Source: a virus (Duplodnaviria > Heunggongvirae > Uroviricota > Caudoviricetes). Taken from it: a DNA stretch of 35,370 nucleotides. Numbering within the stretch: the stretch's first letter is position 1; each line of letters begins with the position of its first letter. Shown piece after piece: positions 1 to 35,370 of this stretch. The DNA lies in IMG/VR virus record IMGVR_UViG_2778261227_000014; one strand, given 5' to 3'. Below the pieces are notes generated by a model, which searched no databases, was not told where the DNA came from, and worked only from the letters and a program-made list of their open reading frames with translations. The translations under genes and the position numbers were made by a program.

Positions 1-62
1 GGTATCCGTTCTGCTGAAGTGTCATGGCGTTGATTTTACGGTGACTCTTCGACAGTGAAAAG

Positions 63-83
63 AAAAAAGGCCGCAGAGCGGCC
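63..83 (-). terminator. Candidate rho-independent terminator for the leftward int-side operon
   Basis: Hairpin ggccgc-aga-gcggcc at 69-83 preceded on the + strand by A6 (63-68), i.e. followed by a T-run on the - strand, about 110 bp downstream of the 193 stop. Confidence 0.4.
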
Positions 84-192
84 ATAAACACAAACAAAAA
101 TCAATAAGTTAGATAATTATCAAAAACTTACAGACACACAAAAACACAGCCAACCACAACAAATAACATAGATGTGGTCACTTTGTGGATCA

Positions 193-741
193 TCATCCAA
201 CAAATTTAGCAACAAATACAGCAACCGCCGCCGTGAAAATGGTTGTGCATACTGGCACAATAATGCCACTCCAACGCCACTTCGTATTATCATCAACCTT
301 GTCAAACCGCCGATTCATCTCATCCATAATCTTGTCAAAGCGTTTATCCATCGCTTCGGTAATCTCACCCTTCAGGCTGTTAATGTCTGATTTGATCTGA
401 TCTTTCAGGTGAGCTGTATCAGATTTAAGCTCCCCTTTCAGATTCGCAATATCGCATTTAAGATCACCTTTCAGATGTGCTGTGTCTGCTTTGAGCTCAC
501 CTTTCACCTCACCAACATCGGCTTTGGTTGAAAGGTTTGTAGTGCGTTCAGCAAGCGTCGCAAGGTCGTTTCTTGTTAGCGATAAATCACCTTCGAGTCG
601 CTCAATTCGCCTTTCAAGTTTATCTGACATTCCACCTCCACTATTACCGCCTCCTCCACTGAAAGATGGGTCATCATCAAAAGAGTTGCTAATGCCATCA
701 CGAATGGGGGTTACGCCATGCCCGCTTTTAGCACACGCCAC
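193..741 (-). CDS. Coiled-coil protein with about 11-residue repeats (LKGELKxDxAH) and a C-terminal hydrophobic anchor; function unknown
   Basis: Six-frame ORF; GTG at 741 immediately follows the upstream stop; alternative ATG at 630 preceded by a GGAGG-like stretch (which also encodes a Gly-rich linker). Repeats LKGELKADTAH/LKGDLKCDIAN/LKGELKSDTAH/LKDQIKSDINS, C-terminal IIVPVCTTIFTAAVAVFVAKFVG. Confidence 0.5.
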   Translation of the reverse strand: MACAKSGHGVTPIRDGISNSFDDDPSFSGGGGNSGGGMSDKLERRIERLEGDLSLTRNDLATLAERTTNLSTKADVGEVKGELKADTAHLKGDLKCDIANLKGELKSDTAHLKDQIKSDINSLKGEITEAMDKRFDKIMDEMNRRFDKVDDNTKWRWSGIIVPVCTTIFTAAVAVFVAKFVG

Positions 742-1140
742 TCAGATTCCCTCCCAAACTATATATCCTTTATCTCTTGCCCAACGAACAACTGTGTGAG
801 CTGTATATGTGGATGTGAAGCCGCAATAAGAACATGACACTTCATACCGGAAATTGTAGATGCTAATGGGGCCGTTATCCTTACGTATGGGAGTGACATA
901 TTCCCAATCTTTTGAACCATCATAATCATCAAGTTCATGATCAGTGCCGTGAACAACCGTATGTGGAACAAATAGATCTGGGCGTCCACACGAGAGACAA
1001 GAGGTTTTAGCACCTCTATCTGTGAGAAATTGAATAAATAATTTGGGCGTAATTTTCTGCAAGGCCTGCACATGCTCACGTTCCTTATCATTAAGAGGCC
1101 TGCCAAGATATAGAAAATCATCAAATTTAAGAGGCTTCAT
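742..1140 (-). CDS. Cys-rich (CxxC...CxxC) hypothetical protein, possible zinc-ribbon
   Basis: ORF with ATG at 1140 preceded by GGAG 9-12 nt upstream; the track start at 1155 is TTG. Overlaps the integrase 3' end by 14 nt. Contains CLSCG and CSYCG motifs. Confidence 0.5.
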   Translation of the reverse strand: MKPLKFDDFLYLGRPLNDKEREHVQALQKITPKLFIQFLTDRGAKTSCLSCGRPDLFVPHTVVHGTDHELDDYDGSKDWEYVTPIRKDNGPISIYNFRYEVSCSYCGFTSTYTAHTVVRWARDKGYIVWEGI

Positions 1141-2119
1141 ATACGGCTTCTCCAAGAGGATTAAATTTCACCGCATCCTGCAAGTAATCCGGCGCAAGAT
1201 GGGCATAAATCATCGTTGTCTGAATCTTTGCGTGCCCCAGAATTTTCTGGAGCGTCAGAATATTGCCGCCGTTCATCATGAAATGACTGGCGAAGGTGTG
1301 GCGCAGCGCATGAACAGCCTGGCCGTCAGGAACATCAGGTGCGACCGTTTTGATGACATCGCGAACCAATGAATAATCCAGCGTCGGAAACACCAGTTTC
1401 CCGCCCCGTTTTTTGATCTTTTCAAACAGGCTTTCAGAAATAGGAACGGTACGGTTTTTGCTGTTCTTCGTTTTTGAAAAAGTGATTCGACAATGAAGAA
1501 CGCGGCGCTGCTCCAGTGCCGCTACCTCGCCCCATCGCGCCCCGGTCGATAAAAGGATTTCGACAGCCAGCCGCTCATCGGGATTTTCAGCCAGTGCATC
1601 CAGCAACTGAACACATTCAGACTTACTCAGATATCCCATTTCGCGTTCGTTAACCTTCATTCCTTTCAGGCCTTGAATGGGGTTATCGTTAAGAAAATGG
1701 CCGGATGAGATGAGTGCGGTAAACATCGCGCTTAACGCCCCAATCTCTCGATTTATGGTGCTGGGCTGTATCCCCTGCTCTATCCTGGACACACGTAGCT
1801 CGGTGAGCATCGTTGTATTAAGTTTATGCACGCACGGGTCATCCATTGCCTCACTCAAGCGCAGCAATTTAAGGCGCGTGTTATGCCCTGACTTCATTAG
1901 CTGGCCGTGGTATTTCCACCACAAGTCAATAAGCACTGACAGCGGACGGCGATCAATGGAGTTTCCTTTCCACTCATTGTTATGCAGTTGTGCCAGCACC
2001 CACCGCTCATATAAAACTGCATCTGATTTCGTTTTAAATTTTTTTCGAATGCGTTTGCCTTTACGCCCCTCTGGGCGCATGTCAAGAAGATACCCTCCCG
2101 GAATTGATTTTATGCTCAT
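1127..2119 (-). CDS. int: Tyrosine recombinase, P2-type integrase
   Basis: 330 aa from ATG at 2119 (the track start at 2269 is an upstream in-frame extension). N-terminus MSIKSIPGGYLLDMRPEGRKGKRIRKKF resembles P2 Int; catalytic region contains ARWGE, HALRHTFASHF and LGHAKIQTTMIYAHL, the R...HxxR...Y signature of the family. Confidence 0.9.
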   Translation of the reverse strand: MSIKSIPGGYLLDMRPEGRKGKRIRKKFKTKSDAVLYERWVLAQLHNNEWKGNSIDRRPLSVLIDLWWKYHGQLMKSGHNTRLKLLRLSEAMDDPCVHKLNTTMLTELRVSRIEQGIQPSTINREIGALSAMFTALISSGHFLNDNPIQGLKGMKVNEREMGYLSKSECVQLLDALAENPDERLAVEILLSTGARWGEVAALEQRRVLHCRITFSKTKNSKNRTVPISESLFEKIKKRGGKLVFPTLDYSLVRDVIKTVAPDVPDGQAVHALRHTFASHFMMNGGNILTLQKILGHAKIQTTMIYAHLAPDYLQDAVKFNPLGEAVYEAS

Positions 2120-2168
2120 TCGTGAAACCCCAGCGTTACAAGACCACCATGCCCCCAGCGCTCCATGA

Positions 2169-2477
2169 TTAGCCGGGCTGTGTGCCAGTCTTGCGGGGTT
2201 TTTGAGAAGGCGATGTGCTTTTTGGCCCATCAGGGGAGAGAGACGGACTGATCTGCCCAGCAGCCTCATTTGTTTTTCCCGTCATAAGCCAATTCATGTA
2301 CTTAAAAAAGCGAGGGTGATTAACAATCTTGATAAGCACTTCGCCCCCTATGTTTTCAATCCGCCCCGTTTCATAACGACGCAAAGTGCCGATAGGCACA
2401 TCAATCAGGCCGCAAAATTCTTCGCGCGTTAAATCCTCTGATTCACGAATCACTCTAATTTTTTCACCGATAAGCAT
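2169..2477 (-). CDS. C: Immunity repressor, P2 C-like HTH protein
   Basis: About 102 aa from ATG at 2477. IRVIRESEDLTREEFCGLIDVPIGTLRRYETGR is a helix-turn-helix; overall pattern parallels P2 C. Divergent from the cox-like gene. Confidence 0.8.
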   Translation of the reverse strand: MLIGEKIRVIRESEDLTREEFCGLIDVPIGTLRRYETGRIENIGGEVLIKIVNHPRFFKYMNWLMTGKTNEAAGQISPSLSPDGPKSTSPSQKPRKTGTQPG

Positions 2478-2573
2478 TGACAGTGTTCCTATAAGTACAC
2501 TAAGCTTGCGCACAAGGTGTACTTATAAGTACACCAAGTCACAAACAACCACAGATAGCGCAGGTTATCACAC
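2478..2573. promoter_or_regulatory. Lysis/lysogeny switch region: divergent promoters and operator repeats
   Basis: Perfect 18-bp palindrome gtgtacttataagtacac at 2517-2534, and a direct copy of tataagtacac at 2490-2500 and 2524-2534, between the divergent C and cox-like genes. Confidence 0.6.
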
Positions 2574-2852
2574 ATGGCAAAAGTCCTGAACACACACGAA
2601 CAGGCAGACTTTGAGCGTTTAGCAGCGTTCTATCCCTACCGCGATGAGCATGGGTTACCAGTACTTGAAGAAAGCCTGAAAGATTACGCAAAGCGTACCA
2701 ACCAAGCTGTTAACACAGTGAAAAGACAGGCTGACAGAGGTTCAATTCCCATCAACCAAGATGAAAAGAACTCAAGACGCACAGTAAATCTCTTCGCTCT
2801 TTTCCTGAAAACAATCAGGAGCGCAGAAAAATACGTGCAGATGACAAAATAA
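2574..2852 (+). CDS. cox: Cox-like excisionase/early transcriptional regulator
   Basis: 92 aa; first gene transcribed away from the repressor. AKRTNQAVNTVKRQADRGSIPI parallels the HTH segment of P2 Cox (AKLIGKSTGAVRRMIDKGKLPVI, from memory). Confidence 0.6.
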   Translation: MAKVLNTHEQADFERLAAFYPYRDEHGLPVLEESLKDYAKRTNQAVNTVKRQADRGSIPINQDEKNSRRTVNLFALFLKTIRSAEKYVQMTK

Positions 2853-2866
2853 CGAGGTGTCATTTT

Positions 2867-3205
2867 ATGCTGAAGCAACGCCGTAATTTTCGTACCGGAA
2901 CAGAACGCCACGCTAACCGTTTCACTACCAGTGCATCACGCAGCAACATTCGCTACAGCCTGAGTGATACACACGCAACGCCGGATGGCTACCCAGTAAA
3001 ACAAATCGGCGAGCACGCCTGGCTGATTGAGAAAGCTGGAATCGTGATCCACAAATGCCCACGCAATCCGTTTACCGGAAACCGCATTTTTGCATTGAGC
3101 TGTGGCGACAATCAGTTCGGGCAGGATTTCACATTATACGAAGCACTTCGCACGGTTGATCGTCTGCTTCGCGGGCAAAGTTTTATTAAACAGGCTGATT
3201 TATAA
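2867..3205 (+). CDS. Hypothetical early protein
   Basis: 112-aa ORF with a GAGG upstream of the ATG, co-oriented in the early operon. Confidence 0.5.
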   Translation: MLKQRRNFRTGTERHANRFTTSASRSNIRYSLSDTHATPDGYPVKQIGEHAWLIEKAGIVIHKCPRNPFTGNRIFALSCGDNQFGQDFTLYEALRTVDRLLRGQSFIKQADL

Positions 3206-3215
3206 CAGGTGCTTT

Positions 3216-3530
3216 ATGACCAAAGACCATGCACAAGGTGTATTTATCCGTTTTATTGATTTTCGCGGTGAACTGTTATTACGTGCATCCGCTATTGACG
3301 GAGTGACTCCGGCGGGTAAAAACGGAGCCGACGAAGCCACTTACGTTTATCTGAACGGCACGCGCTGCTTGTGGAACTTCCGTACCAGACCGTACGAGAA
3401 ATCATTAGCGAAGCTGAAAAGGCACGCCATGTTAATGGCGATGAACCCTATATCGAAATTATTTGTATGGATTCAGAAGCTGAAATACAGAAAGCAGATT
3501 AAAGGGCGTTGTGATGGGCAAAGAATATAA
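3216..3530 (+). CDS. Hypothetical early protein
   Basis: ATG at 3216 with caggtg upstream; 104 aa; the track ORF 3102-3530 trimmed to the first ATG with an RBS. Confidence 0.45.
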   Translation: MTKDHAQGVFIRFIDFRGELLLRASAIDGVTPAGKNGADEATYVYLNGTRCLWNFRTRPYEKSLAKLKRHAMLMAMNPISKLFVWIQKLKYRKQIKGRCDGQRI

Positions 3531-3756
3531 AACTCTCATTAACAAAGCACTTGAGCGTTTTTATTTTCGCTTAAGTGCATCAGGCGCTCATGCTGAACGT
3601 GCGGCCCGTGACTCATTGACCAGAGCAATCCGAAGTCTGTATGACGTGGCTTTTTATGCTGATGATCTGGATGCACTTAACGAACTTTCCGAGCTGATCT
3701 GTGCCGCAGAATGCGGGGAACATATTGAACCGTATAAGCTGGGAAATATCGCATGA
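3514..3756 (+). CDS. Hypothetical early protein
   Basis: ORF in the early operon; GTG at 3511 and ATG at 3514 are both possible starts; overlaps the previous gene end. Confidence 0.45.
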   Translation: MGKEYKTLINKALERFYFRLSASGAHAERAARDSLTRAIRSLYDVAFYADDLDALNELSELICAAECGEHIEPYKLGNIA

Positions 3757-3890
3757 GTATATTTATCTCATGGCTTGTTCTGATTATTTCGGTGGTCTGC
3801 GCCATTGGGATTATGCGAATTATTAATTCAGTGAAAAAGATCGAGCGTTTTTCTCTGATGAATAACGATACAAATAAAGCATCAAATTAA
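3753..3890 (+). CDS. Small hydrophobic protein (45 aa), single predicted TM helix
   Basis: ATGA start/stop overlap with the upstream gene at 3753-3756; translation MSIFISWLVLIISVVCAIGIMRIINSVKK...; too short for the ORF track. Confidence 0.35.
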   Translation: MSIFISWLVLIISVVCAIGIMRIINSVKKIERFSLMNNDTNKASN

Positions 3891-3958
3891 ATAAGAAAAC
3901 GTGAAAACCATCCGTATTAACGGAGGTATTCGCACACGCAAATAACGGAGATACAAAA

Positions 3959-4369
3959 ATGCACGCAAAAGAAGAAGGTATCATCAGAGCACTGAAAGAA
4001 ATTTCAAAGACAGAAAACGAAGTAGCGAAAAAAGCCGTGGCAAATGCACATATGGACGTCGCAACCCACACACTGATAGTCGCAAGAGTCACGGCAGAAG
4101 CAGCCGAAATTATCGCAAAACAGGATGCTGAACTGGCGGTTCTCAGAACACAACCAGTCACCGGACTGGATTTGTCTAACACCGGACGCCTTATTTACAC
4201 AATTGGCTCGGAGCTACAGCGATACACCATTATCGCCGGATTACAGGATAAATACCTGATCACTCCTCACCCCATAAGGGAATCAGAAATTCTGACAAAT
4301 CTCCGCCTGATAGAACGCTCTCAAGCTGTATTCATTGATGACGCGCAACGTGCCGTATTTAACGCATAG
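3959..4369 (+). CDS. Hypothetical early protein
   Basis: 136-aa ORF, GGAG 8 nt upstream of the ATG. Confidence 0.55.
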   Translation: MHAKEEGIIRALKEISKTENEVAKKAVANAHMDVATHTLIVARVTAEAAEIIAKQDAELAVLRTQPVTGLDLSNTGRLIYTIGSELQRYTIIAGLQDKYLITPHPIRESEILTNLRLIERSQAVFIDDAQRAVFNA

Positions 4370-4392
4370 GGTTACTGGACAAAGGGGGCGCA

Positions 4393-4596
4393 ATGGCAAT
4401 TAAGCATTTTCCCGTCGTTCGCTTTACCTCCAGAGGGCGCGAATACGAGGTCGACGAACGCCTGATTACCACTATCGACAAACATCGTTCGGAAAAGGAT
4501 GCACACCACATCTACCTCACTGACGGCACTTACTTCTGCGCCACCAACGTGGCGCGAGTAAATCTTATCCGACAGGTACAGGAGCCACGCAGATGA
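4393..4596 (+). CDS. Hypothetical early protein
   Basis: 67-aa ORF, AAGGGGG upstream of the ATG, stop overlaps the next start (ATGA). Confidence 0.5.
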   Translation: MAIKHFPVVRFTSRGREYEVDERLITTIDKHRSEKDAHHIYLTDGTYFCATNVARVNLIRQVQEPRR

Positions 4597-4859
4597 CCAT
4601 TCTGGACTACATCGCTACTCATCCGGGGTGTAGCGGCGGAGAGATCGCCGCAGCACTGAATACCCCAACCACAGCCATTAATGCTGAGTTACGCCGACTT
4701 TGGCGCGGCGGCTTAGTCATCAGAACAAACCGCAGCACAGGTGGTCGCGCTCGCAAAACAGGAGGCCAGGCTTCTTACCACGTAAACCCGATGCCGTTCG
4801 GGTGTAGCAATCCACTTACTCACATGTTTAACCGGCTACTGAAGGAAGCCAGAGCATGA
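4593..4859 (+). CDS. Putative winged-helix DNA-binding protein
   Basis: 88 aa; LDYIATHPGCSGGEIAAALNTPTTAINAELRRLWRGGLV looks like a winged HTH; translationally coupled to the upstream gene. Confidence 0.5.
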   Translation: MTILDYIATHPGCSGGEIAAALNTPTTAINAELRRLWRGGLVIRTNRSTGGRARKTGGQASYHVNPMPFGCSNPLTHMFNRLLKEARA

Positions 4860-4924
4860 GCACCATCAACCACCAGGAATTACATCCATCATCATTTCCG
4901 AGATGCCAACAGGCTCTTCACAGT

Positions 4925-5392
4925 TCAGAAACTGCACAACCAGCAAATTAACCTTTCGGAGTAACGCAAATGTTCGCTGGCAGACAACCCAACAGATGCA
5001 CTCGCTTTGTTTTTTGCGGGCCTGACAAACGCTTTCATGTATGCGCTGTTCGTTTCTTCCAGATGCAGAATGCGCTCAATGAGGCGTTCAGTACTCATGA
5101 AATCCCTTTGCGTAATCAGACGAAGGTAGCTCTGTTTCTGCCAGCACGCCCATTCGGCAACGCACTCAAACTTACTGCAAAACCAGGAAAAAACAAAAAA
5201 CGCCAGCCCGCAAAGACTCATCAGGACGGGGAAACCTACGAGAAGAAAGGAGAATACCGCAGCAATCAGTGCCCCGGCGCGCAACACGGCAGCGGCTTTA
5301 TTGCTGAGTATGAAAACCATCTCTTCCAGCCAGTAGCTGTACCACAGATGGAAAAAAATCTTCTTGTCTGCTTGCTCCATAGCAACAGGCAT
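4925..5392 (-). CDS. Membrane protein (2 predicted TM helices plus C-terminal soluble domain), function unknown; antisense to the early operon
   Basis: ATG at 5392 with GGAGG 5-6 nt upstream on the - strand (the track start at 5398 is TTG). Hydrophobic stretches AAVLRAGALIAAVFSFLLVGFPVLM and LCGLAFFVFSWF. The overlapping + ORF 4970-6085 has non-protein-like composition. Confidence 0.55.
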   Translation of the reverse strand: MPVAMEQADKKIFFHLWYSYWLEEMVFILSNKAAAVLRAGALIAAVFSFLLVGFPVLMSLCGLAFFVFSWFCSKFECVAEWACWQKQSYLRLITQRDFMSTERLIERILHLEETNSAYMKAFVRPAKNKASASVGLSASEHLRYSERLICWLCSF

Positions 5393-5449
5393 AAACAACC
5401 TCCATTGTTAATAAACGCCGCTATCCTTCGGCGCATTCCATTTTTGCGC

Positions 5450-5485
5450 CGCGATTATACATACTTCAGCACGCAACACAAAAAC
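5450..5485 (-). promoter_or_regulatory. Candidate sigma70 promoter for the antisense membrane-protein gene
   Basis: On the - strand TTGCGT ... TGTATATAAT (perfect TATAAT, + coordinates 5454-5459, with upstream TG); spacing to the -35-like hexamer is short, so extended -10 usage is assumed. Confidence 0.35.
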
Positions 5486-5547
5486 CGCTTGCCAGCGCTC
5501 GTTGAGTCGGGTTACATTTCCGCTGCACCTCATAAAACGGGTGCCGG

Positions 5548-5733
5548 GATTCTCAACCCGCTGACTACACACGCGCACAACCGCGCCAGCGGTTTTTTTG
5601 TGCGTACTGTATTGCCACGTCTTATTCGCGTCAGAATTATGGCGGGGCGTACGGGGCCGACTTCGGTCGGGCCGGGATCGTGTGTAGCCGGTGTTGAGAA
5701 CCCCGTACGTCTCGCCACCCCGAGATTCTCAAC
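5548..5733. repeat. Three copies of the GATTCTCAAC motif (two direct, one inverted) around a GC-rich stem-loop region
   Basis: gattctcaac at 5548-5557 and 5724-5733; inverted copy gttgagaa at 5693-5700; cgtacgggg (5648-5656) complementary to ccccgtacg (5701-5709), enclosing the ccgac-ttcg-gtcgg hairpin at 5657-5670. Confidence 0.5.
5578..5599 (+). terminator. Candidate intrinsic terminator inside the early region
   Basis: aaccgc-gcca-gcggtt hairpin followed by T7 (ggtttttttg) on the + strand. Confidence 0.45.
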
Positions 5734-5778
5734 TCTGGATGGTGAGTTTTCAAAACTTACTATACACGAGGCCACGTC

Positions 5779-6009
5779 ATGGCAAACCGCAAGCAACAGC
5801 GCGCCCGCGCTGAGCGTATTCACATCCGCAGCGAAATCAACCGCAGACTTTTTCGCGCAACACGCGTCGCGCAAATCATGCACATCAATATGTTGCATGA
5901 GCGCAGCCACGCACTATCAAACATTTATTCCGCCTCTGTTTTCAGCTATCTGGCGGATGATCTGCACGAGCTTCAACAGCTCATCCAGCAGCAAAACAAA
6001 CTCCATTAA
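5779..6009 (+). CDS. Small basic protein, hypothetical
   Basis: 76-aa ORF, GAGG upstream of the ATG; N-terminus MANRKQQRARAERIHIRSEINRRLF is arginine-rich. Confidence 0.5.
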   Translation: MANRKQQRARAERIHIRSEINRRLFRATRVAQIMHINMLHERSHALSNIYSASVFSYLADDLHELQQLIQQQNKLH

Positions 6010-6081
6010 TTCCTGTTCCGGGCCTTTCCTGCACCTTGCGGCGGGAGGCCTTCGCACATCTGTAACAAGAGGATTGCCGCA

Positions 6082-6447
6082 ATGATTCTCGCCAACGACT
6101 TTCTTGAATACCTGCTCAACACAGAGCGTGATCTTGCCGCTCGCGTGCGTGATCGTTATGACATGTACCTGAAATCCCTGCCTGTACTGCAGCTCGCTGA
6201 CGGAAAGATTGTTATTGATGGTCGCTACATGATTGACAGCCACGAGGGAAATTACAGGCTTTACCGCATTGAAGGTGGCACCCCGTCCGTTATTGGCATT
6301 TACCAGCGCCCATCCTCTGCAATCGTCGATGTGATTGCCGACAGCATCCGCATCACACATCGCCATGCCGACACAGAAGACACCGTGCTGGAAATTCAGC
6401 GGCTGGCTACAGTCTGCCGCGACACCCTGAATGGCATGACGAAGTAA
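6082..6447 (+). CDS. Hypothetical protein immediately upstream of the replication gene
   Basis: 121-aa ORF, AAGAGGA 7 nt upstream of the ATG; stop 6 nt before the A start. Confidence 0.55.
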   Translation: MILANDFLEYLLNTERDLAARVRDRYDMYLKSLPVLQLADGKIVIDGRYMIDSHEGNYRLYRIEGGTPSVIGIYQRPSSAIVDVIADSIRITHRHADTEDTVLEIQRLATVCRDTLNGMTK

Positions 6448-6453
6448 ATCACT

Positions 6454-9276
6454 ATGACGGCAGAGTACATCAGGGACTGGCAACAACCGCGCCACGCAGT
6501 GGGGTGTGAAGGAACGGGGATCCCCGCTCCTGAATCCGCGCTTTCCTCCTGGCTGGATGCCTACCGGGCTGAGAACGAGCGCCGCCAGGAAATGGCTGAT
6601 GCGGCGTTCTCCGCCACACCGCTGGGCAACCTGATTAATAAAAGCCTGGACGCACAGGAAAAACAGGACAAAACCATCACACTGGCAGGAGACGCCAGAA
6701 AACAGGCACGCGGCGCGGTGGATGAAGCCATGGCCTCGCTGCGCCTGCTGCCGTCCTATCTGCGCGATCCGCTTATTCGCCACCTCTCCTTCCTGCGCAA
6801 AAAACAGGAAGCCGATCGCCGGAAAGGCAAAAAGAGCTGGCAGGCGGAACGCTATGCACGCGGACCCCTGCGCAAAATATTCGAACGTCTGGATAGCACT
6901 GACGGACGCTGGCTGACACCGGGTTATCGCTCCCTTGCCGGACGCGAACGCCTGGACGATTTGCTTTACCTGCCGCAGCTCAACAAACACCAGATACAGA
7001 CGCTGGCCACCATGACGGCGGCGATGTTCAGCAGCACCTTCGAAAAACTCTGCGATGGCTTTGGCGCGACCGATGGCGAGCTGACCATGGATGTAACCCT
7101 GAAGGCGTATCAGATGCTGGCCCGCATGGCGTTACACCTGCACGCCATGCCTCCACATTATGACGCACTGACGACAGACAAAGACCGGAGGAACGAACCG
7201 GACACGGAGCTGCTGCCGGGCGCAATCCTTCGCCTGACCTGTGCGGAATGGTGGAAACGCAAACTGTGGCTGTTACGTTGCGAGTGGAGAGAAGAACAAC
7301 TCCGCGCCGCCTGTCTGGTTTCCAGAAAAACATCACCCTATCTGAGCCAGGACGCGTTAAGCGAGTTTCGCGCACAGCGCGAGAAAACACGCGATTTCCT
7401 GAAAAGTTTCATGCTGGAAAATGAAGACGGGTTCACGATTGATCTCGAGACAGTGTATTACGCGGGAGTAAGTAACCCGGTTCACCGTAAGGCAGAAATG
7501 ATGGCCACCATGAAGGGGCTGGAACTTCTGGCCGAAGCCCGTGGCGACAAAGCGGTGTTTCTGACTGTCACCTGCCCGTCAAAATACCACGCCACAACAG
7601 AGAACGGTCATCCGAATCCCAAATGGAACGGGGCCACCATGCGCGACTCCAGCGATTACCTGGTTAACACGTTTTTTGCAGCGGTCCGCAAGAAACTGAA
7701 CCGCAACGGCCTGCGCTGGTATGGCATCCGCACGGTGGAGCCTCACCATGACGGCACCGTGCACTGGCATATGATGGTCTTTGCTCATCCGGAAGAAATC
7801 GACACCATTGTGTCCCACACCCGCGATATTGCCATTCAGGAAGATCGTCACGAGCTGGGTGATGATATTACCCCACGCTTTAAGGCAGAGTACGTCGACG
7901 GTTCGAAAGGTACGCCGACCAGCTACATCGCCACCTACATCGGAAAGAACCTGGACAGCCGCGCCGTGGGTGGCATTGACCCGAAAACAAGCAAGCCACG
8001 CGTTGATCACGAAACCGGAAAATCAATGGCCGAGAGCGTGGAACGCGCCATCGGCTGGGCGCGCCTTCACCGCGTCCGCCAGTTCCAGTTCTTTGGTATC
8101 CCCTCCCGTCAGGTATGGCGTGAACTCCGCCGCCTTGCCAGTCAGATGGCCCGCAACCCGGAAGGTCCACAACGTCTGGAAAATGACGCAATGGATGCGG
8201 TACTCGCTGCCGCTGATGCCGGGTGTTTTGCCACCTACATTGAGAAACAGGGTGGCGTACTTGTTCCACGCAAGGATTACCTGATTCGCACCGCCTACGA
8301 CCTCGCAGAAGAGCTGAACGATTACGGCGAGCAAAGCGTACAGATTTACGGGATCTGGTCGCCACAAATCGGGGAATCTTCCCGCGTGTGCACGCACCCG
8401 GATAACTGGAAGCTGGTAAGACGTAAACCGGAAGCGGAAGACAGCGCCCGCGAAAATGGTTTTGACCTTCAGGGCGGCCCTGCCGCCCCTTGGACTCGTG
8501 GCAATAACTGTCCCCGTGTACAGGAAACGGACAACAACGGGACAGAACAGCCGGAAGAACGGCCAGCACCGTGGCCGCAGCTCCCTGACGGCGTTGAAGT
8601 GAACGAATGGATGCGCTCACTGAAACGGCACGAACGCCGGGCGCTGATGCGTTCGCTTCGTGACAAACAGGCAAAAAACAGCAGTGATGAAATGCAGAGC
8701 TGGACACAGAGCCGCAAACAGCAGCGGCCTTTGCCTGATAACCACGAATTACTCGCTAAAGAATGGCGGGAGTCTGCTGAATCTCTCGGCCTGCATATCG
8801 GTGAACAGCAGATGCAGCACCTGTTACGGGGCGGCAGTCTGTACGTTGACGGCAGCATCATTGCACCGCAGGGATTTGAAATTGTACGCAAACCGGATAC
8901 CCGACCGGACAGCCGGATCACGCAGCTCTGGCAGCGCCTGAGCCGTAACCACGGCGTAAGCAGCACGGAGATCCGCCATAACCCGGTCGCCAGCTATCTG
9001 GAACAGCTGGGGGCATCAGACCCCGAAGCCGCCGCACGCCTGGCATCCACACTTCAGCAAGACCAGAACACCATGAAAACACCCGTTACCGTGCTTTCTG
9101 ACATGCTGCGCGCCATCCGCGACGCAGAGCACGCACAGAGAATCAGTGAAACCACTGAACGCGCCCGCCGCAAAGCAGACCTGCTGCGGGGTGGCCTGAC
9201 CATTGGAAACAAAAAACAGACAGAAACGGGATTCACAAATCCCGTAAATGAGCAAAAAACGCGCCGCGATATATGA
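6454..9276 (+). CDS. A: Rolling-circle replication initiator, P2 gpA-like endonuclease
   Basis: 940 aa. HUH-type metal motif GTVHWHMMVFAH and paired active-site tyrosines YIATYIGKN (Y-x3-Y), as in P2 A / phiX174 A-type initiators; position after the early genes. Overlapping - strand ORFs (7880-8707 and others) are treated as high-GC artefacts. Confidence 0.85.
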   Translation: MTAEYIRDWQQPRHAVGCEGTGIPAPESALSSWLDAYRAENERRQEMADAAFSATPLGNLINKSLDAQEKQDKTITLAGDARKQARGAVDEAMASLRLLPSYLRDPLIRHLSFLRKKQEADRRKGKKSWQAERYARGPLRKIFERLDSTDGRWLTPGYRSLAGRERLDDLLYLPQLNKHQIQTLATMTAAMFSSTFEKLCDGFGATDGELTMDVTLKAYQMLARMALHLHAMPPHYDALTTDKDRRNEPDTELLPGAILRLTCAEWWKRKLWLLRCEWREEQLRAACLVSRKTSPYLSQDALSEFRAQREKTRDFLKSFMLENEDGFTIDLETVYYAGVSNPVHRKAEMMATMKGLELLAEARGDKAVFLTVTCPSKYHATTENGHPNPKWNGATMRDSSDYLVNTFFAAVRKKLNRNGLRWYGIRTVEPHHDGTVHWHMMVFAHPEEIDTIVSHTRDIAIQEDRHELGDDITPRFKAEYVDGSKGTPTSYIATYIGKNLDSRAVGGIDPKTSKPRVDHETGKSMAESVERAIGWARLHRVRQFQFFGIPSRQVWRELRRLASQMARNPEGPQRLENDAMDAVLAAADAGCFATYIEKQGGVLVPRKDYLIRTAYDLAEELNDYGEQSVQIYGIWSPQIGESSRVCTHPDNWKLVRRKPEAEDSARENGFDLQGGPAAPWTRGNNCPRVQETDNNGTEQPEERPAPWPQLPDGVEVNEWMRSLKRHERRALMRSLRDKQAKNSSDEMQSWTQSRKQQRPLPDNHELLAKEWRESAESLGLHIGEQQMQHLLRGGSLYVDGSIIAPQGFEIVRKPDTRPDSRITQLWQRLSRNHGVSSTEIRHNPVASYLEQLGASDPEAAARLASTLQQDQNTMKTPVTVLSDMLRAIRDAEHAQRISETTERARRKADLLRGGLTIGNKKQTETGFTNPVNEQKTRRDI

Positions 9277-9322
9277 AGCGCGCATAAAACAGGCAAAAAC
9301 GGGATTTCAGAATCCCGTAAAC
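9224..9322. repeat. Two related 8-bp-arm palindromes flanking the A stop codon
   Basis: acgggatt-caca-aatcccgt within 9224-9248 and acgggatt-tcag-aatcccgt within 9297-9322; between them gcgccgcgatatatgaagcgcgc. Confidence 0.5.
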
Positions 9323-9352
9323 GATTAATTAATCAACATAAGGAAAAGCGAC

Positions 9353-10312
9353 ATGAAAATTTGTATCGATGACGGCTCCACCAACATCAAGCTGGCATGG
9401 ACTGAGAACGGCGAACGCCGCAACGCCATCAGCCCGAACAGCTTCAAGTCGGAATGGTCTGCGCCGTTCGGTGGCACGCAGCCCGCGAACTACATGCTTG
9501 ATGGCGTGCGCTATGGTTTTGATCCGGTCAGCGATCGCTTTGTCCAGACGACCGACACGCAATACCAGTACAGCGATGTGAATGTCATTGCCATTCATCA
9601 CGCGCTGGTCAAATCAGGCATCACACCACAGGAAGTGGATGTGGTTGTCACCCTGCCACTGAGCGAATATTTCGACACAAACGCACAGCCGGACATGGCC
9701 AACATCAACCGCAAAAAAGCAAACGTCATGCGTCCGGTGGCGTACCAGAACGGAAAAGCATTCACTATCCGTAACGTACGGGTTATGCCTGAATCCATTC
9801 CGGCTGGTTTTAAAGCACTGGCTGACATGAGTCCGTTTGAATCCCTGCTGATTGTGGATTTAGGCGGAACCACGCTGGATGTGGCAAAGGTTCAGGGACA
9901 ACTGGCGGGTATCAGCCAGGTGTTTTGCGATCCACACGTAGGCGTTTCCCTGATGGCCGATGCCGTACTGTCGGTGATGGCCACTAACGGTATGCGCACC
10001 AGTCACCACATCGCCAATACCATTATCGAACATCGCCATGATGAAGCCTGGCTGCGCCAGCACATCCACAATGACGCGCATTACGCCAGCCTGATGGCGG
10101 TTATTCGTGAAAAGGAAGAAACACTGAAACAACGCGTGATCCGCGCGCTGGCGGTTTTTTCGGGTTACGGGCGGGTGATGGTTGTCGGTGGCGGGGCGGA
10201 GATTGTGGCACCCGCTATCCGCGAAGCCTGCGGAGTTAATGCGACTTTCATCGCGGACGGGGTGCCACAATTTGCTCTGGTTAATGGGCTGTACGCAATG
10301 AACAAGGAGTAA
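9353..10312 (+). CDS. parM: ParM/StbA-like actin-type segregation ATPase
   Basis: 319 aa; N-terminal MKICIDDGSTNIKLAW closely matches plasmid R1 ParM (MLVFIDDGSTNIKLQW, from memory); further shared blocks YSDVNVIAIHHAL, VMPESIPAG, LLIVDLGGTTLD, GVSL, FSGY, VMVVGGGAEI, LVNGLY. AGGA RBS 8 nt upstream. Confidence 0.8.
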   Translation: MKICIDDGSTNIKLAWTENGERRNAISPNSFKSEWSAPFGGTQPANYMLDGVRYGFDPVSDRFVQTTDTQYQYSDVNVIAIHHALVKSGITPQEVDVVVTLPLSEYFDTNAQPDMANINRKKANVMRPVAYQNGKAFTIRNVRVMPESIPAGFKALADMSPFESLLIVDLGGTTLDVAKVQGQLAGISQVFCDPHVGVSLMADAVLSVMATNGMRTSHHIANTIIEHRHDEAWLRQHIHNDAHYASLMAVIREKEETLKQRVIRALAVFSGYGRVMVVGGGAEIVAPAIREACGVNATFIADGVPQFALVNGLYAMNKE

Positions 10313-10316
10313 ACCA

Positions 10317-10628
10317 ATGACGACACCAACCAGAAGAATAAGTTTCTATCTGAAGCCAGCTGCCGTCAAGAACGAAGGAGAAGCATGCGCCTGGCTGGAC
10401 AGCCTTACACCAGAAGCCCGCAAAAGCGGCCAACGCGTGGCTTTTCTGGCCGGGCTGGCACTTCTGAAGACGAATCCGGCAGAGGCTTACCGACTGGCCG
10501 CATGGGCTGATGATGAGATGTTACCTGTGACACAAATCAGCTCAAAAAAGTTTGAAGCACAGTCTGCACCAGTGGCTAAGATAACCAGCCAGATGGCTGG
10601 GAATATCCGGGCGTTATTTCCTGAGTAA
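10317..10628 (+). CDS. parR: ParR/StbB-like DNA-binding adaptor protein
   Basis: 103 aa directly downstream of the parM-like gene; ISFYLKP, AFLAGLALLKTNPAEAY and IRALFPE parallel R1 ParR (IAFKLNP, AALTAGLALYRQDP, LRSLFPKE, from memory); AGGAG RBS. Confidence 0.65.
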   Translation: MTTPTRRISFYLKPAAVKNEGEACAWLDSLTPEARKSGQRVAFLAGLALLKTNPAEAYRLAAWADDEMLPVTQISSKKFEAQSAPVAKITSQMAGNIRALFPE

Positions 10629-10642
10629 AAGCATCTGCGCGA

Positions 10643-10684
10643 AAAATGCTCACGTTTATAGAGAAAATGCTCACGTTTATAGAG
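10643..10684. repeat. Perfect tandem duplication of a 21-bp unit just downstream of the parR-like gene
   Basis: aaaatgctcacgtttatagag at 10643-10663 repeated at 10664-10684. Confidence 0.7.
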
Positions 10685-10777
10685 ACAGTATCATTCCATT
10701 TGGCACACTTACTTCAATAATCGATCTGTTAAACAAATAGATTGTCTATTATCTATCGATTAAAACGATCAATTATC

Positions 10778-10806
10778 TTGACAGTAATGTGCCTTTTTGT
10801 AAGATC
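10778..10806 (+). promoter_or_regulatory. Candidate sigma70 promoter
   Basis: Perfect TTGACA at 10778-10783, 16-17 bp spacer, TAAGAT at 10800-10805; points toward the 11014 gene. Confidence 0.4.
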
Positions 10807-10856
10807 GTTCGCATTGTGAGCGACAAGATAATTGCGCGGCATTGTCCATGCAAAAC

Positions 10857-10882
10857 GCCCCAATAGCAGCAACTATTGGGGC
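10857..10882 (+). other. 10-bp-stem hairpin (possible 5'UTR structure or binding site)
   Basis: gccccaatag-cagcaa-ctattggggc, perfect inverted repeat. Confidence 0.4.
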
Positions 10883-11013
10883 GTAAAACTCGGTCGGACT
10901 CACTTAACCTGATATGCGTGCCTTCCGAAGTAAATCAAAATGTGCGTCGTATATTTTATTGCTTACACGCACCTCTGTAAAGGCACGCATATTTTTCCTA
11001 TGAGGTAAATAAA

Positions 11014-11283
11014 GTGCGGGCTAAAACAGGTATTTGCAAGAACCCTCATCGTTATAATCCAACATTTCTGTCTCTCCCTGAATATCAAGGACAAGAAGGT
11101 CGGCACAAATGCGCTGCCTGTGCTTTTGAGCTAGGCATAAAAGATGCGCTTGAAGGACGCGCTATGGCTCAGAATGATTTAGTTTTAGCTAACATTCCGT
11201 TTAGCCAGGCTGGAACTGTAAGGCACAGAGATGCCTATGAAGCATATGTTCGTGGTTGGCGATTAATACACAGCAACAATTGA
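11014..11283 (+). CDS. Small hypothetical protein with Cys/His cluster
   Basis: 89 aa from GTG at 11014 with GAGG 8 nt upstream; CKNPHRYNP...HKCAACAF; flanked by its own promoter-like region and a downstream terminator. Confidence 0.45.
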   Translation: MRAKTGICKNPHRYNPTFLSLPEYQGQEGRHKCAACAFELGIKDALEGRAMAQNDLVLANIPFSQAGTVRHRDAYEAYVRGWRLIHSNN

Positions 11284-11291
11284 TACTTTTG

Positions 11292-11316
11292 AAGCGCCGA
11301 TAAGGCGCTTTTTTTG
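11292..11316 (+). terminator. Rho-independent terminator
   Basis: agcgcc-gataa-ggcgct hairpin followed by T7 directly after the 11283 stop. Confidence 0.7.
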
Positions 11317-11707
11317 TTTGCACGATAGTGCACAAGTTTGCACAATTTTTTTGAACGACTTTTTGTACTTCCGGCCCGCGTGGTGGCTGGATCCGTCAAG
11401 GATCCGTACGTGCACAAAAAAACGCGTTTTTTCTGCGCGCAGGTGACGGGGGAACAGCCCGCGTTTCAGGGGGTAAATAGCATTCCCTGAACGATGTCGC
11501 AGAGATACAACAGAATGGCTGTATTTCTCACGCTGAGCGTGAAAAAGACGTGAGGGCTTTTGATTTAGGTAAGGCCGTCAAAATCGCACTGAGACGGCGA
11601 GAACATGCAGTCAACGCGGTGGGATTGCGTAAGAGTCTGACTGTCGATGATGGCAATCAGCAGAAAAGCATCGTGAAATTATCTGACTGATACAGGAGCT
11701 GGAGAGT

Positions 11708-11732
11708 CGGGGCATAAATTTTTTATGCCCCG
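11708..11732. other. Hairpin adjacent to the portal gene stop
   Basis: cggggcata-aattttt-tatgccccg at 11708-11732, 27 bp beyond the Q stop; no clean T-run on either side. Confidence 0.35.
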
Positions 11733-11758
11733 GCGAAGCAGCAGACAAGCGAAGCGCG

Positions 11759-12805
11759 TCAGGATGTGGGCTGGGTGTCTAACAGTGCGTAAGGGTTAAA
11801 GCGGATCACCTCTTCGCCAAGCCAGTCATTGATGTGCTTCATGGCCTCCATGACAGGCATCAGCTCGTTAATTGCGTAAACCCGCGCGGCCTTCTCCACA
11901 TCGCCAAACGCACTTTTTTCGCCCGGCATCGCCCCCATCAGTTGCGGCGGAACGCGGTGCGCAGCCAGCACATCATCACGGGATGCCGCCTTAACATTCA
12001 TGAACTCATCCTTTGCGGTGATCTGCTGGAACGGCAAAATTTGCACCCCCTCTTTGCCCCCGTTGGGCGCATGAATGAGCACGTTTTTAAATGCACCACC
12101 ACCACGCGCACCCTGTAGCGTTTCCTTCAGGGAGTCCATGCTTTCGCGGTTTACCTGCGCTGCACCGATGTAGATGATGCACCCGGCGTGGGAGCCGTTG
12201 TCGTAATACAGTTTTCTGAACATGTCCGCCGAATGAGACAGGCTGGCCGAGAGTAATGCGCCGAGATATTCCGGCATGCCGTAGATTTCCTGGTTAATGT
12301 CAGGATTCATCAGGTGGCACACTTTGCCAGGGCGAAACTGAAACGCGTCCTTGCCATCCTGCACATACCACCATGATTCAAGATCGCTTCCGCGTCGCAT
12401 GTATTTCGCCAGGGCGTGCCGTAATTTAAGTGGTTCGCCGAGCATATTGCTTCGAAGCTCAAGGAATGCGTTACCGAACACAAACCAGTCCAGCGCCAGC
12501 GCCGAGAAATCCTGCCGGGAAAGCAGCGGATGCGGAATATAGCAGCCGAGCAATACATTACGCTTAAAGTAAAGCGCAGACTGATGCCAGGACGTTTGCC
12601 GGGCAGCTCTTGCCAGACCGTACCAGTCCACCGGGGTTTCATACCACCGACCGTTATCAGCACAGTACATATTGTCCAGCAGGTCATGCCCGGTCAGGCG
12701 GTAAGGACCATCAAATGTGAATGCACTGAGCGACGATTCTTTCCTGAGCGCATCAGCGAGATCAATGCGTGAACTCATGCGCACTTTTTTATTTTTTCTG
12801 CTCAT
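11759..12805 (-). CDS. Q: Portal protein, P2 gpQ-like
   Basis: 348 aa, ATG at 12805 overlapping the P stop (ATGA); size and position match P2 Q, leftward and adjacent to terminase. Confidence 0.85.
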   Translation of the reverse strand: MSRKNKKVRMSSRIDLADALRKESSLSAFTFDGPYRLTGHDLLDNMYCADNGRWYETPVDWYGLARAARQTSWHQSALYFKRNVLLGCYIPHPLLSRQDFSALALDWFVFGNAFLELRSNMLGEPLKLRHALAKYMRRGSDLESWWYVQDGKDAFQFRPGKVCHLMNPDINQEIYGMPEYLGALLSASLSHSADMFRKLYYDNGSHAGCIIYIGAAQVNRESMDSLKETLQGARGGGAFKNVLIHAPNGGKEGVQILPFQQITAKDEFMNVKAASRDDVLAAHRVPPQLMGAMPGEKSAFGDVEKAARVYAINELMPVMEAMKHINDWLGEEVIRFNPYALLDTQPTS

Positions 12806-14556
12806 CAGAACTCCATAACCGTGAAACGCTCGTTTTCTCCTTCGCCGCCAATTGGTTCGTTAATGACAGCAAGCATGGTTGCCCACGCAAGGTCGCCGTG
12901 GCTGATCCCCCTCGCGCGATCCGTTTCGTAAGTGATAAAGCCGCCCGGTGTTTTCACCTTACGCACGGCGTTAAAGGCCGCGACCAGCTCGCGTTCGGCG
13001 CGATCGTATTCCCACCGCCCGGCACGCATTATTTGCAGCATTTTCAGTACCAGCGACCGTTTTGATGACAGCGTGAAGGTGTACGGAATAGCGGCAGGGA
13101 AAAACCGTTTCACTATCTGATAAACAGCCTCCCCGTTCCCGCCCGTCACATCAATGCCGATGTGTTCCACGTTGTAGCGACACGTGAACTCTTCAATGAC
13201 TCTGGCCTGTTCTTCAAACTCCAGCCCCTGAACGCGTCGCGTCTCCACCGTTCGAAAACGGCCACCAGGAACAGACGGAGGAACCACCACGGACACAGCG
13301 CCGCTGTCGCCGTTGCCACTGCTGCCGTTTGCGTCATACCCAATCCATACCGGACGATTCCCCATCGGGCGGGGAGCAAAAGGTTTCCAGTCTTTCCAGT
13401 CGTCGTATCCGTCAACGCCGCAGCCAATCAGGATATTCAGGTTAAATGCCGATTCCCCTTCGCGGACAAACTCACACATATAGAGATTGAGGAACTCGTC
13501 TTCGGTGTTTTCATCACGAATTTCATCAATATCGGTGTGTTTCCAGCCGTGATTAACCACATCTTCCAGCGTGACAATTTGCCGCCACGTCCGGTCGGGG
13601 CAGATAAGCCCGTTATGCAGCGTTTTCCAGTCCACAGAAAAACGCTGGCGTTTATGCGCGGCCTTTTTCTCGTTCCAGCGGTCGCCGTTCCAGTAGACGT
13701 ATGCCTCGTGCGTTTCGGTTGATGGCGTGGAGAAGTAGGTGCGTCGCAGCCCGCTGAGGGTTGCCATAGCGCCAGCCACCTTGCGCAGTTCAGCAAAGCG
13801 ACTGACCCAGAAAAATTCATCAAAATAAAAATTGCCTGTGTAGGACTGTGCCGTCGCAGCAGAAGTACCGAGAAAATGCAGCTCTGCGCCGTTGGAGAGG
13901 ATGATTTTATCGCCCCCTTTCAGCTCCACATCAACTTCAGCCGCGGCCTTCTGAATAATGCTTTTAAACTGGAACGCCTGACGACGCGACGCAGACAAAA
14001 AAATCTGGTTACGCTGGTAAGGTTGCGCCACATCGTCACGCAGCGCCATCAGCAGAGCTTCCTGTGCAAAATACCAGGTCGCCCCAATCTGTCGGGATTT
14101 CAGGATCATCCTGTTACGTATCCCGGCTTCCCTGCAAAGGGTCAGGGAGTCAAACCAGCCCCGCTGATGCCACTCCAGCCTGCTGATGATTTTTTCCCGC
14201 AGTGCGGCAATCTGCTCCGGCGTGAAATGATTTTTGAGTTTTTTCGCCCGGCCTTTCTTTCCTGCGGCCGTCGCATCCGGCTGGCCATCATGCAGTTTTT
14301 TAAGCTGCCGGGTCAGCAGGTCTATTTCCTTAAAGTCACCGCCTGTTTTATTCTGTTTTTCAGTAAGCTGGATGAGGCGCGCATCGATGGACTGCGTGAC
14401 ACGCTGCACGGGTGGCGTTTCATCCCACTGGTCGCGTTTTTTCCACGCATAAATCGTGTTCGGGTTTATTCCCATCAGACGTGATATTTCTGCGGGCGGA
14501 TAACCCTGCCAGTAAAGTTGTCGCGCACGCTTGCGCACAAAAGCGTCCTGAATCAT
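12805..14556 (-). CDS. P: Terminase large (ATPase) subunit, P2 gpP-like
   Basis: 583 aa; GGGGGA RBS before ATG at 14556; N-terminal HTH-like region (YWQGYPPAEISRLMGINPNTIYAWKKR) and size match P2 P. Internal + ORFs 13162-13722 and 13876-14484 judged spurious. Confidence 0.9.
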   Translation of the reverse strand: MIQDAFVRKRARQLYWQGYPPAEISRLMGINPNTIYAWKKRDQWDETPPVQRVTQSIDARLIQLTEKQNKTGGDFKEIDLLTRQLKKLHDGQPDATAAGKKGRAKKLKNHFTPEQIAALREKIISRLEWHQRGWFDSLTLCREAGIRNRMILKSRQIGATWYFAQEALLMALRDDVAQPYQRNQIFLSASRRQAFQFKSIIQKAAAEVDVELKGGDKIILSNGAELHFLGTSAATAQSYTGNFYFDEFFWVSRFAELRKVAGAMATLSGLRRTYFSTPSTETHEAYVYWNGDRWNEKKAAHKRQRFSVDWKTLHNGLICPDRTWRQIVTLEDVVNHGWKHTDIDEIRDENTEDEFLNLYMCEFVREGESAFNLNILIGCGVDGYDDWKDWKPFAPRPMGNRPVWIGYDANGSSGNGDSGAVSVVVPPSVPGGRFRTVETRRVQGLEFEEQARVIEEFTCRYNVEHIGIDVTGGNGEAVYQIVKRFFPAAIPYTFTLSSKRSLVLKMLQIMRAGRWEYDRAERELVAAFNAVRKVKTPGGFITYETDRARGISHGDLAWATMLAVINEPIGGEGENERFTVMEF

Positions 14557-14710
14557 TGCTCCCCCTGAGTAATTACAGGAAGATTACCCGCGCGCGAAAC
14601 CGTTCTCCTTAACCCCCTGTTCTGACTGTTTTCTTACAACAAAAGCCCTTTGTATCAGCCTGTTACGCTTTGCCATCATGACTGAAGAACCAGTCAGAGG
14701 GGCAAAAACT
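14557..14710. promoter_or_regulatory. Divergent late promoter region (P operon leftward, O operon rightward)
   Basis: 154-bp intergenic region between divergent P and O starts; by analogy with Ogr-activated P2 late promoters. No motif confidently mapped. Confidence 0.4.
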
Positions 14711-15547
14711 ATGGCTAATGAAAAAAAGACATCCCGCAAAAAGTTTCGCGTGGCTGTCTCCGGATCAACTGTTGATGGCCGCGAAATCAGCCCGGTACAT
14801 CTGCGTGAAGCCGCCGAGAACTTCAACCCGGATGTTTACGCTGCCCGCGTGAACGTTGAGCACTATCTCTCGCCATGCCCGTCAAGCGAATTTTCCGCAA
14901 TGGGCGATGTCACCGCGCTGAGTACGGAAGATATTACGGAAGGCCCGCTGGCCGGACGTACTGCGCTGTATGCAGAAATCGAACCGACCGAGCGCATGAA
15001 GCAGCTTGTCGCTGACGGCAAGAAAATCTATTCCAGTATCGAACTGCACCCGCAGTTCTCCGTTAACGGACGCGCCTATCTGGTCGGGCTGGCGATGACC
15101 GACACCCCGGCAAGCCTGGGCACTGAGCGCCTGAAATTCACGGCACAGCAACGTCAGGCGGTGATGACGTTCAACAGTGTCCAGGGTGAAGCGCCGCTTA
15201 TCTCCGAAGCCATCGAGTCTGAAATCATCGAAATGGCAGAACAACGTCAGGAAGAAGGCACCCAGTGGTTTAACCGCGTAATGGGGATTATTGGCCGTGG
15301 CCGCAAAGCGGATGACGCCAGTTTTTCCCGCATCCAGGAAGCGGTGGAAGGCGTCGCAACGTCACAGGCCGACATTATCGACCGTTTTAATACACTGGAA
15401 ACCCGCCATCAGCAGGACAGCCAGAAAATCACGTCACTGACCACAGAGCTGACAGCACTGAAGGAGAAACTGCGCACGCAGGACGGCGATCCGCAGAACC
15501 GGTTCACCGCAACGGGCGCAGCCTCCGACCAGCTGGCTGACTTCTGA
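14711..15547 (+). CDS. O: Capsid scaffolding protein, P2 gpO-like
   Basis: ATG at 14711 (MANEKKTSRKKFRVAVSGSTVDGREISPVHLREAAENFNP) parallels the P2 O N-terminus; the track start at 14678 lacks an RBS. Confidence 0.85.
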   Translation: MANEKKTSRKKFRVAVSGSTVDGREISPVHLREAAENFNPDVYAARVNVEHYLSPCPSSEFSAMGDVTALSTEDITEGPLAGRTALYAEIEPTERMKQLVADGKKIYSSIELHPQFSVNGRAYLVGLAMTDTPASLGTERLKFTAQQRQAVMTFNSVQGEAPLISEAIESEIIEMAEQRQEEGTQWFNRVMGIIGRGRKADDASFSRIQEAVEGVATSQADIIDRFNTLETRHQQDSQKITSLTTELTALKEKLRTQDGDPQNRFTATGAASDQLADF

Positions 15548-15570
15548 TAAGACAAAGGAGCAAATTTTTT

Positions 15571-16623
15571 ATGAATCTGGTGATGTCAGATATTACCCGC
15601 AACAAGCTGGGTTGCTATATGGCGCAGCAGGCGTCGCTTAATAATATCCCGGTTTCCGCACTGGTATCGCGATTTACCGTAGAACCCTCGGTGCAGCAGC
15701 GTTTTGAAAACGCCTCAAAGGAAAGCACCGAATTTACGAAAAGAATTAACGTGATCGGCGTGACCGACCAGAAAGGCGAAAAAATCCTCCCGGACACCAC
15801 CGGGCCAATTGCACGCACGAATACCAGTTATGACGGCACAAAACGCCGTAACCCGAATAACGTGGTTGATCTGAAAAACCGCAAATACCAGTGCGAACAG
15901 GTGAACTACGACACGTTTATTTCATATCCGCAGCTTGATGCCTGGGCGGCACACCCTGATTTTCAGTCCCGCATCAGCGCACAGATTGCCCGGCAGGTGG
16001 CACTTGACCGCATCATGATCGGTTTCAACGGCACGTCTCACGCGGATGAGTCCAACTTCAGCACCAACAAGCTGCTTCAGGACGTTAACGTGGGGTGGCT
16101 GGAGCACATCAGAACCGACGCCAGCGAGCGCGTTATGAATGACGTGACGCTGACCTCCCGCAACATGGACAACACCGTGGCGCACGCGGGTAAGTATGCG
16201 AACGCTGATGCACTGGTACAGGACGCGCGCTCATCCCTGCTGGATGAATGGCACAAGGAAGCTGACGACCTCGTGGTGATTATGGGGCGCAACCTGTTTA
16301 ACTCGCTGCGTCTGCCCGTGCTGAACAGCATCAGCGGCCAGAATCCCAATGCGGAATTACTTGCCGGGCAGCTCATCCTGTCATCGCGCACCATTGGCGG
16401 GCTGGGCGTGTTCCTTGCGCCGTTCTTCCCGGATGCAACGATGCTGATCACCTCGTTCAACAACCTGTCGATTTACTGGCAGAAAGGTTCAATGCGTCGT
16501 CTGATGAAAGACGAACCGGAATACAACCGTATCGCCACCTACCAGTCCATCAATGACGCTTATGTCGTTGAAGACTATGGCAAGTGCGCGATGGTCACTG
16601 GCCTGAAGTTCGCCGACAGCTAA
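15571..16623 (+). CDS. N: Major capsid protein, P2 gpN-like
   Basis: 350 aa; AAGGAG RBS; blocks SRFTVEPSVQQ, GFNGTSHADES, GWLEHIR, DLVVIMGRNL, YVVEDY match P2 N (from memory). Confidence 0.9.
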   Translation: MNLVMSDITRNKLGCYMAQQASLNNIPVSALVSRFTVEPSVQQRFENASKESTEFTKRINVIGVTDQKGEKILPDTTGPIARTNTSYDGTKRRNPNNVVDLKNRKYQCEQVNYDTFISYPQLDAWAAHPDFQSRISAQIARQVALDRIMIGFNGTSHADESNFSTNKLLQDVNVGWLEHIRTDASERVMNDVTLTSRNMDNTVAHAGKYANADALVQDARSSLLDEWHKEADDLVVIMGRNLFNSLRLPVLNSISGQNPNAELLAGQLILSSRTIGGLGVFLAPFFPDATMLITSFNNLSIYWQKGSMRRLMKDEPEYNRIATYQSINDAYVVEDYGKCAMVTGLKFADS

Positions 16624-16668
16624 TCAACTCACGGCGGGCATCATGCCCGCCTGTAACGGAGAGAAAAA

Positions 16669-17469
16669 ATGATTACTCCTGCACAGCAACACTGGCAGAA
16701 CGTGATGGCACAGCGCGCAGGCCGGGCGAATGAAGGCGTGGACCACGCCGCGCGTACCGCGCATGAAGAGGTGCTGTATCGTCTGCGTCTGGCACAGGCC
16801 CGGCTTAAGGGCGTACAGGCCAGAAGCGCGAAAGCCGCCATCAAAAAAGAGTTGTTGCCGGACTTTTCCGGCTGGATTGAGGGAACGCTGGAGGCTGACG
16901 GCGGGCAGCAGGATGAAGTGATTGCCACGCTGATGGTGTGGGCGATTGACTGCGGCGATCTTCCGCTTGCGCTGCGTATTGGCGCGTATGTGGTCCGTCA
17001 CAACCTCATCATGCCGGATAACTTTGGCCGTACTGCTGCCACAGTGCTGACCGAAGAAATCTGCAACCCGGTACTGACGCAGGCCGGGACGGATGCCGAC
17101 GCGGATTTGTCCGCCTTTATCGAACCACTGGATACCCTCCGGGAGATTGTCACCGACCAGGACATGCCGGACGAAGTGCGCGCCAAATTATGCAAGGCGT
17201 GCGCCTTTGCCCGCCGTGGCCTGACCGATGCGGACAGCATGGCCCTGTCACTGAAGCTGCTGCGCGAAGCGATGCACCTGAACCCGAACGCAGGTGTGAA
17301 ACGCGAGATTGCAACCCTTTCCCGCGCCCTGAAAAAAGCCGATTCCGCAGCCGCACCAGAAGACGCCAGCGCACAGCAGGCGCAGGACGAAAGCAGCAAA
17401 AGTAAAAAGACAACGCGGAAGCCTGCAACACGAAAAACCACCGCGACGCAGAAGGCGAAGCGCGGTTAA
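16669..17469 (+). CDS. M: Terminase small (endonuclease) subunit, P2 gpM-like
   Basis: 266 aa; MPDEVRAKL and ELLPDF... blocks match P2 M; Lys/Arg/Thr-rich C-terminus; GGAGAG RBS. Confidence 0.85.
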   Translation: MITPAQQHWQNVMAQRAGRANEGVDHAARTAHEEVLYRLRLAQARLKGVQARSAKAAIKKELLPDFSGWIEGTLEADGGQQDEVIATLMVWAIDCGDLPLALRIGAYVVRHNLIMPDNFGRTAATVLTEEICNPVLTQAGTDADADLSAFIEPLDTLREIVTDQDMPDEVRAKLCKACAFARRGLTDADSMALSLKLLREAMHLNPNAGVKREIATLSRALKKADSAAAPEDASAQQAQDESSKSKKTTRKPATRKTTATQKAKRG

Positions 17470-17571
17470 CGACTGACCCCGTCAGCGGGCGGCGTGCGCG
17501 GTGTTCCGGTTTGACTCCGTGACCGTTTACACCGCGCACCCACCGCCCGATTTTTTTCAGGAGTGAACCCC

Positions 17572-18066
17572 ATGAGTATGGTTGCCAGAACTGAACCAAG
17601 ACCCGCAGAGGACGACATCACCGATACCGATGATGGCGACACTCGCATTTCAGCAGGTGCATTCTGGCCGGATATTGTGCTGCGCGAGCTGCGTCTGGCG
17701 GTACGACTGCCGGGCCGTGTGACCACCTCCCGCCTGCTGCATACCGCCACCGGGGCCGTGGCACACGTTACCCGCGAGCTGGAAGCATGGCAGCAGGAAC
17801 AGCAGGCGGCTGGCCATCAGACGCTGGCCGATGTTCCGGCACCCGTAATTAACGGAGAAAGCGTCAATCTCTGGCACTGGCGCAATGCGGTTTACACCGC
17901 CACACGCGCCCTGATTCTGGAGCGTTACCGCGATGCGGACACAACGGACAAGGGCGACCGCCGGGCGGACGCACTGGATATACAGACATCGGATTTGTGG
18001 CGCGATGTGAGCTGGGCCATCTCTGACATTCTGTGCCGCCCGCGAATCTTTGCGGAGTTGTGCTGA
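17572..18066 (+). CDS. L: Head completion/stabilization protein, P2 gpL-like
   Basis: ATG at 17572 with AGGAG 8 nt upstream (the track start at 17563 is GTG); LADVPAP..INGESV...ERYRDADTTDKGD...LWRDV parallels P2 L. Confidence 0.85.
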   Translation: MSMVARTEPRPAEDDITDTDDGDTRISAGAFWPDIVLRELRLAVRLPGRVTTSRLLHTATGAVAHVTRELEAWQQEQQAAGHQTLADVPAPVINGESVNLWHWRNAVYTATRALILERYRDADTTDKGDRRADALDIQTSDLWRDVSWAISDILCRPRIFAELC

Positions 18067-18266
18067 TGAAAGTGAAGGCACTGGAAGGCGACACCGTGGA
18101 TTCGCTCTGTTTCCGGTACTACGGCACGACGCAGGGCGTCACCGAAAAGGTGCTGGATGCCAACCCCGGACTCTGTCAGCAGGTATTTCTGGACGCCGGG
18201 CAGGAAGTGGAGATGCCGGAGCCGGAGAAGAAGAAACGAGAAATGATTCAGTTGTGGGGGGAGTAG
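18066..18266 (+). CDS. X: Tail protein X, P2 gpX-like
   Basis: 66 aa from ATG 18066 overlapping the L stop; MKVKALEGDTVDSLCFRYYGTTQGVTEKVLDANPGL parallels P2 X. Confidence 0.8.
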   Translation: MKVKALEGDTVDSLCFRYYGTTQGVTEKVLDANPGLCQQVFLDAGQEVEMPEPEKKKREMIQLWGE

Positions 18267-18268
18267 CA

Positions 18269-18592
18269 GTGAGCACCATTCAAACAGGGATCACAGAGCA
18301 GGTTATTGCGTGGCTCTTTGACCACCTGCCAACGGTGTATGCAGTAGGCGCGGCGGTCAGCATTTCCGCGCTGATGAGTCTTTATGACGGACGAACACTG
18401 GTTCAGACCGTAACGGGATCGCTGGCGTGCGGCGTTCTTGCCATGGCCGTGGCCGGGTCGTTGCGCTTCTTCGGTTTTCCTGAAGATGCCGTGACGTTTA
18501 TCGGCGCATCAATCGGTTTTATGGGGGCAGAGAAAGCACGCGACAAGGTTATTGCGGCCTTTAATCGCAGGGTGAAGGAGAAGGACGAATGA
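18269..18592 (+). CDS. Holin-like small membrane protein
   Basis: GTG at 18269 preceded by GGGGGGAG; about 107 aa with hydrophobic helices; directly upstream of the endolysin. Start uncertain. Confidence 0.55.
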   Translation: MSTIQTGITEQVIAWLFDHLPTVYAVGAAVSISALMSLYDGRTLVQTVTGSLACGVLAMAVAGSLRFFGFPEDAVTFIGASIGFMGAEKARDKVIAAFNRRVKEKDE

Positions 18593-18981
18593 GCAACACA
18601 TTTAAATTCAGCAGCCGGAGCGAAAAGAATTTGCAGGGCGTAAATCCTGATCTGGTGAAAGTGACCCGACGGGCACTGGAAATCTCGGAAGTGGATTTTG
18701 GTATCACCGAAGGGTTGCGCAGCCGTTACCGCCAGAAGCAACTGGTGGCCACGGGTAAGAGCCAGACCATGAACAGCCGCCACCTTACGGGGCATGCCGT
18801 GGATGTTGTGGCTTATATCGGCAGCCAGGTGTCATGGGAATGGTCGCTGTACGAAAAAATCGCAGCAGCATTCAGACAGGCCAGCCGGGAACTGAATATT
18901 CCGGTGGAATGGGGCGGCGACTGGAAGACCCTGAAAGACGGACCGCATTTTCAGTTACCACACGGAGCCTATCCGGCATGA
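18589..18981 (+). CDS. Endolysin, peptidase M15-type (not P2 K-type lysozyme)
   Basis: 130 aa; HLTGHAVDV and the downstream Asp/His arrangement resemble the zinc-binding site of M15 peptidoglycan peptidases; position in the lysis cassette. Confidence 0.65.
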   Translation: MSNTFKFSSRSEKNLQGVNPDLVKVTRRALEISEVDFGITEGLRSRYRQKQLVATGKSQTMNSRHLTGHAVDVVAYIGSQVSWEWSLYEKIAAAFRQASRELNIPVEWGGDWKTLKDGPHFQLPHGAYPA

Positions 18982-19385
18982 AGCTCTGGCCCACGCTGGG
19001 CGTCGCTTTCCTTCTGATTGCCGCATGGGGAACATCCATGCGTCTGTCGTGGTCGCTGGGCCGGGAGAACGCCAGAAACGAAGCGCAGGCCAGCGCCCTG
19101 AAAAGCACCGTCGACACCCTGAATATCATCAGCACCGGGGTACAGGATATGCAGCAGGTGCTGGCGCAACTCCGCGTGGAAAATCAACAGAGAAATCAGG
19201 ACGGAGAGGCCAGACGTGAACAGCTACGCAACGATATTGCAAAAGATGAATGCGCCCACGCTTTGCCTGACGCTCGTTTTACTGACAGGTTGCGCAGGCA
19301 CGCAGAACGCGCCACGGCCAGCGCCGTCAGTCCGGCTTATACCGCAGACGCTGACCATACCAGTAATGCCTCCCCCCTTCCCTGA
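18978..19385 (+). CDS. Inner-membrane spanin component (Rz/LysB-like)
   Basis: ATG 18978 overlapping the endolysin stop; N-terminal TM (MKLWPTLGVAFLLIAAWG) then charged coiled-coil region. Confidence 0.7.
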   Translation: MKLWPTLGVAFLLIAAWGTSMRLSWSLGRENARNEAQASALKSTVDTLNIISTGVQDMQQVLAQLRVENQQRNQDGEARREQLRNDIAKDECAHALPDARFTDRLRRHAERATASAVSPAYTADADHTSNASPLP

Positions 19386-19536
19386 TACTCCCACATGGGG
19401 AAATCTCGGTATATGGGGCGACCGCCTTCTGGATGCACTGGAAACCTGTAACGCGGATAAACGGGCCATTGAATTACTGGAACAGCGCAGGCTGCAACGA
19501 CTGAACAACGAGGACAACAACCATGCTGAAAACTGA
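19246..19536 (+). CDS. Outer-membrane lipoprotein spanin component (Rz1/LysC-like), overlapping the i-spanin in another frame
   Basis: Signal peptide with lipobox LLTGC (MNAPTLCLTLVLLTGCAG), proline-rich body; begins inside the i-spanin gene and extends past it. Confidence 0.7.
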   Translation: MNAPTLCLTLVLLTGCAGTQNAPRPAPSVRLIPQTLTIPVMPPPFPDTPTWGNLGIWGDRLLDALETCNADKRAIELLEQRRLQRLNNEDNNHAEN

Positions 19537-19990
19537 TTCCCTGCGTGAAGCCATGACCCGTTCATGCCGATGGTGTCAGGCCAACCCGGAAAAATTCACC
19601 ATTTTCGTGGAGAGCGGCAACATTGAAACGACCGGAGAAACGCCCTCGTTTGTTTACCGCTATCAGATGGTGATGTTTGTCATGGATTACGCCGGGGAGC
19701 TGGACGACCTCACGCTGCCGCTACTGGCGTGGTTATCAAAAAATCAGCCACAGTTGTTGCTCAATCCGGAGCGTAATCAGGACATCAAATTCTCCGCCGT
19801 TATCAATGACGATGACAGCGCCGATCTCCTGTTTACGCTCCCTCTGCGGGAACGCGTTCGCATCACGCGCAGCAGTCAGGGCACGCCGCAGGCAGAACAC
19901 CTGCCGGAGCCAAAACCCCGCCTGCCATCTTCCGAAGGCGACTGGTCGCATGTATTCCAGGATGTGACGTGGGGTGAAAGCGATGGATAA
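19523..19990 (+). CDS. R: Tail completion protein, P2 gpR-like
   Basis: 155 aa; MLKTDSLREAMTRS... and LPLLAWLSKNQPQ parallel P2 R. Confidence 0.85.
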   Translation: MLKTDSLREAMTRSCRWCQANPEKFTIFVESGNIETTGETPSFVYRYQMVMFVMDYAGELDDLTLPLLAWLSKNQPQLLLNPERNQDIKFSAVINDDDSADLLFTLPLRERVRITRSSQGTPQAEHLPEPKPRLPSSEGDWSHVFQDVTWGESDG

Positions 19991-20618
19991 GGCATTCACC
20001 CGCGTGGATGAAACCTTTGAGGCCATCCGCGACAGCCTGAATCAGCAGGCCATCAATAACATCACCAGAAAGCTGGCACAGGATTTACGCCGCGCCCAGC
20101 AGGCGCGTATCCGGTCACAGAAAGCGCCGGACGGGACCGCGTGGACACCACGCAGACGCCGCGTAACCCGGATACAGGAACGCATTCGCTTTATCTGGAA
20201 TAACGAAGCACGCACGCTGAAAAACTGGCATCACGACACGGGGAAATACGGGCGAACCATTACCGGGTGGGATGAGGATAAAAACAGCATCCGTACGTTT
20301 TACCGGGATGACATCGACCGTTTTCTGGAAATACGCACCCGGCGCATCAACCAGGACAGCACAAAGCGCGTCCCCATGTTCGTAAAACTGCGCACCGCCC
20401 GCTACCTGAAAGCCCGTGCAGATGCTTCCGGTGTGACGGTGGGTTACAGCGGCGTGGCCGCACGTATTGCCCGCGTTCATCAGTTCGGTGAGCGCGATCA
20501 GGTTGCGCCGGGCATTTTCACCGATTACCCGGTACGTGAGCTGTTGGGCATCAGTCAGGCAGATGAACGCCTGATTTATAACACGGTGCTGGGCCGGATT
20601 GCGGAGGCTGTACGGTGA
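19983..20618 (+). CDS. S: Tail completion protein, P2 gpS-like
   Basis: ATG at 19983 overlapping the R end; RIRSQKAPDGTAWTPRRRR resembles P2 S; longer than P2 S, so the start or a C-terminal extension is uncertain. Confidence 0.75.
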   Translation: MDKAFTRVDETFEAIRDSLNQQAINNITRKLAQDLRRAQQARIRSQKAPDGTAWTPRRRRVTRIQERIRFIWNNEARTLKNWHHDTGKYGRTITGWDEDKNSIRTFYRDDIDRFLEIRTRRINQDSTKRVPMFVKLRTARYLKARADASGVTVGYSGVAARIARVHQFGERDQVAPGIFTDYPVRELLGISQADERLIYNTVLGRIAEAVR

Positions 20619-21196
20619 GCGCAGAACTCATGCGACTGCTGAGCAATATCATCCGCACCGGGATCATCTCTGAAGTTGATGAGAAGTCCTGGCGCGTGCG
20701 CGTTCGCAGCGGCGAACTGGAAACAGGCTGGCTGCGCTGGAACACCACGCGCGCGGGAGCCTTCAATGTGTGGCTGCCGCCATCACCAGGCGAACAGGTG
20801 GTAATTGCCTGCATTGGCGGCAACCCGGAAACCGCCATGATAATTGGCAGCCTGTGGAGTGATGCCAGTCCGGCCCCCGGCAAAAGCCTGAAAGAAATCG
20901 TGATCAGCGCGCCGGACGGCGCGGTGTTCCGCTACGACGCGGACGCAGGCGCACTGAGCGCCAGCGGCATGAAAACGGCCACTTTACAGGCATCCGTCAG
21001 CGTGAAACTGGACACGCCCGTCGTGGAATGCACAAACCTTCTGAGAACGGCGACGCTTGACGTCACAAAAGGAGGAAAGATGAGCGGCAATATCACGCAC
21101 AGCGGCGGCAACTTCACCTCAAACGGCATTACCGTGCATACGCATAAACACGGTGGCGTGAAAGGTGGCAGCGATTCGACAGGAGGCCCGCAGTGA
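20615..21196 (+). CDS. V: Baseplate spike protein, P2 gpV-like
   Basis: GTG start; IRTGII...GW..W...RAG, CTNLL.TATLDV.KGG.M.GNI.H.GG...SNG...HTHKH blocks match P2 V. Confidence 0.85.
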   Translation: MSAELMRLLSNIIRTGIISEVDEKSWRVRVRSGELETGWLRWNTTRAGAFNVWLPPSPGEQVVIACIGGNPETAMIIGSLWSDASPAPGKSLKEIVISAPDGAVFRYDADAGALSASGMKTATLQASVSVKLDTPVVECTNLLRTATLDVTKGGKMSGNITHSGGNFTSNGITVHTHKHGGVKGGSDSTGGPQ

Positions 21197-21543
21197 CAAC
21201 CCGCTACACAGGAATGAATCCGGACGGGACGGGAAACCTGAACGATATGGAGCACCTGAAACAGTCAGTCAGGGACATCCTGATCACCCCGCTGGCAAGC
21301 CGGGTTATGCGACGGGAATATGGCAGCCTTGTGCCTGATTTGATTGACGAACCCATGAATAACACAACTCGTCTGCAATGCATGAGTGCTGCCGTGATTG
21401 CGCTGACACGATGGGAACCCCGCATTGCCCTGGACGCCATCGACGTTGTCTGGAAGGCAGGAGGCCGCGCCGGGGTGACGCTGTCGGGCACTGTCATGCA
21501 GACCATGCAGAATGTTGAATTAACCATCACGCTGAGAGAGTAA
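21193..21543 (+). CDS. W: Baseplate wedge protein, P2 gpW-like
   Basis: 116 aa; RVMRREYGSL and overall length match P2 W (GPW/gp25 family). Confidence 0.85.
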   Translation: MTTRYTGMNPDGTGNLNDMEHLKQSVRDILITPLASRVMRREYGSLVPDLIDEPMNNTTRLQCMSAAVIALTRWEPRIALDAIDVVWKAGGRAGVTLSGTVMQTMQNVELTITLRE

Positions 21544-21546
21544 ATC

Positions 21547-22443
21547 ATGCCTGCTGTTGACCTTTCCCAGTTACCGGAACCCGCCATCATCGCGGAGCCT
21601 GATTTTGAGGCAATTCTGGCTGACACAAAGGCCATGATGATTGCGTCCTATCCTGCCGAACAGCGTGAAGCCGTCTCCGCCGCGCTGGAGCTGGAATCAG
21701 AACCCCTGAACGTTATCGCTCAAACCATGTCTTTTCGTGAAATGCTGTTACGCCAGCGGGTTAACGAGGGCGCACGCGCCTGCATGTTAAGCCACGGTTC
21801 AGGGACAAACCTGGACAACCTCGCGGGCAATATGAACACAAAGCGCCTGGTTATCACTCCGGCAACGGATACCACCGACGCGGTGATGGAGAGCGACACC
21901 TCGCTGAGATTGCGGGCGCAACGGGCGTATGACGGCCTGAGTGTTGCTGGCCCGTCAGGTGCATACGAGTATTTTGCACGCAGCGCCAGCGGTCTGGTGC
22001 GTGATGCGCGGGCCATCAGCCCGTCTCCGGCCTGTGTGACGGTTTCCATCCTGTCCACTGAAGGCGACGGCACAGCAACGGAGGCGTTGCTTAATACCGT
22101 TCGCGCCGTTCTGAATGCAGAGGATACCCGCCCGGTGGCCGACCGCCTGACCGTACAGAGCGCCAGAATCGTGACATGGCGGCTGAATGCAAAACTGTAC
22201 TTTTACCCCGGCCCGGAATCCGAACCTATTCTGGCTGCGGCTGAATCGTCGTTCAGGAAGTGGCTGGCTGAACAGGGGCTTATCGGTCAGGACGTGGCGC
22301 TGTCCGCCATTGCTGCCGCACTTCATGTGCACGGCGTGCAACGCGTGGAGATAATCGAACCCACACAGAATATGGCCATCAGCGACATACAGGCGGCGCG
22401 CTGTGAGTCATTCACCATCAGCGAAGGTGGGCGTAATGAGTAA
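21547..22443 (+). CDS. J: Baseplate assembly protein, P2 gpJ-like
   Basis: 298 aa in the conserved V-W-J-I order. Confidence 0.85.
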   Translation: MPAVDLSQLPEPAIIAEPDFEAILADTKAMMIASYPAEQREAVSAALELESEPLNVIAQTMSFREMLLRQRVNEGARACMLSHGSGTNLDNLAGNMNTKRLVITPATDTTDAVMESDTSLRLRAQRAYDGLSVAGPSGAYEYFARSASGLVRDARAISPSPACVTVSILSTEGDGTATEALLNTVRAVLNAEDTRPVADRLTVQSARIVTWRLNAKLYFYPGPESEPILAAAESSFRKWLAEQGLIGQDVALSAIAAALHVHGVQRVEIIEPTQNMAISDIQAARCESFTISEGGRNE

Positions 22444-22966
22444 TTCACTGTTACCGCCATCAGCCAGCAGTTTCATGCGTTGCGCCGAAGCTGTCGGAGC
22501 GCGCATTACAGACATCCCGGTAGACCTCAACACGCTGTGGTCGCCGGACACCTGCCCGGTGCACCTGCTGCCTTATCTCGCCTGGGCATTTTCCGTTGAC
22601 CGCTGGGATCGCAACTGGCCGGAAGAGACAAAGCGACAGGTTATTCGTGATGCATGGCTGATACACCGACACAAAGGGACCATCAGCGCACTGCGCAGGG
22701 CCATTGAGCCGCTGGGATACCTCATTCGCGTGTCTGAGTGGTGGGAGTTCGGCGGAGAACCGGGAACATTTACCGTTGAAGTCGGCACGCTGGACAGTGG
22801 CGTGACGGAGGAAATGTATCTGGAAATGGAGCGGTTGATTGCTGATGCCCGCCCGGTCAGCCGCCACATGACAGGGCTGAATATCATTCAGGAGATCCCG
22901 GGGGATATTTTCGCGGCGGCAGCAACTTACGACGGTGAAGTCATTACCATTTATCCGGACTATTAA
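22436..22966 (+). CDS. I: Baseplate protein, P2 gpI-like
   Basis: ATG at 22436 overlapping the J stop; about 176 aa as in P2 I. Confidence 0.8.
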
Positions 22967-22968
22967 GC

Positions 22969-24948
22969 ATGAGTACCACAACACGAAAATTTAAAACCAT
23001 TATCACTGATACTGGTGCCAAAAAATTAGCTCAGGCTGCCGCGCCAGATGGTAATCCTGTCCGCCTGACTCATATGGCCGTGGGCGACGGTGGCGGCACG
23101 TTGCCCACACCAGACAGTAAGCAGACCCATCTGGTGCATGAGGTGTGGCGACATACTGTTAATCGCGTCATCCTGGACGCAACACATCAGAACCGCATTA
23201 TTGCAGAGCTGGTTATCCCTCCTGAAACGGGCGGGTTCTGGATCCGGGAAATTGGTGTATTTGATGAGCACGGCGATTTGATCGCGGTGGGCAATACTGC
23301 CGAAAGTTACAAGCCAACCGTTGCCGAAGGATCCGGACGTGCACAAACATTTCGCACCATTCTGACCGTATCCAGCACTGCCACCGTGGCGCTTACCGTG
23401 GATAACACCATGGTTATGGCCACAGTGGATTACGTGAATGACAAACTGAAAGAGCATGAACAGTCACGACGTCACCCGGACGCCTCGCTGACCGCAAAAG
23501 GCTTTGTTCAACTCAGTAGCGCCACCAACAGCACGTCTGAAGCACTGGCCGCAACGCCGAAAGCGGTCAAGGCAGCCTATGACCTTGCTAACGGGAAATA
23601 TACCGCTCAGGATGCCACGACGGCACGAAAAGGAATAGTCCAGCTCAGTAGCGCCACCAACAGCACGTCTGAAGCACTGGCCGCAACACCGAAAGCGGTA
23701 AAGACAGCATATGACCTTGCTAACGGGAAATATACCGCTCAAGACGCTACGACAGCACAAAAAGGGATTGTCCAGCTAAGCAGCGCGACTAACAGCACAT
23801 CTGAAACGCTTGCCGCGACACCGAAAGCAGTGAAAGCAGCTAATGACAATGCGAATGGTCGGGTACCTTCTGCCCGTAAGGTGAATGGTAAGGCGCTTTC
23901 AGCGGATATAACACTGACACCGAAAGATATTGGTACGCTTAACTCAACAACTATGTCATTCAGCGGTGGTGCTGGTTGGTTCAAATTAGCAACGGTAACC
24001 ATGCCGCAGGCGAGTTCTGTTGTTTCAATTACGTTGATTGGTGGGGCTGGATATAACGTCGGTTCACCTCAACAGGCAGGTATATCTGAACTTGTTTTGC
24101 GTGCAGGTGATGGTAATCCGAAGGGGATTACTGGTGCTTTATGGCAGCGCACATCGGCAGGGTTTACAAATTTTGCCTGGGTCAATACATCTGGTGATAC
24201 TTACGATATTTACGTTGCAATCGGAAATTATGCGACTGGTGTAAATATTCAATGGGATTATACCAGTAATGCCAGCGTAACGATTCATACATCACCAGCA
24301 TATTCTGCTAATAAGCCGGAAGGGTTAACGGACGGTACAGTTTATTCACTCTATACGCCATCAGAGCAGTTTTATCCGCCTGGCGCACCAATCCCGTGGC
24401 CATCGGATACCGTTCCGTCTGGTTATGCCCTGATGCAGGGGCAGACTTTTGACAAATCTGCCTACCCGAAACTTGCAGTCGCTTATCCGTCAGGCGTGAT
24501 CCCTGATATGCGTGGCTGGACGATTAAGGGCAAGCCCGCCAGTGGTCGTGCCGTATTGTCTCAGGAACAGGACGGCATTAAATCGCACACCCACAGCGCC
24601 AGCGCATCCAGTACGGATTTGGGGACGAAAACCACATCGTCGTTTGATTACGGAACTAAATCCACAAATAACACCGGAGCACATACACACAACTTTGCTT
24701 ACAACAATACTTCAGCATACGCAGAAACTCCCGGTACCGGTGGTGGAATGCATGCAACTAACACAAGCAAGACAGCAAGTAATCGCGTATTAAGCGCAGG
24801 AGCTCATACTCACACAGTAGCAATAGGTGCGCATACACATACGCTCGCTATTGGTTCGCACACACACACCATTACCATTGCCGCTTATGGCAACGCGGAA
24901 AACACCGTAAAAAACATCGCATTTAACTATATTGTGAGGCTTGCATAA
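22969..24948 (+). CDS. H: Tail fibre protein, P2 gpH-like, with internal tandem repeats and C-terminal His-Thr repeats
   Basis: 659 aa; conserved N-terminal anchor region; three tandem copies of about 40 aa; C-terminal [31 protein letters not shown]. Confidence 0.85.
23497..23856 (+). repeat. About 3 x 120-bp tandem repeat inside the tail fibre gene
   Basis: Near-identical units encoding (K/R)G(F/I)[12 protein letters not shown](A/T)LAATPKAVK(A/T)[17 protein letters not shown]. Confidence 0.8.
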
Positions 24949-25547
24949 TGGCATTCAGAATGAGTGAACAACCACGAACCATAAAAATTTATAATCTGCT
25001 GGTCGGAACCAATGAATTTATTGGTGAAGGTGATGCATACATTCCACCTCATACAGGTCTACCTGCAAATAGTACTGATATTGCTCCGCCAGATATTCCA
25101 GCTGGCTTCGTGGCTATTTTCAACAGTGATGAGGCATCGTGGCATCTTGTTGAAGACCATCGGGGTAAAACAGTTTATGACGTGGCATCAGGGGACGCGT
25201 TATTTATTTCTGAACTCGGCTCATTACCGGAAAATGTCACTTGGTTATCCCCGGAAGGGGAGTTTCAGAAGTGGAACGGCACAACGTGGGTGAAAGATGC
25301 AGAAGCAGAAAAAGTGTTCCGGATACGGGAGGCGGAAGAAACAAAAAACAGCCTCATGCAGGTAGCCAGTGAGCATATTTCGCCACTTCAAGATGCCGTA
25401 GATTTGAATATTGCAACAGAGGAAGAAACATCGTTACTGGTGGCATGGAAGAAGTATCGAGTGCTGCTGAACCGTGTTGATACATCAAGAGCACCGGATA
25501 TTGAGTGGCCAGCTTCCCCAGTGGAATCAAGGAGTAAACAAGCATAA
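24948..25547 (+). CDS. G: Tail fibre assembly chaperone, P2 gpG-like
   Basis: 199 aa immediately after H (TAATG overlap). Confidence 0.8.
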
Positions 25548-25641
25548 AGGCTTTCATTTCAAACCATTGTAGTACAGTTTTTTGTATAGTACCCTGCTCA
25601 TTTCGGATGACATGTGTGATTTGGAATTTCAGGGTACCATT

Positions 25642-26820
25642 ATGAATGTTATTTCATCATTAAAACAGCTTAACAGACAGCGAAATATTAAAACAAAAAA
25701 GATAAAGACGAAGGCCAGACTGGCATTTCTAAAAATGCGATACAGAAGGAAAACATCATTACAGCCGAATAGTTATAAAACAGTGTGCATTTTCATGCAC
25801 ATGCAAGCCATTGGTGACGGCATCGTTACCTCAGGGTTTATTAAACAACTTCAAAAATCCGGTATGGTGGTATATGTGATAGCACCTTCAAGAGTATCAT
25901 TCCTCTTTACTGATATTGTTGGCGTGGATGCCTTTATATCTTACGAGAAAAATAAATTTAACGAACTAAAAGCAAAGATAAAAAAACTGAATGTAGATCT
26001 TGTTGTTGACTTCTCAAATTTTGATAACACAGCGATAACCAGATTGCAAACACTACATTTACTTAGACCTAAACACTCTATCTGTTTTAATCATCCTGCC
26101 GTAACTATTTTTGATACAAATATAATCGATAATCGTTCCATTCACACATCTGAAAGAATGAAAAAAGTTTTATCTTTACTAAAGATAAAAAATAATAATT
26201 ATGCTGCAGCACTTAATTTTGACAACAAAACATATGAACCAGCAAATATTGTTGCAAATGAATTCAGGAAGAAAAACAAAAAATTAGTTATATTTAACCC
26301 TTATGGCTCTCAGAATAGCAGAACCTTATCTGATGAACAGATAAACAAAGTACTAGCTTACCTTAATAACCTTAAGGGATATCACACAATAGTTTTTAAT
26401 ATGGGAAAACAGATTAATCACAATGGATTGGATAATGTGTCTCTATCTCCATTTTCTGATGCCGGATGTTCATTTGCATTGGTTCGCCATGCTGATTTTG
26501 TTATAACTGTAGATACTGCCATTGTACATTTAGCCAGTGCATTAAACATTAGACAATACTGTATATATAATAACAGAATGCATGAAGGAAAATTCGAAAA
26601 TAATATTGTGTGGGGGCCAAACAGCAAATTAGCGACTCAACTCACCACATCCGAACATCTAAGGTCTGAAGGGGGCGACGATATGCATAAATTCGACATA
26701 ATGATCTTAATTAATGCTATCAAACAAGATTTGACAAACGATATACCGAATTACCACTCGGATTTAGGTTGTAAAAATAGATCCAGAAACCCAGAATTAG
26801 AAAGTAGCAATTCTTTATAA
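25642..26820 (+). CDS. Glycosyltransferase family 9-like (heptosyltransferase-like) moron; start uncertain (ATG 25612 or 25642; the track start 25582 is TTG)
   Basis: Strongly AT-rich versus flanking phage genes; N-terminal VCIFMHMQAIGDGIVTSGFIKQL resembles the GT9 ILVIRLxAIGDxxxTxP box, and C-terminal FVITVDTAIVHLASALNIRQY resembles the GT9 NDSGPMHLAAAL box. Sits at the P2 Z/fun position. Confidence 0.55.
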   Translation: MNVISSLKQLNRQRNIKTKKIKTKARLAFLKMRYRRKTSLQPNSYKTVCIFMHMQAIGDGIVTSGFIKQLQKSGMVVYVIAPSRVSFLFTDIVGVDAFISYEKNKFNELKAKIKKLNVDLVVDFSNFDNTAITRLQTLHLLRPKHSICFNHPAVTIFDTNIIDNRSIHTSERMKKVLSLLKIKNNNYAAALNFDNKTYEPANIVANEFRKKNKKLVIFNPYGSQNSRTLSDEQINKVLAYLNNLKGYHTIVFNMGKQINHNGLDNVSLSPFSDAGCSFALVRHADFVITVDTAIVHLASALNIRQYCIYNNRMHEGKFENNIVWGPNSKLATQLTTSEHLRSEGGDDMHKFDIMILINAIKQDLTNDIPNYHSDLGCKNRSRNPELESSNSL

Positions 26821-26916
26821 AGTAGAAACCTCAACAGTTTTATCAGGACCTACGATATATTATATAACAACAAGCCGCCCATTACCCAATATGAGGGTAT
26901 TAGCGGCAATGTAAAA

Positions 26917-27411
26917 TCAAAACAGTCCTTTAACTGAACTGGCCGCGCTGTTAAGGGATGATGTGACCTTATCTTTGAAGCCGGACAGCATATCACTGAA
27001 CGATGAGGATTGCAGACGCTCCCGCAAATCCTCATCACAGCGTTCAAGGGTCAGTGAAAATTCTATCTTTTTCGCCTTACCGTAGCGATCAAACTCGGAA
27101 CGGGTCGTATTCGTTTCAGTCAGTACATACATGCCGTAAATCTGCCCGACACCATCAATCAGAGGCCAGGGGCGTCCTGTATATGCCTGCGTGGTCAGCA
27201 ACGAAAGCGACACTTCGCCACCTGTAATTTCAGGATAAAGCACGCCGGAAAGCACGATGCGATCATCACCTGCGCCGATATACTGCCAGCTTGCTGAACG
27301 GTTAACGCGTTCATTTTTCACATGCCGCCAGCTTTTGTTTTGCTGTAACTGCTGATGCGGCAATGTGCGCAGCTCAAAAACAAACATGCCGTAGATCATC
27401 ATCATGGCCAT
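26917..27411 (-). CDS. U: Tail protein, P2 gpU-like
   Basis: 164 aa; WRH, LSGVLYPEITGG and RPWPLIDG.G.IYGM.V blocks match P2 U. Confidence 0.85.
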   Translation of the reverse strand: MAMMMIYGMFVFELRTLPHQQLQQNKSWRHVKNERVNRSASWQYIGAGDDRIVLSGVLYPEITGGEVSLSLLTTQAYTGRPWPLIDGVGQIYGMYVLTETNTTRSEFDRYGKAKKIEFSLTLERCDEDLRERLQSSSFSDMLSGFKDKVTSSLNSAASSVKGLF

Positions 27412-27417
27412 GACTCC

Positions 27418-30234
27418 TCAATCTTTATCGTAAAAACTGCCACGTCCGGCACGGTCGCGTCGTTCCAATTCTGCCCTGACCATTTCACCGACCAGTTTCG
27501 CCAGTTCGCGGGGATTCTGTGTAACAACGTTATGCAGATGAACATGAATTTCACCGCCAAATCCGGAGGCAACAGGCTCCCGGTTACGGGAAGTTGCAGG
27601 AGCTGATGCCACTGGCGATCGTATGGCCTCCGCCACCGGGCGGGAGCTGGCCGCAACAACAGGGACCAGCGCCGGAGGCAGCGGAGCCGGAACCACGGGT
27701 GTGATATTAATTGCGGGGGCAGGCTTACTGACCTGCGCAATCTTCCGCTCCTGCCACTCCCCACGAACAGCAAGTGCGCGGGGCAGGTTCTTAAAGACAA
27801 TATCGCCGGGGCCAATGCGTTTTTTCGTCTCATCAACCAGCTTACCTGTGTTATCAGCAATTTTGCTGAGTCTGCGTAGCGTACCGGTATTGCTGTCTGT
27901 GAGCGGTTTGTTGTCTTTGGGCTTATCACCTCCGGTACCATTGCCATTTTCCACAGGCTTCGGCGGATTGATTTTCGCCAGGTCCCCCTGAAGCAAGGCA
28001 ACCTTATCCTGAAGAATGGCCGCACGCTGTGCGTCTTCGATTTTCTTGCGCGCCCTTTCCGCTTCATCCGGAAGCACACCGAGCTTTTCAAGTATCCACG
28101 CCAGCGTATCCAGCAACATTTTTGCAGGTGTCAGAACAAGCTGTAACGCACCGCCAAGAACGTTACCGAATATCTCGCCAGCACTGGTACATTTATCCAG
28201 CGTTTCCTTGCTGGACTCCATCGGTGACAGCAGCGATTTAAACCAGTTAAACACCTGGCTGATCCCGCTTCCGATTGCGTCAAAAACAGGACCAAACCGT
28301 TCAAAGGTTTCGCGCAACGGGGTCAGCCTTTCCATAATCCCGCTGAACACCCCGGCAAAAAATGCCCTGATGGGATCCCAGTATTTCCAGATGAGAACGG
28401 CAGCTCCGGCGAGCGCAGCCACAATAAGACCAACCGGACTGAACAACGCCCCGATAGCGCCCCCCAGTAAAGAAACGGAACCCGTCACCATTCCCCACAG
28501 CGCAGGCAACACCCTGACGACATTCATTGACCGGGTAAGAATGTCAAAACCAAGACGCAGGGTGGCCAGCTTCCCGTAAAGCACCCCAATAACCAGCGAC
28601 AACGAGCCAATCGTTGCAGTCATTGCCAGCAACGCACCGCCTGCTATCAGTAGCTGGCGCGTCAGTACCGGATGGGCCTGCGCCAGCGAGGTGATTTTTT
28701 CAAGCACCCGCGTGAGCCACTGCGTGACAGAACGCAGCGGACCGTCAACCAGATCACTGATGCGAATACGAAGACCTTCCCATGCGCTGTCGAGATTTTT
28801 CAGGTCCCCATCAAGATTATCGGCCATTACTTTTGCAACGCGATCGGCCTCTCCCCTTGCCCCCTGCAATTCTCTGGTCAGTTTTTGCAGTTCTCCTGAA
28901 CCAGCCGCCGCAACAAGCGTCTGCAAACCAACGAACGCCTCTTCTCCGGCGATGTCCTTGAAGAAGGAGACCTGGTCCACCTGTCCGTATTTTTGTGTCG
29001 CCTTATAGAGATCAAGCAGCACATCCTCCATTGGGCGCATTTTGCCTCTGGCGTCAGCAACTGACACCCCCAGCTCTTTCAGTGCATCAGCCGCAGCTTT
29101 TGGCGGTGATGCAAGGCGGGACAGACTTGCGCGCATGGCCGTACCCGCATCGCTTCCGCGAAGACCATTATTGGCAAGCATCCCGGCCATGGCCGCCGCT
29201 TCTTCAAGACTGATACCAAGTTTTGCGGCAACCGGACCGGTATACTTCATGGTTTCGCCCAGCGCGCGTAAATCAGTATTGGTCCGGGTGAATGCTGCTG
29301 TCAGCGTATCGCCAACCCGGTCCATTTGATCGGCTGTCAGGTTGAACTGTGTGAGGATATTGGAGCCTATATCAGCCGTCTCGCCGAGTTCGACGCCACC
29401 TGCCAGCGCCATATTAAGAACACCGGGCAATGCGGCCTGAATGGCCTGCGGAGTAAAACCAGCCATTGCCAGAAAGCTCTGCCCACTGGCGGCATCACTC
29501 GCAGTAAACTGTGTTTCAGAGCCAAGTTTTAACGCCTGCTCACGCAGCGCCTTAAACTGCGGGCTGTTTTTGTCGATTCGCGTCAGTGCCTGAACGCGGG
29601 ACATCTCTTTGCCGAACCCGATCGCAGGCTGCAAAAAACGCCCGGCAGCATAGCCGCCCGCCGCTGCCGCACCAATTGCCAGCGCACCACCTGTTTTCAG
29701 TTTTCCCGCGGTTTCCTGCGCGCGCGAATACCGCTCACGCGCCTGCGTTACACGCGCAAGCGCCTGCCGTTCGCGTTCAAGCTGGTTGTTGTATTGTTCG
29801 GTGCGTCTGATGGCCTGCTGAATGGTGTTATCGCTGCCTGTCAGGGAAATGCCGTGGCGTTTCAGTTCTCCGCCAAGCTCCCGCATTTTTTGAATTTCCC
29901 GTGTGCGCGATTCATTCAGGCGTTCAAGCCGGGTGCTTAACTGCTGCATCAGCTTTTGTTGTTTTTCGCTGAGCACTGTACCCGTGCGTTGTAACTGATT
30001 AAGGGCGTTAAGCTGGCGTCGTGCTTTCACGATGCCCGCATCCGCTTTACTGACAGCGTCACGGGCGCGCTCAAATGAACGCGCCTGACGCTCGAGATTT
30101 TTGATCGCCCCCTGCGTTCGCTGGATGGAGTCACCAAACTGCCCCATCAGGCGGCGGGCGTTTTCGGCAGGCCGGGTCAGCCTGTCAACGGCGCTGAAAG
30201 CGACCCGGATATCAAGAGTCTTCATTATCTGCAT
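27418..30234 (-). CDS. T: Tail tape measure protein, P2 gpT-like
   Basis: 938 aa, coiled-coil-rich N-terminus, Gly/Ala-rich hydrophobic middle; between E/E' and U. Overlapping + ORFs 28016-28579 and others judged spurious. Confidence 0.9.
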   Translation of the reverse strand: MQIMKTLDIRVAFSAVDRLTRPAENARRLMGQFGDSIQRTQGAIKNLERQARSFERARDAVSKADAGIVKARRQLNALNQLQRTGTVLSEKQQKLMQQLSTRLERLNESRTREIQKMRELGGELKRHGISLTGSDNTIQQAIRRTEQYNNQLERERQALARVTQARERYSRAQETAGKLKTGGALAIGAAAAGGYAAGRFLQPAIGFGKEMSRVQALTRIDKNSPQFKALREQALKLGSETQFTASDAASGQSFLAMAGFTPQAIQAALPGVLNMALAGGVELGETADIGSNILTQFNLTADQMDRVGDTLTAAFTRTNTDLRALGETMKYTGPVAAKLGISLEEAAAMAGMLANNGLRGSDAGTAMRASLSRLASPPKAAADALKELGVSVADARGKMRPMEDVLLDLYKATQKYGQVDQVSFFKDIAGEEAFVGLQTLVAAAGSGELQKLTRELQGARGEADRVAKVMADNLDGDLKNLDSAWEGLRIRISDLVDGPLRSVTQWLTRVLEKITSLAQAHPVLTRQLLIAGGALLAMTATIGSLSLVIGVLYGKLATLRLGFDILTRSMNVVRVLPALWGMVTGSVSLLGGAIGALFSPVGLIVAALAGAAVLIWKYWDPIRAFFAGVFSGIMERLTPLRETFERFGPVFDAIGSGISQVFNWFKSLLSPMESSKETLDKCTSAGEIFGNVLGGALQLVLTPAKMLLDTLAWILEKLGVLPDEAERARKKIEDAQRAAILQDKVALLQGDLAKINPPKPVENGNGTGGDKPKDNKPLTDSNTGTLRRLSKIADNTGKLVDETKKRIGPGDIVFKNLPRALAVRGEWQERKIAQVSKPAPAINITPVVPAPLPPALVPVVAASSRPVAEAIRSPVASAPATSRNREPVASGFGGEIHVHLHNVVTQNPRELAKLVGEMVRAELERRDRAGRGSFYDKD

Positions 30235-30750
30235 TCCCGCTGCGAAGTGCCGCCCGCTCGCGCCAGCTAACCACTTCGCCGGGCGTCATCATGAAGATTT
30301 CGGCGGGCGACCAGTTAAAAATGGCGGCAATATCCGCCACCAGATCTTCGATGTGCTCAAAGCACACCAGGGTGATTACGCTGCCGTCTCCTGCACGCTC
30401 TTCGCGCCAGAGTCTGGCTCGCTCATAAAATTTACAGCCACAGCGCACAACTGAATAAAATCGCGTGACGACATTTTTTTAATCATCACTTCATCCAGTC
30501 GTGGCGAGGTCACGCGAGGCAACAGCGTGAACATGGTATCCGCTTTCAGATTCAGCACATCAGACAGCGACAGACCACGCAGGGATCCAGCCTGCTCAAT
30601 AGCCCCGGTGATCTCCACATACGTGATTTTTTCGCCACCACGCTCAATTGGTCGGGTCAGTTTTACGCCACGTTCGACAGCCATATCCTCACCAGCCGTC
30701 ACATCATCCGCCACGGTGTTATTCCGGGTTTCAGTATCGATGTCTTTCAT
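30212..30750 (-). CDS. Tail assembly chaperone frameshift product, P2 gpE+E'-like (programmed -1 frameshift)
   Basis: A7 run on the - strand (+ coordinates 30474-30480) within codons ATT AAA AAA ATG; the -1 frame continues open through ...VVRCGCKFYERARLW... to 30212, and the extension resembles the P2 E' segment. Confidence 0.65.
30376..30750 (-). CDS. E: Tail assembly chaperone, P2 gpE-like
   Basis: ATG at 30750 with AAGGAG 7 nt upstream; LRGLSLSDVLNLKADTMFTLLPRVT parallels P2 E. Confidence 0.8.
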   Translation of the reverse strand: MKDIDTETRNNTVADDVTAGEDMAVERGVKLTRPIERGGEKITYVEITGAIEQAGSLRGLSLSDVLNLKADTMFTLLPRVTSPRLDEVMIKKMSSRDFIQLCAVAVNFMSEPDSGAKSVQETAA

Positions 30751-30805
30751 TAGTTGTCTCCTTTTCAGTCAGAGGCGACGCACTGCGCCGCCTGCATATT
30801 ACTTA

Positions 30806-31318
30806 TCAGCCAAGCCCAAGCGCGGAACGGATACGGTCAGGCACAATGTCCTTGCCGTCCTTCCGGTAGATGTGGTTCAACAGGTCGATTTCCCACAGCG
30901 GGCGATCGTTAACGCTCAGCTTGTAGTAGGTGTTTTTGACAGCGTAAGTGTGTGATGTGGCTTCGCCCTGTTTGGCTTCCCCCATATCAATTTCCGTCAC
31001 ACGCCCGCGCATCTCGATTTCATACAGATCGCTTTCTGCATCGGTGTAGTATTCACCCGCAAAACGCAGCAACGTGCCGTCAATCGTGCCGCCATATTTA
31101 AGGAACAGCTCACGAACTGCGCCCCCCATGACAAAACTCGCATCAAGCGCAGAATCATCAAGACCGAGGTCGATACTTACTGCCCCCATCATGCCACCGC
31201 CACGATAGCTTTCAGTTTTGCGCGTCAGTTTAGGTGGAGTGACGGACGTCACCTTACCCACTTCGTTTTCACCATTCACAAACAGCGTAAAAAAGCGAAG
31301 ATGTTTTGGCACAGCCAT
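30806..31318 (-). CDS. FII: Tail tube protein, P2 gpFII-like
   Basis: 170 aa; KLTRK.E.YRGGGM.G...DLGLDD.AL and EID...N blocks match P2 FII. Confidence 0.9.
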   Translation of the reverse strand: MAVPKHLRFFTLFVNGENEVGKVTSVTPPKLTRKTESYRGGGMMGAVSIDLGLDDSALDASFVMGGAVRELFLKYGGTIDGTLLRFAGEYYTDAESDLYEIEMRGRVTEIDMGEAKQGEATSHTYAVKNTYYKLSVNDRPLWEIDLLNHIYRKDGKDIVPDRIRSALGLG

Positions 31319-32502
31319 CAGGCACCTCCCAGCACCGCAAATGCGGGATCAAAGTATTCATCAGTAAACGTCTGGTAAAGCTCCATATCTTCCAGCGGAG
31401 GAACGGGCGTATATTTGTAGCGAATACGCACACGCCCCTGACGTAAATCCGTGGTGCTGTTATCCACCACGTCATACCAGCACGACGCGCCAATCAGTTT
31501 CCCGGCAGTAACCAGTGAATCCAGTTTTGCCCTGATGGCACTGATAACATCCTTCACGTTCGCAGGCGTCAGTGGACTGTCGATGGTTTCAAACTGCGCT
31601 TCCGCAATTGAATCAGCCAGCACCTGTGCGGTTCGGGTATACACCTCAAAGATGTAGGCGTTCGTTTCCGGTGTGCGGTTGCCCCAGAAGCGGAACCCGT
31701 TGCGACGAATAATGGTCGTGATTTCTTTGTTGTTAAGGCTGTTGGCATCGCTGTCTTCGGCCTGCAACGACCAGAACACATGCCGGGACATCCCCAGCAC
31801 ATTTTTAACCGGAACGTTGGACAGTGATTTGTGCCAGCCCTGCTCATGGTCAATGTACGCACGAAGGCCGCACGCATAAGCAGGCGCGGGGAACGTTTCG
31901 TTTTTGCCACTTTTCGGGTTGTAGGCGATGAAGTCCGGCCATAAGAGCATCACCTCACGTTCGTTGAATTTCTGGCGGTAGGTAATTGCCTCTGCCATCG
32001 TGTTACAGCCGTGACATGAGGCATACACAAACGCGCGCAGTTTACCTGCAATCACGCACAGGGATTTTGTTACAGCCTCCGTGTCCAGCTCCGGCGCGGC
32101 CAGAATACGCGGACGGTATCCGATGCTTTCATCCTGCTCTGCAACAAGCAGCGCATACATCCCCGTATAGCTGCCGTCATCCTCAGAACCACCGATAACC
32201 AGTTGATCCTGCGTCTTTCCGTCTTCTTCTTTGTGTTCAGCCACGCGAACGACGATCACCTTTGTGCTCACCTGGTCTGCGATGGCCTTAAGCGCACGAT
32301 AAAGCGTCCCCGTTGTCCCGCATTTTCCCAGCACGTCATTGACGCGGGTCAGCAGTGTGGGCTTGTTCAGCGGGAACAGCTTCGCGTCCGCATCATCCGC
32401 CGTTGCCACGATACCGATAACGCTGGAATCAACATCGTTAATCGCTGTTACCAGGTCGGTATTTTCCGTAACACGGGCACCATGAAAACGAGTTTCACTC
32501 AT
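31318..32502 (-). CDS. FI: Contractile tail sheath protein, P2 gpFI-like
   Basis: 394 aa; ADDADA..FPLNKP, KLRAF.Y, WPDF.A, QGWHK.LSNV, LIRR.GFRFWGNRT, YTRTAQV.AD, YTPVPPLE blocks match P2 FI. Confidence 0.9.
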   Translation of the reverse strand: MSETRFHGARVTENTDLVTAINDVDSSVIGIVATADDADAKLFPLNKPTLLTRVNDVLGKCGTTGTLYRALKAIADQVSTKVIVVRVAEHKEEDGKTQDQLVIGGSEDDGSYTGMYALLVAEQDESIGYRPRILAAPELDTEAVTKSLCVIAGKLRAFVYASCHGCNTMAEAITYRQKFNEREVMLLWPDFIAYNPKSGKNETFPAPAYACGLRAYIDHEQGWHKSLSNVPVKNVLGMSRHVFWSLQAEDSDANSLNNKEITTIIRRNGFRFWGNRTPETNAYIFEVYTRTAQVLADSIAEAQFETIDSPLTPANVKDVISAIRAKLDSLVTAGKLIGASCWYDVVDNSTTDLRQGRVRIRYKYTPVPPLEDMELYQTFTDEYFDPAFAVLGGA

Positions 32503-32659
32503 AGCTTCAGCCCCTTGTATCCGTTAAATGATTCGGCAACAATCATCACCCACCGCGCGCGTAATCTCACCCCTGCGCCATTCTCCCGCCACGGCGACAA
32601 CAAAAAGCAGTAACCCCCTCCGCACGCACATGCGACCATGCCGCACAGGGAGGGAACAG
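32503..32659. promoter_or_regulatory. Divergent intergenic region expected to carry late promoters for FI (leftward) and D (rightward)
   Basis: 157 bp between divergent FI and D starts; GC-rich; no motif confidently mapped. Confidence 0.35.
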
Positions 32660-33769
32660 ATGACCGACACCACCATGCAATTGCTCAGTCAGGGCACAGA
32701 CCCCGTGAAAATGCCGGATTTTGATATTCTCGCGGAGGGTAAAACGCTGTCAGGAGTGGCAGAGCGCCTGATGAGCCTGTCACTGACCGACAACCGGGGA
32801 TTTGAGGCGGACCAGCTCACCATCACGCTGGATGATGCGGATGGTCAGTTGCAGCTACCGCCACGGGGCGCGCGCCTGACGGTTCTCATTGGCTGGAAAG
32901 GAGAACCGCTGACAGAAAAAGGCACTTACATTGTTGATGAAATCGCTCACGAAGGACCGCCGGACAGGCTGACTGTTTCAGCCAGAAGCGCAGATTTTCG
33001 GGATGAATTTAACGTTAAACGTGAGGTGTCCTGGCATGATGTGACCATTGAGCGTGTGGTATCCGCCATCGCTCATCGGTATGGTCTGAAACCGCAAATC
33101 AGCGAAATGCTGATGGATATCGAAATCGACCACGCCGACCAGACCGAAGAAAGCGACATGTCCTTCCTTACGCGCATGGCGGAAATGCTGGGCGCAATCA
33201 CCACGGTAAAAAGCGGTAATCTGTTATTCATCATGCCAGGCGGTGGCGTGAACGCACAGGGCCAGCCGTTGCCCTCGTTCGCCATCACGCGCAGCAGTGG
33301 CGATCGCCATCAGTTCCGCATTGCTGACCGCGAAGCGTATACGGGGGTACGCGCTTACTGGCTTGATCTTAATTACGGGAAAAAGAAAAAAGTCAGCGTG
33401 AAACGCCGCAAACCGCCAAAACCCAAAAAGGAGAAAAGCAGCAGCCGTGAAGGTGATTATATGGAAGGCGCAGAAGGCAATGTGTTTGTGTTACGCAAGA
33501 CTTATCAGAACGAGCAGGCAGCAAGACGCGCAGCGGCGGCAAAGTGGCAGCAGCTACAACGCGGAGCCGCAGCGTTCTCCATCACACTGGCACGTGGACG
33601 CGCAGAACTCTACCCCGAAATGCATGGCACGGTAACAGGATTTAAAAGCGAAATTGATAATCAGGACTGGATTATTGCAAAAGCCGAGCACACCATTGAT
33701 AACAGTGGCTTTACCACGCAGCTTGAGCTTGAAGCCAAAATCCCGGAATGGATAGCAGAAACAGAGTAA
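32660..33769 (+). CDS. D: Tail protein, P2 gpD-like
   Basis: ATG at 32660 with GGGAGGGA upstream; 369 aa; N-terminus MTDTTMQLLSQGTDP... and size match P2 D. Confidence 0.85.
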   Translation: MTDTTMQLLSQGTDPVKMPDFDILAEGKTLSGVAERLMSLSLTDNRGFEADQLTITLDDADGQLQLPPRGARLTVLIGWKGEPLTEKGTYIVDEIAHEGPPDRLTVSARSADFRDEFNVKREVSWHDVTIERVVSAIAHRYGLKPQISEMLMDIEIDHADQTEESDMSFLTRMAEMLGAITTVKSGNLLFIMPGGGVNAQGQPLPSFAITRSSGDRHQFRIADREAYTGVRAYWLDLNYGKKKKVSVKRRKPPKPKKEKSSSREGDYMEGAEGNVFVLRKTYQNEQAARRAAAAKWQQLQRGAAAFSITLARGRAELYPEMHGTVTGFKSEIDNQDWIIAKAEHTIDNSGFTTQLELEAKIPEWIAETE

Positions 33770-33963
33770 ACAACTTAGATGCATTAGCCCTGACATTTGC
33801 TAACGCGCTTACAGCAAGAATCATAACCAATCTGACAGCCTACCCGGTGTCAAAATCAGAAGAGCCTTACATTAGAATATGTTAATTTGTAGCAAACAAA
33901 TTTACACACAAATGATTACTGCTGAAATAGCCCCCATAAATACCATGTCAAAGGATCCATGTT

Positions 33964-34629
33964 ATGAATATGCAAATTTTTATCGCACCAGCAGCCACAG
34001 TTGCTGCAGTCTGCCTTGCTGCATATTTTGCTTTACGAAATGAACGTAAAAAGAAAGCACTTGAGATTAGAACAACTCAACTAGATCGAATATCAGAGCT
34101 AGTAAACCGAGCATCTACCAATTTGATGCAATATACAGGTACTCTTGCCTCTATACTGGAAGCGCACGCCAAAGATAATTATCTACCGAACAAAAAATTT
34201 GACATTAATGTAATTAGCAAATGGAAAGATTGCCTCGATGAGAGTGAGGTCTGGGCGATTGATAGACAGCAACTAAGAACATGTCAGCACAGTCTGGAGT
34301 TTCATCGTGAAAAAGAATGGGCTGAATGGAAAAAAATAATTCCACCATTACTTGATAAAATTGACCAATTTTTTCTCATATCTAAGCCAGGGCAACCTGT
34401 TACGTTTATAAATGGCCAAAACAAAACAGCTGATGAACTACTTGTTTTCTCAAGATATTTGAGAAAACAAACAGCAGAAATTGAATCAGTACGTCAGCTG
34501 TTACTTTCTCAAATGAGAGAGGAATTCATCGAGTTAACTAGCTTTGAACCTGTCACAATGTTTAGCTTATTTAAATCAATAAAGAAAAATGTCATGCAAT
34601 TTTTCTGTATCAGTGCTCTTAAAAATTGA
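33964..34629 (+). CDS. AT-rich moron: protein with N-terminal TM helix, function unknown
   Basis: 221 aa, AAGGA RBS 8 nt upstream; N-terminal MNMQIFIAPAATVAAVCLAAYFAL is hydrophobic; composition distinct from flanking phage genes; followed by a terminator. Confidence 0.6.
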   Translation: MNMQIFIAPAATVAAVCLAAYFALRNERKKKALEIRTTQLDRISELVNRASTNLMQYTGTLASILEAHAKDNYLPNKKFDINVISKWKDCLDESEVWAIDRQQLRTCQHSLEFHREKEWAEWKKIIPPLLDKIDQFFLISKPGQPVTFINGQNKTADELLVFSRYLRKQTAEIESVRQLLLSQMREEFIELTSFEPVTMFSLFKSIKKNVMQFFCISALKN

Positions 34630-34644
34630 CGCTCTGTTGCAAGC

Positions 34645-34674
34645 AACCCCAGTGTTAAACTGGGGTTATTCTTG
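34645..34674 (+). terminator. Rho-independent terminator after the moron
   Basis: aaccccag-tgttaaa-ctggggtt hairpin followed by the T-rich attcttg. Confidence 0.55.
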
Positions 34675-34778
34675 CTAAGAGACCTTTCTACGGCATCAGT
34701 AAACAAAACGAACTATCAGTTGGAGTCTGAGCAAGTTCAGCCTAAACTAGCGACAGCACTACGTTAAGGGAGGTCGCT

Positions 34779-35039
34779 ATGTTCCGTTGTCCGCTTTGTG
34801 GCGCATCTGCCCGTATCCGCACCAGTCGTCCGGAAAATGATTCAAACACCGTGCGGCAAAAGTATTACCAGTGTAACAACCTGGAATGCGGCGTATGCTT
34901 CTCAACACTGGAAGCTTTCCATAAATTCACATCGAAACACGCCTCCGGCATCCACTCTTCAGAAGATATCCCGTGGCATGAGCTGCCAGCTTCACACAGG
35001 GGAAACAATCAGATGAGCTTGCCTTTACCTCAGAATTAA
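34779..35039 (+). CDS. ogr: Late gene transcriptional activator, Ogr/Delta-type zinc-finger protein
   Basis: MFRCPLCGASARIRTSR...YYQCNNLECGVCF matches the Ogr C2C2 zinc-finger pattern (P2 Ogr MFHCPLC...RTSR...YHQC.N..C, from memory); GGGAGG RBS. Confidence 0.8.
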   Translation: MFRCPLCGASARIRTSRPENDSNTVRQKYYQCNNLECGVCFSTLEAFHKFTSKHASGIHSSEDIPWHELPASHRGNNQMSLPLPQN

Positions 35040-35099
35040 CAGGCAGAATTGCCGGAGTAACAAAAACGCGATAGATTACGCGCGGGTGCCTTTCGGCTG

Positions 35100-35312
35100 A
35101 TGGTCGGAGGGAATACCCGAAGGCCAGATGTGGAAAGGCCCCGGAAAACATCTCTGTTTAACCGAGGCCCTAACCGCATTACCTTGACAAGTGAAAGGTT
35201 AGCGCCTCTCCGGAAAAGGAGCAAGTGCTATGTCGCAAAAATCGCTTACGGCCATCACGTTCTGCGTGACGGCAATCCTCATCATCTGGATGTTGCACGG
35301 TTCGCTGTGTGA
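35100..35312 (+). CDS. Possible mok-like reading frame overlapping the hok-like gene
   Basis: 70-aa ORF overlapping the hok-like start in another frame, as in hok/mok loci; weak evidence. Confidence 0.3.
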   Translation: MVGGNTRRPDVERPRKTSLFNRGPNRITLTSERLAPLRKRSKCYVAKIAYGHHVLRDGNPHHLDVARFAV

Positions 35313-35370
35313 AATACGGATGAGCTTCTGGGGAGCGGAGTTTGCGGCGTTCTTACAGTGTAAGCAGTAA
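35230..35370 (+). CDS. hok: Hok/Gef-family type I toxin (small membrane peptide)
   Basis: 46 aa MSQKSLTAITFCVTAILIIWMLHGSLCEIRMSFWGAEFAAFLQCKQ: TM helix followed by the SLCEIR signature and AAF motif typical of Hok/Gef; GGAG RBS; the stop codon is the last 3 nt of the window. Confidence 0.7.
   Translation: MSQKSLTAITFCVTAILIIWMLHGSLCEIRMSFWGAEFAAFLQCKQ

What the first reader, a model, noticed from the sequence alone, without database searches (positions are those of the whole stretch)
25582..26916. Low-GC glycosyltransferase-like moron at the Z/fun hotspot
A roughly 390-412 aa protein with both signature boxes of GT9 heptosyltransferase-like enzymes sits between the tail-fibre assembly gene and the tail block, in DNA far more AT-rich than the phage backbone. 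A phage-borne LPS core- or O-antigen-modifying enzyme would be a lysogenic-conversion or superinfection-exclusion function. The start codon is ambiguous (25612 or 25642). A weak hairpin at about 26874-26907 may act as a terminator between the convergent genes.
Basis: partly seen in the sequence, partly recalled or inferred. Interest (0 to 1): 0.65.

Follow-up and report, generated by a model that had tools for sequence, protein, structure and literature searches.

The report
Phage-borne LPS-core glycosyltransferase gene
A P2-like E. coli prophage carries, right after its tail-fibre genes, a divergent relative of the bacterial enzymes that add the last side-branch sugar to the LPS core. It probably remodels the cell-surface receptor that phages bind, but the enzyme class is already annotated and its role is untested.

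Summary
A 392-aa ORF (25642-26820, +) of 33% GC lies in a ~55% GC P88-like (Xuanwuvirus) prophage, between the tail-fibre assembly gene and the convergent tail gene U.

It is a real but divergent GT9 enzyme:
- Pfam PF01075 scores just above its cutoff.
- The AlphaFold model (pLDDT 88.8) is closest to GT9, WaaC and WaaF structures.
- A deep profile aligns to the whole of WaaC with the catalytic Asp and donor-binding box conserved.
- The nearest characterised relative is E. coli K-12 WaaU (23% identity), in the WaaU/WaaK outer-core branch subfamily.

Homologues sit in LPS loci: a Serratia waa operon in the WaaU/WaaK slot, and Orbaceae and Vibrio core clusters. Other copies sit directly downstream of tail-fibre genes in at least three other phage contexts. 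dN/dS is about 0.16.

Best reading: a single-gene cargo that adds a sugar to the host LPS core and so changes phage receptors and possibly O-antigen ligation. The donor sugar, the acceptor and the timing of expression are unknown.

- The start codon is 25642.
- The slot is analogous to P2 Z/fun, not the same locus.
- Low GC is a trait of this gene family.
- The hairpin is a remnant of the backbone terminator and has no U-tract on the + strand.

RefSeq already names it a GT9 protein. Interest is moderate.

The parts
25642..26820 (+). Glycosyltransferase gene: 392 aa plus stop, a GT9 GT-B enzyme of the WaaU/WaaK-like subfamily
   Evidence: ORF. The start is set by homologue alignment and by PGAP. 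Pfam GT9 scores above its cutoff. AlphaFold model pLDDT 88.8. Foldseek top hits are GT9 3tov, WaaC and WaaF. 23% identity to K-12 WaaU, E 5e-17. dN/dS 0.16.
25548..25641 (+). 94-bp intergenic leader. It has no terminator after the fibre-assembly gene. It contains the unconserved in-frame extension (25582-25641) and a -10-like TATAGT at 25585-25590.
   Evidence: Sequence. No + strand promoter or terminator was found here. The empty-slot phage PhiR44_2 has a GC hairpin right after gene G that is absent here. The TATAGT block is shared with the 76%-identical relative L065.
25642..25776 (+). N-terminal extension of ~45 residues: a strongly basic helix (residues 3-33) with no counterpart in WaaC. 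It is a subfamily feature shared with WaaU and is possibly a membrane-interface anchor.
   Evidence: AlphaFold secondary structure. Near-invariant N11, R12, N15, K19, K22. The WaaC alignment starts at residue 46. The WaaU alignment starts at residue 24. The anchor role is inferred.
25813..25818 (+). G58-D59 box. D59 is equivalent to the WaaC D13 catalytic base.
   Evidence: Invariant in 35 sequences. Profile alignment to WaaC.
26296..26322 (+). N219-P220...R227 box. R227 is at the position of WaaC K192, the donor phosphate contact.
   Evidence: Invariant columns. Alignment to WaaC. WaaU has R at the same position.
26509..26529 (+). V290-D291-T292-A-I-V295-H296 donor-sugar box, equivalent to WaaC D261-T-G-L-S-H266
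   Evidence: Invariant columns. Aligned to WaaC by hmmsearch and hhalign.
26746..26817 (+). Disordered C-terminal tail (residues 369-392), found only in the E. coli phage copies
   Evidence: pLDDT below 50. Absent from most homologues.
26874..26907 (.). Imperfect hairpin at the right junction of the cargo. It is a remnant of the backbone's bidirectional terminator downstream of gene U.
   Evidence: Fold energies and z-scores. Its right arm ATTAGCGG is homologous to the right arm of the PhiR44_2 terminator AAAACCGCTAAT-CTGACC-ATTAGCGGTTTTT. There is no T-run on the + strand, and UUGUUGUUAUAU follows on the - strand.
25552..26894 (.). Approximate extent of the ~1.34-kb low-GC cargo relative to an empty-slot Xuanwuvirus
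   Evidence: Alignment with the PhiR44_2 slot. The megablast match to P88 resumes at 26910. GC profile.
24948..25547 (+). Tail-fibre assembly gene (G-like), left neighbour on the same strand
   Evidence: Pfam Caudo_TAP E 8e-45. PGAP annotation of the same arrangement.
26917..27411 (-). Tail gene U, convergent right neighbour and last gene of the inverted tail block
   Evidence: PHROG 76 tail protein. Annotated as GpU in PhiR44_2.

Best explanation
What it is: the gene encodes a cytoplasmic, membrane-associated GT-B glycosyltransferase of family GT9. It belongs to the subfamily that includes E. coli K-12 WaaU (heptosyltransferase IV) and, according to the literature, WaaK (an outer-core GlcNAc transferase).

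What it probably does: it uses a nucleotide sugar the host already makes (ADP-heptose or a UDP-sugar). It adds one extra residue to the lipid A-core, most likely as a branch on the outer core, before the molecule is exported. It is carried as a single-gene cargo next to the tail-fibre genes. The added residue would change the core epitope that core-binding phages recognise, giving receptor masking or superinfection exclusion. It could also alter O-antigen ligation.

Shown here: the enzyme class, the conserved catalytic residues, purifying selection, and the LPS-cluster context of homologues.

Inferred: LPS core as the acceptor in E. coli, and the effect on phages.

Unknown: the donor sugar, the exact acceptor, and whether the gene is expressed in the lysogen or only with the late fibre operon.
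For: Enzyme class:
- Pfam GT9 scores 26.7 bits against a cutoff of 22, and 33 of 35 family members hit it.
- The AlphaFold model is confident (pLDDT 88.8, pTM 0.85).
- Foldseek top hits are GT9 3tov at 1e-14, WaaC at 5e-13 and WaaF at 2e-11, with target TM about 0.7.
- A deep profile aligns residues 46-363 to WaaC 1-319 (probability 98.8%, E 7e-16), mapping D59 to D13, R227 to K192, D291 to D261 and H296 to H266.
- BLASTP against K-12 WaaU gives 23% identity over 335 aa, E 5e-17, including the N-terminal extension.

LPS context of homologues:
- A 55%-identical homologue lies in a Serratia waa operon in the order waaC-waaL-waaQ-waaG-waaP-waaB-waaO-waaJ-[X]-waaA-coaD.
- Orbus and Gilliamella copies sit among GT2, GT8, WaaS-like and WaaU-like genes.
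- More distant Vibrio relatives lie in mutM-coaD...waaA clusters.
- A Citrobacter copy sits at the flank of an O-antigen cluster.

Repeated capture by phages:
- Copies lie directly downstream of the fibre or fibre-assembly genes in Providencia stuartii and P. alcalifaciens myovirus prophages, in L065 and in L067.
- One copy sits beside an integrase fragment and a GT25 gene.

Functional constraint: dN/dS is 0.16 against the 76%-identical relative.

Literature: the RfaK/WaaK branch residue is the Felix O1 receptor, such branches probably hinder adsorption of another LPS phage, and the residue is needed by the WaaL ligase (PMC8744999; PMC13293308).
Against: - There is no biochemical or phenotypic data of any kind.
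- Similarity to characterised enzymes is low: 23% to WaaU, and the NCBIfam RfaQ and HepI models score far below their cutoffs.
- The Pfam match covers only the C-terminal half of the model.
- No sigma-70-like promoter was found upstream, and no terminator separates the gene from the late fibre operon. Expression in the lysogen, which lysogenic conversion needs, is therefore unproven.
- The receptor of this phage's fibre is unknown; the P88 paper does not define it.
- The LPS core type of the host strains was not determined.
- PADLOC has no model for it.
Confidence: 0.6

Rival explanations
1. Same enzyme and same LPS target, but it acts during lytic growth rather than in the lysogen. It would be co-transcribed with the late tail-fibre operon and would remodel the LPS core of the producing cell. 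Released progeny would then not be lost by adsorbing to debris or to sister cells, and late superinfection would be blocked. This is functionally similar to what is known for phage T5 Llp (from my own knowledge).
For: - The gene is on the same strand as genes H and G and 94 bp downstream of G.
- No + strand terminator or promoter was detected in the gap.
- The hairpin that follows G in the empty-slot phage PhiR44_2 is missing here.
- The same immediately-downstream, same-strand arrangement occurs in unrelated Providencia prophages.
Against: - The consensus promoter scan is weak evidence, and AT-rich leaders often hide promoters.
- A TATAGT block is shared with the 76%-identical relative.
- New LPS takes time to reach and replace the surface, so a late-expressed cytoplasmic core enzyme would have limited effect before lysis (inference).
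Confidence: 0.2
2. It is a protein glycosyltransferase, like the GT9-related autotransporter heptosyltransferases TibC and AAH. Its substrate would be the phage's own tail fibre or a host surface protein, not LPS.
For: - The gene is linked to tail-fibre genes in several phage lineages.
- TibC does appear among the fold matches.
- A phage protein annotated as Aah/TibC-like exists in BFVD.
Against: - TibC matches far less well than the LPS enzymes (E 2e-6 and TM 0.46, against 1e-14 and 0.70).
- No cysteine is invariant in the family, whereas TibC uses an iron-binding Cys cluster (from my own knowledge).
- Chromosomal homologues lie inside waa/LPS clusters, not beside autotransporters.
- No autotransporter gene is nearby.
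Confidence: 0.08
3. It is a silent or decaying passenger. The gene hitch-hiked with a recombined fibre module, is H-NS-silenced or inactive in E. coli, and has no current role.
For: - The DNA is AT-rich and no promoter was detected.
- It is present in only 49 of 5,426 complete E. coli genomes.
- One genome carries an IS5-family (ISKpn26) insertion within the matched locus.
- The Symbiopectobacterium copy is frameshifted.
Against: - The ORF is intact and 99% or more identical across dozens of unrelated E. coli strains.
- The 90% cluster has 536 member sequences.
- dN/dS is 0.16.
- All catalytic residues are invariant.
Confidence: 0.1

Closest known systems
E. coli K-12 WaaU (RfaK, heptosyltransferase IV) and R2/Salmonella WaaK (outer-core alpha-1,2-GlcNAc transferase), both GT9
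   Same: - It shares the GT9 GT-B fold and the N-terminal extension ahead of the first Rossmann strand.
- The conserved boxes match: GD, NPxG..R and VDTxxVH.
- Similarity to WaaU runs the full length (23% identity, E 5e-17).
- A 55%-identical homologue occupies the equivalent last-gene-before-waaA slot in a Serratia waa operon.
- WaaU is similarly AT-rich at 31% GC.
   Different: - Identity to WaaU is only 23%, and WaaK itself was not compared here.
- The gene is in a prophage, not in the waa locus.
- The donor sugar and acceptor are unknown.
- The host already has its own complete core pathway, so this enzyme would add to or compete with it rather than complete it.
WaaC and WaaF (LPS heptosyltransferases I and II; PDB 2H1H, 6DFE, 1PSW) and Veillonella GT9 (3TOV)
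   Same: They are the closest solved folds. The catalytic Asp and the DTxxxH donor box are conserved.
   Different: - Identity is 12-16%.
- NCBIfam equivalog scores are far below cutoff (22.6 against 185.3 for HepI, 22.7 against 467 for RfaQ).
- This protein has an extra 45-residue N-terminal helix.
- It has Arg in place of WaaC K192.
Phage seroconversion systems (GtrABC glucosylation, Oac acetylation, Wzy/Iap swaps), cited from my own knowledge
   Same: They are temperate-phage cargo that edits LPS and changes phage receptors and serotype.
   Different: - Those systems act on the O antigen, mostly in the periplasm, and use membrane proteins.
- This is a single soluble or peripheral GT-B enzyme predicted to act on the core at the cytoplasmic face.
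- No GtrA, GtrB or acyltransferase family was detected in the protein.
P2 Z/fun locus and the P2 hotspots of Rousset et al. 2022 (PMC9122126)
   Same: It is a variable cargo slot next to the tail-fibre assembly gene of a P2-like phage. The other hotspot-type cargo described in that paper, a partition system, is also present in this window.
   Different: - The backbone is P88-like, with the tail block inverted, so the slot is bounded by G and U.
- In relatives the slot holds an invertible fibre cassette with an invertase, or nothing.
- Neither hotspot paper mentions glycosyltransferases or LPS in its main text.

Membership tests
GT9 (Pfam PF01075 Glyco_transf_9) | Profile match above the curated gathering score | tested here: met
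   26.7 bits against a cutoff of 22 (E 4e-6), but only model positions 102-212 of 247. 33 of 35 family members match, best E 4e-9.
GT9 (Pfam PF01075 Glyco_transf_9) | GT-B fold of two Rossmann-like domains, with GT9 enzymes as nearest solved structures | tested here: met
   Model pLDDT 88.8. 3tov, WaaC and WaaF are the top ten bacterial hits at E 1e-14 to 1e-10.
GT9 (Pfam PF01075 Glyco_transf_9) | Catalytic Asp in the N-terminal G-D box (WaaC D13), the C-terminal D-T-x-x-x-H box (WaaC D261/H266) and a basic residue at the K192 position | tested here: met
   D59, D291, H296 and R227 are invariant and align to those WaaC positions. Arg replaces Lys, as in WaaU.
GT9 (Pfam PF01075 Glyco_transf_9) | Transfer of heptose or GlcNAc from a nucleotide sugar to lipid A-core | not testable with these tools
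   This needs enzymology or LPS mass spectrometry.
WaaU/WaaK outer-core branch transferases | Full-length sequence similarity to a characterised member | tested here: met
   K-12 WaaU: 23% identity over 335 aa, E 5e-17. tblastn with WaaU also hits all family loci. The relationship is distant, and WaaK itself was not compared.
WaaU/WaaK outer-core branch transferases | Location in the waa core operon, as the last outer-core gene next to waaL or waaA | tested here: not met
   The window gene is in a prophage. The feature is met only by homologues: Serratia L007, L008 and L032.
WaaC / WaaQ orthologues (NCBIfam equivalogs) | Score above the equivalog cutoff | tested here: not met
   RfaQ scores 22.7 against 467, and HepI scores 22.6 against 185.3.
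Autotransporter heptosyltransferases (TibC/AAH) | Closest fold is TibC, with a conserved iron-binding Cys cluster and an adjacent autotransporter substrate gene | tested here: not met
   TibC matches at E 2e-6 and TM 0.46, far behind the LPS GT9 enzymes. There is no invariant Cys and no autotransporter nearby. The Cys-cluster criterion comes from my own knowledge.
P2 Z/fun locus | Lies between G and FI in a collinear P2 late region | tested here: not met
   It lies between G (+) and U (-), with the FI-U block inverted, on a P88-like Xuanwuvirus backbone.
Phage moron (own promoter, gene, terminator, atypical composition) | Atypical composition, and variable presence between related phages | tested here: met
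   33% GC against about 55%. The slot is empty in PhiR44_2 and holds an invertase cassette in P88 and Shae_phiSM.
Phage moron (own promoter, gene, terminator, atypical composition) | Own promoter and own terminator | tested here: inconclusive
   No consensus promoter was found in 25548-25641. A TATAGT block is shared with L065. The downstream hairpin lacks a U-tract on the + strand.
Known anti-phage defence systems (PADLOC) | Match to a defence-system protein model | tested here: not met
   No families matched at E up to 1.

The most novel reading that the evidence does not exclude
This gene family is a mobile 'core-editing' module that moves between unrelated temperate phages together with, or next to, receptor-binding fibre modules. 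The phages involved are P2-like, E217/Pam3-like and a third type. By adding a branch sugar to the LPS core from the cytoplasmic side, it would mask the receptor used by the neighbouring fibre. That would be a lysogenic-conversion or exclusion mechanism acting on the core rather than the O antigen, and functionally coupled to the fibre. I found no description of such a mechanism in the searched literature.
Probability: 0.25. Interest if true: 0.6.

Novelty: new member of a known kind. Interest (0 to 1): 0.4.

Why it matters
If the enzyme does edit the LPS core, a single 1.2-kb phage gene could change three things: which phages adsorb to an E. coli strain, how well O antigen is ligated, and how the core is seen by antibodies. 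That bears on phage-therapy host-range prediction and on LPS core typing, because typing from the waa locus alone would miss a prophage-encoded modification. The repeated position just after tail-fibre genes in different phage lineages also gives a simple, testable case of a phage carrying both a receptor-binding protein and an enzyme that may alter that receptor. Otherwise it is an ordinary, already-annotated GT9-family cargo gene.

Tried and rejected
- Single-sequence search of PDB sequences gave only chance hits. A shallow family profile matched WaaC only at the DTxxxH box, at E about 0.07. A 35-sequence hhalign covered only 48 columns. A 160-sequence profile was needed to align the whole enzyme.
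- The AFDB50 fold library was unavailable.
- PADLOC gave no hit.
- PHROG 36326 has no known function, and its model starts too late.
- I searched for an Ogr-type late-promoter motif, TGT-N12-ACA. There were only 3 matches in the window against about 9 expected by chance. The one in the region is a palindrome inside the ORF, so this was rejected as uninformative.
- Literature searches for the RefSeq accession, for phage-borne heptosyltransferases and for GT9 in prophages found no functional study, only annotation tables.
- The two P2-hotspot papers do not mention glycosyltransferases or LPS in their main text; their supplementary tables were not checked.
- I considered low GC as proof of recent import from Providencia or Orbaceae. 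I rejected it as the only reading because the family is 28-36% GC everywhere, including in a Serratia waa operon, and K-12 waaU, waaL and waaS are 27-32%.
- I did not determine the waa core type of the 49 host genomes; the tools cannot target a named genome without coordinates.
- I did not compare the protein with WaaK directly because no WaaK sequence was at hand.
Full report
**What is there**

The window is a P2-like prophage. It carries an integrase, the GPA replication protein, a ParM/StbB partition module, a baseplate-fibre operon, and an inverted sheath-tube-tape-measure-U block. Its nearest named relatives are P88-like phages of the genus Xuanwuvirus.

Its left neighbour is a Caudo_TAP tail-fibre assembly gene (24948-25547, +). 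Its right neighbour is the convergent tail gene U (26917-27411, -). GC falls to 31-37% across 25501-27000 against about 55% on either side. The gene itself is 33.0% GC.

The same DNA, with both flanks, is present at 99% identity or more in 49 of 5,426 complete E. coli genomes. In all listed cases the annotation reads tail fiber assembly protein | glycosyltransferase family 9 protein | phage tail protein.

**Start codon and gene limits**

Thirty-four 90%-identity clusters of homologues exist. Every full-length one begins where the 25642 ATG lies and conserves the following basic segment (LNRQRNIKTKKIK). The 20 codons upstream, from 25582/25612, have no counterpart. PGAP uses the same start. The protein is therefore 392 aa (25642-26820 with the stop). 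The PHROG model for this family, 36326 of unknown function, begins 51 residues too late.

**What the protein is**

- Pfam Glyco_transf_9 is the only family hit. It scores 26.7 bits against a gathering score of 22 and covers only the C-terminal half of the model. 33 of 35 family members hit it.
- The NCBIfam equivalogs for WaaQ and WaaC score far below their cutoffs, so it is not an orthologue of either.
- An AlphaFold2 model built on the family alignment is confident (pLDDT 88.8, pTM 0.85). It shows two Rossmann-like domains, a 31-residue N-terminal helix ahead of the first strand, and a disordered last 24 residues.
- Foldseek against the PDB puts GT9 enzymes first: Veillonella GT9 3tov at 1e-14, WaaC at 5e-13 and WaaF at 2e-11, with target TM about 0.7. 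The protein-heptosylating TibC is far behind at 2e-6 and TM 0.46.
- Sequence links to WaaC are marginal with a shallow profile. A 160-sequence profile built from the representative search aligns residues 46-363 to all of WaaC (probability 98.8%, E 7e-16). It places D59 on the catalytic D13, R227 on K192, and D291/H296 on D261/H266. All four residues are invariant in the family.
- The closest characterised relative I could test is E. coli K-12 WaaU: 23% identity over 335 residues, E 5e-17, including part of the N-terminal extension.
- According to PMC13293308, WaaU (heptosyltransferase IV) and WaaK (alpha-1,2-GlcNAc transferase) are interchangeable GT9 genes at one locus. Each adds the terminal side-branch residue that defines the O-antigen attachment site. 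Subfamily membership therefore does not reveal the donor sugar.

**Where relatives live**

This is the most informative evidence.

- A 55%-identical homologue lies inside a waa operon titled Serratia marcescens. The order is waaC-waaL-waaQ-waaG-waaP-waaB-waaO-waaJ-[homologue]-waaA-coaD-...-mutM, which corresponds to the WaaU/WaaK slot.
- In Orbus it sits with a GT2, a second GT9 and two sulfatase-family genes.
- In many Gilliamella genomes it sits among WaaO-, WaaJ- and WaaS-like genes, often beside a second WaaU-like paralogue.
- More distant Vibrio and Photobacterium relatives lie in mutM-coaD...waaA core clusters.
- A Citrobacter copy lies between asmA and the galF/O-antigen genes.
- The family is also repeatedly phage-borne:
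  - directly downstream of the fibre and fibre-assembly genes of E217/Pam3-type myovirus prophages in Providencia stuartii and P. alcalifaciens;
  - downstream of a fibre-assembly C-terminus in the 76%-identical relative L065;
  - next to fibre-like sequence in a third phage with holin, endolysin, terminase and portal genes;
  - near DinI and SocA genes;
  - beside an integrase fragment and a convergent GT25 gene.
- A Symbiopectobacterium copy is frameshifted and surrounded by IS elements next to smpB.
- A neighbour-joining tree without bootstrap support places the phage and mobile-element copies as a crown group nested within the chromosomal LPS-cluster copies, with WaaU as outgroup.
- dN/dS against the 76% relative is 0.16, so the protein is under purifying selection.

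**The slot and its junctions**

The space between G and U varies among P88-like phages. P88 and Shae_phiSM carry an invertible fibre cassette plus a DNA invertase there. PhiR44_2 has only about 250 bp. The slot is therefore a variable cargo site, but it is not the P2 Z/fun locus in the strict sense, because the FI-U tail block is inverted here.

Comparison with PhiR44_2 gives two results.

1. PhiR44_2 has a GC hairpin immediately after G that is absent from the window. The scan finds no + strand terminator, and no sigma-70-like promoter, between G and the glycosyltransferase gene.
2. The window hairpin at 26874-26907 shares its right arm (ATTAGCGG) and the following sequence with a canonical bidirectional terminator just downstream of U in PhiR44_2.

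The window hairpin is significantly stable, at -16.8 and -19.0 kcal/mol with z about -3.8. It has lost the T-run on the + strand and is followed by a U-rich stretch on the - strand. It more likely ends the tail operon than the glycosyltransferase transcript. A TATAGT hexamer at 25585-25590 lies in a block shared with the 76% relative. This hints at a promoter that travels with the gene but does not show one.

**Composition**

The family is 28-36% GC in every context, including the Serratia waa operon, whose waaC is 55% GC. E. coli's own waaU, waaL and waaS are 27-32% GC. Low GC marks this as cargo relative to the phage backbone. It is also a general trait of outer-core genes, so it does not on its own point to a specific donor.

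**Mechanism**

The best-supported model is as follows.

- The enzyme is peripheral to the inner membrane. The basic N-terminal helix may anchor it, which is an inference.
- It uses a host nucleotide sugar to add one residue to lipid A-core, most likely as an outer-core branch, before export.
- The literature shows that such branch residues can be phage receptors (Felix O1 and the RfaK-added GlcNAc). They can probably hinder adsorption of other LPS phages, and WaaL requires them (PMC8744999; PMC13293308).
- An added or competing branch would therefore plausibly change phage adsorption and perhaps O-antigen ligation.
- The enzyme class, conserved catalytic residues, selective constraint and LPS-cluster ancestry are shown. 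The acceptor in E. coli and the phage phenotype are inferred. The donor sugar and expression timing are open.

The rivals are:

- the same chemistry, but expressed only with the late fibre operon (confidence 0.2);
- protein glycosylation of the fibre or a surface protein (0.08), disfavoured by the fold ranking, the lack of conserved cysteines and the genomic contexts;
- a silent passenger (0.1), disfavoured by conservation and dN/dS.

**Novelty**

RefSeq already names the protein a GT9-family glycosyltransferase. GT9 genes have been listed in prophage catalogues. GT9-like folds also occur in uncultured phages in BFVD, at 9-16% identity. I found no functional study of this family or of a phage-borne LPS-core GT9 enzyme. 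The two P2-hotspot papers do not discuss it in their main text.

It is best filed as a new, divergent member of a known enzyme kind in a phage setting. The recurrent linkage to tail-fibre genes is the part that deserves an experiment.

Noticed in passing
window 9353-10628: A ParM/StbA-type actin-like segregation protein (319 aa) is followed by a Plasmid_stab_B protein (103 aa). Rousset et al. 2022 say that about a quarter of P2-like phages carry a putative partition system in their hotspot.
   Followed up: partly
window 10630-11758: About 1.1 kb between the partition module and the next long ORF on the - strand (11759-12805) has no ORF of 90 aa or more, and GC dips to 41-47%. It may hold cos or regulatory elements or small genes.
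   Followed up: no
window 33964-34629: A 221-aa ORF in a second low-GC patch (37%), just past tail gene D, has no Pfam, PHROG or PADLOC match. It may be another cargo gene.
   Followed up: partly
window 25784-25801: A perfect 7-bp-arm palindrome, TGTGCATTTTCATGCACA, lies inside the glycosyltransferase ORF at codons 48-53, just before the GD box. It matches TGT-N12-ACA and was flagged as terminator-like on the - strand. It is probably coincidental.
   Followed up: partly
window 22969-24948 and L001 3438-5549: The tail-fibre gene H carries three tandem Phage_fiber_2 repeats. Its length differs between prophages that carry the glycosyltransferase gene: 659 aa here and 703 aa in E. coli M9. The fibre and the cargo are therefore not a fixed unit.
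   Followed up: no
L068 77-4309: A 50%-identical homologue lies next to an integrase fragment and a convergent GT25 gene (an LOS/LPS-core galactosyltransferase family). This may be a two-enzyme mobile core-editing islet.
   Followed up: no
L012 10001-11112: The Symbiopectobacterium purcellii copy is split by a frameshift and flanked by several copies of IS transposase genes near smpB. It looks like a decayed prophage remnant.
   Followed up: partly
L015-L023 (Gilliamella loci), about 10001-12400: Bee-gut Gilliamella genomes often carry two paralogues of this subfamily in tandem within outer-core gene clusters rich in GT8 genes.
   Followed up: no
E. coli CH468, NZ_CM166354.1 4426592-4429392: One carrier genome has an IS5-like ISKpn26 element, plus two annotated hypothetical proteins, within the matched locus.
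   Followed up: no
L067 7893-9824: The gene called upstream of the homologue has portal-family Pfam hits, but its 3' part matches tail-fibre sequence. This suggests a deletion-fused prophage or a chimeric assembly.
   Followed up: no

Follow-up and report, generated by a model that had tools for sequence, protein, structure and literature searches.

Late genes and tail block of the window

The late genes of the window, that is the whole 35,370-nt stretch of DNA analysed, were located by tblastn of P2 proteins against it and by Pfam. Homologues of FI, FII, E/E', T and U (26917-32502) all lie on the minus strand, whereas every other P2 late-gene homologue, D and ogr included, lies on the plus strand in P2 order: FI-U excepted, Q, P, O, N, M, L, X, R, S, V, W, J, I, H, G, D and ogr were placed in the order and relative orientation of P2. 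An earlier note on this DNA had assigned FI, FII, E/E', T and U to the minus strand and G, D and ogr to the plus strand, with coordinates that proved accurate, and its statement that P2 carries FI-FII-E-T-U-D as one operon co-oriented with V-G and ogr agrees with the P2 record NC_001895.

The contractile-tail late module of the P2 family (Peduoviridae) is represented by homologues of sheath, tube, chaperone, tape measure, U, D and Ogr/Delta, and its tail proteins and Ogr share 33-48% identity with their P2 counterparts. Pfam identified the sheath, tube FII, tape measure, GpU, GPD and Ogr_Delta, and gave a TAC_7 match under its cut-off. In order of position, the minus-strand block holds a homologue of the tail protein gpU (26917..27411; Phage_P2_GpU, E = 5.5e-39; 46% identity to P2 U), followed by the tape measure protein gpT (27418..30234; PhageMin_Tail, E = 1.6e-56; 33% identity to P2 T) and the tail assembly chaperone gpE (30376-30750; 35% identity to P2 E), whose weak Phage_TAC_7 match (E = 4.7e-4, 20.6 bits) falls below the cut-off of 25 bits. 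An E' ORF in the -1 frame overlaps E (30212-30448, minus strand) and a candidate slippery heptamer, A_AAT_TTT, lies at 30433-30427 on the same strand, both read from the sequence; the corresponding site in P2 is TTTTTTG. The P88 annotation carries both E and E' pieces, and by analogy with P2, E/E' would be made by a -1 frameshift into the ORF that overlaps the start of T. Next in position are the tail tube gpFII (30806..31318, minus strand; Phage_tube, E = 7e-46; 44% identity to P2 FII) and the tail sheath gpFI (31318..32502, minus strand; Pfam sheath domains; 46% identity to P2 FI). Beyond a divergent FI/D spacer of 157 bp (32503-32659), the plus strand carries a gpD homologue (late control D/baseplate hub; 32660..33769; Phage_GPD; 48% identity to P2 D), which is set apart from U by the rearrangement, and an ogr/delta-type zinc-finger late activator (34779..35039; Ogr_Delta, E = 5e-14; 38% identity to P2 Ogr), the presumed ligand of a dyad in the FI/D spacer.

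Relationship to P88

Judged by nucleotide similarity, the window is an ordinary P88-like prophage (Xuanwuvirus, Peduoviridae). It shares 95.9% nucleotide identity with P88 across 80% of positions 1-24000 and 93.6% across 66% of positions 24000-35370, and its FI-D segment is 98% identical to that of P88. P88, 520873 and phiSM are 95-96% identical to the window with ~80% of the first 24 kb covered, and 92-96% identical from the tail block to ogr. The similarity to P88 is high genome-wide and gene order is collinear except for cargo, which places the window in Xuanwuvirus; the threshold of nucleotide similarity for a genus is ~70%. The members of the genus compared were P88, P88_4B11, 520873, 500465-2, 503458, PhiR44_2, Chuche and Citrobacter phiSM, and the closest relatives (P88, P88_4B11, phiSM and others; 92-98% nucleotide identity) have the block in the same orientation as the window. 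Because P88 and phiSM form plaques (PMC5285337, PMC6456863), this layout is functional.

Distribution of the inverted order

We defined a locus as P88-type when U-T-E-FII-FI lies on the strand opposite V-G and D with an FI/D spacer of ~145-164 nt, an arrangement that the window has. U-T-E-FII-FI is annotated opposite D in P88, P88_4B11, phiT5282H, 3LV2017, ST16-OXA48phi5.4, KSP20 and SEN5, and four further Peduoviridae genera (Novemvirus, Reginaelenavirus, Reipivirus and Senquatrovirus) share the layout at ~65-73% nucleotide identity in FI-D. The FI/D junction is unbroken in 42 records of the phage collection and intact in 1355 of 5426 complete E. coli genomes (about a quarter); a synthetic U-then-D junction, as it would read without the inversion, was found in none of the 1413 E. 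coli genomes carrying these alleles. Among the best 80 D-homologue loci, kept from species-representative genomes of ~30 enterobacterial genera, 59 were P88-type and 20 P2-type, and unrooted neighbour-joining trees of D and of FI each split the two types cleanly. P2 and Fels-2 have the canonical co-oriented order, and so does phiCTX of Pseudomonas, a distant family member (V-W-J-I-H-G-FI-FII-E-T-U-D, P2-type).

The earlier note had read the orientation as what an in-place inversion of the 5.6-kb segment would produce, and had named misassembly as a finding that would refute it. A reading as a notable local inversion is not supported. That the segment was flipped recently in this genome, or by a mistake in assembly, draws its sole support from the contrast with P2 and has a negligible probability, given that both junction types recur in independently sequenced isolates and in the 1355 complete E. 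coli genomes, that other genera at ~65-73% nucleotide identity have the same orientation, and that the uninverted U-D junction is missing from all 1413 allele carriers. The departure from the canonical order holds with respect to P2 and Fels-2, but P88, P88_4B11, phiSM, the four further genera and a quarter of the E. coli genomes share the orientation of the window. Throughout the P88-like branch of P2-family phages the inverted order is normal and fixed, and it is not rare; a search of the accessible literature returned no explicit description of the inversion itself. P2 is the wrong annotation template for P88-like prophages, which are very common in E. coli, and a tail block that looks inverted when set against P2 is no reason to flag rearrangement or misassembly. 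The arrangement is a clean synapomorphy and could aid in classifying P2-family prophages.

Junctions, cargo and a candidate terminator

No inverted repeats linking the two junctions were found in 26600-32800, in agreement with the earlier note; the absence of such repeats is neutral with regard to a recent inversion or misassembly. Between G and U, P88 carries an invertible alternative fibre segment and a DNA invertase, and the window instead carries an AT-rich GT9-like gene; a 221-aa ORF between D and ogr is present in the window and absent from P88_4B11. The DNA invertase gene adjoins the 3' end of U in P88 and P88_4B11, and reversible inversion of the fibre segment has been reported in P88-like prophages (bioRxiv 10.1101/2022.05.07.487787). 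Both observations would favour a programmed switch, in which FI-U is flipped reversibly by a Gin/Cin/Hin-type invertase like the neighbouring tail-fibre segment of P88. An invertible segment of this type has an adjoining serine invertase, is flanked on either side by inverted crossover repeats and occurs in both orientations within populations. Tblastn gave no significant match in the window to the P88 or Fels-2 invertase, remnants of the P88 variable segment were likewise absent from the window, repeats were lacking at both junctions, and a single orientation was seen in more than 1300 E. coli genomes and all phage isolates. In the flipped state, moreover, the F operon would face D and the conserved divergent architecture would be lost, and we regard a programmed switch as extremely improbable.

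A candidate intrinsic terminator of the leftward FI-U operon lies at 26867..26908 on the minus strand, with a hairpin GCCGCUAAUACCC...GGGUAAUGGGCGGC followed by UUGUUGUU. The minus-strand RNA of 26850-26945 folds at -25.4 kcal/mol (z = -1.9), and a further small hairpin that carries a T-run (26941-26923) overlaps the stop codon of U. The element sits in a portion that has no counterpart in P88, and the indication that it ends the FI-U operon is weak to moderate.

A dyad and two predicted promoters in the FI/D spacer

The FI/D spacer of the window, which differs from that of P88 by two bases over the compared stretch, contains a putative Ogr-type activator dyad of the T[G/C]T-N12-ACA class, TCT-CCCGCCACGGCG-ACA, with a D-side extension ACAACAAAAA (32582..32599, assigned to neither strand). 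The late activator consensus is TGT-N12-ACA (PMC3931495; the P2 record NC_001895 was also used), and the window dyad, with TCT rather than TGT, has five of its six bases. Dyads with at least 5/6 consensus bases were present in 53 of 56 non-identical P88-type spacers, a set of related sequences in which conservation may overstate constraint, and the perfect TGT-N12-ACA occurs in 3LV2017, KSP20 and many prophages. Just one dyad is conserved within the spacer. In most loci, ~79-89 nt separate its centre from the FI ATG and 67-80 nt from the D ATG; the P_F dyad is 73-78 nt from the FI ATG in P2-type loci, compared with 74-80 nt in most P88-type loci. The same motif occurs in the P/O spacer of the window (14621-14638). 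A second dyad-like site (GTT-N12-AAC, 32521-32543) was rejected, being not conserved in other genera and implying a start inside FI. We also discarded ACAACAAAAA as a relic gix/cix half-site, given that the same extension accompanies the P/O dyad and that ACAAC is found in many P2-type P_F sites.

On the FI side, a predicted -10 element GATGAT (32542..32547, minus strand) would belong to a leftward late promoter, the counterpart of P2 P_F, with the start predicted near 32533-32535. Its offset from the dyad is at most 1 nt off that of the P2 P_F -10 (the P2 record annotates the P_F start), and an alignment of 54 non-identical spacers on the dyad shows the strongest conservation on this side at hexamer positions 2 (A), 5 (A) and 6 (T). 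On the D side, a predicted extended -10, TG-C-GACCAT (32631..32639, plus strand), would belong to a rightward late promoter for D with the start predicted near 32645-32647; within this element, at +49 to +57 relative to the dyad, conservation falls on TG and on the second (A) and sixth (T) bases of the hexamer. The two -10-like elements are symmetric, ~46 nt either side of the dyad centre, and both are predicted to fit a dyad at -55/-56, as in P2-type Ogr-dependent late promoters. Promoters of that class require Ogr together with the alpha subunit of RNA polymerase, and an Ogr homologue is encoded in the window. The strict extended -10 pattern (TGnNAnnnT) was found in 34 of the 56 P88-type spacers, and on the corresponding side of P2-type P_F regions in 0 of 15. 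A dyad combined with an extended -10 at that spacing occurs twice in the whole window, for O and for D (~0.5 expected by chance). A generic scan for sigma-70 promoters and terminators returned promoter-like sites in chance number and flagged none in the spacer, which fits activator-dependent promoters lacking a -35 element.

The earlier note had reasoned that D would need its own promoter in the 157-bp divergent region, and the dyad with the predicted extended -10 provides a candidate. This motif geometry makes it probable that D is served by an Ogr-dependent promoter of its own, with the dyad common to this promoter and P_F. A less likely reading is that the inversion is real and ancient but that D is transcribed from a promoter separate from the P_F dyad, whether through an activator site of its own, from an early or constitutive promoter, or under a different regulator. 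The D-side hexamer of the window, GACCAT, is weak, its predicted D leader is short (~13-15 nt) and 22 of the 56 spacers lack the strict extended -10, as a separate promoter would allow; such a promoter fits less well with the single conserved dyad, its position relative to the D ATG, the finding that conservation on the D side is strongest at TG, A2 and T6, and the same composite pattern marking O in the window.

Proposed origin and expression of the inverted order

Taken together, we consider it very likely that the P_F-FI-FII-E/E'-T-U segment was inverted once, in an ancestor shared by a large branch of enterobacterial P2-family phages to which this P88-like prophage belongs, that the order was then fixed, and that expression probably proceeds from a bidirectional FI/D region. 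One breakpoint would have fallen in the cargo (Z/fun) region past the tail-fibre genes and the other at the U/D boundary. The F operon now runs leftward, converging on the V-G transcription unit around the cargo hot spot, and D, with ogr downstream, is left on the opposite strand. Both sides would be kept expressed by a late control region in the 157-bp spacer, where one dyad-symmetric Ogr site (32582-32599) would stand at about -55 for two divergent promoters, the old P_F and a clade-specific D promoter with an extended -10. The in-place inversion of FI-U put forward in the earlier note, once extended to include its promoter, is the best account of origin, but as an ancient clade character and not as an event in this genome. 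We infer that the co-oriented order is ancestral because P2, Fels-2 and the distant phiCTX, the few outgroups that give the polarity, all have it; the mechanism of the inversion is not recoverable, since the event would be too old for breakpoint signatures.

A different history, in which mosaic recombination brought in the FI-U module from another phage, by chance in reverse orientation, is very improbable. Mosaicism around the Z/fun cargo site is a feature of P2-like genomes and the cargo of the window differs from that of P88, as such a gain might entail. However, identity to P2 is 33-46% inside the block and 48% (D), 47% (V), 47% (Q) and 44% (P) outside it, so that the block and the flanking late proteins are about equally far from P2; the FI and D trees split identically and cleanly; and the dyad-FI distance matches that in P2-type P_F, as expected if P_F moved with FI. 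Very improbable, too, is the converse polarity, with the P88-type order ancestral and the co-oriented order of P2 derived by a reverse inversion: the unrooted D and FI trees are silent on polarity and leave room for it, but phiCTX, Fels-2 and P2 are all co-oriented. R-type pyocin and Mu-like tail clusters are likewise co-oriented from sheath to hub.

For the ancestral inversion of FI-U with P_F, we lean towards a specific regulatory consequence, namely that the FI/D spacer is a naturally evolved bidirectional late promoter: the inversion would have brought the P_F dyad beside D, a new extended -10 would have arisen 46 nt beyond the dyad, and the F operon would have been split without losing Ogr control. 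If this is true, all P88-type late genes run from two bidirectional pairs, P/O and FI/D, in contrast to the P2 set of P_P, P_O, P_V and P_F. No explicit description of an FI/D bidirectional late promoter was found in the searchable literature. The predicted shared-dyad region would be a small example of a palindromic activator site permitting an operon to be split by inversion, and is of modest relevance to P2 late gene regulation.

Comparison with known systems

Gene order and orientation in Xuanwuvirus (P88 and others) are identical to those of the window, including minus-strand U-T-E-FII-FI and the divergent FI/D spacer. Novemvirus phiT5282H, Reginaelenavirus 3LV2017, Reipivirus ST16-OXA48phi5.4, Senquatrovirus SEN4/SEN5 and Serratia phage KSP20 also have FI-U inverted, with an FI/D spacer of ~150 nt and a dyad as in the window, but differ in hosts and cargo and share ~65-73% nucleotide identity in FI-D.

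P2, and phages of the 186/Fels-2 type, resemble the window in late gene set and order save for the orientation of FI-U. P2 and the window have in common an Ogr-type activator, TGT-N12-ACA-type sites, overlapping E/E' frames and a shared P/O dyad. P2 transcribes FI-FII-E-T-U-D rightward from P_F as one operon, whereas in the window FI-U is inverted and D detached; S abuts V in the window without a P_V-like site, unlike in P2, and the predicted late promoters of the window form two bidirectional pairs, again unlike those of P2. A close parallel in geometry to the FI/D spacer is P_P/P_O of P2, whose starts at 3016 and 3127, annotated in NC_001895, flank one activator site with its dyad centre at 3071.5. 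They are ~111 nt apart, each ~55.5 nt from the dyad centre, and the geometry of the FI/D spacer, with predicted starts ~112 nt from each other, matches this. In Smp131, P_P' and P_O' likewise share one activator site (PMC3931495). Unlike P_P/P_O, the FI/D pair would drive tail genes and seems to be a clade-specific derivative of P_F.

An inverted tail-gene block in a P88-like prophage

Sequence comparison places the window among the P88-like prophages (genus Xuanwuvirus, family Peduoviridae). P88, 520873 and phiSM matched positions 1-24000 at 95-96% identity, with about 80% of that query covered, and the part from 26910 to the end at 92-96%. Using tblastn of P2 proteins, we located int and C at the left end, A, Q and P on the minus strand, then O, N, M, L, X, R, S, V, W, J, I, H and G on the plus strand, together with D (32660-33769, +) and ogr (34779-35039, +). 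All these homologues kept the order and relative orientation that they have in P2. Only FI (31318-32502), FII (30806-31318), E (30376-30750), T (27418-30234) and U (26917-27411) departed from it, each lying on the minus strand. FI, FII, T and U were also recognized by Pfam, and the TAC_7 match of E was weak, below its cut-off. These data confirmed the strands assigned in the earlier note. Its account of the P2 order was also right: in the annotated record FI-FII-E/E'-T-U-D form one rightward operon from the late promoter P_F, co-oriented with V-G and ogr. The leftward operon is followed by a candidate terminator at 26867-26908, and no inverted repeats linking the two block junctions were found in 26600-32800, as had been stated. 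At E/E', a candidate -1 slippery heptamer, A_AAT_TTT, lies at 30427-30433 (-), where P2 has TTTTTTG instead; the E' ORF, in the -1 frame, spans 30448-30212 and shares 23 nt with the beginning of T.

The inverted order is fixed in a large clade

The possibility of a misassembly, raised in the earlier note, did not hold: P88 and P88_4B11 are annotated with the identical layout (G, a variable segment, U-T-E'-E-FII-FI on the opposite strand, D, ogr), and 1355 of 5426 complete E. coli genomes carry the FI/D junction (32300-32900) unbroken. Reference genomes fell on both sides, P2 and Fels-2 having the canonical tail-gene order, unlike the window, and P88 and P88_4B11 its orientation. A 2.45-kb query made of FI, the spacer and D matched 42 phage records as one collinear piece, including Enterobacter phage phiT5282H (Novemvirus), Klebsiella phages 3LV2017 (Reginaelenavirus) and ST16-OXA48phi5.4 (Reipivirus) and Serratia phage KSP20, each at ~65-73% identity. 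In Salmonella phage SEN5 (Senquatrovirus) only D was matched; its annotation, like those of the other four, shows the inverted block. The match of the P88-like prophage records NC_049344 (520873) and NC_049341 (503458) starts at query position 210 because an IS100 (IS21-family) element splits FI. P88 and phiSM form plaques (PMC5285337, PMC6456863), and the inverted arrangement is therefore functional.

We further scanned species-representative bacterial genomes with D alignments and kept the best 80 loci, from ~30 enterobacterial genera. By tblastn, 59 were P88-type (FI-U opposite to D), 20 P2-type (co-oriented) and 1 unclear. Each of two neighbour-joining trees, one of 82 D and one of 73 FI sequences, had a single branch that parted all P88-type from all P2-type loci. 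One locus with a full P88-type tail block and a D 98% identical to that of the window lies on a 226-kb contig (NZ_JBQPOM010000071.1) of an assembly labelled Vagococcus sp. WN89Y, a Gram-positive genus; this assembly is likely contaminated or mislabelled. As an artificial P2-type junction we joined the final 400 nt of U to the first 400 nt of D, both in the window alleles; of the 1413 E. coli genomes carrying these alleles, 0 contained it unbroken, indicating that the block is not flipping.

Identity to P2 was 33-46% inside the block, and 48% for D, 47% for V, 47% for Q and 44% for P (tblastn). The block and the remaining conserved late genes are similarly distant from P2, which speaks against a module of foreign origin. 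phiCTX, a distant relative, shares the co-oriented order of P2, from which we infer that this order is the ancestral one and that of P88 derived. On these comparisons, the layout goes back to a single old inversion, since fixed across a large clade. The inversion proposed in the earlier note, and the need of D for its own promoter, stand; a special or local event does not. No papers remarking on the arrangement were found in the literature searched, but the feature itself is already on record, in dozens of annotated phage genomes that have been deposited and in a quarter of the complete E. coli genomes.

Cargo and candidate cargo genes on either side of the block

G and U enclose a cargo hot spot, the counterpart of P2 Z/fun. 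P88 has an invertase and an alternative fibre segment there, and the window an AT-rich gene (25642-26820, +; GC about 29-36%) flanked by the tail-fibre assembly gene and the 3' end of U. Its 392-aa glycosyltransferase family 9 (GT9)/heptosyltransferase-like product gave weak matches to RfaQ and heptosyltransferase I and a strong one to phrog_36326 (function not assigned), and the same cargo junction was present in 49/5426 complete E. coli genomes. Since the receptor of the P88-like phage phiSM is an LPS core sugar (PMC6456863), the gene is a candidate LPS modifier for superinfection exclusion or seroconversion. Between D and ogr, an AT-rich insert (GC about 37%) carries a 221-aa ORF (33964-34629, +) followed by a terminator-like hairpin (34645-34667). 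The ORF had no match in Pfam, NCBIfam, PADLOC, PHROGs or PDB sequences, and is possibly a defence or cargo gene. The identical insert occurs in 54/5426 E. coli genomes, O55:H7 CB9615 among them; in P88_4B11, ogr directly follows D without it.

A predicted shared activator dyad between FI and D

Owing to the inversion, D cannot be read from P_F. We aligned the FI/D spacers of P88-type loci (32503-32659 in the window), which are 145-164 nt long in nearly all. They hold one conserved dyad, T(G/C)T-N12-ACA, mostly extended to ACAAC(AAAA); it reads TCT-CCCGCCACGGCG-ACA at 32582-32599 in the window. In 3LV2017, KSP20 and numerous prophages it agrees in full with TGT-N12-ACA, the consensus published for P2 late promoters under Ogr control (PMC3931495). 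In most loci the FI ATG is ~79-89 nt, and the D ATG 67-80 nt, away from the dyad centre. When 54 non-identical spacers were aligned on the dyad, the flanking bases conserved most strongly made up two -10-like elements, one on each side at 46 nt from its centre: GATTAT on the bottom strand on the FI side (A2, A5 and T6 most conserved; GATGAT at 32542-32547 (-) in the window), and an extended -10, TG-n-xAxxxT, on the D side (TG, A2 and T6 most conserved; TG-C-GACCAT at 32631-32639 (+)). With either element the dyad falls at about -55/-56 from the predicted start, near 32533-32535 (-) or 32645-32647 (+).

The distance from the P_F dyad to the FI ATG was 73-78 nt in 15 P2-type loci versus 74-80 nt in most P88-type loci, and the FI-side -10 offset was within 1 nt of that of P2 P_F, for which the P2 record gives the start site. 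This agreement fits P_F having moved along with FI. An extended -10 on the far side of the dyad was present in 34/56 P88-type spacers versus 0/15 P2-type loci, where that side is heterogeneous and often terminator-like. The conserved geometry suggests that one Ogr dyad would be common to the old P_F and a clade-specific D promoter. A bidirectional late promoter of this kind, derived from P_F, may be the only new part of the arrangement, and a modest mechanistic point.

In the whole window, the composite of dyad and extended -10 occurred only at O and D (chance expectation ~0.5). The divergent terminase/scaffold P/O spacer (14557-14712) has the same dyad, TCT-N12-ACAACAAAAGC, at 14621-14638, with -10-like elements ~46-47 nt to either side (TAATCT at 14581-14586, bottom strand; TG-C-CATCAT at 14671-14679). 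The S and V homologues abut (20560-20660) and orf30 is absent, with no intergenic space or dyad at S/V, the site of P_V in P2; the baseplate and fibre genes V-G are thus probably read from P_O in this lineage. The late promoters would then form two bidirectional pairs. The P/O spacer of the window mirrors both its FI/D spacer and P2 P_P/P_O, where the record gives one activator site (dyad 3063-3080, centre 3071.5) and starts at 3016 and 3127, each 55.5 nt off. One site is likewise listed for the divergent P_P'/P_O' of Smp131 (PMC3931495), and the geometry predicted for the FI/D spacer is that of the P2 P_P/P_O region.

What the first reader, a model, noticed from the sequence alone, without database searches (positions are those of the whole stretch)
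33770..34778. AT-rich membrane-protein moron between D and ogr
A 221-aa protein with one N-terminal TM helix and a charged, helix-rich body is inserted between tail gene D and ogr, which are adjacent in P2. It has its own RBS and terminator and a much lower GC content than its neighbours. This is typical of horizontally acquired prophage cargo such as defence or exclusion functions.
Basis: partly seen in the sequence, partly recalled or inferred. Interest (0 to 1): 0.55.

Follow-up and report, generated by a model that had tools for sequence, protein, structure and literature searches.

The report
Orphan membrane protein in prophage hotspot
A real but uncharacterised 221-residue inner-membrane protein sits as swappable cargo between tail gene D and ogr of a P88/P2-like E. 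coli prophage, at a site where related prophages carry known anti-phage genes, so it is a reasonable but unproven candidate for a new phage-exclusion gene.

Summary
Window 33780-34747 is a 968-bp AT-rich insert (GC 0.376 against 0.52). It carries one gene, 33964-34629 (+), 221 aa, with an RBS and a strong terminator hairpin. P88 and other Xuanwuvirus phages lack the insert, and there D and ogr are 38 bp apart.

The gene is under purifying selection (dN/dS 0.24). It belongs to a small family of about 23 clusters at 50% identity, all Enterobacterales, about 215-235 aa. The family has no match in Pfam, NCBIfam, PHROGs, PADLOC or PDB sequences. The AlphaFold model (pLDDT 80) shows an N-terminal transmembrane helix, N-out/C-in, continuing into a generic helical bundle with no significant fold neighbour.

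D-ogr is a single-cassette hotspot. About 720 of 5,426 E. coli genomes have it empty and 57 carry this gene. Others carry GmrSD, a GAPS6-like pair, PDC-S31/DUF2971, PIN, a weak HEPN-like match, DUF3800 and ParA-like genes.

Family members always occur as solo genes in mobile elements. These include P2-like and lambdoid prophages, plasmids, ICEs, and islands with CBASS, TIR or KAP NTPase genes.

The most likely function is membrane-based phage exclusion. This rests on context and architecture only, with no experiment. It is a new candidate within a known kind of locus, of moderate interest.

The parts
32660..33769 (+). Tail/baseplate gene D (about 369 aa from the MTDTTMQ start), left anchor of the hotspot. 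Its last ~25 nt plus 'CAACTTAGA' form the left copy of the imperfect direct repeat that flanks the cassettes.
   Evidence: Pfam Phage_GPD 1.2e-16. 369-aa gene call in L037. Repeat seen.
33780..34747 (+). AT-rich cargo cassette, 968 bp, absent from P88 and Shae_phiSM.
   Evidence: BLAST junctions against the empty sites. GC 0.376 against 0.52.
33780..33794 (+). Conserved left cassette end TGCATTAGCCCTGAC (consensus TGYATTARCTCAAAC). It is shared by cassettes with unrelated cargo and is also present 187 nt upstream of the Kluyvera lambdoid-prophage copy.
33822..33963 (+). 142-nt upstream region that travels with the gene (77% identical in the Kluyvera lambdoid prophage). It includes the perfectly conserved block GAATATGTTAATTTGT (33875-33890), a -10-like TAGAAT (33873-33878) and the AAGGA RBS (33951-33955). 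It is a candidate promoter/operator, not established.
33964..34629 (+). Cargo gene, 221 aa (identical to the product annotated WP_001057122.1, 'hypothetical protein', in the 100%-identical E. coli O55:H7 CB9615 locus). TM helix residues 5-24, basic juxtamembrane motif LRNExxKKxLE, cytoplasmic helical bundle, C-terminal amphipathic helix about residues 199-219.
34645..34667 (+). Intrinsic-terminator-like hairpin (9-bp G+C-rich stem, extended pairing 34632-34681) followed by AUUCUUGCU.
34711..34748 (+). Conserved right cassette end. It holds TTGGAG (34720-34725), a 17-nt spacer and TAAACT (34743-34748; TAGAAT in most other cassettes). This is the probable ogr promoter, kept whatever the cargo, and an imperfect repeat of the D 3' end.
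   Evidence: Alignment of right ends of 8 cassettes with unrelated cargo. The promoter assignment is an inference.
34779..35039 (+). ogr/delta-like zinc-finger late activator (86 aa), right anchor of the hotspot.
   Evidence: Pfam Ogr_Delta 5.1e-14. RefSeq annotation.

Best explanation
The interval is one cassette of a single-gene cargo hotspot that lies between tail gene D and ogr in P88-like (Xuanwuvirus) prophages. The cassette encodes a bitopic inner-membrane protein. It has a very short periplasmic N-terminus, one transmembrane helix, and about 195 cytoplasmic residues that form a helical bundle on a long stalk continuous with the TM helix.

I propose that the lysogen expresses it as a phage-exclusion factor acting at the cytoplasmic face of the inner membrane. 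The cytoplasmic bundle would recognise an incoming-phage component or an infection-induced change. The conserved face of the TM helix, possibly with the C-terminal amphipathic helix, would then act in one of two ways. It could self-associate and compromise the membrane (abortive infection). Or it could bind a host inner-membrane protein that superinfecting phages need for DNA entry (superinfection exclusion).

Shown here: the gene is real and under selection, its topology and fold class, its cassette nature, hotspot turnover, its solo mobility among mobile elements, and its neighbourhood of defence genes. Inferred: expression in the lysogen, any anti-phage activity, and the effector mechanism.
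For: Real gene: dN/dS is 0.24 against the Kluyvera copy and 0.48 against a 90%-identical copy. There are 23 cluster representatives at 50% identity, all about 215-235 aa.

Cargo: the site is empty in P88, Shae_phiSM, Chuche, PhiR44_2 and P884B11. About 720 genomes have an empty junction and 57 carry this gene, out of 5,426 E. coli genomes.

Hotspot character: the same junction carries a GmrSD_N restriction-type protein. It also carries a GapS6a-family protein plus a 930-aa partner; GAPS6 is experimentally validated in bioRxiv 10.1101/2023.03.28.534373. Further cargoes are DUF2971 = PADLOC PDC-S31 at 4.8e-27, PIN_4, a weak sub-threshold HEPN RiboL-PSP match, DUF3800, a SEC-C protein and a ParA-like ATPase, and an hxsABCD cluster.

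Family context: members are always solo genes in mobile elements. Two are lambdoid prophages. Several are Rep3 or ParA plasmids. Two are ICEs. One is an ssrA-integrated island with a KAP NTPase. Two lie about 0.5 kb from SMODS+S_4TM CBASS, beside TIR, KAP NTPase, RES and nSTAND genes. A KAP NTPase or its 362-aa partner recurs in three contexts.

Architecture: one TM helix with the positive-inside rule giving N-out/C-in. The model has pLDDT 79.8 and all five models lie between 74.8 and 79.8. The TM and juxtamembrane segment is the most conserved part (entropy 1.2-1.3 against 2.0-2.5 bits). Conservation has helical periodicity, 0.163 against 0.063 +/- 0.031 in shuffles, p about 0.002. This argues that the membrane helix makes a specific contact and is not a passive anchor.
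Confidence: 0.42

Rival explanations
1. It is lysogenic-conversion cargo with a host-fitness function unrelated to phages. Examples would be envelope-stress tolerance, modulation of a host membrane complex such as a protease, transporter or the divisome, or a colonisation or virulence trait.
For: P2-like hotspots hold non-defence cargo, including partition systems and cytolethal distending toxin (PMC9122126). This window has ParM/StbB and a GT9-like glycosyltransferase in its other variable sites. Some family members sit beside non-defence genes: HipA and an autotransporter, tra genes, and a colicin. A conserved TM face fits binding to a host membrane protein.
Against: Nothing points to any specific such function. 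The recognisable cargoes at this exact site are mostly nuclease-type or defence-type. The family is rare and patchy, in about 1% of E. coli genomes and 8 of 72,556 plasmids. That distribution is more typical of conflict genes than of generally useful traits.
Confidence: 0.27
2. It is a selfish addiction, toxin-like or anti-competitor element of mobile elements. It could be a membrane-active toxin whose control element lies in the conserved 142-nt leader, or an anti-defence or anti-plasmid factor.
For: It occurs across phages, plasmids and ICEs. It lies adjacent to other addiction modules: hok/gef in the window, and HipA, RES and YdaT/YdaS elsewhere. The upstream leader is conserved and contains a perfectly conserved 16-nt block. 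The gene is occasionally inactivated by frameshift or IS1.
Against: No cognate antitoxin ORF or Rfam RNA is present in the cassette. No recurrent partner gene was found in 11 contexts. The gene is stably maintained at >=99% identity in 50 genomes.
Confidence: 0.13
3. It serves the phage's own lytic cycle, for example as a lysis regulator (holin, antiholin or spanin-like), a tail-assembly factor, or a modulator of late transcription, given its position between D and ogr.
For: It lies on the same strand as D and ogr and could be read from the late D transcript. It is a small membrane protein.
Against: It is absent from viable relatives (P88, Shae_phiSM, Chuche, PhiR44_2) and from about 63% of the E. 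coli genomes that hold this junction. Unrelated genes replace it in either orientation. Homologues occur on plasmids and ICEs that have no lysis or tail genes. There is no PHROG or Pfam holin or spanin match. It lies outside the lysis cassette.
Confidence: 0.05
4. It is a spurious or decaying ORF in AT-rich junk DNA.
For: AT-rich DNA gives long ORFs by chance. The gene has no family annotation.
Against: dN/dS is 0.24 over 221 codons with dS of 0.67. There are 23+ divergent full-length homologues with invariant P9, A20, L24, K30, K31, H114 and W122. A confident structure model was obtained. An RBS and a terminator are present.
Confidence: 0.02

Closest known systems
Variable cargo hotspots of P2-like prophages. 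These are gpA-gpQ (old/tin) from Rousset et al. 2022 (PMC9122126), Z/fun from Vassallo et al. [quoted passage not shown]
   Same: It is a small locus between two conserved phage genes with high turnover of AT-rich cargo. The cargo includes validated and candidate anti-phage genes. Most cargo is unannotated.
   Different: The site is the D-ogr junction of P88-like Xuanwuvirus prophages. It is not one of the two experimentally mined P2 hotspots; 'ogr' occurs in neither paper. It may correspond to the briefly mentioned third hotspot. Here most cassettes seen were one gene; exceptions are the GAPS6-like pair and the four-gene hxs cluster. Cassettes are bounded by conserved ends that form an imperfect direct repeat and include the probable ogr promoter.
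Membrane-anchored single-gene abortive-infection and exclusion proteins. From my own knowledge these include Lactococcus AbiP (N-terminal TM, cytosolic bulk), the HK97 gp15 moron, T4 Imm and P22 SieA.
   Same: It is a solo gene encoded by a prophage or other mobile element. It is a bitopic or small inner-membrane protein with no enzymatic domain. Like HK97 gp15, it sits at the end of the tail-gene region.
   Different: No sequence or fold similarity was detected to any PADLOC, PHROG or Pfam model. The comparison is by architecture only. No phenotype is known.
Four-helix-bundle sensor domains of chemoreceptors and histidine kinases (4HB_MCP, NarX/NarQ, Tar/Tsr ligand-binding domains).

Membership tests
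Prophage moron / hotspot cargo cassette | Located between two conserved phage genes that are adjacent in close relatives. | tested here: met
   D and ogr are 38 bp apart in P88 and Shae_phiSM. The insert is window 33780-34747. About 720 E. coli genomes have the empty junction.
Prophage moron / hotspot cargo cassette | Alternative, unrelated genes at the same junction in related elements. | tested here: met
   PIN_4, DUF3800, SEC-C, ParA-like, DUF2971/PDC-S31, two hypotheticals, GmrSD, hxsABCD and GapS6a plus partner.
Prophage moron / hotspot cargo cassette | Composition foreign to the phage backbone. | tested here: met
   GC 0.376 against 0.52. GC3 0.28 against 0.58.
Prophage moron / hotspot cargo cassette | Autonomous transcription unit with its own promoter and terminator. 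| tested here: inconclusive
   The terminator hairpin is strong (-26.7 kcal/mol, z -5.65). No good sigma-70 consensus was found; there is only a conserved upstream block with TAGAAT. RNA data are needed.
Known anti-phage defence systems (PADLOC-DB v2) | Significant match to a defence-protein HMM. | tested here: not met
   Best E is 0.023 (REase_II, 33 residues) for the query. No model is better than 0.013 over 25 family members.
Known anti-phage defence systems (functional definition) | Reduces phage plating or propagation when expressed. | not testable with these tools
   Requires plaque and liquid-infection assays.
Holins / lysis membrane proteins | Match to a holin or spanin family and location in the lysis cassette. 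| tested here: not met
   There is no Pfam or PHROG match. The gene lies between D and ogr, away from the lysis genes, and is absent from viable relatives.
4HB_MCP-type sensor domain | Periplasmic four-helix bundle between two TM helices, detectable by profile. | tested here: not met
Hok/Gef or other type I toxins | Small (about 50 aa) TM peptide with antisense RNA control. | tested here: not met
   The protein is 221 aa and there is no Rfam hit in the cassette. The true hok/gef gene is a separate ORF at 35230-35370.

The most novel reading that the evidence does not exclude
The 221-aa protein founds a new single-gene, membrane-anchored anti-phage family that has no recognisable enzymatic or nucleotide-binding domain. 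Its effector is the conserved face of its own transmembrane helix. It moves as a roughly 0.8-kb promoter-plus-gene unit between the cargo hotspots of P2-like and lambdoid prophages, plasmids and ICEs. The D-ogr junction would then be a third, cassette-style defence hotspot of P2-like prophages. It would be bounded by direct repeats that regenerate the ogr promoter, and it could be mined in about 1,100 E. coli genomes.
Probability: 0.33. Interest if true: 0.6.

Novelty: new variant of a known kind. Interest (0 to 1): 0.42.

Why it matters
If the protein excludes phages, it adds a minimal defence type: one bitopic membrane protein with no known domain. No HMM catalogue searched here recognises it. 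The D-ogr junction would also become a compact, easily anchored hotspot, mostly one cassette per prophage, occupied in a few hundred E. coli genomes. Validated systems (GmrSD-type, GAPS6-like) already sit there beside several unannotated genes, so the site is a ready list of candidates for functional screening. The conserved cassette ends also suggest how cargo is swapped without losing ogr expression. If the protein has no anti-phage activity, it remains an ordinary orphan moron of limited interest.

Tried and rejected
- **Sequence families.** Pfam, NCBIfam, PHROGs and PADLOC found nothing significant, either for the protein or for 25 family members scanned individually.
- **PDB sequence searches.** The single sequence gave no hit at E <= 10, and the 25-sequence profile gave nothing below E = 0.26.
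- **Word-indexed homologue search.** The single sequence found only 7 clusters. The exhaustive HMMER search was needed to reach the wider family.
- **The search for related loci.** The 16-sequence alignment failed because it had no conserved stretch. The 6-sequence alignment found one species representative, Pantoea, in GTDB genomes, and only near-identical E. coli copies in IMG/VR.
- **Partner genes and paralogues.** None was found in 11 contexts. The only recurrences were a plasmid tyrosine recombinase, one shared CBASS module and KAP NTPase-type neighbours.
- **Cassette-end motifs near distant family members.** They were absent except in the close Kluyvera copy, so the motifs belong to the phage locus and not to the gene family.
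- **Sigma-70 promoter scan.** There was no match at 9 of 12 or better upstream of the gene on the + strand.
- **Rfam.** There was no hit in the cassette.
- **Literature.** The accession does not appear in any searched paper. No paper was found that describes a D-ogr hotspot by name.
- **Colicin-immunity role.** I considered this because of the Kluyvera neighbour. I rejected it because a separate 100-aa gene in the usual opposite orientation is the likely immunity gene, and the other contexts have no colicin.

Full report
**1. What is in the sequence**

The window's right end is the right arm of a P88-like (Xuanwuvirus, Peduoviridae) prophage of E. coli integrated beside ihfA. The 1,009-bp interval is 100% identical to E. 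coli O55:H7 CB9615.

Gene D (Pfam Phage_GPD, 1.2e-16) ends at 33769 and ogr (Ogr_Delta, 5.1e-14) starts at 34779. A hok/gef gene follows at 35230-35370. Unlike P2 proper, D lies on the opposite strand to the sheath/tube/tape-measure genes.

Between D and ogr lies one ORF, 33964-34629 (+), 221 aa. RefSeq annotates it as 'hypothetical protein' WP_001057122.1. It has:
- an AAGGA RBS 8 nt upstream of the ATG;
- a strong hairpin at 34645-34667, -26.7 kcal/mol within 34630-34685, z = -5.65.

BLAST against phages P88 and Shae_phiSM, where the D stop and the ogr ATG are 38 bp apart, sets the insert at 33780-34747, 968 bp. Its GC is 0.376 against 0.522 for the window. That makes it the second most AT-rich island of the window, and 3% of equal-sized windows are as low.

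**2. The gene is real**

Against a 73%-identical copy in Kluyvera the ORF has dS = 0.67 and dN/dS = 0.24.

A word-indexed search of 5.8 billion proteins found only seven clusters, from E. coli and Kluyvera. An exhaustive HMMER profile search of 1.84 billion representatives found 23, 17 of them below 1e-10. Nearly all full-length members are 214-235 aa. A second profile search named sources only in Enterobacterales: Klebsiella, Citrobacter, Salmonella, Pseudescherichia, Kluyvera and Pantoea. All are annotated 'hypothetical'.

Invariant residues in a 27-sequence non-redundant set are P9, A20, L24, K30, K31, H114 and W122. T12, N26 and E34 are above 90%.

**3. What the protein looks like**

Residues 5-24 form the only hydrophobic segment (Kyte-Doolittle 2.11). 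No charged residue precedes it, and six K/R follow within 16 residues. The positive-inside rule therefore puts the N-terminus outside and about 195 residues in the cytoplasm.

AlphaFold2 with a 25-sequence alignment gives pLDDT 79.8, and all five models lie between 74.8 and 79.8. The model has these elements:
- one continuous helix, residues 3-71, comprising the TM segment and a stalk;
- helices 81-93, 101-114, 116-137 and 156-192 packed into a bundle;
- a tiny two-stranded bridge (78-80 with 153-155);
- a disordered loop (138-152);
- a lower-confidence amphipathic C-terminal helix (199-219).

The most conserved part is the TM helix plus the juxtamembrane motif LRNExxKKxLE. Its mean column entropy is 1.2-1.3 bits against 2.0-2.5 elsewhere. 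Conservation follows helical periodicity, 0.163 against 0.063 +/- 0.031 in shuffles, with 0.2% of shuffles as high. One face of the membrane helix (P9, T12, V16, A20, L24) is therefore under constraint. I read this as a specific intramembrane contact, either self-association or a partner protein. That reading is an inference.

**4. The locus is a cassette hotspot**

A 2.8-kb query spanning D to hok matched 1,638 of 5,426 complete E. coli genomes, and 57 carry this cassette. A 180-bp probe across the empty P88 junction is contiguous in 720 genomes and matches in 1,138. So roughly 63% of junctions are empty, about 5% hold this gene and the rest hold something else.

Cargoes read at the same junction:

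| Cargo | Size | Evidence |
|---|---|---|
| PIN_4 protein | 500 aa | Pfam 4.5e-08 |
| DUF3800 protein | 389 aa | Pfam 3.5e-10 |
| SEC-C-motif protein | 379 aa | Pfam 2e-08 |
| ParA-like ATPase | 352 aa | Pfam AAA_31 8.8e-30 |
| DUF2971 protein | 261 aa | PADLOC candidate PDC-S31, 4.8e-27 |
| Hypothetical | 384 aa | none |
| Hypothetical, phage 500465-2 | 340 aa | weak HEPN RiboL-PSP, below the Pfam cut-off |
| GmrSD_N restriction-type protein | 527 aa | Pfam 2.1e-13 |
| hxsABCD radical-SAM cluster | 4 genes | RefSeq annotation |
| GapS6a-family protein plus partner | 106 aa + 930 aa | RefSeq annotation |

GAPS6 is an experimentally validated two-gene anti-phage system (bioRxiv 10.1101/2023.03.28.534373). 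All cassettes checked are AT-rich (0.34-0.42) and most are single genes, in either orientation.

The cassettes share conserved ends despite unrelated cargo:
- The left end reads ...ACTTAGA | TGYATTARCTCAAAC.
- The right end reads ...CNGTTGGAGTCTGAGC-N4-ACAACTTAGAA | TAGCG.
- The right end is an imperfect direct repeat of the 3' end of D (ACAGAGTGAGCAACTTAGA), and the empty site has a single copy.

The two best-conserved blocks of the right end are TTGGAG and TAGAAT, 17 nt apart. In this window they are TTGGAG at 34720-34725 and TAAACT at 34743-34748. I infer that this is the ogr promoter, retained by every cassette, with the cargo's terminator upstream insulating it. Either recombination between the repeats or homologous exchange through D and ogr would explain gain, loss and swapping.

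The two P2 hotspots mined experimentally so far are gpA-gpQ (Rousset 2022, PMC9122126) and Z/fun (Vassallo 2022, PMC9519451). Neither paper mentions ogr. [quoted passage not shown] That may be this region.

**5. Where the family lives**

Every member examined is a solo gene with 130-575-bp spacers and different neighbours.

| Host | Element and neighbours |
|---|---|
| E. coli (85%-identical copy) | Same D-ogr site, in a prophage integrated at serS |
| Kluyvera | Lambdoid prophage, between the replication genes and rusA/Q, on the opposite strand, beside a colicin-like gene |
| Citrobacter braakii | Lambdoid prophage, after the replication gene |
| K. aerogenes, Citrobacter, Pantoea and others | Rep3 or ParA plasmids, next to a tyrosine recombinase |
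| Not named by the source (Logan run assembly) | ICE, after hipA |
| Salmonella | Inside the tra region of an ICE |
| K. aerogenes | ssrA-integrated island with a KAP NTPase |
| Pseudescherichia (chromosome) | About 0.5 kb upstream of SMODS+S_4TM CBASS, beside an nSTAND ATPase |
| K. michiganensis (a contig; the same 114,072-bp record appears in the plasmid collection) | About 0.5 kb upstream of SMODS+S_4TM CBASS, beside TIR, KAP NTPase and RES |

The two CBASS modules are about 90% identical, so those two contexts count as one event. No partner gene or paralogue recurs.

The Kluyvera copy shares DNA with the window from 33822 to 34636 (77%). That span is 142 nt of leader plus the ORF, and the copy even keeps the left-end motif at -187. 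The unit has therefore moved between phage types. A 16-nt block in the leader (33875-33890) is perfectly conserved and may be regulatory.

The family is rare. It occurs in about 1% of E. coli genomes, in 8 of 72,556 plasmids, and in one deposited phage genome, where it is frameshifted.

**6. Interpretation**

It is firmly established that this is horizontally acquired, dispensable cargo in a hotspot. The function is not established.

The best-supported reading is phage exclusion acting at the inner membrane (confidence about 0.42). It rests on four points:
- The site demonstrably hosts defence genes.
- The family's solo, nomadic distribution includes defence neighbourhoods.
- The architecture resembles single-gene membrane Abi/Sie proteins, which is a comparison from my own knowledge and not a tested homology.
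- The constraint on the TM helix suggests that the membrane segment is functional.

Whether it would kill the cell (Abi) or block DNA entry (Sie) cannot be decided here.

The rivals are:
- a phage-unrelated fitness function (0.27);
- a selfish toxin, addiction or anti-competitor role (0.13);
- a role in the phage's own lytic cycle (0.05), contradicted by its absence from viable relatives and its presence on plasmids;
- a spurious ORF (0.02), refuted by the selection and conservation data.

**7. Novelty and score**

The kind of thing, a moron in a P2-like prophage hotspot, is well known. The protein family is uncharacterised and absent from every library searched. The D-ogr junction has not been exploited, and its cassette anatomy, with direct repeats that carry the ogr promoter, appears undescribed in the literature I could search. 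I rate it a new variant of a known kind, interest 0.42. It is a good, cheap candidate for a plaque-assay screen, but it is not surprising to a specialist until a phenotype is shown.

Noticed in passing
window 34711-34748; also L002, L031, L033-L037 right junctions: All cassettes at the D-ogr site, whatever their cargo or orientation, keep a ~45-bp right end with TTGGAG-N17-TAGAAT (TAAACT in this window). It is an imperfect direct repeat of the 3' end of D plus CAACTTAGA. This is probably the ogr promoter and the substrate for cassette gain and loss. Empty sites have one copy.
   Followed up: partly
L043 8521-10104; L044 8329-11726; L045 8381-11499: The same D-ogr junction holds other cargo in three E. 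coli genomes. O145 RM9873 has a GmrSD_N-domain restriction-type protein. ETEC1738 has an hxsABCD His-Xaa-Ser radical-SAM cluster. O169:H41 has a GapS6a-family protein with a 930-aa partner, which looks like GAPS6.
   Followed up: partly
window 35230-35370: A Hok/Gef-family toxin gene lies at the prophage end, just downstream of ogr. It is conserved in all relatives whatever the D-ogr cargo. The ORF ends exactly at the last base of the window (35370). RefSeq annotates the identical 141-bp gene in CB9615.
   Followed up: no
window 9353-10628: ParM/StbA-type actin-like ATPase (Pfam 6.9e-82) plus a StbB-like plasmid-stability protein. They lie downstream of a 940-aa ORF (6454-9276) that I took, without testing, to be the replication gene, and upstream of the capsid genes. 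This corresponds to the classical gpA-gpQ hotspot position. An AT-rich stretch with no long ORF follows at about 10630-11750.
   Followed up: partly
window 25582-26820: A 412-aa ORF (TTG start) with a weak glycosyltransferase family 9 (heptosyltransferase) match. It lies in the lowest-GC island of the window (0.318), right after the tail-fibre assembly gene, which is the Z/fun-equivalent hotspot position. It could be LPS-modifying lysogenic-conversion cargo.
   Followed up: no
window 5525-5599, 5635-5722, 25291-25489: Rfam gathering-score hits: isrK Hfq-binding RNA, C4 antisense RNA (a P1/P7-type immunity RNA), and 'IS009' overlapping the tail-fibre assembly gene.
   Followed up: no
L018 3077-4652 (Kluyvera lambdoid prophage): A 408-aa protein with a pore-forming colicin domain is followed by a 100-aa gene on the opposite strand, which is likely its immunity gene. 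Both lie in the same prophage cargo region, just upstream of the family member.
   Followed up: no
L001 3530-3928 (phage 520873); E. coli AR_0128 and AR_0118 (H31, H32): The 221-aa gene is truncated in Escherichia phage 520873. There, RefSeq annotates only a 132-aa ORF (3530-3928), tblastn of the 221-aa protein splits into two places per record with none covering at least 80% of the query, and the database holds a 124-aa product from this record. In two E. coli genomes an IS1A lies within the 1,009-bp D-ogr interval that holds the gene. The gene therefore seems to be lost occasionally by mutation as well as by cassette deletion.
   Followed up: partly

Follow-up and report, generated by a model that had tools for sequence, protein, structure and literature searches.

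The last part of the window, which is the whole stretch of 35,370 nucleotides analyzed here, very probably holds a complete type I cassette of the hok/sok type, which forms accessory DNA (a moron) between ogr and attR in a P2-like E. coli prophage of the P88/Xuanwuvirus type integrated between btuC and ihfA. The toxin gene occupies the final 141 nt (35230–35370, + strand, ATG to TAA), and the encoded 46-residue peptide, MSQKSLTAITFCVTAILIIWMLHGSLCEIRMSFWGAEFAAFLQCKQ, belongs to Hok cluster 72. A preceding sequence-only reading had proposed a Hok/Gef-family type I toxin locus beside ogr on account of this peptide, with its transmembrane helix and its SLCEIR and AAF motifs. All of these features are present, and the Pfam HOK_GEF match, the PHROG 251 match, and the alignment of the leader agree with the proposed family. 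The size of the module, ∼390 bp, follows from the limits of similarity between copies of the locus in P2-type and lambdoid phages, which starts at the −35 box of hok and ends at the GGCACCC of the distal element fbi.

The peptide matches Pfam HOK_GEF (PF01848) over its residues 7–44 with 29.9 bits against a cut-off of 22 (E 4e-7), and PHROG 251, ‘MokW-like host killing’, with an E value of 1e-22. Two NCBIfam models give scores under their curated cut-offs, 34 bits against 89 for the HokA equivalog NF007290 and 21.6 bits against 73 for the generic Hok subfamily NF007279, and on these profile scores the peptide is not HokA and is placed on a separate branch of the Hok family. Seven residues are kept in more than 80% of 1264 Hok peptides, namely M1, C16, T18, L30, C31, E32, and E41 in the numbering of the R1 logo (bioRxiv 10.1101/2025.08.07.668861); all seven are found here as M1, C12, T14, L26, C27, E28, and E37, and six of them are invariant across HokC, HokB, and the copy in phage 933W, HokB having Y in the column of C27. 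Kyte-Doolittle means over 19 residues reach ∼2.0 in residues 4–27, corresponding to an N-terminal membrane helix. A Shine-Dalgarno sequence, AAGGAG, is read at 35216–35221 (+ strand), 8 nt before the ATG. None of the 86 relatives examined has a broken open reading frame, amino-acid changes are few, and the 3′ third of the frame is nearly invariant among them at the nucleotide level. No PADLOC model matches the peptide or the neighboring 221-residue open reading frame. The sequence-only reading had noted that a peptide devoid of toxicity would speak against its assignment; the identical 46-residue peptide 72_1621 belongs to the set cloned for toxicity assays in a published survey, in which 42 of 45 tested Hok homologs are toxic and the three named exceptions do not include 72_1621 (bioRxiv 10.1101/2025.08.07.668861).

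Directly upstream of the cassette, the core phage genes end with one that encodes an ogr-like late-gene activator (34779–35039, + strand; Pfam Ogr_Delta 52.4 bits; PHROG 603). At the opposite end of the window, the left prophage junction is found as an attL core, AAAGAAAAAAGGCCGCAGAGCGGCC, at 59–83, derived from the ihfA terminator. The att core is the 25-bp overlap seen when the empty btuC-ihfA site of K-12 is aligned to the lysogen E. coli O127:H6 E2348/69, in which the prophage sits between btuC and ihfA; the core is present in one exact copy in the window and in two copies in E2348/69. The last 731 nt of the window are 99.9% identical to the E2348/69 prophage, and several cargo blocks differ elsewhere between the two prophages. 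Because the last 291 nt match E2348/69 exactly, the 3′ flank of that genome is a fair proxy for the DNA following the cassette. When the search for attR is extended to the right in this way, as had been suggested from the sequence alone, the att core is met 262 nt beyond the hok stop. The window itself ends exactly at the hok stop codon, leaving the 3′ UTR absent, and this end is understood from the many IMG/VR provirus contigs that are cut at the same base.

The earlier reading had left two locations side by side, a phage-carried module and chromosomal DNA flanking the attachment site. A hok locus native to the chromosome and only adjoining the attachment site is suggested by the right junction falling outside the window and by the several resident hok loci held by E. 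coli chromosomes, but the empty K-12 site passes from btuC directly to ihfA with no hok between them, no att core lies between 35040 and 35084 in this strain or anywhere else in the window after 59–83, the next copy being the one past hok in E2348/69, and the cassette is included in sequenced phage genomes. With attL in the window, attR beyond hok in E2348/69, and the cassette inside phages such as P88, the chromosomal alternative is practically untenable and falls, whereas the phage-carried alternative stands: judged by its sequence context, the cassette is phage cargo, not flanking chromosome.

The distribution of the locus extends well beyond this prophage. The 731-nt segment is found at a coverage of at least 80% in 1156 of 5426 complete E. 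coli genomes, about a fifth, and is always annotated in them as an ogr/Delta-like protein plus a Hok/Gef family protein. The ogr-hok DNA occurs at 94–97% identity in six sequenced phages (P88, 520873, 500465-2, PhiR44_2, Chuche, and Shae_phiSM); P88 and other Xuanwuvirus members carry it, and Shae_phiSM is a Citrobacter phage. Among 86 related loci, ogr is directly upstream in 58 and the remainder are in different contexts; two related loci carry two unlike hok genes in tandem. The hok region is also found in lambdoid phages of the Stx-converting type (933W, Sp5/VT2-Sakai), at 83% nucleotide and 74% peptide identity; its place there is between lom and L0129, and AF125520 gives no annotation for it.

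Alignment with the hok loci of K-12, a comparison that the sequence-only reading had recommended, places the 150 nt upstream of hok in register with the hokC and hokB leaders, and also with the 933W locus. The predicted hok promoter (35049–35077, + strand) consists of a −35 box TTGCCG at 35049, a 17-nt spacer, and a −10 box TAGATT at 35072; it agrees with the consensus at 8 of 12 positions, and its place is conserved in 933W (TTGCCC/TAAATT), hokC, and hokB. The promoter calls made here for hok and for the antisense RNA are based on homology and a relaxed scan, since a consensus scan with a threshold of 9/12 reports neither. The putative 5′ end of the hok mRNA is G 35084, position 1 of the Rfam model RF01794, where the element tac, GGGUGCCUUUCGGCU, begins (35084–35098, + strand). 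It is followed by ucb, GUGGAAAGGCCCCGG (35130–35144, + strand), whose partner is the GAGG region while the mRNA is closed and tac once it is open, and by a conserved GAGG at 35164–35167, located 66 nt from the hok AUG. The target hairpin of the processed mRNA, sokT, spans 35164–35208 (+ strand) and is formed by pairing of GAGGC-CUAACC with GGUUAG-GCCUC of dcb, GGUUAGCGCCUC (35197–35208). Within the variable target loop (∼35170–35196), the 8-nt apical loop at 35183–35190, CUUGACAA, bears a YUNR motif, which is present at the apical-loop place in 44 of 45 distinct variants according to a manual reading of the per-row motif list, the automated tally having matched another site. The distal elements lie past the window end, and fbi, the terminator, and attR are all read from E2348/69: a GC hairpin directly follows the hok stop, fbi, AAGGCACCC, lies 57–65 nt after it, and the terminator is a hairpin with a U-run. 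The RNA boundaries of the cassette are those indicated by homology and predicted folds.

RF01794 matches the locus at 35084–35243 over model positions 1–157 with 48.4 bits (E 2e-9), which does not reach the gathering score of 59; K-12 hokC and hokB reach 118 and 110 bits. Although named ‘sok’, the model is hok-sense, matching the hokC/hokB strand of K-12 and lying opposite to the annotated sokC and sokB. Other Rfam matches in the region (mir-268, STnc180, and snoRNAs) have E values of 0.04–5 and are dismissed as chance.

The antisense RNA expected from the sequence alone within 35040–35230, and there left unmapped, can be placed by alignment with the annotated K-12 sokC and sokB, which predicts a Sok-like RNA starting at G 35188 on the − strand and running to ∼35128, with ends inferred. 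Its layout is a 5′ tail of ∼9–17 nt, a GC-rich hairpin, and UUUCC; the fold has an energy of −26.4 kcal/mol (z −4.1), and the first 6 nt of the predicted RNA are complementary to the target loop. An antisense promoter, which the same reading had proposed to look for, is predicted at 35224–35196 (− strand), with a −35 box TTGCTC (35224–35219), a 17-nt spacer, and a −10 box TAACCT (35201–35196). It matches the consensus at 6 of 12 positions and is the sole correctly placed candidate in the relaxed scan. The −10 box is invariant in relatives, the −35 box is TTGACT in the 933W type, and the distance of 7 nt from the −10 box to the start reproduces the geometry of annotated sokB. The predicted promoter overlaps the hok ribosome-binding site.

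Fold-back elements, likewise put forward as a check from the sequence alone, are recovered as the tac-fbi and tac-ucb pairings, both with compensatory changes. The structure tests used 45 distinct relatives. The full-length RNA, 409 nt with its 3′ end taken from E2348/69, has a minimum free energy of −177.8 kcal/mol (z −8.1) in a fold that is closed by a 15-bp tac-fbi helix. This helix is paired in 96% of cells with four compensated pairs, a value reached in none of 500 shuffles, and tac-ucb is paired in 98% of cells with four compensated pairs at the same tac positions as those of tac-fbi. The target hairpin, GAGGC-CUAAC with GGUUAG-GCCUC, is paired in 99% of cells, and the RNAalifold consensus contains both the tac-ucb pairing and the sokT hairpin. 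When the RNA is truncated at nt 322, the predicted fold gives up tac-fbi and adopts tac-ucb together with the sokT hairpin. In the closed form, AAGGAG is predicted to pair with an upstream CUCC (mRNA nt 125–128, window 35208–35211). For the helices that would hide the hok ribosome-binding site when the mRNA is closed, pairing reaches 99.6% and, in the anti-SD helix, 80%, and no compensatory changes occur in them among the relatives tested; masking of this site in the closed form accordingly has the standing of a prediction from folding. Variation along the module peaks in two places, the loop of the Sok hairpin and the target loop together with the 5′ tail of Sok, which fits divergence of target specificity, and the near-invariant 3′ part of the hok frame fits a constraint by RNA structure, through modeled pairing with the hok start region.

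Comparison with the homologous systems of R1 and K-12, combined with the predicted RNA structures, allows a mechanism to be proposed in which a constitutive promoter would yield a hok mRNA of ∼400 nt whose 5′ tac pairs with the 3′ fbi. This tac-fbi lock would hold the mRNA in an inert fold with both the Sok target and the hok ribosome-binding site buried. Slow trimming from the 3′ end would remove fbi and allow tac to pair with ucb, and the released GAGGC-CUAAC would then pair with dcb, forming the hairpin that displays the Sok target loop and loosening the hok translation start. As long as the unstable Sok-like RNA of ∼60 nt is present, its 5′ end would bind the target loop, leading to cleavage of the duplex, and no toxin would be made. 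After transcription stops or the locus is lost, Sok would decay first, the 46-residue Hok would be made, and its insertion into the inner membrane would kill or arrest the cell. Since the subfamily has no conserved mok leader frame, RNA refolding and RNase III-type decay, not translational coupling, are probably the direct means of control in this model.

The question of mok deserves closer consideration, as an overlapping mok-like frame had been part of the sequence-only reading. Such a frame of 70 codons is indeed open here and overlaps hok (35100–35312, + strand), which is the length given for mok of plasmid R1, in which the mok AUG lies ∼8 nt after GAGG (PMC9841398). That this locus works exactly as R1 does would be in keeping with this length, with the occurrence of GAGG 35164–35167 in the structural context of the R1 mok ribosome-binding site, and with the two in-frame codons that fall within the Sok target, TTG at 35184 and ATT at 35178. 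TTG 35184 is the sole in-frame canonical start within the target in this sequence, but it is located 16 nt after GAGG, and conservation of the frame is where the earlier proposal fails. The comparison covered 56 unique variants of the reading frame with its 150-nt leader. With ATG, GTG, and TTG counted as starts, 27 of them have no canonical-start frame reading into hok (six of these 27 have a near-cognate codon in an open frame, and a short or non-canonical leader frame is conceivable), and not one of the 56 has a start codon 5–13 nt after GAGG. Small indels displace the frames against each other between variants, and in leaders of the 933W type every frame is closed by stops between the target and hok. 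Because the frame is broken or startless in about half of the relatives and no start is suitably spaced after GAGG, the 35100–35312 frame is probably fortuitous and not a conserved gene, and operation exactly as in R1 is unlikely. A bolder reading, which is offered tentatively and regarded as possible but somewhat doubtful, is that cluster-72 hok loci, the present one among them, are without mok altogether and that GAGGC acts purely as an RNA switch, making these loci a mok-independent structural variant of hok/sok control. GAGGC would then, in the trimmed mRNA, capture the dcb/anti-SD segment (GCCUCUCC) and so free the hok ribosome-binding site, binding of Sok to the loop would reverse this capture and trigger cleavage, and the hypervariable Sok tail and target loop would prevent cross-talk between co-resident cassettes.

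As to biological role, a circuit that fires on a stop of transcription or on loss of the locus fits prophage/host addiction and abortive infection equally, and the cassette is most likely a selfish stabilization or abortive-infection module. It might also aid lysis after induction, as does hokW-sokW of the Stx2 phage Sp5, in which sokW RNA vanishes after mitomycin C while HokW builds up in the inner membrane; with hokW-sokW lysis is earlier and phage release twofold higher after induction, and release is halved when the pair is absent (PMC8621323). The same Stx phages additionally bear a cluster-72 hok like the present one, which lends some weight to the proposal that the main role is that of a lysis helper at prophage induction, not addiction or exclusion. 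However, the Sp5 toxin, the one prophage Hok with a functional study, is a different Hok of 51 residues in cluster 35, and the Sp5 functional data are for this reason not directly transferable and serve as an analogy; moreover, the present cassette has predicted promoters of its own, no P2 late-promoter dyad (TGT-N12-ACA) is found near it, and it has no link to the lysis genes, which are ∼13 kb away, so a main role in lysis appears rather unlikely. Far less probable is a decayed, non-functional hok remnant like several of the K-12 loci. Inactivation is common among the chromosomal hok loci of K-12, the presence of IS186 beside hokC being one example, and the promoter matches given above, 8/12 for hok and 6/12 for sok, are weak. 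Against decay stand the intact reading frame with few amino-acid changes in every one of the relatives, the near-invariance of its 3′ part at the nucleotide level, the retention of all regulatory pairings with compensatory changes in tac-fbi and tac-ucb, the abundance of the locus among complete E. coli genomes, and the toxicity reported for the identical peptide when expressed (bioRxiv 10.1101/2025.08.07.668861), which together make a remnant very improbable.

The gene as such is already known, being recorded as Hok/Gef in RefSeq, as ‘MokW-like host killing’ in phage records, and within a catalogued Hok cluster; a search for literature linking P2-like phages, ogr, and hok gave nothing relevant. 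For annotation, the present analysis is of use in assigning the cassette to prophage cargo, and in noting that provirus boundary callers cut at the hok stop, so that fbi, the terminator, and the stretch of ∼260 bp that leads to attR are lost. It also indicates that the Rfam ‘sok’ model marks the hok-sense leader and that the PHROG name ‘MokW-like’ is a misnomer, misleading for this peptide because hokW is a different Hok at a different locus. The mildly novel thread is the apparent absence of a conserved mok in an abundant, phage-associated Hok cluster, which bears on how generally the translational-coupling model of R1 applies.

Compared with known systems, the closest protein relatives are those of the survey by Escalera-Maurer et al., which reports an enrichment of hok in prophages and counts 6290 Hok homologs in IMG/VR (bioRxiv 10.1101/2025.08.07.668861). 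The reading frame of 72_1621 differs from that of the window by one base (GTGC in place of GTGT), and 72_1589 is the Stx-phage copy; both are members of a ‘high-abundance cluster’ and both were cloned for toxicity assays. The survey concerns the coding sequence only, leaving Mok, Sok, and mRNA ends unassigned and the ogr-att location undiscussed. The hokW-sokW locus of Sp5 (PMC8621323) resembles the present one in being a prophage-borne type I locus of the hok/sok kind and is a working toxin-antitoxin pair. Its toxin (MKQQKAM...) is HokD-like and encoded elsewhere; the possibility that hokW-sokW is itself the 74%-identical Stx-phage copy is rejected by the primer sequences and the 51-residue length, hokW-sokW and the cluster-72 copy being found in the same phages.

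The leaders of K-12 hokC/sokC and hokB/sokB correspond base for base to that of the window at tac, ucb, GAGG, dcb, and the hok start, and the annotated sokC and sokB map onto window positions 35128–35188. They differ in having annotated mokC and mokB with an ATG inside the Sok target, a frame that is not conserved here, and protein identity to HokC and HokB is 24–26%. With hok/sok of plasmid R1 (PMC9841398) the locus shares a small membrane toxin with the pattern C..T...LCE...E and an mRNA of ∼400 nt closed by 5′-3′ tac-fbi pairing and converted to tac-ucb after 3′ trimming, as predicted here. Further common features are the GAGG/ucb/dcb switch with a comparable distance from GAGG to the hok AUG (66 nt here, ∼70 nt in R1), the protective GC hairpin after the stop codon, and, again as predictions for the present locus, an antisense RNA of ∼60 nt aimed at a loop upstream of hok and transcribed from a promoter lying partly over the hok ribosome-binding site. 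The locus departs from R1 in the absence of a conserved mok frame, in having no start codon where R1 has one, and in scoring under the curated Rfam and NCBIfam thresholds; its toxin has 46 residues as against 52 in R1, and it is carried by a prophage instead of a plasmid.

Among relatives, the hok module varies most in the loop of the Sok hairpin and in the Sok tail together with the loop that it targets (window 35144-35156 and 35170-35196). Across the last third of the hok ORF (35328-35370) the nucleotide sequence is almost invariant, synonymous sites included. The Rfam model RF01794 ("sok antitoxin") matches the hok-sense leader at 35084-35243 of the window, as it does in the K-12 hokC and hokB loci (L005, 402-554; L006, 467-618), on the strand opposite to the annotated sokC and sokB. 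The strand of such a match is not to be taken as the Sok strand. The hok -10 box is overlapped by a minus-strand hairpin that has a T-run after it (GCGCGTAATCTATCGCGT TTTTGTTACT, 35066-35083) and could act as a terminator of longer antisense transcripts. The 933W-type sequence differs from the window at this site, and no equivalent hairpin could be drawn in it by eye.

The attL core, an exact 25-bp sequence (AAAGAAAAAAGGCCGCAGAGCGGCC, window 59-83), derives from the ihfA terminator, and the window opens with 58 nt of sequence flanking attL towards btuC. In many IMG/VR proviruses (L011, L013, L017 and others), as in the window (35370), the contig ends exactly at the hok stop codon, indicating that boundary prediction cuts off the hok 3' UTR with its fbi element and terminator, and that ∼260 bp of phage DNA extending to attR are also lost.

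At the cargo position of window 10628-11319 the E2348/69 prophage (L003, 11116-14832) carries an AAA ATPase and an S8 peptidase, whereas the window holds a different insert of ∼700 nt. Other blocks swapped between the two lie at window 193-1153, 3939-4382, 4864-5967 and 22879-26915. A 221-aa ORF on the plus strand (33964-34629), flanked by the gpD-like tail gene on one side and ogr on the other, has a GC content of 0.36, compared with 0.52 for the window, and searches of Pfam, NCBIfam, PHROG and PADLOC returned no match to it; a GC-rich inverted repeat (AACCCCAGTGTTAAACTGGGGTT, ∼34646-34668) lies 3' of this ORF, which looks like a further accessory gene (moron).

In two of the compared loci the cluster-72 hok is closely preceded by another hok-like ORF that differs from it, at ∼2575-2725 in L052 (e.g., MSSNNIFILIICIIITLSIWILYGSLCELRALMWGDEFTDFLQCK) and at ∼2345-2650 in L083 (e.g., MKPPQLKGVICLAV...); these are tandem hok loci. 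The cluster-72 hok cassette of Stx phages lies, without annotation, between lom and L0129 (L007, phage 933W, AF125520, 45490-45799). The published hokW-sokW locus belongs to a different Hok cluster, and Stx phages hold the cluster-72 cassette in addition to it.
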